Positions 1 to 63,573 are shown, counted from the first letter of the whole stretch. The stretch is DNA of 63,573 nucleotides, filler included, from Choristocarpus tenellus KU-1152 (GCA_964200185.2; 10 parts of 10 records of this genome joined end to end with filler, not necessarily neighbours in it), one strand, 5' to 3'. Notes: generated by a model not told the origin, from the sequence alone. Made by a program: numbers and translations.

Positions 1-3000
1 GTCTGTGGTTTCCACTCCCACGTTGTGGAATAATATGGTTGCTAGTTCAGCTCAATCCTTACATAATTCTTCCAGTTGAGGATGCAACATATTCTGGTAT
101 GAAATGAAATCTAGCAGATTTATGTCGTATGGTAGAATCAAAGCTCTGAAGGGATAGGACTCATGTGGTTTAAAGGGTGGACCTGTCTTGCATCGTGCGC
201 AGCCAATATAAGGTTGAATGGTCACTACAGCTGGATTGCCATAATCACTCGAAGGCACATTTTTTGGTGTTGAAAAATATTTTAGTTTGGAAGGGGGGAG
301 TAAGTCCAAAAATGATCCTATCCCGGTATTACTGGTATCAACATGTATGAAAAATCCTTTAAAACTTGGAGAAGGGCAGGACTGGAGCCACTGACAGAAA
401 TATTTTGCATTCTTCAAAAGCAGTTTGTTGTGGCAGCCTCCGTATAGATGTAGTACCACTCTTATCATTTGTCAGTATATTCCACGTGGTATGATCGTTT
501 TTGGTACTTTCCTTTGAGTATAGCAAATGAATATCACCAACAGCTCTGTACCAGTTGCAAAGTGAAGAAGGTATTTTCTCACAAATTAATGGGAACTAAG
601 AATGATTGTAGGCCAATCACTGTTTGAGGGGAGTACATTCCTAAAATAACCTGAACATGAGCTTGAGATATACTGTAGCTGTTCTATTCTGGGCTGACAT
701 CATGTCCCAAATAATATATTTTTCTGAGGCACAAAGCGCCCTGGTTGGCTTCACTAAAACCCCTACAGTTTCTAAGGTCGATAGTGCTGTTGTGATTAAT
801 TGTTGAATGTTGTGTCCAAGTTGGAGAGGTCAAAACAATATAATCTAAATATACCAATAACCCAGAGCAAGGACTGATGGTAGTAAACGTTTCAGACATG
901 AAGTGTTGAAAGAACCTCGGTGCACATTGTACTACAAATGGTATCCTCTAAATCTTCTACCATCTGTTGTGATTGAAGCAGATTTTTGTTGTTCGCATTC
1001 CCCAATTACAGTAATCGCCAATAGACCTGATTGGATATGTAGACAAGAAAACACTCCGAATCTTCCAATATCGACCAACACTATTCCATGGATGGTAAAA
1101 ACCGTTCGTTAGGTGCCAAATGATAACTAGTGATTCCTAGAAAGTCCACACAAGAGTGGAGAATTCATGAGGTTAAGCAACAATGTTAAAAAGGAATGCC
1201 CAAGGGCTTGAAGAACATTTTACTATTCCCTACTTTTCCATATTGCTTGTACATTGCGAATGATGTCGCGTACGTCATGCCATGTGATAAGGTCTACTAA
1301 CCGGTTTAGTACCTGGTTGTAGTGGAAAGTGGACAGAAATTGGGGTGTAACAGCCCAATTCATCTCCAGACAATGAGAAGACTGGTCCAATTTTTTTCAC
1401 CACAATATCTAGCAATTCCTCCTGCTCTGTTCAAGTTGGTTGTGTATTTACACAAACGCCTTCTCTAACAATAGCTTCAAATCATCCCTAGATCATTTTG
1501 GTTCTTTGGGGTTAGGCGGTTTGGGTGTATTCGTGGTGGAATCTGAGAGGGCATATGTATGTAATATGTGGGAGATACGATCTACAACAAAGTCTGCAGG
1601 TAGCTTGACCCCTTTTTTTGATAAAATGGAAATTTTGACCAAACATCCTCCACCTTCTGTCCAAACAGTGAAAATTCAACTGACCATAATATATGCTCCC
1701 AGTGGAAATGTTTTGCCCTCACCCCGTAGTAGTTCTGTGCCAGTCTTGGTGGTGGGTTTCACGAAATAATTAAGCATCCACTCCTCAAAGGGCCTGGGAA
1801 CAAACAGGAACCACGGTTTCCGTGCCAGGGGGAAGGTGCTCCTTTTTTTCTTTTGTGCAGGTATGGTGAGCTCAGGTGTGTGATCCCTGACATTGAAACA
1901 TGAGATGAAGTATTGGTCATTGATGAACTTTCGGTCTGACAATGATGTGTTGGGGGGGAAGAGATGAGAATTGGTAACATTTTGTGTGCTGCTGTAATAC
2001 CTACATCAATGTCTCTACATGGCAATTCCCTTTGCCCCGCTCTAGGACTGCCCCAAAAGCTGGCATGCTGTTCTAAAAATAAGTTGTTTCCCGACCTAGA
2101 CAACAAGCCCTATCATACCATGTATACGCCTTGTCCTACTAACTCTGAGTAAACAGAATCAACAGGGCATCCCCCTAAATTCTATCATTCCTCACTCTCT
2201 CTTTCTATGTTGTCGTGCATGGTTTCATGGGAGGAATAGTAGAGATTTCTTGCGGGTTGCACATGTTATCGTTGCCAATAAAAAGCTGACCAATCGACTC
2301 CTGATAGCAGATGTTCAAGAACACAAGACTCTGCGAGGGAAAGGTTTATTCCATGTAATTGAAATAATTCCACCAACCATAATAGTTTTTGGTGGTATAT
2401 TTACGAACCTACACCAACAATCATATATTAAGTAGTGAGAGTAGCCTCGTTTTTCGGATTTCAATAATATTTGGGATTATGATATACTACAGTATAGGAG
2501 AAAATATTTTAAAATCAAAATATTCAAGAACAGTTACAAAAAATATAGTATTGATAAGTGTTTCAAGAAAGGTTTCGACCTACTAACTCGAAACATTGTG
2601 AAGATCTGAAGACACCGAAATTGAGGAAAGAACTATACGTCTAAATGGAACTCCAAATCTCAACTTTTCCAACATTGGCAAATATTCTGAAATATTTTGG
2701 AACTATGAAACACATTACATCTGTTCTCCTCTCTCAACCTCTCCAGAACTAAAACATCAAGAAGACACGAACGAAGACAAACAACATAATCCCCACTAAC
2801 CCAAATAAACTGGATGTCGTACTTGTCCAAAGAAATATGTCTCGCACACCTTAACCTTATTATCATATTCCGTCATTAGCGCCCGCACCCAACACAAACA
2901 TGATCGAGAAGCTTATGACCCGAATTGCGGATCGAATGGGGGATACTCCAAGTTTGGGTGACGAAGGAGATTGAGTCATCGATCATAGAATTTTCCTTCA

Positions 3001-3430
3001 CTGGTAAATACTTAGTAGAGAGTGGTGTATTTTGAGTAGTCTCTTACTAATAGGAGCTGTGCGACCAACTTTCATGTTGATGCACTACTCAATTTTTGGC
3101 TTGGGTATGTCTTGGAGGGTGTTGCATTGTGGACTGGGTTCTGCAGTGTTTCTTCTCAAAGTACTAAATGACCAGTTGGGTAATAATAATGTGTTACCCA
3201 ACTATCCTGGTCCTGATGGCGTCAACCAATAGTGACACTTTGATCCTCATGTACCGATAGTTTATTACAATCAGAATTTAGTGTGAGTGAAGACAATTTT
3301 GTAACAGTGATTACAGAGTGTTTTTGGGGTCTGCAACACTCAACTGGTTTGAAATAGACGGTGTGTAGTGAATGGATGTATTTCGAGACTGCTGCGAACA
3401 ACTGCAGATCCGATGGGTTGAGAACCAAAT
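1..3430 (-). mobile_element. Degenerate Ty3/gypsy LTR retrotransposon gag-pol relic (RT and RNase H recognisable)
   Basis: Minus-strand fragments LVYLDYIVLTSPTWTQH (YLDD-type RT motif, ~830-870) and FFIHVDTSNTGIGSFL (RNase H 'DAS..GIG' motif, ~310-360) in RT->RH order; many stops and frameshifts. The upstream limit is approximate. Confidence 0.75.
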
Positions 3431-4016
3431 CTGGTAAGAATGACAGGTTAGTTGTATTAATTTATTTGAGGAAATGTTTTACATTTGTGACATGCTAGCA
3501 GGGTAGGACCTAGCGACGGTTGCAATTTGTCACATGAAGTTCTCTTGCAGATGAATGGCCTGTCTAACACGTAGAGCAAATATTATGCGATACATCCACA
3601 TGTTTGTGTGTATGCAGACTGAAGTAGAAAACCTTATATTTTTCTTGTAGTTGGTCATCAGATTTTGACGATTTAAAGTAGTACCTCCATTAGAGATATC
3701 AACCCATCAAGAATGGTAGAAAACTCAAATAGTGTTTTCTTAGATTAACATATTTTATTCAGGACCTTGGTTATAGAACGATAAGTTCTTAGGCTAAGAT
3801 TTCTGATGAGTGAAGTATATGAAAGGTACCCAGATTTGCAATTTTTGGATTGTTTTTGAGATGTCTGTCGGGATTTTCAGAATGCTGTCCAAGATTTGGA
3901 AAATATTGCTTGAAATGCAAGACGGCCACAACCTGTGTGTCTCTCGATTGGTTTGACTCGATGGTGTTGGTGGCTTGAATATTTGTCTTTGGGGTTACAA
4001 TACAGGAAAGATTAAT

Positions 4017-4538
4017 GACTCAAAGTATCTTAGAGGGTAGAGCCCTGTCCATGTTGGGACCAAAATCTAATTTAACGATTTTGATGTAGTTTTGGCTATT
4101 GTGTTTGTTAGGAAGTGTCAATATTGTTGTTCCGGACACACCTTTTCATAACGTACACATTTTACCTGCTCCGAAACATTTCAGGGTAGGAAGATGAATG
4201 GAAGTGTCTTAGGGGGTATGAGGTTTGCCCTTTTTGCCCATTTGGGGCTTGGCTTCCCATGGGTTTTTTATGACATTTTCCTACTCCAAAATGCTTAGGA
4301 GTAGGTAAAATGTATATACATTATGAAAAGGTGTGTCCGGAACATGGATATTGACACTTCCTAACAAACACGATACCCCAAATTACTTCAAAATCGCAAC
4401 ATCGGATTTTGGCCCTCAAATGGAGCGGCTCTACCCTCTAAGATACTTTCGTTCAGATGTCATAAAAAAACGTGGGAAGCCAAACCCTCAAACGAACAAA
4501 CAGGGGTAAAACTCGTACTCTTTAAGATACTTTCAGTC
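4017..4538. mobile_element. MITE family A (~255 bp) with a second family-A copy nested in opposite orientation at 4196-4454
   Basis: TIRs GA(G/C)T(C/G)AAAGTATCTTAGAGGGTA...TACCCTCTAAGATACTTT(G/C)ACTC. Inner copy is flanked by AGAT/AGAT, outer copy by AAT/AAT. Confidence 0.9.
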
Positions 4539-4959
4539 AATTGGAATTTGCAGAGGTTACAAAGTGTACATATACTTGATAATACTTTATGATGATATTA
4601 CTGAACTGTTTTGGTCATTCTTCCTTGCTTGTCAATGATCATATCTGAGGTGATCAAGCATTCGCGGTTCAGAGTTCTGTAGTATTTGAGGGTATCAGAG
4701 GTCCAAAGGGGTATTTGTTATGTACAATCTGGTGAAAGGAAACCCCCAGCATGTTAACCTCACAACACTCATTCTCAGCTAGTAAATTATATCAGCTCTG
4801 TCTCTGTCCTGAAAGTCTGGGCTGTTAACTTGTAGCTCTTCAGGATGACCTCCAATTACAAAACGGACCTTTGCACTGGATTCCTTGGAACATTATAAAT
4901 TAAATAACCGTGTATCGCCTTTATTCAACACCATCAACCCACCAATTCAGGGCTGCCTC

Positions 4960-5611
4960 GGAGGCCACTCAGTCTACTTGACTGATCTAGCCAACCCACC
5001 CTCTCGCTGCCTTTCTTTAGTCCTGGTGTGCTCTACCTCGAAGTCGTTTCCCCCCAGCGCCCTTAACATCTGATTGTACCTCTTAAACAGACTCTGCTAC
5101 ACCCTCTTGAGCGTGCCTGCATCGTACGTGTGGGACATGCTTGAACCTCCTCTACAAGTTCATCAATGGTGCCGTAACAGTTCGCCCAAACCCTGCTCTT
5201 CAGAGACGCAACCCCCCCCCCAAATCATTGATGACGAGATCTGGTGACTGTGCTGGCCGCATCATGAGCTTAATATTCCATCCCTGCTACGTTCAGCTTC
5301 TGCACTGTGCCCTTGCCCGTATGTGGGGTTGTGCTGTATGGACACCCCCCCCGATTCCAGCAACGGCATTTTTCCTTGGTCACTGGTAAAACCTACTCTG
5401 TGTACCACTCCAGGTACCACTTGGCATCAACGGTGATGTCAACCTCATACTCCTCATCCTTCGTGTGCCACGCTGTAGTCCATTGCGCCTCCTTCATGAC
5501 ACAAGCCTGCCAAACCCCAATTTTGCTCTCAAAATCATGGGAAGGATCTGGGTGCGAAGATCACTTGGGAAATGTGACTATTGTGCTGCACCTTTGTCAA
5601 GCCCACCTTTC
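4960..5611 (-). mobile_element. Tc1/mariner (plant-type DD39D-like) transposase relic
   Basis: Minus-strand translations VLPVTKEK, PAQSPDLVINDLG.VASLKS and KRYNQMLRALGGNDFEVEH match the QP.NSPDLN..DLG and GGN motifs; interrupted by MITE B at 5612. Confidence 0.8.
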
Positions 5612-5686
5612 GACCCAAAGTATCTGGGAGGTGGGGGGGGTCTACATCAGGGTGTCCATTTGGACCAAAATCAGGAAAAGTGCTTT
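5612..5686. mobile_element. MITE family B (~180-190 bp, poly-G/C TIRs); further copies at 11801-11938, 18457-18505, 22496-22551, 29497-29673, ~30230-30302, 37057-37238, 46561-46640, 54821-54897
   Basis: Termini G(A/G)(C/G)(C/T)CAAAGTATCTGGGG(n)...(C)nCAGATACTTTG(A/G)G(C/T)C, internal GTCCATTTGG motifs. The 37057-37238 copy is flanked by AATT/AATT. Confidence 0.85.
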
Positions 5687-5786
5687 NNNNNNNNNNNNNN
5701 NNNNNNNNNNNNNNNNNNNNNNNNNNNNNNTTAATTAATTAANNNNNNNNNNNNNNNNNNNNNNNNNNNNNNNNNNNNNNNNNNNN
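5687..5786. other. Artificial contig linker (also 11701-11800, 18357-18456, 22552-22651, 27317-27416, 46641-46740, 51071-51170, 54721-54820, 60955-61054)
   Basis: Identical 100-bp N44-TTAATTAATTAA-N44 spacers with stop codons in all six frames. Confidence 0.98.
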
Positions 5787-6360
5787 TGCACGAGAAGGGG
5801 AATCTCCGCATCTTCGCAGTCCGGGGGGGTATATGGCATCTTCGATGATGGCATCATCGCTGCAAGACTTCTCATACCTAGCGAGTAGGCGTCTTACAGC
5901 AGGGTTAGGGTGGGAGAAACTCTCACACCAGGCAAGGTCACCAGAGAAAAAGGGGCCATGCTCAGTGTCAGGATTACGTGAGTTGGCGCCATAGCCCTGA
6001 GTTTTGCTCGTACACAAGAGCCGCAACCCTGAATGTTGGTATGTCCCAGGTCGAATAGAGGGCTTGATTGCTCCAAACAGAGGAGCGAGCACGCGCAAGG
6101 TTTTCATCGTGCATGCTGGGGTGGACACGTCTCAGATAGGATGCATGTGTGCTTTGGTTAGAAGGTCTCACTCCTCAACCTTGTCCTCTCCTAACTACAC
6201 GTTTTTAGTATAAAATAGTATCAACAAGGTAGTCAACAATCCGCATACTACAAATGATGTCTATCTGTGTGTTTGTGACTAATACAATAATAGAGATCAT
6301 CAAAATCGAAGAAAAAAATATCCCGTGTCTTGGCGGAACCTGCAGCAAGGAGTGAAAGAG

Positions 6361-6613
6361 GAGTGGAAGTATCTTAGAGGGTACGAGTTTTGCATTTTTG
6401 GAGACTTGGCTTCCCGTGGGGGGTTTTATGACTTTTTTCCACTCCAAAATGTTTCGGAGTAGGTCAAATGTGTACGTTATGAAAAGGTTAGTCCGGAACA
6501 AGGATACTGACACTTCCTAACGAACACAGTAGTAGCCAAATTACATGAAAATCGCAACATTTGATTTTGGTCCCCAAATGGACGCGGCCCTACCCTCTAA
6601 GATACTTTGGTTC
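6361..6613. mobile_element. MITE family A copy
   Basis: Both TIRs present; perfect 4-bp TSD AGAG. Confidence 0.92.
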
Positions 6614-6874
6614 AGAGATCAAGGTAATCAGGACGGTGGGGACAGCACGGGTAGATGGTGTAGCGAATGGTGACATCTCTTTGGGTGACAGTAATCCCGG
6701 AGTTGGCCTTCCGAGCCCATTTCCTCCTTGAGAGGTACTCAGGGATCCCCAACTTAAACTAAGGGGGAACTTGAAACAGGATGACCATCCTCCCTGTATG
6801 TCTTCAGGGACAGAGGAGCAGCTGACGATGAGAGGAGCCAAGTATAATACCTAAGTTAGAGAGGGGATGCAGGA

Positions 6875-7138
6875 GTGTGAAAGTAAATTAGAGGGTACAA
6901 GTTTTTGCCCTGTTTGTCCTTTTTGGGAGGGTTGGCTTCCCGCGGGGTTTTTATGACATTTTTCTGCTCTGAAATGTTTAGGAAGTAGGTAAAATATATG
7001 CGTTAGGAAAAGGTGTGTCCAGAACATGGATATTGACACTTCCTAACAAACACATGGCCAAAATTAAATCTAAATCAGAACATTGAATTTTTGCCCCCAA
7101 ACGGATGCAGCTCTACCCTCTAAAAGATAATTTGACTC
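6875..7138. mobile_element. MITE family A copy
   Basis: Both TIRs present; flanked by GGA/GGA. Confidence 0.9.
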
Positions 7139-9459
7139 GGATCATGATGGTTTTGTCGGGGGTGGGAACCATATATCCAGTGGAAATACAGAAGGGCAGG
7201 AGGGGTCGGCACTGGTACAAGCTGACTGGAGGAGACAGGAGAACTCCCTCACGCCAACACATAAGCAGGAGTTATCGCCGGGATCCATCGGCCTGCGTTC
7301 ACCACAGGGGTTCTAAACCCGCACCCAAGTATCATAGACCGTTGCCCCATCTGCCTCTCCACAATTTAACCCATCCAACCTTTCGCTTGATCGCAACCCC
7401 TCCACATGGACTGTGCCTCTAGTCTCTACTGCCATTCTCATTCCCAATGTGTCATCCTATGACCCACATTCCACACCCAGGTCCTTCCTTCCCATTTATA
7501 TCATGTATTTGAGCATACAATCGAACCCCAGACACTCAGTCAATTCCTTTGCCACCAATCCACCTCTGGTCCCTTGGCAATCCCACCTTTCCCCCTCCTC
7601 CGCATCCCGTTCCCCTCCACCAATTTGGAACCAAATCTCTTAGATTCCGTTTCGACGCAAGACCTTGCCCCCCAGATGCTCCTGTACTCCGACCAACCTA
7701 CAACGCTATCATCTCGATTATCCATGATTGCTAATCCATCACAATATCTTGGCTTTCTGTCCCCTTTTTCTTCATGCCAGCAACTATTCTATAAAACGTC
7801 TTCCTTTCTTTTTCCTATCCCCCCGGGTGGGAGGGTTGACCATTGCTTAGTGTTTCTCCAAGCCCTCTCAAGAGTTTGGAGGGATAGTCGAGGGTTTGAT
7901 GACGACTACTCTCAATGCCCATTCACTCCCGCTGAGTCAGCCAATATATATTATGAGCAAGACCAGAACCACATCATGGATACCTACTCAATGGGTGTCA
8001 CAACCGTCAGCAAGTGGGTAGTACATAGTCACATTTCACTGCTCACCAGCTACCCTCCCCCTCCTTTCCCTCCCCCTTCCCACCTTCTTTCCCTCTCATA
8101 CCCACAGCAGTGTGGTATCCGTCTCCTATCCTTTCTTCCTGTTACCCACCTCCCCCCTACATCTCTCACCACCCACCCAGCTGCCTAACACATGTAGTCC
8201 CACTCACCCACAACTTTCCAACCACCGCCATTTCACCTGAGCCAGTCCAACACTCACCATCCACCCTACACCTGTGCCCAGTGCCACGAGGTGAGGAAAG
8301 GTTCCCTTATCACCACACCCTGCCCTTGACTCCATTCCTGCCCCTGTTGCCACGTCACCTGTATTGTGATTTCAATCAGTAGTGTAACAATATCCAAAGC
8401 CCTCACCTTCCCCTGTCCTCTTTGCAATACCAACCTTCGCCGCATTACTCTCCAAAGTTTGGTCACCACAGCAGATCCCTCATTTGCCAACACCCCCTCA
8501 ATCTGGGGTGGGTGCCCAGCCATACCTCTCACTCACCCCCCACCCCTCAAACACCCAGATCCAGTTAAGACAGGGAAGGGTAAGGGTGTGAGGGAAGCAT
8601 CCCCAAGAAGGACAGGGGGGGGGCAGTGAGGCTGGCAAGGTGCCATGCAATGGGAAACCATCTTGGGGAAGCCACACACTGTCATACTTTTTTCACTTCT
8701 TTACACAAAGGTTGGAGGGTTTTTTCATGCCCGAGTCAGGGCTAGAGTTGGGGTTGGGTTGGGGTTAACTTTTCAAAATTGTGATTGAAAAGGTGAAAAA
8801 GAGACGACAGTGGTGGACCCTTTAAAAGTAGTGGTTCCCAAGTGCGCACAGTACTCCACCGCCACAGTACGAAACCACTCCCAGAAAGTTCCTTTCCCTG
8901 GTTGGGGATATTTTCACACACAGATTAGGGTTAGGGCTAGGTTTCTGAAAATGCATCCAAAACAGTGAAACGTATATTGCAGTGGTGGCTATGCAAAGAG
9001 AGCTACTCTGATAGAGAATTTTGCTTTATGTGGTATGGATTTGTTTATTAGCGGAGTGAGCACTATCCTCCTCAAGGTGGGGGGTGGTGCTCTCCCTTGT
9101 TATCTAATTCATTCGTCATCAAACACGTAAGAAATATGTTTGAAGATGTTTGTGACAGTTACACTACGTCAGTCACTTATAAGTTCAAGTTACATTACTT
9201 CATTTACTTTTACACTATAAACCATATAGACTACTAGTCTATGTTGCACAGTGGCTCCCCAAAAGGTGGTTGGTTCCCTAGTGTATATCAAAGGTTCAAA
9301 CCAGGAGGGGGTCATCAGGACCTTGGAGATGACAATACAGGGCGTCCAGAAGGGTCCAGACATAGGATGCACAGATCCTCCTACCCCCCAAATGTGAAGG
9401 CCCAGGTCACCTAAGCTCACAGGCACACTATCAGTGGGGTGTCCATACTCACGGTACTA

Positions 9460-10500
9460 TAACATGTCTTGACAATGTGCCATTGGATAAACTAGGACGG
9501 CTAAATTTTGGTAGTGTAACGGACATCCCTGGTGGGCATTGTGAGACTCCCAAAAACTTACTCATTATTTTCTGTGAAGTGCTCCTGCAAGATAATAGTG
9601 TCTCTACTTCAGGAGGGTAAAAAATATCTCCAGGGTCTGCAAGAGCATCAAACTCCTAGGAACCATTTTAGCAGAGCCCAATGCTGTCCAATAATGGCAA
9701 GTTTTATCGGGCACAGTGGGCCACCAGAGTCAAAGTATCCTAAAGGGTACAACTGCATCCGTTTGGGGGTCAATATCCTATGTTGTAATTTTGATGTAAT
9801 ATTGGTTATTGTATTTTTAAGAAATGTCAATATCCTTGTTCTGAAAACACCGTTTCATAACATATACAATCTACCTACTCCGAAACATTTCGGAGTAAGA
9901 AAGTGTAATAACAAGTCCGTGGGAAAGCAAGCCCCAAATGGACAAACAGGGAAAAATCCGTACCCTCTAAGATACTATCACTCACCATGGAGCATAGAAG
10001 AATTGACCTTTTTGCTGCTTGATCGAGCTCAGAGAGAAACTTCATGTCATTTATCTACAGAGGAGTAGGCTTCCAGGCCGTAGAAGGCAGCTGCACTTGA
10101 TGACTATCATGGAGGCATCTCCAAAGGGAGAGTGTGTCCTTCTGTGAACCCTCCTTGCCAGGAAATGAGGTCACTTTATATGTGCTTGTCTTCAAGCACT
10201 CAACAAAGAACCCTTACTCGTGGTGGCCAAGGAGAAGTCCTGAGGACAGTATTAATAGTACTGCCTTTCAGGAGAGCGCACCACTGCTTTTCTTACAATG
10301 CCGAAGTCTCGGTAGGACCTCCATGTTACAGCACGCTCCATAGCTTACCTCCACGGAATGTATGGCTCCATTCCACAAGCCTACAGATGGCGCTGATGTA
10401 CATATAGGACTCCTGATGCACAAGTTTTCAAATATGCTGGATCTCCCACTTGGATTATTGCCTTCTTAAGTATCAATATCATATAAAAAGGAACTCGTCA
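9460..10500 (+). mobile_element. Possible highly decayed LTR-retrotransposon integrase region
   Basis: Weak HHCC-like remnant near 9520-9650 and an integrase C-terminal-like segment near 10170-10330; heavily frameshifted. Confidence 0.3.
9727..9983. mobile_element. MITE family A copy
   Basis: GAGTCAAAG...ATCACTC; perfect 4-bp TSD ACCA. Confidence 0.92.
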
Positions 10501-12094
10501 ACGATGTCTTATCACAATCAGAGACCAAAATGATCAAATAATAAATAGTCAAGAAGGACAAATATATACAATCTAGGACTTCAAGGGCATAATGGCGTTT
10601 ATGAACCCATCATGGGGTTGATTCGATTGCCTGAGGTTGTTGTGGTTCAGGAACGACTCGTGAGCATGGGGGGGCCTTCCATTTTACACTTCTTGTGTGT
10701 TAGACTGTGAAGTGTCGTAGTGGCTACTCCCTTCATCCTGCCCCCACTCCTACTTGTTTCTGTGCTGTTCTTGGACTACAGATTGTTGGTTTATTTGCAG
10801 GTCTTGAGCAGTGGTCAACCATGTGCCTATGTCATTGTGTACATTCGAATATATCATCCTTTGAAAGTTTATGCTTACACAGTTGATAACGTTTGTGTGT
10901 TGACATGTGTGTCCTGGCAACAAGCTCTCTTCTGAGTCATTGCTCCTAAGGATAAGACAGGTTTCTCTGGAGATACATGTCGTTAGTATTGTATAGCACA
11001 GCAATATGTTGCATGTGCTCTTCCTTGGTATCTCCAAGGGCCCCTGTACACCTAAGCAAATATTGCAAGTCTTGAACACCACGCACAGATACCTTACTTT
11101 CAAATTTGGACCCACAAAACTGCCTCTACTACCTGAACCAGTGTCTCAGTGTATTCTGTCCCTGATTCGACCTGCTCAGGAAAATTGGCATCGAAATTGA
11201 TCAGATACCCCTGGGAGTGAGTGCATGATGTAACCAACAAACCCAGTAGGCAGCAATACATTGTAATGTCCTTACAACTTGACGAATGAACACTAAAGCC
11301 AATCGGGATGTCTATTGCAGTGCTCTACTTGAGGTGGCCTGCAGACACAGACCATGGGTGCAACAGCACCTCTCCAGTACTTCTCCTCAACCTTTTCGCC
11401 GTTGTCTTATGGCAGTTGCGGTATACCTCCTTGTTAAGAATATGCTTTTTATTCATATGCAAAATATGATTCTGTGGGAGAAACATTTAGTTGTTGAAGT
11501 ATTGTTGGATAATGATGAAAATATTGTCCGCGGGTTATTATAATATAGCCCGATAGTATGTCTTTGTTAGGTGACAAATAAAATATTGTGTGCGGGTTAT
11601 TTTAGTACAACGCATTGAATGACGGGTTATTAGAGGATATGTGAATCGTAAGGTGATGACCCCCTTTGAGCTTGGAGGCTCACTCTCCTTTCTTACACCT
11701 NNNNNNNNNNNNNNNNNNNNNNNNNNNNNNNNNNNNNNNNNNNNTTAATTAATTAANNNNNNNNNNNNNNNNNNNNNNNNNNNNNNNNNNNNNNNNNNNN
11801 GTGTCCATTTGGGCCAAAACCAGGGAAAGTGCACTTACATTATCCATCCAACTTATGCAACAAATCGCCCAAAATTGTGACATGAAAAAATTGACCCCAA
11901 CTGGACAGTCGCCACCCCCCCCCCAAGATACTGAGCTCGTTCACCCTTCGAGCAGCCTACGCTGGAGCGTCCATGAATGACCAATATAGCAACCACACCG
12001 TCATGATTTAGCGCCTTCGGCGGATGGTTGCGACTTTCATCCGTTCACGTAGGATGTATTAGCATGTGGCTGATATGATGGTGTACCCAAGTGG

Positions 12095-12795
12095 TTGTAT
12101 TTGTTACCTTTACAACCGTGTACACACCAGCTTGCAGATGGTGGTGCCACCAACATTTCAAATACGATGCCGTGTATTAATTACTTTTTCAACCATGTAC
12201 ACACCAGCTGGCAGCAGTGGTATTACCAACATTTTCAAACCCAATGCCCTGTATTTGTTTGCGTTTCCAACCGTGTACACACCACCTGTCAGCAATGGTA
12301 ATACCAACATTTTCAGCTTCGATGCCCTGTATTTATTTGCGTTTCCAACCGTGTACACACCAACTGTCAGCGGTGGGAACACCAACATTTTCAAATTCAA
12401 TACCCTATATTTGTTACCTTCATAACCTTGTACTCACCAGCTTCGGATGGTGGTGTCACAAATTTTTGCAAAGCCGATGCCTTGTATTTATTTGCATTTC
12501 CAACCATGTACACACCAGCTGTCAGCAGTAGTAATACCAACATTTTCAAACCCGATGCCCTGTATTTATTTGCGTTTCCAACCGTGTACACACCAACTGT
12601 CAGCGGTGGGAACACCAGCATTTTCAAATTCAGTACCCCGTATTTGTTACCTTTATAACCGTGTACTCACCAGCTTCAGATGGTGATGTCGCAAATATTT
12701 TCAAATCGGATGCCCTGTATTTATTTGCGTTTCCAACCGTGTACACACCAGCTGTCAGCAGTGGTAATACCAACATTTTCAGATTCGATGCTCTA
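12095..12795. repeat. Tandem array of ~9 copies of a 77-78-bp monomer with higher-order structure
   Basis: ACC(G/A/T)TGTAC anchor at 12115, 12192, 12270, 12348, 12425, 12503, 12581, 12658, 12736. Confidence 0.95.
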
Positions 12796-13065
12796 TGTTA
12801 GAGGGCACGAGTTTTTCGCTGGTTGTCCTTTGGTGCTTGGCTGCCCACGGGTTTTCAAGGACATTGTACTACTTACTCCAAATGTTTTGGAGAAGTACAA
12901 TGTCTGCATTATGGAAAGGAGTGTTCGGAAAAAGGACATTGACATCTCCAAACAATAGTGATGGCAAAAATTACAGCAAAAATTACAGCAAAAATTACAG
13001 CAAAAATGCAACATTTGAATTCGGCCGCCAAATGGACGCGGCTCTACCCCTAAGATATTTCGAAC
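12795..13065. mobile_element. MITE family A copy (left end eroded) with an internal 12-bp triplication GCAAAAATTACA
   Basis: Body and right TIR match family A. Confidence 0.85.
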
Positions 13066-13427
13066 AGTACCCATGATACCAACCCTAGCCCTAACCAAAA
13101 TAAATCACGTACATTTTGAACACTAATCCCAATCCGCCATTTACAGATTTCACCTCGCATCGAACACGTCAACATAGAATCAATTCAACGGCTTAAGTCG
13201 GAAAGGACTACAGCGAATTTGTTGGCCGAACCTTATTCCAAAATTGGAACATGTGTTGCAGTCACATATGTTGGGAGTAATCAGACAACTGATCCGAATT
13301 AGAAGCAAGGTTCCACGATGCAATTTTCACGCACCATAACATCCGTCTATCCAGGATTACGTGGTCACACCTTCGCACATGTAAGGGCTCCGATACCATT
13401 GGAACATTTCCAATAAGGTTCGTATCG

Positions 13428-14060
13428 GAAATGGACATACACACCCCCCAACATTCTTGCCGCGCTTTGGAATTTGATGGCCTTTACCATTCGACAGAAC
13501 ACATCAAATTCATACATTGCTATCTGCCTTATGTCAAACACAAACCTGCGCATGGTTGCCCTCCCGACATCCAACCTGGGTCAGCGCATAAATTCCTTTC
13601 ATCTTCATCTTCACTTTCGTGGTTCAACGTAATGTTTTCCTGCTCAGGTTGTTAGTATTTCAAATGGACACACACACCCCAGACAGTCTTGCCGCGCTTT
13701 GGAAATTGATGGCCTTTACCATTCGACAGAACACATCAAATTCATCCATTGCTATCTGCCTTACGTCAAACACAAACCTGCGCATGGTTGCCCTCCCGAC
13801 ATCCAACCCGGGTCAGCGCGTAAATTCCTTTCATCTTCATCTTTCACTTTCGTGATTGGACTTAATGGTTTCCTGCTCAGGTTGTTAGTATTTCAAATGG
13901 ACACACACACCCTCAACAGTCTTGCCGCGCTTTGGAAATTGATGGCCTTTAATGTTCAACAGAGCACATGAAATTCATTCATTACTGTTTGCCCTATGTC
14001 AAGCACGAACCTGTGCATGATTGCCCTCGCTACATGTTACCTTGGTCGGCGCGTAAATCC
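13428..14060. repeat. Tandem 233-bp repeat, ~2.7 copies
   Basis: ATGGACA anchor at 13431, 13664, 13897. Related copies at ~25520-25850 and an inverted fragment at ~16325-16400. Confidence 0.92.
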
Positions 14061-14414
14061 TTCCCGTCTGCGTCCGGTATTGGTGCGTACTCATATTCAA
14101 TATTCATCCCATGTCGACCGGGTTTACTGTTCGATATATATATATTAGTAAATAACGGCCTTCGATGAAAGCGCTACACCGTCCTCATGTCTACAGCATC
14201 GCTACGCCCTTTTCATATCACGTTTGCATAGCCCACGCATGGACACGAACCTTGCACTCCGTACAGATCCCGTCATCATCAATCACATAGTCCATTCACT
14301 GTTCGTACAAAACACCCTTGCTGTGCTCGCCTAACAATAGCACCCACCCCTACCTCAATATTCTTCTCCTTTGCTGATACCGTTGTCTTAACATTTTCCC
14401 CTCTACATTCACAG

Positions 14415-17400
14415 ACAGCTGACTGGAGGCCCAAGGAATCATGAAGACCAAAAGACGACAGGCTTGATCACGTCCAACCTCAAAGCGACACATATGATGG
14501 ATCTGACCACATCCGAGTTCTTGTCACAGAGGTACAACGCCAACCTTCTTGACAACAGTAGAGTTGAGTCTATGTTCTCGAAGCTGGGGTCGGACCCACA
14601 GGTTGCTGCCCATAGGCTCGCGGGGATTCTGAGTGGGCAACCTTTTTCACTGTGCTCGAGATGGCCAACTATAAGCGACTTCAAAGCCGACATGAGCAGG
14701 GTAAACGTGCCCTCTAGTGTGCCTGATAGGGAACTACTTGAAAACTATATCGCCAACGGTAACCTGGACGTAAACCATAATGGCAACAATAGGGATATAG
14801 ACGACGACTACAACCTCTTGTTTTGCCTTAATGGACAACAACGCATAATGGTTTTGAGGACAAATGAATGCGTCGCCAAGGAGGACAATGTCTCATATGG
14901 AATAAAACTCCCGGCCCACGTCACAATGTGATGGGCCTCAGACGTAGGAATAAACCTACAGATTGGTCAGCACAGGAGCTTCATGTGGAAGATATATCCA
15001 CACAGAAGCCGGGAAAAGGCTGAATCCATCTCCATAGGAGAGAGTGTTGCAGAGCCAAAGCATCTTAGAGGGGGTAGGGCCTCGTCCATTTGGGCGCGAA
15101 AATCCAATGTTGCGATTTTGATGTAATTTTGGCTATCGTGATTTTTGGGAAATGTCACTATCCTTGTTCTGAACACACCTTTTCATGACGAATATATTTT
15201 ACCTACTCCTAAAACGTTTGGAGTAGGAAAATATCATAAAAATACGCCATGGGAAGTCAAGCCCCTAAAGGACAAACAGGGCAAAACTTGTACCCTCTAA
15301 GATACTTTCACTTGCCAGTAGGTCGCATGTGCCAAACATTCTGGACATTTTCATTTCGATGGTGTCTTGGGTTGCCGCCATCCTGGAGTATAGGCATGAC
15401 TTCAGGTGCGACAGGTTCCACCCCTACGTCCAGGAAACGGAAGAGGACTCTGATCGTTGCATGCGCATGACGACATTGGTGACCAGGTGCAACCAATATT
15501 GTCTGGGAGACATAGACTTCCGGAGCGCCGATGCCGTGTTACAGACGGCTATTAAGAGGAGGGTAGCTGCCAAGATAAAGGCATTCCTCAAAGAAGCTTG
15601 GGAGGATACACACATGGAAGCCAGGGTGAATAGACTCACTGACCAGAACTTCGTCCAGTTCTTCAATGCGATTGCCACCCCTGTCTACATATGTGTGGGA
15701 GAAGGTGAGATTCTCACGGCTCCTTCCACAGGAAACGATTGGTGGAACGATTGTTGAGCACCGCCTACCTTTCGTCGCCCATATCCATATTAATTCCGCG
15801 TCGGTGATCCAACCAACCCGATCCCTTCCCTTCCCTCACTATGTTCCACCAGAGACAAAAGAACTGGAGGAGATCCTTCTCGGTGTGTGGAGAGAGCACA
15901 AGAAGTGCGACGGGTCAAGTGTAAGCATGGTGCAGTTATCCCCACATTTGTACACCCAATACCCCATCACTAACGGCCCAACAACACCGTAGTATCCCCT
16001 GCCTTCGCATAATGAGCTTGAATTGACATTTTATACATGTGTAATCCTATCAACCTTATGACATACGCCATAAACCAACAGACCCACTCCCACTCCCACG
16101 TTCTTCTGTCCTGATCATGTCGCCTTATCCTCCACACACCCACGCGCACCTGACTAGGACAAATTCGACTTCAGAGCGGTTCACATATGTTCACTGTGCT
16201 GTGGTATGCTAATGCGGACGCTGCCATGGAGTCCCTCGAGAACAGCGGGGGGTTCACACACAACCACAGGTTGAAGGTGGGGTAAACATGTTCCTAACTA
16301 TGTTGTCCCCACATGATGACGCCAAACCTGACATAGGGCAGACAGTAATGAAGCAATTTGATGTGTTCCGTCGAATGGTAAAGGCCATCAGTTTCCAAAG
16401 AACCCCAAGTCCATAGGGTTCTGCTGCGCTATGCGCATCCCCTAGTAGTCCTTCTCTGATAGATTCACTGTTAACCCTAAATCCTTCACATCCTCAAAGC
16501 TCGTTCTTTATCGGTCTCCTAACGACACACCATCGCACATTTGATGTACATGTAGCTCACGGACAAGATCAAGGAGTAGTATTTCGCAAGATTGTGCACC
16601 GATGTCCTCACTGGAGTCGGCTTAGCCACCCTGGAGTCGGCTTAGCCACCCTTAGAGGGGAGACCCCCCAAGGCCATCGCTGGCGCGACATTGTCGAGGT
16701 GGCTGCCCACGTCTGCTCAGAACAGGCAGACAAAAAATCGCCTACTGACGCGCTCTCATTGACGTATGTTGTCGGGACGGAGACATTTCCAGAGGAATGG
16801 GTAAGTCGATTTTGACCGTGAGGATTCAAGCAACGTATGGATGTATATGCATATACCCCCCTGCTGACCCTGCAACAGCAGCAATGTTTACCGTCTAGTT
16901 CGTGCCTCGCGGGGCAGACACCCATGTCATCCATGTGACTTACCGTTCTACTACCCATGTGCTTCTCCATTGACAGTTCTCCCACACTCTAAGGGGCGTC
17001 CGGAACAAACAGCCCCCGGCCGACCTGGACAAAGGGAAGAAGAAGACCAGAGGAAAGGGGAAGAAGAACAGATCAGGGGTCGGCGATCCAGACCTGGCGT
17101 CTACCGTCCAGGCGGAGGAGGAGTGGGCGTCTCAACCCTGGAAAGTCCAATTGGCATATATAAGACGTATGCACACCAAGAATGTCCTCATCAAGAGGGC
17201 TGTCCTGGAGGTCGCCATACAAATTATGAACGACCTAAAAAGGAAAGACAAGCTCGGGATAGACCCCTACGCTGATGACTCCTCAGCAGGGTCTTTTCAG
17301 CAGAGGGTCCTCCTACCAAAAGATACATCCTCAGCGACGAGGTACTCAACTGAGTGTGAGGTTCATCACTTTTCATCTCTCCACCGTATTTCAGTTGGTA

Positions 17401-18356
17401 TCAAGTCACCTCACAACAAATGCCCTCATATCGCGCACATTAATGTAACCCCTTAAAATCCACAGGTGAAAAGGGACCTCGTGTTGCGGGAGGATGTGGA
17501 GGAGGGTACAAATTACCTGGACATCGTCAAATACTCTGAGGGCATTACCCTGAACACTAGTGACGAACACACAGGCAAGCAATTACATCATTGTACAACA
17601 TCGCCATAGGTTAACATCCAAAACATATGGTTACTTACACCAAACACACAACCTAGACTCTCACAGATCTTACCAGCGTTTGACAGTTTCACAACGAACA
17701 TTGCTACAGGGTTCTCTGCTGCGAGCTGCTCGTCGAACAGATTGATTCATACTTTTGCTGTGTTGTACCGATCGACAGAATCCGGCAAAAGAAGGGAAAT
17801 TATGTCGCGGTTACATGCTAGCCCTATACGCATCCTCTTCACCCTATTTTACCAGCCCTATTTATCTTCCTGTTTTGTGGGCTCAAATAATCCACCCAAG
17901 TTTAACGAACCGCAAGTACTCTAATCCATCCATCTTTTCCTCAGCCCCTGCCTCCTACTCTGTATCCTGCCTTGCTTACTCCTTCTCATGAACGTCTATC
18001 TCATCCCTTGCCTCCTAACGCTAACACCTCCTCCCGTTGTTTTGACCCCTACTTCGCCAGGTCCTTTGCCTACTCCTCCACACTATCACAGAGATAACTA
18101 GAGTCACAGCCATCATGATCACCCAAGAAAGAACGACACATCCGAGCACGACCTCGAGAAGTTCAAGTCCGAAACAAGTGCCGCTCACGAGAGAGAAGTC
18201 GCCCTTCTCCAGACCCGACCAGGAGGCATGGTAATCACATGCACCGCCCTCGGGGACAACCTAGATCCGGATCGTATCAAAATCCTCATAGACGAAATCT
18301 CCACCTTCCGCAAATTTGCACTGGTGAAGACACCAGTAGCTGGTGCATATCCACGC
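14415..18356 (+). pseudogene. Large multi-exon gene (pseudogenised) with an N-terminal ParB/Srx-like domain
   Basis: Putative exons ~14415-15920, 16158-16281, 16556-16800, 16977-17341, 17467-17574, 17710-17810, 18061->18356, mostly with AG/GT borders. Motifs QRYNANLLD..RVESMF, GILSGQPFSL and LFCLNGQQRIMVL (14821-14844). Lesions: TGA 14929, MITE 15052-15313, frameshift ~15676, TAG 16577, 20-bp duplication ~16611-16651. Confidence 0.7.
15052..15313. mobile_element. MITE family A copy inserted in coding exon
   Basis: Both TIRs present; coding-like sequence resumes after it. Confidence 0.9.
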
Positions 18357-19029
18357 NNNNNNNNNNNNNNNNNNNNNNNNNNNNNNNNNNNNNNNNNNNN
18401 TTAATTAATTAANNNNNNNNNNNNNNNNNNNNNNNNNNNNNNNNNNNNNNNNNNNNATGGACACCCTGGTGAAGCCCCCCCCCCCCCTCCCAGATACTTT
18501 GGGTCAGAAGCACATGTTCTAGAAGGTAGTCTCAGAGCCACCAATATTTCAATGAGAACCACCGCTAAGATAGGGTACCTTGCCCTCTTTCTGCCATAAA
18601 TAAGACACTCTTCACAACGAATAATGCAATGAAGGGCACACCCTGCTGCTATCATAGCTCTGGAGAATTTTTATTTTTGAAGAGTGGATCAGAAAATATG
18701 GCTATGGGACAGAATTTGCTCGGGCATTATGAAACACATGAGTATTTGCATGTATTCCCTTCTCCAAAAAACAGATGAATTGTTGGCACCCCATCAACAT
18801 AGTTGGTCCCTACCACCTTGAAGTCTTCCGAGACAAACGCCACCTATCACCTGTATTGAACTGCCCCATGTAGCCCAAGTTTTTTGTGACGTTCTATTCT
18901 ACAATTCTCCTTGTAGTGAACAGTGAAAGGGAGGAACATCAACCTGTTCTACTCTGACGGATCCGTTCGCACAATGCAATTCTTTCCCACCCCTAGCTAC
19001 CTCTTTCACTAACAGATGGCTCCTAGGGT

Positions 19030-21230
19030 ACATTTCATCTGCCAGGTCCTTATACGAGAAACGAGGTCAATCTCCGTCGAGGGAGGCACATAGGTGACCT
19101 GCCACTTGCAGGAACCGACGTTGCCAACTCTAGACTTGGTACATTAGCAAACCCCCTCCATGTAGACCACGGCATAACAGGTATCATCGGCCCATGGTTG
19201 AGTTATGAACCTGTGGATGGACTTGATGCCGTTGGAGACAGGGACGCGCGGATTGTGTTGTTCAGTTCGGCTGATCTCATAATAAGCCTGAACATGAACT
19301 AGTTCCTGCTGTTTGGTGGTGCTTGGGAAGAGAAGTCGAGAGTGCGCCTCCCTCTGTTCCTCATCGTCCCTGTCTACCCACATTTGTGTGAAGAACATGA
19401 GAGGCATTGGGAGGAAGTTTTTTTGAGTTCATCACATATGGTACAATGAATGTATGTATTGCTTCAAGGCTCGAATCAAATTGTTGAAGAGACTAAACAA
19501 AGCTTGACCCATATCATCAACATACACAAGGATATGCTGTTGTAAGTTATGAAAGGAGTAGATCCGTCAGATAACGGATTTGGATAAAAATGCAAGAATG
19601 CGCCACATCTCATTTCTCCGAAATAGGAAGATGTATCCAACGTCAAATGATCGGATTGGCGAAAAATGACAAATTATGTTTGAGGTACGTCATCAACATA
19701 TATATATATATATATATATATATGGAAGGATAGGTTTTGGTTAATAAAAGTCAATGATAAATGAGGCAATCTATGATGTGCCGAATTTGGAGAAAATTCC
19801 AAGAATGACCTGTATGTGATTATGGTAGTCTGAAATTGGAACATGCATACAAACTCAAAATATCGGATTCGTCAGAAAAGGGTCGATATACCTGTCAGTA
19901 CTGTAATTAGAATATTTTGTCACATACACCTGTCGAAATTCTGTTTGTGATAGGGGGTAACACAGTATCTTGTTGTGAAAGAAAGGTTTCACACACAACG
20001 AAACGAGGTGGTAAAGTACTCACCTTCACAACAATGGTCTGCTCTGAGCGTACTTCGGACCTCTCCAGCAGGCATTGCTCTTCCTGCAGTGCAGGCTGCT
20101 GGAAGGCGGACTCTCTTTTAATCGCTTTGCCCGTCTCAGTCAAGGATGAAGTTCCCAGCATCCATAGTCTTACTAGTTCGAGTTTCCCCATCAGAGGACT
20201 TCATCACACCCCCAAGTGAATCAAACAAGGATTTTTCATTTGAAGAGGCCAAGAAGTTGTGCATGCTTGTGATCCCGAGTCGTGCAATGGCGTGAGCAAC
20301 CCACCACATTTACTACCTATTCTTGGACTCACTTCCACACACATCAGTCCAGATGTAGAGAAGCTGTAGTTCCTGTCCGTACACCTGAGCCCTGGGCTTC
20401 AATGACAAGCTTCTCCAGTGAGTGCTGCACCAATCGGTTGTCTTGCCTGGTGTGTCCTCGCTGAAAACTTCAAAAGCTGTGCACCAATATCCGTCCTTGC
20501 CCCAGGCTTCCTGTCTCCCTCAAGTCCTTCATCCAAATAGCCGCTAGGAAGATTGCACTCAAGAACAAATTAAAATTCTTGCTGTGCTAACTCTTGGTCA
20601 TTATGATCGTGTTTTAATTGGAAAGCTACCACCATGAAAGCGTGCCCTTCAGGGAGGCAACAAGCTATAGAATGGTTGTAATGGCGGGCCTGCCAGGTGA
20701 TGTGTGACATAGAAAGGAGTTATTGGCGAAGTTCTCAAACATGACAGCAACAAGTGTGGGGAAACTGTCTGTGAGCGGGAATAACACCTACGCAAAAATG
20801 TTCTGATTGGTTTGTTGTGTGTGACTTGACTTTTCGTGGAGGGAGGGTATGCGCTGCAATAACAATTCACAAATGTATAGTGGAAGTCAGCGTATTTCAA
20901 AGGAGGAAGAAGTGAGGGAAGAACGGCATTGAAGAAGGTAAGTAATGATAGTACCTATTTCAAATTAGCCTGTTACTTGAAGGGGGGAAATTCTTTGTTC
21001 GATTCTGGATATGAGCATGGCACGCTTCTTACTTAGTTTCTGTGTAAGAGGCTCACCTTACGCTTTTTTTGTGTGTTTGTCGATGGTCTACGTCTTGTCG
21101 TAGTCGTCGTGATCATCACATGAGGGAAATTAGATTCTCGAGACATGGAGGTGGCTAGGATGAAGTCGTCTATCAGCACTTTTTTAGCCTGATGTTCAGC
21201 GTGTTTCTCCTTGATCCCCTTCATCGTTTA
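19030..21230 (-). mobile_element. Decayed Sola2-type DNA transposase
   Basis: Minus strand: IDDFILATSMSRES (~21130-21180); FEVFSEDT/QDNRLVQHSLEKL; LYIWTDVCGSESKNR..MWW...HNFLASSNEKSLFDSLG (20210-20365, matching SDGC..Q.KN...FF..SHGK...DG.G); C-terminal GIKSIHRF...C*C....G...C (~19100-19230). Confidence 0.7.
19697..19722. repeat. (AT)n microsatellite
   Basis: Direct observation. Confidence 0.95.
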
Positions 21231-22651
21231 CGGCTTTGCGGTCCCTAGGGAAGGAAGGAGGCGTACCTGGCAGGAGGAAAGTGCCCACAAAAGTATGATG
21301 AAGAGAATGTGTATGCTGGTTGGAAGAAATTGTAAATAATGGATCAGTTACGTGTCGGGCGTTCGAGTTTCGAGTAGGGGCTGTATGTCTGTACAAAGGT
21401 TGTGTTGAAATTCTATGTATGTGCGATCTCCCAACGCCATGAGTCACCTTGATCTCATTCCACAACTTTTCTTCAGGTTTTTCCTTGGCAATATGTGTGT
21501 ATAGGTGCTTAAAAAATTATTTCACATTACTGTCTGTGATGTTGTGTTGAGTTGAGCGTGCAAGGGCAATTCCAGACGGGGTGCTCCTTCCAGTTTTGCT
21601 TCTTTCATCTCTGCAATGGAATAATTTGGGGTATTATATGTTGTCTGCTGCTTTACTGGTCCTAATCGCACCAACAACACGTTTCCCTGCAGTAAAAAAA
21701 TATTCACCTCCTCTTGGATACTTTTTGGTGATCGCATGCTGTTATTGTGCCCAGGGGAGTAAGTTCGACTTTCCTTCCTCTTTGTCATCAATAGAAGTGG
21801 AGGATGAAGTATATGTGTGGGGTCATCATGAAATGACTACTACTATCCTGTGCGCATATACGATTACAAACCACCTATCCAACCACGCACAGGCACAGTC
21901 GTACCACGGTTAGTACTATTGCTAGTAGTATTAGCAGTGCGTGTAGTAGTAGTTGCAGGTTAGGAGTACTTGTGCAAGTCACGGAGTCTGCATAATATTA
22001 CAAAGCGTGTTGGTATGGTACAGTAATTGGAGATATTTTCAGTGCTTTGCCACTTCATACAGTATGTGGGTGGAGGATGCTTGTTTTCTAGTGTCGTAAG
22101 AATTTCTTTGTACACTATGCAATCACTTCTTCTTGTGCTGCCTCTGCTTGAGCAACATATGTGTGTTTATATATATTGTGGTTAATGCCGATGGTGCGTT
22201 TTTCGGTCCATTTCTCATTGTAATTAAATAGTTTTTTCCATAGATGTTTTTTTTGCCGAAGACGAGTCAATTTTTTCTCTGTTTTAGGCTGAAATGATGG
22301 TAATGATAGTTGTGTGGCGATCTTCATTTTGGGTTCGTGACATCTTCAGTGAGAGGATTGTGTTGTATAACCCTCCTGAATTCTTGAATCATATGCTCTA
22401 TATACAAGCAACTACATCTTCACCATACATACACACATATGCAAGTGAGGATATGTGAACAAGAAGTTTGTATGATGCATATGGGGAAGATAGATGGCTC
22501 AAAGCATCTGGGAGGGGGGTGGCGACTGTCCATTTGGGGGCAATTTTTTCANNNNNNNNNNNNNNNNNNNNNNNNNNNNNNNNNNNNNNNNNNNNTTAAT
22601 TAATTAANNNNNNNNNNNNNNNNNNNNNNNNNNNNNNNNNNNNNNNNNNNN

Positions 22652-23345
22652 GGAGTGACCCTCACAAGATAGCCTAGCCTGGAGGAGAGGGACCAGGAGT
22701 TGAGGAGCCAGGCCACCTGCTTGTCCTCCATCTCGCTGAGGTGTGTAGCTAAAGCTCGTGTCCCAGAGCTCTCGATCACTTCCGCCATGTGAGCTCGAAT
22801 GAAATCATCTGTTCCTACTGGAGCCCCTAGAGTGACAAAACCACTGGGGTTTAGGGCTAGGTTGATTCCTGTCGTGGAAAGGAGCTCTAGTTCCGAGGGC
22901 GTGGGTTGGTGGCCCTGGGGAGGTGCGGCAAATGTCTTGTCCATATTTAGGCTGATGCCTACCTCCTGGATATTGGTTTTTAGCAGCTCGAAAGCAGCTA
23001 TGGTAATAGGATTGATCCCCCTTGCCGAAATGGATGTGTCGTCCAAATAGATCCGGGAGGAAACCCCTTGGGGTCCGAAAACTGATTGGACCTATTGCAA
23101 GGCCTTGTGTGTTTCCATGCAATATAAGAGAGGGCCTAGTAGGTCTCCCTGTTGGACACCAGATCTCGATGGTAGCATCTTTTAAGGAAGGAGGCCTGGT
23201 AGGTTCTCTGGGAGGGCCTGGATGAAGGCTGAGCGGCGTACGCTGTTGAAAGCTTTCCTTCCGTCCAGATTGATGACCCATTCTCCGCACCCATTCCTCA
23301 GGCGGATATCCAGGAGTGCACGTTCAATGCCATTTGGGACCCCGA
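22652..23345 (-). mobile_element. Non-LTR retrotransposon RT fragment, RLE-type (CRE-like)
   Basis: RSGVQQGDLLGPLLY...IYLDDT...GISLNMDKT...FVTLGAPVGTDDFI; contains stops. Confidence 0.85.
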
Positions 23346-23424
23346 CACCGAATTGCCATACTCCCCCGAAAAATTCCTCAAGGTAGGGGCGCCAGTCTGT
23401 GCAGAAAACCGAAGAACAATATCG

Positions 23425-23582
23425 TATATTGTAGAAACAATCCTCGCACTATTCGTCTGTCACAAAAGTTTGCGTTTGCTAAAACATGAGAAGAAATGCT
23501 CGCGCTTTTCGTATGTAACAAACGCTCGCACTTTGTTAGAACACAAGAAGAAATGCTCGCACTATTCGCCTGTAACAAATAG
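23425..23582. repeat. Short ~60-bp tandem repeat (~2.5 copies) with CTCGCACT sub-motifs, directly preceding the 78-bp array
   Basis: AGAAGAAATGCTCGC(A/G)CT(A/T)TTCG repeated at ~60-bp spacing. Confidence 0.8.
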
Positions 23583-24790
23583 TGGCCACACCAACATTTT
23601 TAAATCCGATGCCCCTGTATCTATCACCATTAGAACCGTCCACACACCAACCGTCAATAGTGGTTTCACCAACATTTTCAAATTCGATGCCCTGTATTTA
23701 TTACCCGTTAGAATCGTGTACTCACCAGCTGTCAGTAGTGGTTTCACACCAACATTTTGAAATCTGATTACCCTGTATTTCTTACCATTAGAACCGTGTA
23801 CACACCAGCTGTCAATAGTGGTAACACCAATATTTTCAAATTCGATGCCCTGTATTTCTTACCATTAGAACCTTGTATACACCAGCTGTCAGTAGTGGTG
23901 TCACCAACAGATTGAAATCCGATACCCCTGTATTTATCACCATTAGAACCGTGTACACACCAGCTATCAACAATGGTATCACCTACATTTTCAAATTCCA
24001 TGGCCTGTATTTATTACCATTAGAATCGTGTACACACCAGCTGTCAATAGTGGTTATACCAACATTTTGAAACCCGATGCCCCTGTATTTATCACCATTA
24101 GAAGCGTCCAGACACCAGCCGTCAATAGTGGTATTATCACCAACATGTGAGTGAAAGTATATCAGAGGGCACAAGTTTTTCCCTGTTTGTCCATGGCATG
24201 GGTTTTTTTATGACATTTTCCTACCCCAAAATGTTTCGGAGTAGGTAAAATGTATACATCATGAAATAAATGGTGTGTCCGGAACAAGGATATTCACACT
24301 TACAAATGAACACAATAGCCAAAATTACATCAAAATCGCAACATTGAATTTTGGTCCCCAAATGGATACGGTCCTGCCCTCTAAGATACTTTGGCTCTTT
24401 TCAAATTCGATGCCCCTGTATTTATTACCATTAGAACCGCGAACACACCAGCTGTCAATAATGATATCACCAACATTTTCAAATTCGATGACCCTGTATC
24501 TATCACCGTTAGAACTGTGTACACACCAGCTGTCAATAGTGGTATCGCCAACATTTTCGAATTCGATGCCCCTGTATTTATTACCATTAGAGCCGTGCAC
24601 ACACCAGCTGTCAATATTGGTCACACCAACATTTTCAAACTCAATGTCCTTTATCTATCACCATTAGAACCGTCCACACACCAGCTGTCAACAGTGGTAT
24701 CGCCAACATTTTCGAATTCGATGCCCCTGTGTTTATTACCATTAGAACCGTGCACACACCAGCTGTCAATAGTGGTATCACCAACATCAC
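23575..24790. repeat. Tandem array of ~12 copies of the 77-78-bp monomer, same family as 12095-12795
   Basis: TAGAA anchor at 23631, 23709, 23789, 23866, 23944, 24021, 24099, 24432, 24510, 24588, 24665, 24743; interrupted by a MITE. Confidence 0.95.
24149..24397. mobile_element. MITE family A copy inserted in satellite monomer
   Basis: Both TIRs present; splits CAACA(TTT)TCAAATTC. Confidence 0.92.
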
Positions 24791-26199
24791 TACGCCAGGA
24801 TCTATAATTCTGTTTGATTGAAACCGCTCATAAACCGTCTGCCACCAGCAGTGCCAGCGTCGCTTACCCCGACCGCATTTCACGTTGGACCTAACCCAAG
24901 ACCGACCGGACATCAAAATACCGTATGCATCTGTTGCGAGTTCTAAGCTTGTAATTTCTTTACTCCATTGTCAGAGCACCGCGCACACCATACTCTGTCG
25001 TCAGCACACCACCCTCCATCCTACCGTATTCACCCCACTCACCCCAGATGCTGACAATGTAAGCCCTGAAGGCAACACCCTTGATCCTTACCCGCTAACC
25101 TAAAAAAACCAACACTAATTACCAACATCTCGAACACTCAACCCAAACCGCGAAAAGAAACAGATTTCACCCTGCATATAACATGTCATCGTACTGGTAA
25201 AGCAGTGGCTATCGTCAGAATTTATTCCATCGAATTCAACGAAACTTAACCGAAATTGGAACATGGGTTGCAGTGACATATGTAGAGAGTAATTCAGACA
25301 ACTGATCAAAAATAGAACTAGGATTCCACAGTCCAATTCTACACACCACAACATCCTTCTGTCAAATGCTATGTGATGACACCATCGATACACACATGTA
25401 AGGGCTCTGATACGATTGGAACTTTTCCAATAAGGTTCGTAGCGTGACCCAACGCAATCTCATTTTACTCGCGCGTTGGTATCACCACTACGCGCAGTTT
25501 CGTCAAAAAAAACCGCGGTAACCTCAATTTAGAGTTTGATGGCTTCTGCCAACCAGTAGAACATACCAAATTTCTACCTCAAAGTACGTTCCAAAATTGC
25601 CATATTCCTTTCAAACTGGTGCATTCATGCTTTTGCTTTCGCATTTCAACTTGATGTTTTCCTGCTTTCCATGCTTGTTTCCAAATCGGTACACACCACC
25701 CCCAACCGTTTTGCCGTGCTTTCCAAATTATGGACTTTACCGTCCGACATAACACATCAAATTTCTTCATTACAATCTGGCCTATGTCAAACACAAACCT
25801 GTGCATAGTTGCCCTCCCGGCATCTAACCTTGGTCGGTGCATAAATCCTATTCATCCGCATATGGTGTTGGTGCGTTCTCATATTCAATATTCCTTCCAT
25901 GCCGGTGGGGTTTGCCGTTCGACGGATGTTCGCAAATAGCAGTCTCCACGGAAAACACTACACCGTCCTCATGACGACAACAGCGCTTCGCCCATATAAT
26001 CTAACATTTGCCTAGCCCACGCATGGACACGAACCTTGCACTCCCTACAGATTCCATCATCATTGATGACATACTCTGTCACTGTTTATACAACAATACC
26101 CTTGCTGTCATCACAACAAACAACAATAGTATCCGTCCGACGATATCCGTTTCGTTTGTCGATGTTGTTACCATAAAATGTCCCCCCCTACCTTAACAG

Positions 26200-26484
26200 G
26201 CAATCGTCCAGAGGCCCAAAGAAACCTGAAGAGGAAAAGACGACAGAGTTGATCACGGCAAACCTCAGCGCGACCCATACAGTCGACCTGGCCACGTCTG
26301 CTTTCTTGTCTCAGAGGTACAATGCCAATCTTCTTGATAAGGAGAGGGTAGAGTCAATGTTTTCAAAGCTGCGCCCAGACCCACAAGTCACCACCGATAC
26401 ATTTGCGGGGATCCTGAGTGGACAGCCTTTCTCTTTGTGCTCACGATGGAAAACGATCCATAAGTTCAAGGCCGACATGCACAG
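26200..26484 (+). pseudogene. Second copy of the ParB-like exon, truncated at a MITE
   Basis: LITANLSATHTVDLATSAFLSQRYNANLLDKERVESMFSKL...AGILSGQPFSLCSRW...FKADM; 60/79 aa identical to the 14461-14700 copy by hand count; same acceptor phase. Confidence 0.85.
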
Positions 26485-26742
26485 GAGTGAAAGTATCTTA
26501 GAGGGTACGAGTTTTGCCCTGTTTGTCCATTGGGGCTTGGCTTCCCACGAGGTTTTTATGACATTTTACCTACTCCAAAATGTTTTGGAGTAGGTAAAAT
26601 GTATACGTTATGAAAAGGTGTGTCCAGAACAAGGATATTGCCACTTCCTAACAAACATGATAGCCAGAATTACATCAAAATCAGAACGTTGGATTTTTGC
26701 CCCCAAACGGACGTGGTTCTACCCTCTAAGATAATTTGACTC
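26485..26742. mobile_element. MITE family A copy
   Basis: Both TIRs present. Confidence 0.92.
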
Positions 26743-28469
26743 CAAGGGAGACTCCCAATGGGAGTGCAGAAATCGTGATCAAATTACAGGTGTATAGCTG
26801 CAGCACCAATCAGTATATACTTGTGTATATAAAATTCAACGGCATATCACATGGATGTTCAAATCAATTAGAAACAAAGTTACAAAAAGAAAGTCAAGTT
26901 TAAACCGTGGACAAACATGGGGATGGAGTTGGATATACACCATCACTGAAATAACTGTTAAACAAAACAGTTGTTCTCCTGAAAAAAAAAATATAATAAT
27001 AATAATAATAAAATGAAATAAAATAAAACAAGTGTGCCAGAGCCATTAGGAAAAAAAAATGAACTCGGGTCTTCTCCGTTCATACATGGGTGCACATGTA
27101 AAAAGAAAATTCAACTTATCATAATAAGGTGATATCGTCCAAACAAACATCCACATGAAATATATATTTTGATATACAGTACCTACCCCGATTTTGTTCA
27201 CCCATGGGTATGCCCTATAAAAGCGGCACAGAATCTATATAGTATAATATCGATTTTGTAGTAATTAGGGTTATGGTTAGCTGGAAAATCAATCGTTGAA
27301 GTGACTGCTTAATCGTNNNNNNNNNNNNNNNNNNNNNNNNNNNNNNNNNNNNNNNNNNNNTTAATTAATTAANNNNNNNNNNNNNNNNNNNNNNNNNNNN
27401 NNNNNNNNNNNNNNNNGGTTGCCATGCCAACGTTCTGACCCTGGACATGCCCAGTTCAGGCCTCAAAATCACCCCGAAAAACCCCTACTTGGACGACTTG
27501 AAGCAGCTCGAGTTTGTACCTGATGATCCTCGACCTCCACCTTTTCTGAAAGATGAGATTGTCAACCCTTTTTCATTCTGTGGGGTTATCGTCCCATTCG
27601 GCACCGTTCTCGCTCAGCGAGCCCAGATGTCGCAGCAAAAACTTATGGCACAGAGGTACAATTTTTATGTTTCCAAGGTAACCAAGCCTTCCATAGAGTT
27701 GCTGTTTTCTATTAAATTAGGATGTAAGATTTATACAAAATCGTTTCCTAGATATCAAATCACAACGTAAGATTTGTACGAGATTGCTATTAAATCATAA
27801 TATAAGATTTGTACATGATCACTGTTATTGTTGCTTCGTACCAAACTAGAACTTGAGATATGTGTACTATTCTTGCTGCCTACTAAATCACAGAAGGTCT
27901 GATCAAGGAATGGATCAAGAACACAAATACGAAATTAAGTTCTCTCAACAACTAACCCTTTACTATCATATCCGTCACTATCCTATCAAAACATCCGACC
28001 AAGAGCAAGGTGGTAAAATTTCAGTGCCGAACGATACCAAAACATTTTTACCCTAATACTTGAGAGAGGTGCTCTGGCGATGAGTTGTTGGTCAAAGTGG
28101 GCATCATGCCAGGGCAGCAACGGCACAGCCGCTGAAGAGATCATAGTTCTTTGCAGGTAAGGAGCTGAAACGTGACCATAGAGATGAAGCAAATATTTCA
28201 GTATATGAAGAACGAGGAGGTATTTGAAATGTTTGATATTCTTAGTGAGGATGAGAGAACATGGCAGCTACTCCTTCCATTTTATAGGGTATCCCTGTCT
28301 TTGAATGCAAACAGTTGAAGGTAAAGTTTCACGTACACATGTGTAACGCGATTAGGGAGTGGTACAAGATTGACATTAGAGTTGGATATTGTATGCCGTT
28401 CTTTCTCTAGCCGGTAGATTTCCTACTATCGATAGCATGCTTGGCTCTGGGGATGTTGTAAACACAGTG

Positions 28470-28650
28470 TGGGGGGTTTTCCTACCATAGCTGAGGCGTT
28501 CCCATTATTTGGTGTCCCGACCCTTTTGGTCCTTGACAGGATCTATGTTCTCTCGTTAAATAATCGGACCTGGCTCTAAGCCCCACTGCAGGGTGGAATC
28601 CTTCCTTACAAGATATCATAGATCAGTTCCTATGTTTGAACTGTCTATAG
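28470..28650 (+). repeat. Dispersed ~180-bp repeat with 3' hairpin; second copy at ~43430-43608
   Basis: Shared ATAGCTGAGGCGTT, TTTGGTCCTTGACAGGA and AGATCAGTTCCT.TG.TTGAACTGTCT.TAG. Confidence 0.75.
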
Positions 28651-29209
28651 ACATTTAACTCTGAACAAATGTGTGGTAGTATTACTAGTAGGAACAGTAC
28701 TGGTGGTGCAGAAACCAACAGAACTTCACACACAAAACCAATCCACAAAGTAGGAGGTCTGTGATACTCTTGATGTTAATTCCCAGGGGTGAGTAACTGA
28801 TAGTACGTTGAAGGTACAACCATTTTTAGCAATGCTTCTATATATTATTATTTTTTAATGAATGGGTCTACTGCCTGTGGTGATGACGTTCTACAGATAA
28901 CACAGTAATGTAAGAATATGATTTCAACGCTTATGAACATCTTCCCCTTTCACTTAATCCAGCTATTCTTATCCATGTTAACTATTAATTCGCTTAAGGA
29001 AGTAAACAAGAGGTGCCCAGGTGTTAGCTGTAATGTATTTCAGCCGTTCTCTTTCCATATCTTGCAAGCAACTAGGTGCTGCTTGCTGTTGTCCAAAACA
29101 AACAACATACTACCCACGTCTTGATCCTACATTTCTCCTCCCTCAACTGTACCCATCTTGGAACACAAAATTATGAAATCTGTCTGCAGCTATCATCAAA
29201 AGGCAGGCA

Positions 29210-32200
29210 TTAGATATTGATGCTCTGCGGAATGTCAGGGGGCAGCAGGATCTTGTAGGCGAAATTTTTAGCTGCCCTTTTGTCCATTCCTCTGCTCTTC
29301 CAAGCACTAACAACATCACCGTTCCTGATGTCACGCGAATAGTCAAGCAGTACAATTTTGGGTTAGTGCGTGTTGGATGTTGTACAGGGGTCCACGAAGT
29401 TTAAAATGTAGAAAACATTTTTTTTGAAGCAGGTCGGTGTTTTAAAAAAATTGGTAATCATGGTGGGACTAAGATAAGATGTGATATAGTCCCTTCGGAC
29501 TCCATCTGGGGTGGGGGGTGGCGGGTGTCCATATCTTGTCAATTTTTTCCATGTCACAATTTTTGGGTGGTTTTGTTGCATTCGTCGTATGGATAATGTA
29601 AGTGCAACTTTCCTGGTCAGGGCCGAAATGGACACCCTCGTGTAGACCCTCCCCCCCCTAGATACCGAGGCTTTGGTAATTTTTGAGTAACATCAATGAG
29701 GACATGTCCATACCAACTTATTATTTTGAAGAGTCAGGTATACATGTACCTTAGACTATCACGACTTCTGCGAAAGAGCTGAAAGATATTGTTTGATACT
29801 AGTACCTTCAAGGGACTGGTAGGTTCAACCGAAATGTGGGGACATGGTACACTCCAAGATTTGTCGGGTATTGACGTAGTCAAGGGAAACAAGGTTAAAC
29901 TAACAGTGCTCATTATGTACAAATTCTGAGGGGGTTGAGAAGGGCTAGATTTAGGATCAGGGTTGTACTCACAGGTCTTCAATGTCATCCTCGTGATCTT
30001 CAAGGAAGTCAGCAAACTTCTTAAGGATGGGTTTCACTCTGTCATCATCAAATGCATCCACTTCATAGTCCCCAAGACTGCGGTAAAGTGCAGGTATATT
30101 CGGGATTAGCATTGTGAATCATGTAAAATATGAACTTCAGAGGGAATGCAAGAGGTAGGGGAAGTTTGGTGGGGGAAGAGATCAATGGGAATTTTAGTTG
30201 CATACACCAGATGGAAAATATATGTCCACCTCTCCTGTTCAGGGTCCGAATGGACACCCTGGCATAGACCCCTCCCCCACCCCCCCTACATACTTTTGAG
30301 TCAGATGCCTAACAGAATATGGTCCTACATGCGCACTACATGGCTCTACGTGATACACAAACGCGCAAAAAAATGTTTGTACAATAGAGCAAGATCAACT
30401 ACCAGGTGATAAGATTGAGGTAAAAAGCAACAAAGCAAGCACTTCAACATTTTCATTGTACAACAAATACGTTTTTAAGTATGAAGATTTTCGTGCCGTG
30501 CTTTTTAGCCTTAGGGTTACAACTAACAAAATATATGAAGCTCCTCTTCTACAATAGGTTGGAGGTGCTTGCCCCACAAAGTAGTGGGCACATCAAAATA
30601 GCAGGTGGAAAGTATGGTCGCTATTGGAAGCTCATGCCTGGTGTGGTGAACACCCCCAAGGAGCTTGCCAACAAAGAGCTGGCTCCTCGCCAATTCAATA
30701 CGCGGGAGATATGATATGTAGTCATCTTCAGTGTAGGAGGTCTGCCGAGATAACGTGGACAAGGTGATGAACATGATCTAAGTTGCAACTGTAAACATCA
30801 GACCAAGAAGATTGTTGAGCATTGCATTTAGCAAGATATTGTTCAACAACACCTACTTGAACATAACCTTGTCAACAAATTCCAGAAAAACAGAAAAAAA
30901 GTATTTCTTCCAAACACAATAGCATGTGCTCCACTGTTTTGTTAGCTTCAAACAAATTCTTACCTTGTTTTGTTCGGTTGGGTTTGGTTGCATTAGACCA
31001 AGGGGGTAGGCTGGAGCGAAGGACATGATGGGCTTCTGAGGGAAGTTGACAGCTGCGTGGAGGGTGCTGGCTGTGAAGATAACACTAGCAATCACCTATT
31101 TTATTGAGTCATTGATTAAGGTGTTGGAGTTTATGGTTGGGTGAGAGGAGGTAACAGAGACTGCATTACAGCACAAGGCAAGCGTTCTAACAAGTGTTGA
31201 CCACACTCAAGGATTATATTGACAAGATGAGAACATCAAGGCCGGATGTCCATTATGGGGTTTACAGTTTCAGACCTTGCAAACTTTTCGATACTTGGAT
31301 GTTCACCAGTAAGAAAGGTTCCCTATTCTGAGGAGTCGAAGTTGTGTACATCTGAAAAGCATGTGAGAGCCACCACTATTCTGATCCATTTTACCAAGGA
31401 AGTGAACGATTTTATGCTCCAATTTGTGGAAATATTCTCTCCATTAGGTGTGAGCATAAGACAAACTCAAAGCAAGATGTTTCATAAGCCCAGTAACGGC
31501 AAATCTATCACGATCAAAGAATTATCTGACTGATGTTACTCTTGTGTGTACTACTATGGTAAAACAACCCTACTTTAACCCATTTTAGAAGTAAACAACC
31601 AATTTTTAAGTGGTACCTCACCTTGGTAAGGAAGCCAAGCTTGTTGTCGGTGGTGTCAAACTCTGCCAACCATGCTGACCTTCCGTTGTCAACCATATCT
31701 GCTACCCAGTTCTGAAAGTGCAGAAACACCACAATATCATTTCGCTCAAATGTTAATTCAATGTTGCTGAGAAGGTTCTACAACACACATTCCAAATACA
31801 TAGTATTTTGTCTGATAAAAATGTTCCTTTGCTCTGTACATGGCACTGATGAAAACACATTTGAATGCATGTATACTCTACACACTGTTTTATTAAGAAA
31901 AAGGGTTAAGACATATTATATGGTCTCTCACCTTAAGCTCGTGGTCGCCGGCAATCTCCCTATCCTGCACCTCTTTTGTGCTACCATAATAGATCTGGAA
32001 TAAGATTGAGATTCAAGATAGATATGCTGCAAGTTAAAAACCAAACATAGGAGACGAGTATGAAGTAAGAAAGCTACCACATTATTATCACACATAGATC
32101 GACCCATGTTGTTTCTTGCACTCCAAGCTGAAAACGCCCAAGGCCTGACCATTTTCTGGGAAAATTAACTTTCGCGCCCTTGTGCAACATTCAGTTAAAG

Positions 32201-35200
32201 TTTAGTACACCTGTTTAATCTTTCTGTGGTGATCATTACCTACCTCGAGGTAGCTAGTAACCAACTCAAGGGTGGCATCCCAAATGGGCATGGCATCATC
32301 ACGGAACCGGTATGAGTAGGGGAAGGACTTGGCATCCATTTGCCTCTCCTGAAGCTCTGCAGGAAAAGAGAAGTCCTTGGAAAGACGTTTGATAACCTGT
32401 CGCATAATTGCAACCGAACAGAGAGAGGATGCAAAGTGAGATGTAGTACCTTACAGTATGACGATAAAATAGAAGTGTACACAATTGAACAATTCTATCA
32501 TAGCCCCACCTCAAAACCAAACCCTAACCCTGATCCACACCAACGATGTGTACGATAGCAGGTGAGTTGATGTTAGTATCTTACCTCAGAAGTGATGACT
32601 GGGTAGATTGCCTCAATATCTGCACCAAGCAGGTTGTCCACAGTTCCATCCTTCTCAATTAGTACACCAGATGCCGCGTCATTGATGAAAGCACTTCCCT
32701 CCATGTGGGGCTTGAGAAGTTTGTAGATAGGGTGGCGGTCACTGAAGTGCCGGTTTGTGGCCACAAGGAAGGGTTCAATTGTAAGATGGGTCTGGCCAAG
32801 GTGACTGATGCCCTCATGCCACCTGTATTTGTAAAAATCAGAACATAGATTCAGGTCAGTGCCAGAGCATTGACTTTGACAAGAGAAAAAAGGAGAAATA
32901 TCTTCAACGATCCCTCCATAAGAGTAATGCACAATAGCACTGCCCCCCAAAAAAATGAACTTTAGCTTTGGCCAAAATAAGGTACTGTTTTCTTTGATCT
33001 TGCAACAAGGTCCATCTATAGCCTATAGCCTAGTATCAACATGCTGAACTGAGGATCTCCTCTCCTCTCATGATGATCTAACCCTCACCACTGTCTCTAT
33101 GTGATATTTTCTCCTCAACCAGCACCTATTATACGATACCTAACTTGCATTATGACAAATTAAAGTAATCAACAAAAAGTTGGTAACTATTTTACGGCCA
33201 CTAAGGAGGGTACACCAGAACCAGCTGAAATAGACATTTACAGGGGACTGCTCAGGCTTGTCATCAGTACAATGGTGCTTGGAAAATTAGTTTGAACCAC
33301 CCTCTTTCAAATAGTGCCAATGCCACCACCAAGGCTTTGGGGGGGTGGTGACAGATTCCTTATGTTCAACAAAAAATGAGTACGTTCTCAGGACCAACAA
33401 CAAATTACGATTTAGGTTCAGGTTTGAGCAACAGAAGGAGATACATTTGGAAAAAATAAAAAAGCAAAGGGAAAGAGACTTCTCGCAGAAAATCCTTACA
33501 TGCCATCACAGCTTTGGTAGCAAAGCTTAGCGATCTGCCACGCCCAGCCATCATCAGGTGTCATGATTGGGGGAAGAGCCTCTCCATCCTTGGCCACACC
33601 ACACTGTCGATTAGGATCAGGCCTTGGTACAATTATTTTAAAGGCATTATTGCACGTTTGTTCAAGACCACCTGTTAAAAGTTCAAAAAAATAAATGTGC
33701 CTTTGGATAGAAACAAAAATACTCCAGCCTGTACAAAGAGTCAAAGGAAATAGAAGGCATCAAGAAAGTCCCCTATTACCTGAATGGCGACAGGTAGAAG
33801 GGGCTGCAGCTCACGGAATTCCTTGTCTGGATTGATCTCAAACAGACCAATTGTAGGGTTCACACACTTCTTCTCCAGCTCCCCATTTCTACAGCACAAT
33901 AAGCAAGGCATCACCAACAATACGCACGCACTCAATACTAGTATGAAAAAATATGAATGAGGTAGGCACATGAACTTATATTTTCACACAACCCTTATAC
34001 TATTGGGGCAAGGGTTGGGTAATAATATAGGATCGCATTCTCTTGGCTGAGTGTAAACCATCATTATGTGGTACACTAATATCTTTTTGCTCAAACACAA
34101 TAGTGACAGTTCAAGTGCAGAGCATATAATTTACTCAGTACTGAAATTCGAAGACTAGAAATTGCAGTACACTATAGGCAATTGCTGTTGTACACTATTG
34201 TTGCAGGTTCAAATACAGAGTACTGGTTAGATTATTTCATTGTCGAAAGCAGCTGGCGAGTAAACAACACAGATTTTACTCACATCCCAACGATGTCCCC
34301 TTCCTCTATTCCATCCCAAAGCGACCAGTCCACAGCATAAAGGGTCTTTTGTCTCATTGCTCCCTCCAACTACAGTTAAGAGTAACATGAACATCCACCA
34401 TAGTAATCGGAATGTCAACTATAGTCATTGTATGATTGGCATTGGTACAAATGCCAAGGTGGTGTAAATCACATCCAAGAACATTGTCAATAAATGGGTA
34501 TGCTTGAGTCGCTGCTCTTCTACTACAGAACTTGGGATTGCATGCTGAACTGAACGACTTGACTGGGGTAACAATGACACTACCACCAATAATGAATATG
34601 GTGTCAGTTACGGCAGCTACAATTGAAAATACCAGAAAAACGCAGTAAAATAATATGTTTGCTGGGTCTGTGCCACTCGAACAAACTTTCTCTCGACATG
34701 AATAAACACTAGCCACCACACACATTTTTTTGGAATTTTCAATAGACTTGAGAAAACTGTTTATACGCATTTGTACTCAAAGTGGAATTTTGTCGTACAT
34801 CTCTCACTTACTTCCGACTCTTATTTTATCTTGTTTTCACACAGGGTAACACATGGCCCTGCAAGGCACTAGACCCTACCTACAGACTGGAATGGGTCCT
34901 TAATCAAAGCACAAAATATCGACATACGGACTTCCTACAATCTTCATCGCCACATACAGGTAGATAGTACCTGGGATAGAACAGTACTACTTGTTCACAT
35001 CTTGCTAAAAAGAATCAAAGAATATTTGATTCAGAGGTTGTTGACTGTGAAGAGCAATGATGAAATGGATTCATCATGATTTCGACACCCCTATTTTATT
35101 TGTCAAGAGTGTTCATGTTAATGGCATACATATAATCAAATGTTTTTCATTATTTGAAAAATTCTTAATTTGTTAACTCAACTCTTAACAGTATTGAGGT

Positions 35201-38200
35201 TCAAAACACAGCCCTTAACCTTTTCAAGAAGTCAAAGAACTAAAAATATTTAAACAGTAGTTAGAAAGCGTACAGATAGGGTTAGGGACAGCATTAAACA
35301 ACGATTTCCACAACCATATTGTACACCCTATTAGGAAAGCCACCATAGTAACTGTCAAAAACCTGAAGACCATCGACAAGAACTAGGGATACATTGGAAA
35401 TGCTTGCACTATATGAAGAAATAAGTCAGCACATTCATTAGGCAGTATCACATTCACCAGACCTTTTTCTTGAGCCCAGCATACTGCTTCTGTGCCAGCG
35501 TCTGGGAAAGCTTGTTGAACACGTCATCACTGCAAGGACGAATCACCACTGGGTTTGGTCCTTGAGACAAAAAATGAAAAGTACGTAGCAAACAAGCATG
35601 GGAGAAATATTCATTTCACTCACAATTTTCCTAAGTATGTGTACAAATGTCCAAGGACAGTGTCCAACTTTGGTGCTCTAAAACAGCATTGTTCTGATAA
35701 GAGTGACTGTTTACTGAACTCGAAATCATGCTTTTAAGACGCTACCAGAAAGGGTAGATGTGTGTACCACTCATAAAAAGAAAGTTAAAATAAAAAAATA
35801 GTGAAGGATTCAGTTTTTATGGCAGACATAGAATAGATGCCAAAACCTTCAAGATGTCAAGCTGTTTTGACAAAGATCAGAAAAATACCAACACGGACTG
35901 CTTTAGAAGGAACACAATGATGACAGAACAAATATGTGCATCCCCTTCAAGCAAAGTACTATCAACAAAATGACTGTTACTGCTAACCTCTGGCAAAAAC
36001 AACTAAGTAGAAGACTTAGGCATAAATGTCCAAACTTTCATCTATCTCAAAAAACTCCTGAACCCTAAACCTATCTCCATTCATTGGTTAAGGATTTTGG
36101 CACCTATGAAACAAGTCCACTTCAGCGTACCATTTATCACAATTTTATTTTAAACTAGTGGGTAATCCACCTATTCTTCTGTAAAACGATGTATTGGAAA
36201 TGGCAATACTCTGATCTTATGAGCACAATGTTGTTATGAACACATAGGAAACCACTCAGACAAAAATTAAATGTGAAAAAAAGAAAAGAGGTGAAAACAT
36301 TTTAAAATCAAATTTAGGGGACACCTATTGCGGATAACCCACGTATCCATCCTGTCTCTTGACATCATAGGATTTGTCACAATAATAATCTCGAAATCAC
36401 TTTGTAGTTCAATTTGACGTTTCACAACAGTAGTGGGTAGTTACATTAAGTGGTACGTATGACAAGAAATTCCTATTCTACTCTTTGAATAAAATTTATG
36501 AATCATCCGAACAAGCAGATTTTCCTTACCCTGAAGACGGAGTCGTGCAAAGGCTAAGTCATCATCGTGATCAACAACACTTTTTGGCTTGGAGTTGGGG
36601 AACTCGAACAGATCCACAAAATCACCAAGGTCCTCAGCCTGATAATCATATGTATGGAGTAATGTTGCTAAGGTTAGGAGTTAGAGCTCAAAATGTGTGG
36701 AGTGGGCAGGCTGCATTACAATACTACAGATTGAAAGTATCTTAGAGGATAGGAGATTTGCCCTGTTTGTCCATTTGGGGCTTCGCTTATGGTTTTTTTA
36801 GGACATTTTCCTGCTCCAAAATGTTTTCCGATGTAGGTAAAGTGTATACACTATGAAAAATACATTCGGAACAAGGATATTAACCCTAACCCTAATAACA
36901 CAATAGCAAAAATTACAACAAAATCACAACATTGGATTTTGCCCACAAAAATGGACGCAGCCCTACCCTTTAAGATACTTTGACTCATACTATGATCAGT
37001 GAACTATAAACAATGATAGGAAGGTGAGAATAGTTCTATTAACGGCCTATAAAATTGGCTCGAAGTACCTGGTGAAGAGGTGAGGAAGGGTCTACACCAA
37101 GGTGTCCATCCGCACCCTGAGAGGAAAAGTGCACTTACAATATCTATCCAACGCATGTAATGAAATCACCCCAAAATCGCGACATGAAAAAATGGGCCCC
37201 AAATGGACAACCACCACCTCCCCCAGGTACCATGCGCAAATTACATGATGCAATTTAAAACGCTCTGTGCACTTGGGGTTAGGAACATAGTTTTCTACTA
37301 CTCGATAATTGGACACGTGAAGAGAAATGACCCATACATTAAAGCGAAGTAGAACCCATAAAAAATTATTATTATCTCACAATAGTATCAGCCCAGTTAG
37401 TGCTGCCGTTGAACATGATGGATTGAGCCAGCTCACGGAAAAAGTGAAGGTGGTCATCTTGCCCAATTAAGGTTTTAATTATCTCATCCAGACCAAATGA
37501 AGCCCTTGAACCACACCAGCGAAAGAATGTGGATGAGCAAAGGGAAGGTGTTCAGTATCACTCACTCGAAATGGTAATCCTAACAAGTGGTACAATATTT
37601 CTCGAGACAGAGAGGGTTTCCATAGTTACAAAAACTAGTTGCATGCCTACTGTTGTGGATTCCTGTATTGGAACCTTGTAATTATCCTGGTTCATGCTGG
37701 GCAAATAGATCAAACTCTAACTGCAATGGTGACTCATAGAAAGAATGATCTCTCACCTGAAGCCTCCAAGGAGAAGTCTCACAACTGTACCAGCAACCTT
37801 AACCGCCCAACTCAGACTTGGTCCTTCCAACATAAAATTGAATTCTTCTAGGTAGGGGCTACCTTGTGGATTTACCTATCAAAAACGTTCAGCACAGTAT
37901 GGTCAACACGCAGGAGTTATCATTTGGATTGGGGCCATGACATTATCAGGTACAGCGCCCTGATTAGGAAGGCAAAGGTATGAGTAGAAATGCTTGGGCA
38001 TTCTTCTGTACAATGAGGAATGAGAAATATGTACTTTTCAAACAGATAGAAAAAGAGAGGAAATGTAGGGGCAAGGTTGACTCTTGAACAGGAACATGTT
38101 GCACTTGAATACATTAAGTAGAGCGTACGATACTGCATAATAATAGGAAAGGTATCACACTGTTACTTGCCCTAAGACTGACATCAATAGAAATATGTTC

Positions 38201-39703
38201 AGTACATACAATGCTTCATTCAATGTATGATCACTAGTAACCCAGATGCAATTATGTCCCACAAAGTATTTACCTCATGTGTCCATTTGTAGTTTTCCTT
38301 GTTCGCCTCAACAGCTGCCAGTCTCTCTGCTGGTTCAGAGTCGTGCTGATTTGAGGTCATGAGTGTTTAAGTTGCGGCCAAGTTAGCATCAGTGAAAAAA
38401 TAGAAAAATAGAAAATAGAAAAAAAATTATATACTGGACATATTCACTTCATCACAGGAAAACTAACACCTCCATGAACTAAGCATAATCAATCGTATAA
38501 ATCAATATTAGAAACAGCCATGTCATCTTCTTGTATTTAAAAGATACCAAAAGCAATGGGCACAGAGTTGCTTTGATGAATCCAAAAATAAGATTCATGT
38601 TGTATATTACGAATTACAGTCTTCCTCGTAACACCTTCATTTTGTAAACTTTGACCAGGCGGATGAACATCGGATTGCATCCGCTACACAGAGGTTGGAA
38701 CAGGGAATCTAATGCTTCACAATCGTAATCTCTACACCTATCCCTTGTTGCGATTACTTTTGAATGCTATGGGTTTGACACGATAGAAATAGATATTTCA
38801 AAGGTCAGGGTTAGAATTGCAAGGCCATTACTAGCCTACATTATAGAGTACACTGAGTACAGCCAACACATCTACAGCAAGGAACATACCCACAGATTTT
38901 GAACCCACAACAACACCTACGTAAGAATCCCAGTCCGAGGCCGGTACCAATAGTGTTGCACCCAGCCCTGCAGTACAGTACTGCGGCGAGGGAAAGGTTT
39001 AATTATCAACAAGTATGAATCACTTCGACTGGAGCAAGAAAAGCTTACACTTAACATCACATAAAGTAGTTGTTGAACTTTATTCAAGGACCTCTGGATG
39101 GGATAAGAGCCACTGATGGAGTTTCTTCCAGAAATTTTCGGAATTGGAGGCTCCCTCAGAGTTAATTATGAAAGTCAGCTAGGTGACTCCGTGGGTGTAT
39201 GTACCATTGTTGCAACCTAAACTGTCCAACAGTTAGTTGCATATTCTACCCTCTTCTCTAAAATAGATTCCGTTGACTGCTATCTGTGTAACATTTCGAG
39301 GGTTCAAACCATAACCGACCAGGACTCTTACATGGATATCTGGTTGAGATAAAAGGAATCCTCACCATACACATAGTATAGTCTCTTTAAACAATTGCAG
39401 AACGAAAAACGAGTGGACTAGCATAAAAATGCACAACTGAAGTTAGAAGGGAATAGGGGTGGTGTGGCATATAGTGTACAATATGCGCCGGTTCACATTT
39501 AGCGATAGCTACATATACTCAAGAAAAGGATCAAGGCAAGGTTGGAGTCAGAGCTACCAGCGAGGAAAAGCAATGTGGTACATTTTGTTCGTTGAGTAAA
39601 GGTGTTTGCCGGTGTTCTACCCGAAATTCACCTGGGGAAGAACGGTAGTGTGCAGGGCAGTACCAATTGGAAGCGACCTCGACAGTGTCCTTCTCTCTCG
39701 CAT
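29210..39703 (-). CDS. LOX: Lipoxygenase (non-haem iron, no PLAT domain), 17 exons, 630 aa
   Basis: Phase-consistent exons: 39632-39703, 38274-38345, 37757-37875, 37381-37504, 36530-36638, 35463-35560, 34284-34369, 33780-33888, 33500-33603, 32585-32822, 32244-32396, 31932-31994, 31622-31711, 30964-31095, 30638-30741, 29973-30077, 29210-29324 (sum 1893 nt). Motifs FARLRLQGPNP, WQIAK, HEGISHLGQTH, HPIYKLLKPH, FRDDA, HAAVNFPQ, C-terminal IPQSINI*. Confidence 0.95.
36729..36986. mobile_element. MITE family A copy in LOX intron, with a TAACCCTAACCCTAA patch
   Basis: Both TIRs present; telomere-type repeat at ~36881-36895 replaces consensus sequence. Confidence 0.9.
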
Positions 39704-42359
39704 GGTAATTGCATTAAAAAGCACAAGAGGTTAGTGGAGTTAGAGTTGGATGAATACAGTTTTGGCACAGAGGGTTGGCGGTGAGCGATAGCATTGATCG
39801 GAACAAAAAAAAATTGTGGAGTGCAGCAGGAGAGATAGGAGAGCACAGGAGAATGTTGCCTAAACTCTGACACCTGACCGATGTACTTCCAAAAATGAGA
39901 CTCTTTTCTTAGAAGAAAACTGACCCTACCCTTAACAATAAGCTCTTTAACGTGGGGAGTGAGGTTAGGGTGTTTGGAGTGCATAGCAAAATCAGTGTTA
40001 CGAATTTGTACATTTCAGTAGTGTCGGGTTTATCCACTCCATTACATCTTCTTTAATTGCTTCTTGTTTCTATAGCAACACCCTGCTTTTGTGGCTGCTA
40101 TATAGAACATTAAGTAATCTCGCACTAGTCTGTGTTACTATGCGTGTTGCACTTAAACGTTCACAGGATAACATGACAAGCTAGCGAGACTCCACATTTA
40201 TTATTTGAACATGGTAGACAGCAGGTCAAGAAAGTTGTTGGAGCAAAGTAAAGGTTATGTTTCAGTCGGGAATTAGAGTCTTGGTCTCTCACAAAATCCT
40301 GTGCAGAGAATGTGGGGTCAAGCACACATTTGTGATACTTCTACATGTACACCAAACTTGAGTTTTCACATAACCTATCCTACCCTACCTACAAAGAGAT
40401 CTTGACCACAGGTTTAGAATTTCATCATCCCCTTCGTGTGCGAACTTTCATTCATATCTACTTACCGATTAGAGGATAATAGCCTTGGGTGTTTGATCAA
40501 TACGTCTACCGGGAAATTACTACGGACCCTAGAGCCTACACCGAAAGGGTTTTATCTCACTTCGTTCCAGTTTACCTGGTCGGTGAGATGGATAGCGCTC
40601 TCCCACCGGTGGCCTTACTACGGGCTGCCGTCCCTGCTGGGACGAAGGCAGAGGCAAAGCCAGCTTGGACACCCAAGATAGCTGATATGGATAGAGCCTT
40701 CATATTCTGCCAACCGGAAACGGGGCAGAAAGGAACCAAAGGTACTGGTGTTCAAAGGCAGTTCCAAATCAAGCAAAAATGAGACGTGCAGTTTGATGCC
40801 CTAGTCTAATTCTCACCCCTGATGTAACTTGACGCGTGGGATCAAACCCCTTTGCATGCGGATTTCCTTAAATATTGCAAAGCATGGTTCGCCGCAAGAA
40901 ACTTTGTATGAGCATCGGAAGACAGAGTGGGAGTACCGTTCGATGCAGGTAAAAAAATTGAGCTCCAACACACTTTGCATCACCGTTAATCTCTTAACAT
41001 AGAGTTGAGACGATCCTTAATTTTACATGTTAGTTACATATTAGAGACGCATTGAGGCACAAACATATGAACGCTACGCCCGAATCCAGGCAAATTGTTG
41101 CCATTAACGTCACCAGTTGAACCACCTGGTAGGCACGAGAAACAGGTAGAACACTCCCTAGTCCTGTGCAATCACCAGGTTAGTCTGAGTTTCAGAAAGG
41201 CTTTCTGTGGGTGATAATTTGTTGTGTACAACAACAATGGTCAGTACCACTCTCGACTCGATCATCCTCAATAAAGAATAATATTGGCAAATCATGTAAA
41301 TCCTCAATTTGCATTCCTTTTTCATACATTTTTTTACATGAACCTTGATTTGGCAAACTCTAAGATTTAGTAATGACAACACATTTTCTCCGGTATCTTA
41401 CTTACCCTTTAATATCTTCCAATATGCCATACTTCAATAACTTCTAGTTCATTGGTTTCAAATTCACCACCTCGTTCCAACTTTCAACAGTTTGTAGAAT
41501 AAATTATTCCATATGTTCCATATTATTTTTGAAGCGCCTGGAACTCTTTCATGGAGTAAAAATGGACGGTATCATTCCACTTGCTTGAACTCCATCCAAT
41601 GAAAAGATACGAACAAGAAACTTTTCATTGGTTTTTCTCCAAAGTGTTAGATTAGATGTGGAATCCCTCTTCCAAAAATTCCAATATGCCATACTTCAAT
41701 AACTTCTAGTTCATTGGTTTCAAATTCACCAGCTCGTTCCAAGTTTCAATAGTCTGTAAAACAAGTATATATTTAATTGGGTCCTTGTGCTATTGGTTCG
41801 ACTTTTCCGACACATTTCAAAATGGGAGAGGCTGTAATATATTTTTTGGGGTTATTTTGACCTGTAAGAATAGTTTTCATTGATTTTTCTCCTGAGACAT
41901 CTGGAAAATGTCAGAGGCTATGATAATAAATGACATCTATCAAGCTGTTAGAGTAGTAGAGGTAATATGTGAGAGCCATCTTTCAAAGAAGGTATACCTC
42001 TAAGGGAACCTATCTTGAAGAATTTGTTGTTCCTATGATATTGGTTTTTGCATGTTCAAGTTAACATCTGCTTGAAGTGAATGACGGGTGATTTGAGGGG
42101 ACCTCGCAAACCCCCCCCATACACCTTTTACTTGCTCGCTCTTTCTTGAGTGATCTTCTGAGGGATTGCTCTTCCTCTTGCCTTGTCTCTCTCTATTTTC
42201 TTACCTCCTGTGGGTCTTCCCACTCCCCTTCAGTCTGAAGAACCTGTCGACTTGTTTCCATTTATTTCGAGGTAGTGACGACAGCAGGACTAATATCCTA
42301 ATAATATATTTATAATAATAAAAATATATATATATATAATATACTCACCACAGCAGATG

Positions 42360-43040
42360 ATTAGATCCCTAAGGAGGGAGGCCCTATCTAATAGGTAGGT
42401 GCCCAGTGGCAGGGTGCAGAAAGCAAAACGTGGACACTAGACACCCTCGTACCTGCCCTAGGGAAGGAGGACATGTCCGCCAACACACACCAATGGTGAC
42501 GCGTCTAGGTCAACTCTGCAAAGGAATGGCCTCCCCTTGCACTATGGAGGACTCTATTCCATTCACAGTGGATCGGAATATCTGTATGGATCTGGTCTTC
42601 CATGCCAGGCCACTTGCAGATGCCGAATCTGCCCCCTACCAGGATAAAGGCCTCCTTCTGGATGTCACATTTGCGTTAAGTGCAAGCAGCCTCCCATCTG
42701 CCACACTCATCCACCAGCAGTGGCGTAGCTTCTGCTGCAGTTGAGGCTCGAAATCGCACCCACTACGAGGATTCTTTTGACCCTAGTAGTAGTAATCTCA
42801 ACATCTTCGTGATGGAAGGTTTTGGGCGCCTCGGTAAGCAAACAGAAAGGTTTCTGGATAAGTTGGCTTCGCACTTAGTAGAGGGGAGAGGGACGGAGGG
42901 CTACAGCAGGAAAGGCGCTGTCAGATCCCGTTTATGACAGGTAGTGTCTTTCAAAACTCAAGGAGCTCTACCAAGATTTGCCATGCGTTTTAAACTGGAG
43001 ATACCAGGGAGATGGGCATGGAGGGGCCTGTCAGATTCTT
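42360..43040 (+). mobile_element. 3' end of RLE-type non-LTR retrotransposon (Zn knuckle plus restriction-like endonuclease)
   Basis: CPVAGC...H..TC...GGHVRQH...MDLV...LLLDVT...EARNRTHY...FVMEGFGRLG; frameshifted. Confidence 0.85.
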
Positions 43041-46000
43041 AGGATGCTTCCCGAGCTCCTCGCCTGGTGGTGTAGGGCTAAGCTAGGTTGGAGGAATTGG
43101 AGGGGAGTGATGCAACATAGCAGGTAGGCAAATAGTAAATATACTATAGAAAAATACCGTTCACATTTACAACAACTGTTACTTTTTCACGGGTCTTAAA
43201 ATATACAATTTGACTTTTCATTGGCTTTTCTCCTGAAACATCTGGCAAAATGCCAGAGGCCCAAAAATATATAATAATTTAACATAACTGCAAATCCCTA
43301 CATTTAGAATGAGACTTCGCAAACTCGAGCCCTCTTTGCTGTCTGTGGGAAATTGAATTCTTTAGCACTAATCGTTATGGATACAAAGTTGTCTTGTTGT
43401 GTCAAAATCCCTGACAACTATAGACACGACATGGAGGGTTTTCCTTGTATAGCTGAGGCGTTTGCACTATTTTGTGTTTGGACCATATTTGGTCCTTGAC
43501 AGGACCTATGCCCACTCCTTAAACAAATAATAGAGCCGTACGACCCAACGTGGGGTGGAGACCTGACAAGCCATCAAAGATCAGTTCCTGTGGTTGAACT
43601 GTCTTTAGAACGTAAGAACATCAGAAAGGCCGGATGTGGAATGGTTCCTCTTTTGTAATTCTTGTTCGATATCTCATATCTGAAATCTGCGTTGTTGATG
43701 GTTACATAATCGAATGATTCTCTTGTACTAGTCGGTTTTGATTTGGGAAAAAAGTATGCAAAGAATACCATAAAAAAATAAGTATTTTTCCCAATTTGAT
43801 TATGCACTCTCTTTTTTCATTCCACAAAGAGGAGGGAATACAAAATGCCTGGAGTAAGTTAGGTTGTGAATGATGCTCACCAACTACAATCATACTGAAG
43901 CAGTACAAGATGTACCGTGTGTGTGTCTGACTTGTATTGTGCAAGATGCCATTGGCATAAATATATGATACACAACGAGTAGTACGTAGTAATAATGTAC
44001 TTCAAACAAATTGCAGCAACTACACACACCACCCTTTTTAACATATGATCTATACAATTTATCCATTTTTAACCATGTATCGAGATTTTTCCAATATATA
44101 CACAGAGTCCACATTTATCCAGGAGACTTCCGTCAGCAAACAATTTAATCCCTTCCTGCCCATATACATAGAGGGATTCATTTCCTTACTCATACCTTGC
44201 GCAGCAGCATGTCATGGGTCACTGTTTTCTCCATTACGGAACATTAGTGCTGCTAGGTCACGTGGACCATTTGTCCCTCACGCACAATTTGACGTACCAC
44301 ATTTTCAACTTGTATGGTCATGTAACTGGTGTGCCATTATGATGATTTACCTCATTATTGGATTCACTTCACTCTATGGACCAACCCGGCCTATGGTCAC
44401 AGTCACTACATTGCAACACATTACTTATCACTGAGTACTACCAAAGTACCGTTGAGTACAACTGTACAACAATTTTGAAACAACCTATGCGTATGTTGCT
44501 TGTAGTGCTTTGGGTTCACCCATCCCACCAATCGTCAGTGAGTCAAAGTTAACGAGAGGTTCCCAGAATTGCATTTTAAGGATGCTGATGCGTTTGTAAA
44601 AATATGTCGAAATTTCGTCTTTTTTAATAAATGTGTAGAGCATATTTTCTGAATTTTTCGGGAAAAGTTTCAAACAGCAGAGAAAAAACGCTCTAAAGTC
44701 AAATTCAGAACTTCATCCGTACAAATATGGGGGAATTGCAAAATATGAAGAGACAGACTTCAAATGCAATAAACGACCAAAACCTGGGTACCTCTCGTTT
44801 ACTTTGGCTCAGTTCACCTTTCTTCCCCTAAATCTTGTACAGTACTCGCCTTAGCGTCCCTCTCCAATGAAAAGGTCTAATGTCGGAAAACAATACATCA
44901 CCAACTGCATTGTCATAGTGCACAGACAGGAAGGAGTATGCAAAGATCACCATAACTACATACACATGCCCATATTTAAGCATGATGCTCCTCTTCACTA
45001 TATCCTTGAGATTATACAAGCATAACAGGTTGTGGGTACAACGCCAAGAATCAATTCACTCTTCTAGGACCACTAACGCTTTGCCGCAGACATTGATGAG
45101 CTACTTGTGTGGTTGGGGGAAAGCACCTGCTCCAACAAGTTGATTTCTATTTAGTGTGATGTCGTCTTCTACGTCCTTGGGATTTTAGATTTTCACCAAT
45201 TGTGCCTCTTGTGTTTAGGATGGTAGCACATACACCTGTTGATATAGTGGGAGGCCAGGATAAGATTCATCTGTGGAGTGAAATAGTAACAAGTTCGAGG
45301 ACCTGTGGAAATCTCGTGCAACACACGGTTTTATTGGGAGGAAGTGCTGTTGACTGCTGCAAGACAACAGTGGCAAAAGGGTTCACCATTACAAAGTAAC
45401 CCACCACAACTGCAATCCCGGACTATGTCTTTGGCATGGCCCACCTCTGCTAGCCGTTTATTCATTTGGATGATGCGGATAGTGTCAAATCTGTGAGTAG
45501 TGGGACCATACAAAACATCGCCTGACAAGTGGAGCAGGGTGAAAAACATTTCAGTGCGGAAGGGATCCATACTAATCCATCTCCACACTCTTTTCTTAAC
45601 TGAGAGCATCTTCCTATGCGCACACATCGTGTTTTCCAGAGTTGAGGGTTGTTGGGTTCCCTTTTGATGGTCGACTAGTTCCTGTGGACAGTTTTGTCAC
45701 CTACGGGCCAATGTGGTTCATGTTGTACACGTGTAGTGTTTACTCTACATTCAAGAAGCAGCATATCGTACTTTGGAAGTACTTGGGGGGTAACATTTCC
45801 ATCCCAAGGTTTGCATCCGTATTATGGCGAGCTATCAATGAAGTGACATGCCAACATACATCCATGGGTAAGAAATGCACGGAAACATACAGAAATAAAT
45901 CGTCATGCAGACTTCGATGCATGTATGACGCTACTTCATAACATGGCATTGATATATATCAAGAATCAAGAAATGTTCTGACATCTAACTCAAATAAGGT

Positions 46001-46780
46001 TCTTGCATAATATAATAGACTACAGCTCCATCAATATTGAGTGGTTGAAAGGTTGAGTAGACAACCCTCCACCACCTTCACACACAAATGCACCCAACTG
46101 TGTATGCTACAGATAATGATGTGCAACAACATAGAGTAGCCATCGCCAATAGAGCATTAGTGTGGATGCATTTTTTCTACTCCTTATGTGCCTCCTGGAC
46201 CCCACTTGGGTAACCATTCACATATATTGTTTGGTTCGTGTGGTACACCTACCTTCACTACGCTCAGCCTTATTCTGGAGGTGTCCTTTGTCAAGACAGT
46301 AGTGATGCGAAAGAGGAACATCTCAAAAAATAATTCCCTCCGAATATGTAGTAAGTTGAATGTCAACCTCTCTACCAGATTGGATTTCATCACCTCCTCT
46401 ACCTGCCACCATATTCGGAGCAGTCACCCCTACTGTCTCTACATCTCATCCCAGCGTCATAGAGTTGTACAATACCTGATAGTGGGTAGCCTTTTTCTCA
46501 TGACTATGTGTCACAGGCAATGTGTCTTAATGGCGGTTTCGTAAACCCCGTTATGACCCTGACCCAAAGTATCTGGGGGGGGGGGGGGGTTCTACACCAG
46601 GGGGTCCCTTTGAACCAAAACCAGGAAAAGGGGCAGAGCGNNNNNNNNNNNNNNNNNNNNNNNNNNNNNNNNNNNNNNNNNNNNTTAATTAATTAANNNN
46701 NNNNNNNNNNNNNNNNNNNNNNNNNNNNNNNNNNNNNNNNGGGGCGGGGCGGGTGTGCGGGGGAGGTGTGGGTGGGGGGG

Positions 46781-46846
<66 letters not shown>

Positions 46847-46962
46847 GGAACTCGCAACAGGTGTTATCCCCGGTTGCCCGTGCCCCACCCTTACATCATG
46901 CCGTCCACATGACCACAGCGTTTATGCCGTTTACAAGGACCCTACACCCCCCCGTTCTCCAG

Positions 46963-47289
46963 GTGCTATGGATCTTCTGTGTTGCCTCTCCGGATGGACG
47001 TGCCTTCACGCAGCTGCTCCTGGACGTGGAAACCCTTCAGTTCTGTGTTCGAAGTTCTGCAGTTAAAGGGGAAGAGGTTCGGTTCCGCACACCGGCCCAC
47101 CTTGCCTGTGGAGGGTCTCGGGCGTGGCACCATGTGGCGTTGACACATGCCCGCCCCAAGAGTCGTATCCTTGGCAACTTCGACAAGCTGTCTTTGTGGG
47201 TGGATGGCGAGCTTGCGGACACTGTCAAGGTACTCACTACTATTTGCTCTTTTTTTGGTTGCTGTGCTGCCCCTGCCAGTCCTGTCCTC

Positions 47290-47357
<68 letters not shown>

Positions 47358-50300
47358 GCTTAGCTGAAGTGTTTTGGATATTAGAATGCAATCCCATGCC
47401 CTGAATGATGCTTTCCTGGAGGTTGCATATTATTTGTACTTTGAACTGTTGGTTATAGTTTTTATGTAGGGCTTGAACATAAGAGAGGGACCCCTCTTTT
47501 CCCTCACCTCTTCCCTCTGTTTTTCCTACTACTCCCCCCCCCCCCCCCCCCCGAATCAAAGGTTGATTCCATGAGCTTTACCACAGGGGAAGGCCCTGCT
47601 GAGGCCTACATGGGCTGCCCGCACCCACAAGCATTCCTCAACCCCTCTGTTGGGGGCACTGTTAGCCCTCTGTGGCACCTGGGGCCCTGTGCCCTGCTGA
47701 CTGAAGTGGTGGACTTGGCGCCTGTCATGTTTGCAGCGGGCCCTGAGTACACTGGCATGTGGGCTGGTGAGGAGCCAATGGAGGCATCATCGTCTGCGAA
47801 TGCCTCGGGGACTCTGCGGAGATTGCAGGTATGGATTTAGGGCAGGAAGGACTGACTAAGGAGTGAATTTGGGGCGATGACTGGGTAGAGGAGTGGGGAA
47901 AGGGTGAAGGTTGGGGAGGGGGGCTGTCAGGGCAGGATGAGGGGGGTAGGGGTTTAGGGGAAGCTTGGTGGCCTCTACATTGTTTTGGCTTTGTGGTTCC
48001 TCTTTTTCGTGTTTAGTTCCCCTTGCTCAGGGCTGGTGCTATATTTCTATAGCAACCCCAATGGCAGCTGTAGCAACCCAGTAGCACTGTATTGTATCTC
48101 ACTGTAACTTTTTTCCCCATTTTTTTTTCTTAACTGTTGGTGATGACAAATGATCACTGGGGTGTTGGTCTTACCTCCACCCCGTTCATTGACCTTGCTG
48201 TGTTCTTAGGTACTGTTCTTAGGTACTGTTCTTAGGTACTGTGCTTAGGTGCTGTTCTTAGGTACTGTTCTTAGGTACTGTGCTTAGGTACTGTGCTTAG
48301 GTACTGTGCAGGAACAACTCTCCTTTGTGTTGCCTACCTTGTTAGCCTTCATTGCCTATTTTCATTGGATAGGAGGCTCTTTCAAGTTTAACCGCCCCAC
48401 TTTTTTCTTGTGAGCATTCATGAACCTATCCCCTACTCCAGCTGATGCTGTGCCTGTCTTCCTTGCTGATACAAAAATATATTATTTTGAAGAACTTGCT
48501 ATAGACGGTGTGGGGATCAGTTGGTGGTCTATTTGAAAGATGGCTGAGTTAGCTTGATTCTTAGAATGGAAACGTTTATGCGAGATGAGTTATATTTGAA
48601 GAGTTTAGGAAGGTCTGGACTGTGTTGAAACATAGGCTACTTATCTTTTGCGTTATTGATATTATACTCCTTAGGGTTAGGGTTAGGGTTAGGGTTAGGG
48701 TTAGGGTTAGTCTCTTCCTTTATGCATCTACCTCTTCGGGATGACCTCCGATTTCAAAACGGATTTTTGCATTGGATTCCTGAGAAACGTTTATGCAAGA
48801 TGAGTTATATTTGAAGAGTATAGGAAGGTCTGGACTGTGTTGAAGCTTTGGTTACTCATCTTTTGTGTTTTGGAATATAATACTCCCTCTGTCCCATAAG
48901 TCTGTTCCTTTATGCCTGTAACTCTTTGGTATGACCTCCACCAATTCAGCGCCTTCTTGTGGGACTATGCCCGCCTAATCTTTGTTCCACATTTTCAGAA
49001 CGACTTCGGGATACATAGTTTCAAATGTAACTCATGTAATGTAAATTTTTCTGAGGAATCCAACGCAAATATCCGTTTTGAAATCGGAGGTCACCTCAAA
49101 GAGGTACATAGCATAAAGGAACAGAATTACGAGACAGAGGGAGTATGTGGGAACTGTAATATTCAAAACCTGGTTCTTGGTGAGAAGAAACAGTGTCCAC
49201 CATATGATACTGTTGAATTGTACTTCCATTACCCACTCCGCTATCGCCCCCTCAACTCCCTCAACTCCCTCAACTCCCTAAAAAGCCCCACCTCACCCAA
49301 TTTATACCCCCGCTCCCCCCTCTCCAAATGCCATGACACAAAAACTTCACCTGTCCACCATTCACGCACACCTTGTCCTCTAGAGTACACGTAAACAAGA
49401 TGGATGTGCCACCCCACCATTGCTCCTCACCTTCTTAGACACACCCACTACACCACCCTCACCTGCTCCTTCCCATTTCTTCCCCTGCCCATTCCCAACT
49501 GTCTCACTGTATGTAGACTTTGGGAGGCGATGCTGGTTTCTCAGCTCTCGGAGGGGACGTGCCCCATGCCCTTGCTCGTCGGGGCCTCCGTGACCTGGAT
49601 AAGTGTTTCAATGTGACGGACCGAATCTTCTATTGGCGCCCAGCTGATCAGGCACACATGACGGATACTTTCTACCTTCTGCTGTCACCGGAGCAGATTA
49701 CCTTTGCGTTCCAGCCAAGGTGAAGGGAAGCAGAAGTACTTTGTGGTGAAGTAGTCGCTGCTGGTGTGAAGTACGTGGCCAGTTGGATGGTGAAGTATTT
49801 GTTGCTCAACCTTACTTCTATACTCTGGTGTAATGCAGAGAGGAAGTTTTAATGTAGTGAGGTGTTGTAGGGATGGTATTGCTGTAGTGTGTGGCGTGGG
49901 ATGCGGAGAGTATGTGAGGTGTGAAGTGATGGTCTGAGGCGTTGCGTTGGGGATAGGTGAAGAGTATGGTGTGGTGGTGAAAGACGCAATGTGCTCAGTG
50001 TAGTGAGTGTATGGCTGGTATGTGATAGTAGTTATTATTTTAGTGGGATTGTTATTAATGTTTTACACCGGGTGCTAGTCATACTACATGCATAAATCTG
50101 TTTACTTCCAACACTTGCAAGCATGTGTTACTACATCAACCAAGTATGCATAGTTCGCTCCTCTTGTTCAAGTATGTAGACCTCTGTGGCAGTAGTTGTC
50201 ACTCTACACTTTCCTTACTAGAAAGAAGACCTTTTCCCACATGCCACTCACATCCCTACACCTCACTACCTCCTCCTACTTTCACAAGGCACATGGAGAG

Positions 50301-51011
50301 GCCTGGAGGATCTGGCACATACCCTGGAGCAGTCTCTACTACAGCATCAACCACTGCTGCAGTCACTGCTGCAGCCACTGCTGCTACTGCTGCCACTGCA
50401 GCTGCTGCTGCTGCGACACCCACCCGCCAGAGGTCCAGCTCAGTGGGGGAAAGCCGATCTACCAGTCCCTCTTGCCGGAGTAGCTCATCCATAGCTGCAG
50501 TTGCTGCAGCTGCGGCCTCAGCAGCTTCTGCCTCTGTGGCAGCATTCAGTGCAGCTTCAGCAGCAGCAGAGGCAGCGACACCACAGTTGACAACGAGGGT
50601 ATCTGCATCAGCACGCCGATCAGCTGCAGCAGGGTCACAGTTGGTGACAGGCTGGCTTTTCAACACTGCTCGTGAGACCTCACCAGCTCCTCGGGCACCT
50701 GCTCCGGTGGGCTGTGTGTATGGGGAGGGTGTTGGCTGCTCGCCGTCAGGGTTGCCACGGGCAATCTCTGGGTCCGGAGGGCCTGCGATCCTGTTTCCCC
50801 TGGTGCGACGCGCACAGACTGAGAAGGGACTGTGTGCTGTGCTAAGGTTGATTGCAGCTGTGGTGAGGGGAGGGGGGGTGCCCAGTGCTGGTTACATGCA
50901 GTCTGGGGGAGGGTACCTGGTGCTGGCTGGATTGCTGAGGGAGAAGAGGGGACTGCTTGGGCCTCAGGTTGCGAGGGAGTGTTTTGCCATGTCAATTGAT
51001 GAGGCACCGGA
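46963..51011 (+). CDS. Internal exons of a BEACH-domain protein (WDFY3/ALFY/SPIRRIG type; ConA-like and ARM region); partial
   Basis: Exons 46963-47229, 47562-47828, 49517-49719, 50289-~51011. WHHVALTH...LSLWVDGE, WHLGP...GPEYTG, GGPAILFPLV..AQT...MQSGGGYLVLAGLLREK. Confidence 0.85.
47292..47352. repeat. (GT)n microsatellite
   Basis: Direct observation, intronic. Confidence 0.97.
48200..48309. repeat. 13-bp minisatellite (TTAGGTACTGT(T/G)C) x ~8
   Basis: Direct observation. Confidence 0.95.
48671..48710 (+). repeat. Interstitial telomere-type repeat (TTAGGG)6TTAG
   Basis: Direct observation. Confidence 0.95.
48883..49143. mobile_element. Stowaway-like (mariner) MITE
   Basis: TA-CTCCCTCTGTCCCATAA...TTACGAGACAGAGGGAG-TA: Stowaway-type TIR and TA TSD. 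Confidence 0.88.
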
Positions 51012-51188
51012 GGTGGTTGGGGTGGGTGAGGTGGGTGAGGTGGGTAGGTGGGGTGGGGGCGGTGAGGTGANNNNNNNNNNNNNNNNNNNNNNNNNNNNNN
51101 NNNNNNNNNNNNNNTTAATTAATTAANNNNNNNNNNNNNNNNNNNNNNNNNNNNNNNNNNNNNNNNNNNNAAGACACAGGGGGGGCGC

Positions 51189-51233
<45 letters not shown>

Positions 51234-51648
51234 AAGAGATGACTGTGGAGTTGGTGCATGCATTAGAGCCGCTGTGTCTTCATTTAACATCAAACCCTTC
51301 ACGCTTTGCTAGCAACAGAGTGTGGAGGTATACACGGACTGGGCCAGCAAAGGTGCACACATATACCCTCAAAACAAAATCATATCAATCCAGATATACT
51401 ACCAAACCCATTAGTGCACACTCACCAAAGTCGTTGCATGGTTTGAGCCGTAGATATAATGCTCCCTATGATACCTACAGGAGCATACCTTGTATGTATG
51501 TACAACAACTCCTCACAGAGACGAAAGACCTCCAAATAACTGTACACCACCCCCACCTCTACACACACACACATACACATCCAGGACCCACTCACCTCCC
51601 TTTTCCCATCTGCTGGTCGCCCCTTTGTATCCCAACCTCTCATCTCAC

Positions 51649-53899
51649 CTTGACCAGCCCAGCAATATCCGTGATGGTCATGTTGGGAGGGACCTCACTG
51701 GCTGGCTTGTACTTGGTGCAGAGCCACTTGAAACGCTGGTCTGGGACTGGTACAATGGCCACATTGGGGTCAATGGTGCAGAACGGGAAGTTCTCGGCAG
51801 GAACATTCATCTTGGACAAGAGGTTGAAAAAGCTGGGCATTACCGAGTTATTTTCAAATCCGTAACGCAATCGATAGAAACGTATTGAACACAAAAGGGG
51901 GGGGGGGGGATAGTACGGGGGAGATGAGATAGAGTCAGCGCAGGGAAGGACCCTGCTGGGGAGGGAAGGGAGGGTAACAAAAGAAAACCACCATGAGCGT
52001 TTTTTTGGCACAACTCAATGCCAGCTTTGATTCTAAAAAGGAAAGGTGGAATCAGATGAACCGTTCATGTTTTTTCTGGTGTGGGGCACATTTATCTGTA
52101 CATGTGTGCATGAAGGTCAATTACTAATCAGCATCTTGGTCAAGGGGATGCAGGGCGTGAAGGAGGCACAACTATGGTACTGAATCAGACCAGAGCTGTA
52201 CCCCGTATCATTTCGAAGCACCGAAGTTTACGCTTGTGGAAGGGATTGATTGACAAAGGATTCATTGACAAAACCAATTGGGGCAAGCAATAGTGAAGGT
52301 CAGAAGAGACTTTGTCAGAAATAATCAGGGGAGGGGGGTAGAATGAAGGAATCTCCATGAAATTCAAGATCAGGCATCAACTCATCACAGTTCAAACTAT
52401 TAAAACACAGGCACAGCACCTAAGGAACGAAGCAGCTTTGTGATCTCAAGCTGCACAGGTTGAATTTCGGTACTGGTTGGGCAAAACGGGGGCACTTAGA
52501 AATATTGAATTAGACCAAGTAGATTTCTCACTTCTCACAGAGCTAGGACACAGTATAATTGTGGTGTCAGGTGACACTATTAATGCGGCAAACCGTTACA
52601 GGTTTTGTAGTGAGTGCGAAGGGTTTCTTGAAAACACAAAAATTGTCTGAAGTTCCAATTCTTCCAAGCTCGTCGCTTGTTTTTCAACCTTTGAGGGATG
52701 AAGAGGAGAGACTAGCGGTGCTGGTTCAAGGTACAAGGTGACAGAGAAGCAACTGAAGCTTGCTGAAATACAGAGTCGTTCAAAAGACACAGTTGAAAGA
52801 ATGTAGCATCCTGTGCGGGGTTCAAACAAGGGAAAACAACACATGAGGAGGTATACAACAAAGGCAGGAACACCATCTTGTGACACACCCAAATCATTCC
52901 CTCATAGTCATTGACACGAGATGTAGTGTGCTACCACTAACTTCTACATAAGTAGACCCTGGGATACAATGCGCACATACCTGGACTTGCCCACGTTAGG
53001 CACTCCAACGATACCTATCTTGACGTTATTCCCAGGTCGGCCCAAGAGCACCTTTTTGGGGGGCTCCTCACCCTGGGCAAGAATGGGAAGGGAGAAATGC
53101 TGTTTCAGTACTCGGGGTTTGACCGTTGGTGAAGATCAAATTTTGGGAAGTTGGACAGGGAGGGAATATGTCGATCAAAAATAGTCCAGGGATGTAGTGC
53201 TTGGACACCCAATCTCTGTCTACACGGCGAGGGTCGAAACAGGGTGGCTATGTTTTCGTGAGATTAAGTTCAAGGGCTGTCTGTGCGGGGCTTTGTTGGT
53301 AAGATAGAATGGAGTCGAGACTGAGAAGTCACAATGAAGGATAGGGAGTGTGTGCAATAACTAATGTTATGAAGAGCTGAGGGGGAGGAGACCCGCCTAT
53401 TGATTATTGTCTAGAAGGTACACTTAAGAACTGAGATTCAGAACGGTATCCTGATCGAGCTAGAATTCAGTGAGGTCAGAGGTTAGTATGGTCGGAGGGT
53501 TGCCTAGCCAGAAATCCTACTTGAGAGCAAGCGCTGTCAACGGAAATGGGCAGATGCGATCAGAATAGACAAAAACCTTAACGATGAAGATGATGCAAAG
53601 CCAAAGAGTATCTTGTAGTTAGACATACGATCCTGGAGCATTCCTGGTACTAATTCCACAAGCACCAGCACCTCTGCAAACCCGTCACTCAAGGACCACA
53701 GAACTGACTGTATTGCGAAAGGTGGGCCTTGGCGCACATCAATTTCTAATAGACGATCTCTTTTTTCAAAGTCGGTGGTGACGGTGTAGCAGAACTATCA
53801 CATGAGAAACAGTCCCCAGAAAATCACAGTAGGGTGTAGAGGGGAGGTGTCCAATAGAAGGTTGTAGTTAAGTTTCACCTTTCCCTTCTTCGGAGGCAT
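51649..53899 (-). CDS. OLA1: Obg-like ATPase 1 (YchF family), first three exons; 3' part missing
   Basis: Exons 53879-53899, 52981-53072, 51649-51832 give [43 protein letters not shown]...[12 protein letters not shown]...DIAGLVK. Confidence 0.96.
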
Positions 53900-54155
53900 C
53901 GTTCAGGAGAGGTGAGCGAGAAAGAGACTTTTAAGGATAGTGGAAAGTAGGGAGCTCTGGTCTTCAAGCTCTCTTAGTTCCACTTCCCAGTCCCTTGTCG
54001 GTCCTAGTGGCCGTTCTTCGTCTTGGTTGTATTGAGAGTCCTCTCTCGATTACAGCCTCCAGTAGGAATATGAAACCCTTGAAGATTGAGTTTTGTCAAG
54101 ACATCTTACAGACGTCCAAAGGTGTAGGCAGATAGTTCTTGATTCCTTAGGGAGA

Positions 54156-54549
54156 ATGCCCACCAAGAAGAAAAGTGGGAGAGGATCTAGTGCGGCAGGG
54201 CCAGGACCTCCTCCTCGTACTGCCCTTGCACAGCCGGACCCGGGCATAGATATTGTCTTCACGAAGCCCAAGTCTCGTGGACATCGACAGAGGTAAACTC
54301 ATCGTCGGGTTCAATCGCGCGATGAAAGCGAGACCCAATGGATCACAGCGTCAAAGAATTAGGACCAGGTGTATATATAGAGAAAAAACTTGAGAGGGTT
54401 AGCTCCGGTCGTTGTATTTCTGCCCTCGCCCCAGAACCTATACTAACTCCTTCCATTCTCCCCTTACCTTCTCTAACAGGGGAGCAGGTTCAGTGGTTAC
54501 CGACCGTGGTGGTGTAGAGGCTGATGGAATTACTGTACTGTCTTGGCAG
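54156..54549 (+). CDS. 5' exons of an unidentified protein divergent from OLA1
   Basis: ATG 54156, exon 54156-54292 (AG|GTAAAC), exon 54480-54549 (CAG|GTAGGT); phase-consistent; no family recognised. Confidence 0.6.
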
Positions 54550-55496
54550 GTAGGTGAAAAGAGAGGGCCTGGCCTTGGTCTGCGGTGCAAGGCAACAGTG
54601 TAGTGATTGAGAGAGTGGTCACAACTCAGTTAAGTTGTACATTGCAAGTTGTAAGGAAGCCATTGCAAGAAGGCGCGATGTAGATCAGAAGCATAGTGCA
54701 AACTGCAAGAGAATCACCTCNNNNNNNNNNNNNNNNNNNNNNNNNNNNNNNNNNNNNNNNNNNNTTAATTAATTAANNNNNNNNNNNNNNNNNNNNNNNN
54801 NNNNNNNNNNNNNNNNNNNNCCAAAAAATCGCCACAAAAAAAAATTGATCCCAAATGGACAGTTCCCCCCCCCCCCCCCCCCCAGATAGTTTGAGCCTCT
54901 TTCAGACTTTGCATGTTAAATTGTTTTTTTTCTTGCCCTGTCCAAGCATTTGGGAGTCTTCATGGAGTACACCACTCCAGAAAAGGATGTCAGAAGTAAA
55001 GTAAAAATATGTCAGAAGGACACAGTGAGCTATGGGGCTACTCCACCACACTGCATGTTGCTACAAAGAAGTTTCAAGTTGCTAGAAAGCACCACAGAGT
55101 CACTTAAGCAAGCAAGCCGATTTGAACAGTTTCCGGGTTTGTTCAGGTCAAATAACCTCAAAATCAACTGAAGACTGAGGGACGAAAAAATCCCGTTTAG
55201 CCCAAACATCACGTCTATTTTCAGTTCAGAACTCGGCAGATGGTATTTTTCCCAAATAATGTTCTTGGCAGGAGCCAACATGTGGTGTATGACATATGTC
55301 CCTTTATGAGGCAGCAATAGCCTCAACAACTATTCTAAAATCAAAATTTGTAGTCAGTGGTTGCCATCAAAGCTCCTAATATCACAATGTTTTAATAATG
55401 CATATGTTCTCTACTGTATATACCCAAACAAAGGTTTTATATCAACTGATTGCATATAGCCTCTGAAGATCCTATGAATCAATGCATACCCACACC

Positions 55497-56745
55497 TTCA
55501 GAAACTGGAAATACAATGATACACCAATGCCCATGTCCTCAAGTTCATGTAGCTTGGTTCCAGATATAGCACTTTTCCCTCCACGATAAATCGATTTTTC
55601 CCGGTACACAAGAGCCTTTTGTTGATTATTGAGCCAATGATGGAAATGAGGATGCAGCACATGTGAGGACAACGGTGGGTTGCCATCTGGTGAGTGGATT
55701 ATTGAGAGAGATGCAATATCTGTTGCAGCTTCAACAATATCATATACTACTACATGATGAAATGGGATTGGATTTTTTTCCGACAAAAATGACCGCACTT
55801 GGCACCTGGCGTTATTAATGATGAATCCTTCTTCCCAGATCAAACATGAAACACTCACTTTCTCTTGCTTCTTGTTTGAAATAAATTTGCACGAGCAAAT
55901 CAGAGGGAACATATTCGGAGTATCATGCAAACAACTCGTAACGTAGAGTAGGAACAGTACTACCTCAAATGTGTGTGTGGACAGCATGATCAAGTTTTCA
56001 ATGAACACAAATTATATTCCACAACAGGAGGAAAAGGTAACAGGCCCTCATATCCCACGCACGTTTCTTGCACCAAATTTGCTGAGTCCGCACGGCGTCC
56101 CTCTTCGGTATGTTAGCCAAAGCTACAGTGCGCGTGTGTTGTCTTTCCGAATCACTCACCCTTTCCACAGTTGGTGGTACCCACGATGTATCTTCAAAGT
56201 CGTCCCCCAAGCCCTCATCCACAATGTCGAACATAGATGACATTGCCTTAACAATAACTGGATGTCGGTAACGTAGCAGGAAACATTGAAGAAAAATCGC
56301 GGCTTAGGAGTCGACTACCTTTGCCTGTCAGACTCAATGTCCGAGTTCTCGTAATGGAAATTCCACAACGTCAGCATCATGCATCGATGTCAGCTAGTGT
56401 TGCTTCTTTTCTTTGTTTCTACTTTTCGAGGAGAGGTATTTGGCTAGGTGGCTGTGACATATGGTTGCTTGTCATCAAGTTGTTTTTTGCTGAAGAGCTA
56501 AGTTCGAAGGTTTCACAAGCCAACAATATAGTACCACCAGGTCCGTCGTCGTCGTCATCCTTGCCGCTGTCGTCTCCGTCTTTTTCTGTTGGCCCTTTTA
56601 CATTCAGCTCAGGCGGCATTTCTAACAGCGCTCTCCCACTGTCCTCATCATCCTCGTCGCCAGAGTTATTCTCGTCGCCAGCGCCATCCTCCTCTTCCTC
56701 ATCCTTCTCTTGTGGCACGATAATGCCTTTCTTCTTGTAGCCCAT
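55497..56745 (-). CDS. 5' part of a TMC/OSCA-superfamily-like membrane channel with acidic N-terminus; partial
   Basis: ATG 56745 (MGYKKKG...D/E-rich), exon ~56160-56246, exon ~55497-55622 ending LEDMGIGVSLYFQFLK (G.G..LYF.FLK pre-TM1 motif). The junction after exon 1 is unresolved. Confidence 0.65.
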
Positions 56746-57205
56746 TTTGCGAAACAACACCGTCAAGTGGATCCTTCAAACAAAATTCTTGTTGAGAAGT
56801 GGCAGTAATACCAGAGGAGGACAAGAATTAAATTGATGTAGAGGAAATGAAGAAACGGCAATAAATCGGGCAGGGTGCAGGGCAGCGCCAATGACTTGCT
56901 CAGGTCTCGACCAACATACCATGTTTGAAGGTTTTTTTCTTCTCCATAAGTCATCAAGGTAACAGTTTTTGGAGGTATACCTCATAGCTCTCCCTAGAAA
57001 TCCTAGTTTATGTATATAGTGTTTCAATATTAATATTGCTCCCTCCATCATATAGACTTTGAACCTCTACAAGTCTAGTTTTCGTATAATTGTACATATA
57101 CGTAACATTAGTAGTAGCTGTGGAGTAGTAGTATAAGAGTAGTTGACCAGTACTAAATCAAAGGCGTGTAGTGATCTAAAAACGCACAAGGATCAATGCT
57201 ACATC

Positions 57206-59452
57206 ATGGCAAAGGTGTCCAAGCGTGAGAGGAAGTTCCTTTCGAAGAATGTCCTCCCCCATAAGCAAAAGCGACGTAGGCTGAAGGAAGGACCGAAGAA
57301 ACGAGAGAACAATGCAATAGCACCCCCCACTCAGGATCCTACAAGTAAAGATGATAAGAGTCTACTAGACGGAGTAGATGCCGTGGATTTCCTTGAGTGT
57401 ACTTGGTTGAATGAACTGTCAGCGGGTGTGATTAAGGACCAATGTGTGGGAACGTTCGATCCAGATCTTTCCGTTCTAGATCCCAGTGGAGTAGGTAAGG
57501 GTAAACGGAGGAAGTGCATGCTGTCAGTGGCCAATATTCAGACTATGGCCCAGCGAGCTGTGGATGATGCCTCAGTCGAAGACCTGATACAGTTAGTTTG
57601 GTCGCTTCACATGTCATGTGAGAACACGTGTCAAGGTCCTATGACTTTCAAGGTGACGAATGGGTCCAAGGAACATCAAACCCTCGTAAAGACATGCCTG
57701 GAAACGGGACATAGGGCATTTGCCATGCATCTTAAGTCAAGTTTCCCTGCAAGGGGTCAGGACGATGGAGAGGGGAGGGGTGTTATCGACGGATTGGACT
57801 TGTCTGACAGACTAGTTATGGAGAAAGCTGATGGGTGGTTGCATGTGGGGAGCGCGTTGCTCAGCTTCTTGTCGTCTGCATTGACCATCACGATGGCAAC
57901 CAGCGACAAGACCAACTTGCTGTATGGGCTTGGCTGTATGCGTGCACATGTTCCACTGCTCTTTCCATTCCCGATACTCGCTCGCCGATACTTGGTGGCA
58001 CTTCTGGAACTCCTGGCCTCGAACCACGACCAGGCAGTCCTATCGTTAACCTTCCTACGTTTGTACGAGCTGGCGACCTCTCAGGCAATGCCCTTCTTTC
58101 ATGATGCCTTGAAGGGAGTCTACTGGGCCTACCGAAAGGCTGCCAGGCGTCTGACGTCAACCTGGAAAACCTGTGGTAGGGGAGACGTGGGGGAGAAAGA
58201 AGAGGGGAAAGGGGAAGAGATGGAGATAGAAGGGCTGAAGAGTCTTTCACTTCTGCGAGAATGCATCGCTGAGCTGTATGGAGTGGAGAAGCCGTCATCT
58301 TACCTGGTGAGCTCTGAGCTGGGCGGTGCAAAACTCCTGGTTGTAGGGCATCTACCGTATGCATTGGTTTCCCGACAATTATCATCGTAAGCTCGACGTA
58401 ACCTTATTTTATCCAAAACTCCCTCACATATTTCGTGTTGATCTGGTTGTCTTTGTGGCTGTGCTACTTTCCTCCCAGCACGCCTATGTTTTTATCCACG
58501 ATCTGGTCAAGGCAGCAACTGATGCCATGGTTGAAATTCAACGGGTGAGAGGGAAAAGCAAGGAAGCTGGACCAGCACTGAGGCGGGCAAGGTCGTGGGA
58601 ATTTGTGCAGTGTCTACAGGTGAAGAGTGAATGACTGAAATGGGATATAGAAGAGGATGAGCACATACTGTAAAGTGAGCTGCTGATTCATTTTTCTCTT
58701 GTTTGACTTCCGGACTGATGTTAATCGCTTATTGTAACAAACCAGTGCCCTCCACTGTACAACTACCAAATGTCATTAATTTTACCATTGGCAATGCTTT
58801 GACAGCACACAGAAGGACAGCTTCCAGATTTGACGGCAAACATCATCACTCAATCGCATTGTTTGATTTTATTGTTAACTTGCTCAATCATATGTTCAAC
58901 ACTGTGAACCCCAAACAGAAGTTCCACAGTGCAGCCTCCATGGTGAGGTATGTTCATTGAGTACTGTACACCTCACAATTACTATCTGATTCAAAATCAC
59001 GATACCTACCCCCAAGCTTCATTCTACCTCACCCCCTCACTCCAAACACGGTACCTTCATAATGAGGGAGGGTCAACCCACCTATTTATTAAGGTCAGAC
59101 TCATGTATACCCCCAGAATAATTGAGGCAATATGATAGGAGTAGAGGGCTTCTATTTTTTTTCTTCTTTTTTTGTTCCTATTTGAATTACAGTCCAAATC
59201 GTTTTTGGTTTGCTTTCGTTATGATATCGATTTCTATTTTTGCTTTCAACAGGGGTCTACACAATTGGAAGTAACTGTACTGCACTGGGGGTGCACTGAC
59301 CGTAACCGTACCGTCCACTGTTACACTTTCCACAAGAGTACAAGAATACAAATACGACAACTTCCACACACTATTATTTCCAAGTCTGTTTCGATCTTTG
59401 TCTTATCCATCCCCTGGCACATCTGCACAATATCAGTGGGCATAGTACTTCC

Positions 59453-59485
<33 letters not shown>

Positions 59486-60482
59486 GTTATTTTGGATGAG
59501 ATAATTGTTCTGTAAAAGAAAAAATGTAGCTGCCTGCCACGAACTAGTAGTATTAGCTACGTTCCTCCTGCATCTATTGTAGAGTGTTTGAATCTTTGAT
59601 CCTCAACTTTTGTGCTGGTGCTAAAGCCCAGGGGTCTACTTCGTTGAAAATATCACGATAAGAATTGAACTGCAACAACCGTAAACGTACCGTGATGTCA
59701 ACTGCAGCTGATGCCCCGCTGAAAAATAAAATAAAATTACAACTGACAAAACCGCACTGAAATATTGTTTTGCATCTATTTTATTTTTTTGCAATACCGT
59801 ACCCTACTATCCAAATTAATTTTATTATTTTCCCAATAAAGTGTATCTCGCTGTGGCAAGAAAAAAAAATCCAGTATTTGTTGCAGTGTCAACAACTCTC
59901 CCGGTACGTAACGAATACACTGTGTATTATTGATGGACAAACAAGCGTCTACACTAAGTAGCCGACTACGTTCAAAGTGCAGATGTGCAGTCTCTCGGTT
60001 TTAACTTTTGAAAGAGGAGATGGCAAATATCTTATGCCATCACGCTCATCTGGTGTGTCATCCCCTTGAAAACATTACCGTTCTTTTCCATACTAGTATT
60101 TAGTTTAGGAAGTTGTCTAACTTCCTTTTGAACTCTCTTGTTGAGCCAAGCAATGCAGGGAAGTCACAAGTGAAGCGTTGCTTGTACAGACGAAACCTGG
60201 CATTGTCCTAGATAAGTAGTGTCCTAGTTAAGTAGTGTGTCCAAGTTTAGTAGTGTGTCCTGGATAAGTAGTGTGTCCAAGTTTAGTAGTGTGTCCTAGA
60301 TAAGTAGTCTAAAGTCTTAAGCAAGACATGCCTTTAGTTGAAGAATTCTGAAACCCTCCTCTGCGTTCCATGTTGATGGTTGCTCACCTTCATGCCAAAA
60401 TTCATGCCAGCTGTGGACCTCCGTTGTGTCAGCGCATCCAGGAAGGACAGCACTTGGCCCCCTCGTGACACCCCTTGCCAAG
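57206..60482 (+). CDS. NOC2: Nucleolar complex protein 2 homolog; partial
   Basis: Exons 57206-58306, 58479-58619, 60411-60482. MAKVSKRERKF..., LLFPFP.LARRYL, LKGVY.AY, ECIAELYG...SYLHAYVFI, SWEFVQCLQLWTSVVS...LGPLVTPL. Confidence 0.88.
60205..60310. repeat. Short tandem repeat (GTCCTAGATAAGTAGT(GT)n variants)
   Basis: Direct observation, intronic. A (TATG)n tract also occurs at ~59453-59480. Confidence 0.85.
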
Positions 60483-61054
60483 GTATGTTTTCCCCTTTCC
60501 CTTGGGGCAAAGAAGTTGGAAATTCTGCAGGTGGGAGGTAGAATTGTTAAGTACACTATGTACTGTAGTGTGTCTAAAGGGAGTATGCAGTGCCTTCAAT
60601 TGAGATGGTCTGAGCACACCGTAGATTTCTCGCCCTGTCAAGTACAATTCCCAACTTGATGTTATGTCCTTCAAACTTCACCCCTTTTTGTAGTGCTTTC
60701 GATCTTACATCTACCTATGTTGAGGATTTGTTTTTGTAGTCTTGAGCACCTTTTGTCATGAGGTGATGGCATCCATGCTCCCACAACCTAGTGTGGACCT
60801 GTGATCCATCCCTCCGTTCTCTTTTTGCTTTCTTACATTCTTTCAGGACTATGGGCAGTAGATGATCATTTGCTGTACAGTTTTAATGTGGGACTGGCAA
60901 GTGTGCTTCTGAAGCACCCAGCGCAGACCTTACTCATTGACATTCGACCCCCCCNNNNNNNNNNNNNNNNNNNNNNNNNNNNNNNNNNNNNNNNNNNNTT
61001 AATTAATTAANNNNNNNNNNNNNNNNNNNNNNNNNNNNNNNNNNNNNNNNNNNN

Positions 61055-61126
61055 TACATCAAAATCGCAACATTGGATTTTGACCCCCAAATGGACGCAG
61101 CTCTACCCTCTAAGATACTTTGACTC
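61055..61126. mobile_element. MITE family A right end at contig start
   Basis: ...CTACCCTCTAAGATACTTTGACTC. Confidence 0.9.
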
Positions 61127-61214
61127 ATTTCTCTCTCCTATAGGTCTGAGGAAATGGGGAACGGGAAGTATGATCTGAGGTCAAGAACGTAACACTGTGA
61201 ACAAGCTCTAGAAA

Positions 61215-61320
61215 ATGGCATTTTTTCCTATTTAGATGGGGGTAGACAAATATGGAAAGCAAATGTTGAGATCCTGCTGGTCCTGGATGATGTGTACGGC
61301 GTCGTTCATGGTTGAAAGTA
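61215..61320 (+). mobile_element. Ty1/copia gag N-terminal remnant
   Basis: QIWKANVEILLVLDDVYGVVHG resembles the copia 'W...M..LL.....W..V.G' motif. Confidence 0.5.
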
Positions 61321-62268
61321 CCCCCAGCCCCCAGTGTTCTGTGTTGGGTCTGGTACGATGGGACTAGTTACAGTAGCTCAAAGTATACCCCAGTCAGCAA
61401 GTATACTCAAAGTTGCCTGTCTTCCTCTCCTAATTCGAGAACTGCAAAACTTTCTTTTGAATATACTTGCACAGACAGAGATGTTCTAGACGTGGTCTAT
61501 TTCATGTCTCTCAAATGCCTCATAATTTCCATAATATCGGAACTCCATAATAAATAAATACTCTTGAAAATTCTTTATTTACTCCAGATTCCAGAGTGTG
61601 CCAAAGTGTAGGCCGACTCTGTCCACCATTGCTATATAAGTTAGAGTATGAAATATGACGCCTACTGTGCACCATATCTCCTGTAACGTGTTTATTCACT
61701 GGATGAATGCGTTTCTCTACTCAAATTGTCGATGAGCCGATGGTGGTGCAGTAGCAATTCAGTTTACTATGATAGAATTACATTTATTTTTTGAAGGACA
61801 ATGATTTTTTCTACTCATTGGCTGCATACCTAAGTGTGCGACTAAACCACTATAGTCTGTCCAGGCCTGTGCTACTCAAGAAAACAACATAACAGTGCAC
61901 AAATCCGCCTCAATATAATACATCTACTCACTTCAATCCCAGTATTAGACCCAGTGAAGAGAAAAAAATATGTTGTTTGCTCAAGTGGTGCACATCAGTT
62001 ACCACCAGTGCCTGTGAATGCTGTATCCTTCAAAGGTGCTCATGTGCTCAGCTATTCTTGTTTTGGCAGCACTTCACATAACCAGAACTTATGCTTTTAG
62101 TCTGCCCAGGTGTTTCTCTGTTGCAGTTTGCTGGTTTATGTTTTCCTTCTTCCTTTGGGGCTGTCTCTGCACTTCGTTGTCCTGTATGGAACCACTTGCT
62201 ATCACACAGAGGCAATTGCGGTTGTGTTTGTTTGTTCTTTCCTTTCGTGTTTCTTTTCTTACATAACA

Positions 62269-62526
62269 GAGTGAACGTAACTTAGAGGGTACGAGCTTTG
62301 CCCTGTTAGTCCATTTGGGACTTGGCTTCCCACGGGTTTTTATTGACATTTTACCGACCGCAAATGTTTTGGAGTAGGTAAAATGTATATGTTATGAAAA
62401 GGTGTGTCCGGAACAAGGATATTGACATCTCCTAACAAACGTGAAAGGCAAAATTACATCAAAATTACAACATTCGAATTTGGCCCCCAAATGGATGCGA
62501 CTCTACCCTCCAAGATCCTTTGAATC
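62269..62526. mobile_element. MITE family A copy
   Basis: Both TIRs present; perfect 4-bp TSD AACA. Confidence 0.92.
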
Positions 62527-62573
62527 AACATCCTCCGTAAAACATCGGTGGGCATGATTATTTTTACGTAGTA

Positions 62574-63426
62574 CTTCCTCCATTAGGAATTAAATGTAAC
62601 ATAACTCTTGCAGCCCCAATGATGAAGCAAGGTTTTTCTTCACATGTTCACATTTTATGGGTGTATTGCGCAGGCAGTAAAAGATTGACCCCAAATCTCA
62701 AAGCAAAATGGTGTAAGCCTACACCTATCTATGAATCTGCCCCTGAAGTTCTCCAAAACTCCATTCCAGCATGGCATTTCGATGCATTCACCGGGGCATT
62801 CAGGTGGAGCTTGCCCACCTTCTCAACCTTTTCCTTGTTAAGATGGGGAATTTTGAAAGCATATCACCCTTGGACCCCAGCACTTCACTGCAGACTGCAA
62901 AGAGGTTCTGCCGGACACGTTCTAGAGTCTCCTGGGGTACACATTGAGCTCCTCCTTTGTGGCTCCACCAACTCCTCCGTGTTGGTCACCCCCAAGTCTT
63001 CCTCCAGTTGCTGGATGGAATGAAAGAATCCCTAGTCGTTGAAATTGAGGTTAGGTGAGTTAGCTGGCTGGTTTTCTATGACAATTTCGTCTGCCACCGC
63101 CTCCTCGATTGCCTCCATGATCCCCCCCTTCATGTTTGGCTTTGCCTTTTCCTGTTGCACAAAGATGGTGAGTCCTTCCAGCCTAGGCATGTGGGCCTTG
63201 ACTGCCGGGATGGCATCCTCGATTATGAGCTTCCTTTACCTCTGCCTGTCCAGCATGGCTGGCACAAGCATCTTGGTGTCCTTGGGGTGGTGTTTGCTGG
63301 AGTGCCTAGCGACCTTAGTGTCCATGATTACCCATTCCTGCTTTCCCCATCAAATCACACTATGTTGGAGAGCTTCCTAGGGTGGGCCACAGCTGCAAGG
63401 AACATCACCTTCGTAATGTAACACTT
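62574..63426 (-). mobile_element. Second DD39D-like mariner relic with eroded TIR
   Basis: LIIEDAIPAVKAHMP...IFVQQEKAKP...NQPANSPNLNFND*GFFHSIQQL; TA-CTTCCTCC TIR-like end at 62572-62582; interrupted by MITE A. Confidence 0.85.
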
Positions 63427-63573
63427 GAGTGAAAGTATCTTGGAGGGTACAGATTTTGCCCTGTTTGTCCATTTGGGGCTTGGCTTCCCATGTTTTTATT
63501 AATGAATTTTTCCTACTCCACAATGTTTAGGAGTAGGTAAAATGTGTATGTTATGAAAAGGTGTGTCCGGGAC
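63427..63573. mobile_element. MITE family A copy cut by window end
   Basis: GAGTGAAAGTATCTTGGAGGGTAC... Confidence 0.9.

Follow-up and report, generated by a model that had tools for sequence, protein, structure and literature searches.

A broken multi-exon gene beside tandem arrays, probably in one inactive member of a middle-repetitive DNA family

The DNA studied here is a 6.5-kb piece (11801-18356) of the window, a stretch of 63,573 nt in which ten records attributed to Choristocarpus tenellus KU-1152 are joined end to end with filler. Our results indicate that this piece is probably one inactive member of a middle-repetitive family of DNA units in a MITE-rich eukaryotic genome. The unit includes at least a 233-bp tandem array and the gene that follows it, and probably also a 78-bp array further upstream. 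Direct evidence was obtained for both arrays, for the coding signal and the lesions, and for the presence of many copies that differ from one another. A sequence-only reading of the same DNA had assigned the gene to the ParB/Srx fold; this kinship was supported by no test that we ran on the predicted protein.

Two tandem arrays were found upstream of the gene by Tandem Repeats Finder, and a fragment of the second one lies within it:
12096-12791, unstranded: array 1, nine monomers of 78 bp, grouped by threes into a 233-bp higher-order repeat (also from monomer alignment)
13429-14062, unstranded: array 2, 233-bp unit x2.7 at 89% match
16320-16412, minus strand: inverted partial array-2 unit of ~90 nt, 81-84% identity, within an intron-like stretch (self-comparison)

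The order proposed in the sequence-only reading, a 78-bp array and then 233-bp repeats, was thus confirmed. Tandem Repeats Finder described 12109-12791 as 8.8 copies of a 78-bp unit or, alternatively, as 2.9 copies of a 233-bp unit at 84% match. Alignment of the nine monomers revealed three subtypes that recur in fixed order, and array 1 is therefore a three-monomer higher-order repeat. Array 2 is unrelated to it in sequence; self-comparison placed copies of the array 2 repeat family at 13378-14074. Of the two palindromes named in the same reading, GTGTACAC is intact in 5 of the 9 monomers of array 1 and CAGCTG in 3; both occur there, but neither is strictly conserved. The most conserved block among the monomers is AACC.TGTAC.CACCA. 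A telomere-like AACCCTAGCCCTAACC was also seen at 13081-13096, upstream of the gene.

Downstream of array 2 we delimited the following parts of a gene:
14063-14493, plus strand: pyrimidine-rich upstream or 5′ region, GC skew -0.28 to -0.31; repeated elsewhere, as seen from contig 14085-14384
14494-14928, plus strand: exon 1 block a, starting ATG ATG and stopping at an in-frame TGA (frame translation)
14932-15063, plus strand: exon 1 block b, same frame beyond the TGA (frame translation)
15302-15706, plus strand: exon 1 block c, in frame with block b if the intervening MITE is skipped; donor G/GTGAGA
15707-15840, plus strand: intron 1, 134 nt, GT..AG, phase 1; G/gtgaga...ccaccag/AG restores a GAG codon
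15841-15925, plus strand: exon 2 (..TKELEEILLGVWREHKKCDGSS), donor GTAAGC (sequence and frame translation)
16158-16276, plus strand: exon 3, acceptor 16157/16158, phase 0; 2-nt insertion near 16185 in the studied copy
16556-16800, plus strand: exon-4-like block, donor GTAAGT at 16801; 20-bp tandem duplication at 16611-16652
16977-17360, plus strand: exon 5, acceptor TTGACAG/, donor GAG/GTTCAT, phase 0 (sequence and frame translation)
17466-17575, plus strand: exon 6 (VKRDLVLREDVEEGTNYLDIVKYSEG..), acceptor CCACAG/, phase 0; 3′ end approximate
18102-18356, plus strand: final open block, continuing past the right edge of the piece (frame translation)

The predicted gene comprises seven exons or more, with a coding length of roughly 700 codons or above. 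Exon 1 measures 1213 nt with the MITE and ~975 nt without it. The earlier observation of a long first exon followed by at least six further exon-like blocks holds, and the peptides quoted earlier from exon 1 do lie in a single open frame (14392-14928, reading ...SQRYNANLLDNSRVESMFSKL...GILSGQPFSL...LFCLNGQQRIMVL). Block a carries a QR pair at 14527-14532 and NGQQR at 14830-14844. The model is only approximate because the exon-4-like block does not join cleanly in phase to exon 3, and the gene is cut at the right edge of the piece, which places any downstream sequence, a transposase included, outside view. A basic stretch in exon 5, KGKKKTRGKGKKNR, resembles by eye a nuclear-localisation signal and suggests that the product may be nuclear.

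That there is no gene at all, and that a stop-poor repeat sequence produced the open frames by chance, is in our view very improbable. It would agree with the dinucleotide-shuffled region, where open stretches already average ~133 codons, with the lack of a homologue for any block and with the low confidence of both structure models described below. Against it, between 14392 and 18356 the open stretches of at least 100 codons on the plus strand add up to 992 codons, a total reached by none of 500 shuffles (mean 261) and four times that of the minus strand (227). Four introns have GT-AG boundaries with matching phase, and composition alternates, with GC skew near zero in the exons vs. -0.3 in the pyrimidine-rich introns. 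Exon 3, moreover, is open from its acceptor once the 2 nt near 16185 are removed, an indel that is seen among other copies, ~45% of the copy depth in contigs of two runs being free of these 2 nt.

The studied copy of this multi-exon eukaryotic gene is broken and inactive, as had been recognized earlier. Its lesions are the in-frame TGA at 14929-14931, a 238-bp MITE, the 2-nt insertion and the 20-bp duplication; over the region of the latter a contig from another copy (16366-16694) shows 22 gap positions. The MITE in exon 1 is one of three copies in the piece:
11801-11927, plus strand: MITE copy c, truncated by the left edge, ending ...CCCCAAG (aligns with the two other copies)
12797-13055, minus strand: MITE copy a, abutting the end of array 1 (self-comparison and alignment with the other copies)
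15064-15301, plus strand: MITE copy b, 238 bp, inside exon 1, with 9-bp inverted ends CTTAGAGGG/CCCTCTAAG

Copy a contains a (GCAAAAATTACA)x3.7 microsatellite at 12964-13007, and its right end is crossed by contigs 12853-13277 and 12988-13286 of other copies. The reading frame remains open through copy b, for which the summed contig depth is ~600,000 vs. 800-3000 on either side. Contigs with the joint 15047->15314 lack the insertion, i.e., some copies of the gene are free of this MITE.

To survey other copies we used contigs of two public runs of one organism, whose genome is apparently related to, and not certainly identical with, the source. Since there are many sites at which no contig shows the allele of the studied copy, and just 21% of the words sampled from the stretch were found in that organism, copy number describes the related genome. 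Every 200-nt bin of 12357-18356 (30/30) was covered in the two runs by many contigs of 80-95% identity, and variant sites were read by 8-42 contigs each. The whole unit is thus present as many diverged copies, i.e., as a dispersed repeat family, in line with a selfish or other dispersed element. Summed contig depth, a rough measure of copy number, reached ~800-3000 in run X1 vs. ~16-30 for single pieces and suggests a family of roughly 100 copies in the related genome. Introns and upstream DNA were as deep in contigs as the exons; as these non-coding parts are repeated alongside the exons, the unit was probably copied as DNA and not via spliced RNA.

Arrays and gene had been expected to co-occur in other copies. 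For array 2 this holds in more than one copy, because contigs 13959-14241 and 14085-14384 bridge its end and the upstream region of the gene; for array 1, the contigs of the two runs gave no direct link to the gene. The length of array 1 varies among copies, with contig joints that go back 78 or skip 174; a further joint indicating a difference in array length skips 409.

The copies could alternatively belong to a non-mobile host multigene family, for example a subtelomeric or segmentally duplicated one with satellites upstream, of which the studied member is a pseudogene. We consider this unlikely. The tandem arrays and the telomere-like AACCCTAGCCCTAACC at 13081-13096 upstream would suit such a family, as would the lack of a visible transposase and element ends in the piece. 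Gaps were absent from four of the five exon-1 contig pieces and present in all seven non-exon pieces, a contrast that forms part of the coding signal and might also stem from selection acting on a host gene. However, substitutions amounted to 14-21% in exon pieces and 9-16% in non-exon pieces, so that exons are conserved no better than introns and flanks; such similar values are expected of dispersed copies that decay neutrally. Roughly 100 copies at 5-20% divergence also speak against a host family, and so does the failure of phmmer to find any relative of exon 1 among 1.84 billion protein representatives (one spurious repeat protein aside), which would be unusual for a conserved gene, although that library does not include proteins of the source genome. 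None of ten ORFs was found in the protein collection by exact look-up.

We therefore return to the DNA-level repeat unit. Its vehicle would most likely be a large DNA transposon, of the cut-and-paste or another type. The gene may then be a second or accessory ORF borne by the element, while the arrays may serve as subterminal or regulatory repeats whose length changes through unequal exchange. The unit resembles EnSpm/CACTA, KDZ/Plavaka, Sola and the giant algal elements (PMC12477816) in being multi-kb and copied as DNA together with introns. Further features shared with large eukaryotic DNA transposons are a multi-exon ORF, one-sided tandem repeats, nested MITEs and many diverged copies. In contrast to them, the available 6.5 kb lacks a transposase, ends of the CACTA type and a target-site duplication, and no profile of a known transposon protein is matched by the gene. 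As stated in the sequence-only reading, no transposase or termini are visible: neither these nor terminal inverted repeats were found within 11801-18356. The element may extend beyond the piece, and membership in EnSpm/CACTA or KDZ/Plavaka is for that reason compatible with our data. Scans with Rfam and for tRNAs revealed no RNA genes.

We also examined the proposal that a domain with the ParB/Srx fold, of the DGQHR/DUF262 type, is encoded in exon 1 and that the protein binds its own arrays as ParB binds parS. The DGQHR domain, DndB (PF14072, TIGR03187) and DUF262/GmrS (PF03235) share this fold; the three motifs listed for the DGQHR domain include QR and DGQ(Q/H)R, the pentapeptide being nearly invariant (PMC4619093). 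Exon 1 shows NGQQR after a hydrophobic strand (LLFCL), with the QR pair upstream. The pentapeptide site is shared among copies; the NGQQR form itself is not kept, since base 14841 is C in nearly all other copies, which therefore read NGQHR. There is also a precedent in the giant algal transposons, which carry ParB-like and DNA methyltransferase accessory proteins (PMC12477816). The likeness to these would lie in a eukaryotic element-borne gene with proposed binding to its own DNA; the algal proteins, however, are recognized by domain searches, and the studied gene gave no ParB or methyltransferase match in Pfam, NCBIfam or PADLOC.

The exon blocks were searched separately, and no joined spliced protein was used as a query. 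Against Pfam, NCBIfam (hmmscan) and PADLOC, no family was found for exon 1 at E up to 10, and this covers ParB_N (PF02195, TIGR00180) as well as the ParBc-, DUF262-, DndB- and DUF3723-type families suggested for the check; the other exon blocks likewise matched nothing in these three libraries. Sequences in the PDB gave nothing useful and no ParB-type match, and word-based protein searches with the exon blocks gave no match. A tblastn search (E up to 10) of 72,556 plasmid and 50,697 phage sequences yielded only chance matches and no ParB gene, and scans of metagenomes and viral contigs revealed no relatives.

Targeted HMMs were built from 114 natural DGQQR proteins, 107 natural DGQHR proteins and two DGQHR subsets, and one residue of exon 1 was additionally set to H, in accordance with the base read in other copies. 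Exon 1 scored -2.1 to 0.5 bits against the four HMMs, and -0.7 to 4.1 with the consensus H. When the pentapeptide was held fixed, 388, 90, 680 and 453 of 1000 shuffles scored as high as exon 1 (164, 43, 61 and 209 with the consensus H), i.e., beyond the pentapeptide the score is no better than chance. The part of exon 1 that aligned to the HMMs was GQHR plus a few residues only. The pentapeptide [DN]GQ[QH]R itself arose by chance in 16 of 2000 shuffled 6.5-kb pieces (0.8%) and, as many windows were scanned, is too common to carry a ParB claim. Exon 1 further departs from DGQHR/DndB and DUF262 in having N for D, in lacking FxxxN within 70 residues after the pentapeptide and in a QR-GQQR spacing of 100 residues, twice the usual (~35-55 in the reference sets).

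Two single-sequence AlphaFold2 runs gave models too poor for a fold search (pLDDT 44.6 and pTM 0.34 with no homologue alignment; pLDDT 46.7). A run combining exon 1 with a real ParB alignment was rejected, as the alignment would impose the fold. In the ESM Atlas, the clusters nearest to block a included DUF3723 (9 of 30, score 0.91) and ParB_N (0.90), yet the recognition value of 2232 is under the Atlas threshold and block c, the next 135 residues, had no match (0.80). This lead, weak and uncorroborated by block c, and the NGQHR of the other copies, also a weak one, are the two left for the fold. The profile, sequence and HMM results leave the ParB/Srx assignment improbable for the gene.

In fungal Starship elements, DUF3723 (PF12520) is conserved as an accessory gene (PMC9156397), and a mobile-element accessory gene is what it and the studied gene would have in common. 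The domain spans ~510 residues, the stretch without an Atlas match would fall within such a length, and no exon block matched PF12520 at E up to 10, nor did phmmer find it. Genes of Pezizomycotina are expected to have shorter and fewer introns than the studied gene.

The unit represents a repeat family that is as yet unclassified and carries an orphan gene, in a eukaryote rich in repeats; as such it is unsurprising and aids repeat annotation. There is a slim chance that the protein encoded by intact members has a ParB/Srx fold of the DGQHR type, so divergent that it escapes all current profiles, and that, carried on a multi-copy eukaryotic element, it loads onto the element's own 78-bp or 233-bp arrays; this would make the unit a partition-like or self-marking nuclear module, possibly tied distantly to the Starship DUF3723. 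If an intact copy proved to have the ParB fold, the ParB-like accessory proteins recently reported from giant transposons of algae would gain a very divergent lineage, in which a candidate cognate array lies directly beside the gene, and it might give the first functional hint for DUF3723.

Tandem Repeats Finder located two arrays in the piece 11801-18356 (record CAXNAD020007874.1; G+C 42-55% across the piece), and thereby recovered both the 78-bp array and the following 233-bp repeats of the sequence-only reading. Array 1 comprises 8.8 copies of a 78-bp unit at 12109-12791, alternatively scored as 2.9 copies of a 233-bp unit, and array 2 comprises 2.7 copies of a different 233-bp unit at 13429-14062. 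Alignment of the nine array 1 monomers revealed three subtypes whose order is fixed throughout, with 84-97% identity at 233-bp spacing vs. 55-75% between subtypes. As the three subtypes recur in order and the 233-bp-spaced monomers are the most alike, array 1 represents a three-monomer higher-order repeat. The palindromes previously pointed out in the monomers do occur, but are conserved only in part: five of the nine monomers have an intact GTGTACAC and three an intact CAGCTG. Between the arrays lies a telomere-like AACCCTAGCCCTAACC (13081-13096), only about 1.5 units long, which may be a chance occurrence. Approximately 90 nt of the array 2 unit recur once, inverted, at 16320-16412 (81-84% identity vs. 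13378-14074), where the gene region looks intron-like. No depth spike is seen at this site, therefore the fragment is not a separate high-copy repeat; it could be a putative internal binding site or rearrangement debris.

The gene region carries a coding signal. Between 14392 and 18356, the + strand has 992 codons within open stretches at least 100 codons long (227 on the - strand), vs. a mean of 261 in dinucleotide shuffles, none of 500 of which reached 992. GT and AG stand at the edges of the open blocks, and GC skew is near zero in the exon blocks vs. about -0.3 in the pyrimidine-rich stretches between them. The following features were assigned:

14494-15706, + strand, exon 1, broken by an in-frame TGA (14929-14931) and a 238-bp MITE
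15707-15840, + strand, intron, phase 1, phases fit
15926-16157, + strand, intron, phases fit
16801-16976, + strand, intron, phases fit
17361-17465, + strand, intron, phases fit

The peptides quoted in the sequence-only reading are found in the frame translation of exon 1, and the reading frame stays open through the MITE. Because the phases do not match at the exon 3-exon 4 junction and the right edge of the piece cuts the last open block, the gene model is approximate, with about 700 or more codons. Without 2 nt at 16185 phase 0 opens from the acceptor, which indicates that the window copy is frameshifted in exon 3. Additionally, an exon-like block contains a perfect 20-bp tandem duplication (CTGGAGTCGGCTTAGCCACC x2.1, 16611-16652); as a contig from another copy has 22 gap positions there, this duplication is probably private to the window copy and frame-shifting. 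Taken together, array calls, coding signal and lesions bear out the original observation of arrays accompanied by an intron-bearing gene in a dead copy.

The MITE inserted in exon 1 is one of three copies of the same element (about 240-260 bp) within 6.5 kb:

11801-11927, copy c, truncated by the edge of the piece
12797-13055, - strand, copy a, adjoining the end of array 1
15064-15301, + strand, copy b, 238 bp, in exon 1, with 9-bp inverted ends CTTAGAGGG/CCCTCTAAG

The element carries a conserved GTCCATTTGG block, and AT is present at the flanks of both full copies. A 12-bp microsatellite (GCAAAAATTACA x3.7, 12964-13007) lies within copy a and is missing from copy b.

Contigs from two public sequencing runs, X1 and X2, of one organism (organism A) were aligned to 12357-18356 at a likeness of at least 80%. 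Every 200-nt bin was covered by many contigs, with 8-42 per variant site; summed depth was approximately 800-3000 in X1 and 150-2700 in X2, and that of individual pieces approximately 16-30 and 4-11, respectively. By rough estimate, organism A has about 100 copies of the unit. This number applies to a related strain or genome that need not be the source itself, since the base found in the window is missing from all contigs at many sites and X1 contains only 21% of the words sampled from the stretch. At the MITE bins summed depth reached about 600,000; in the two runs the MITE is some 200-400 times deeper than the repeat family around it, hence extremely abundant.

The main rival explanation is a non-mobile host multigene family; neither a transposase nor element ends are visible in 11801-18356. 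Depth over the introns, upstream spacer and arrays matches that over the exons, hence copying of the unit proceeds at the DNA level. Two junctions are spanned by contigs belonging to other copies: one leads from the array 2 end to the gene upstream region (13959-14241 and 14085-14384), the other from MITE copy a to the spacer (12853-13277). Copies vary in array length, in presence of the exon 1 MITE (joint 15047->15314), in a 2-nt indel at 16185 and in the duplication at 16611-16652. Substitution levels are alike in exon and non-exon pieces of other copies, the pattern expected of neutrally decaying dispersed copies; yet gaps, present in all seven non-exon pieces, are absent from four of the five exon 1 pieces.

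A ParB-like gene next to parS-like repeats had been proposed. All searches used the exon blocks one by one. At E up to 10, no block matched a family in Pfam, NCBIfam or PADLOC; with exon 1 as phmmer query, 1.84 billion representatives yielded a spurious repeat protein as the sole match; no match was obtained among PDB sequences; and tblastn matched no ParB-type gene among 72,556 plasmids and 50,697 phages (E up to 10). Word-based protein searches, metagenome scans and viral scans likewise revealed no relatives. AlphaFold2, run on single sequences because homologues were lacking, gave unusable models (pLDDT 44.6 and 46.7). In favor of the proposal, the nearest ESM Atlas clusters for the first block of exon 1 (14494-14928) include DUF3723 (9 of 30 matches, 0.91) and ParB_N (0.90), at a recognition value below the tool's threshold; the next block of this exon has no Atlas match.

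Targeted profiles were built from natural DGQQR(L)T or I-I-D-G-Q-H-R carriers taken from viral contigs (114 DUF262-like and 107 DGQHR proteins, plus N-R and Q-R subsets), and exon 1 was scored by HMMER with filters off against 1000 shuffles with the pentapeptide fixed, also with the consensus H.

Exon 1 scores against targeted profiles (profile; real score; shuffles as high, of 1000; the same with consensus H)
DGQQR (DUF262-like); -0.7 bits; 388; 164
DGQHR (all); 0.5 bits; 90; 43
DGQHR N-R subset; -1.8 bits; 680; 61
DGQHR Q-R subset; -2.1 bits; 453; 209

With the consensus H real scores were -0.7 to 4.1 bits, and the alignment was limited to GQHR and a few residues. Six-frame reading of 2000 dinucleotide shuffles of the piece yielded [DN]GQ[QH]R in 16 of them, far too common to serve as sole evidence in a many-window scan. 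Three motifs are given for the DGQHR domain (PMC4619093); exon 1 shares its QR pair, but at twice the usual spacing, has N for D in the pentapeptide and lacks FxxxN. At base 14841 the window copy has A and nearly all other genomic copies C, so the family reads N-G-Q-H-R and the window copy N-G-Q-Q-R; both fit the two known variants of DGQ(H/Q)R, a point on the ParB side. Several IMG/VR contigs named as giant-virus MAGs (eight loci) match the I-I-D-G-Q-H-R DNA pattern exactly, and DGQHR-type ParB-fold proteins may circulate in viruses of eukaryotes; none of these contigs was found related to the window's gene. A precedent also exists in giant algal transposons, which carry ParB-like accessory proteins (PMC12477816). 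Nevertheless, no statistical test applied supported the ParB/parS analogy, and we regard a ParB-like exon 1 as improbable.

On the best reading, the window copy would be a dead member of a multi-copy, DNA-propagated unit that combines satellite arrays with an orphan intron-bearing gene, and this unit most likely belongs to a large DNA transposon.
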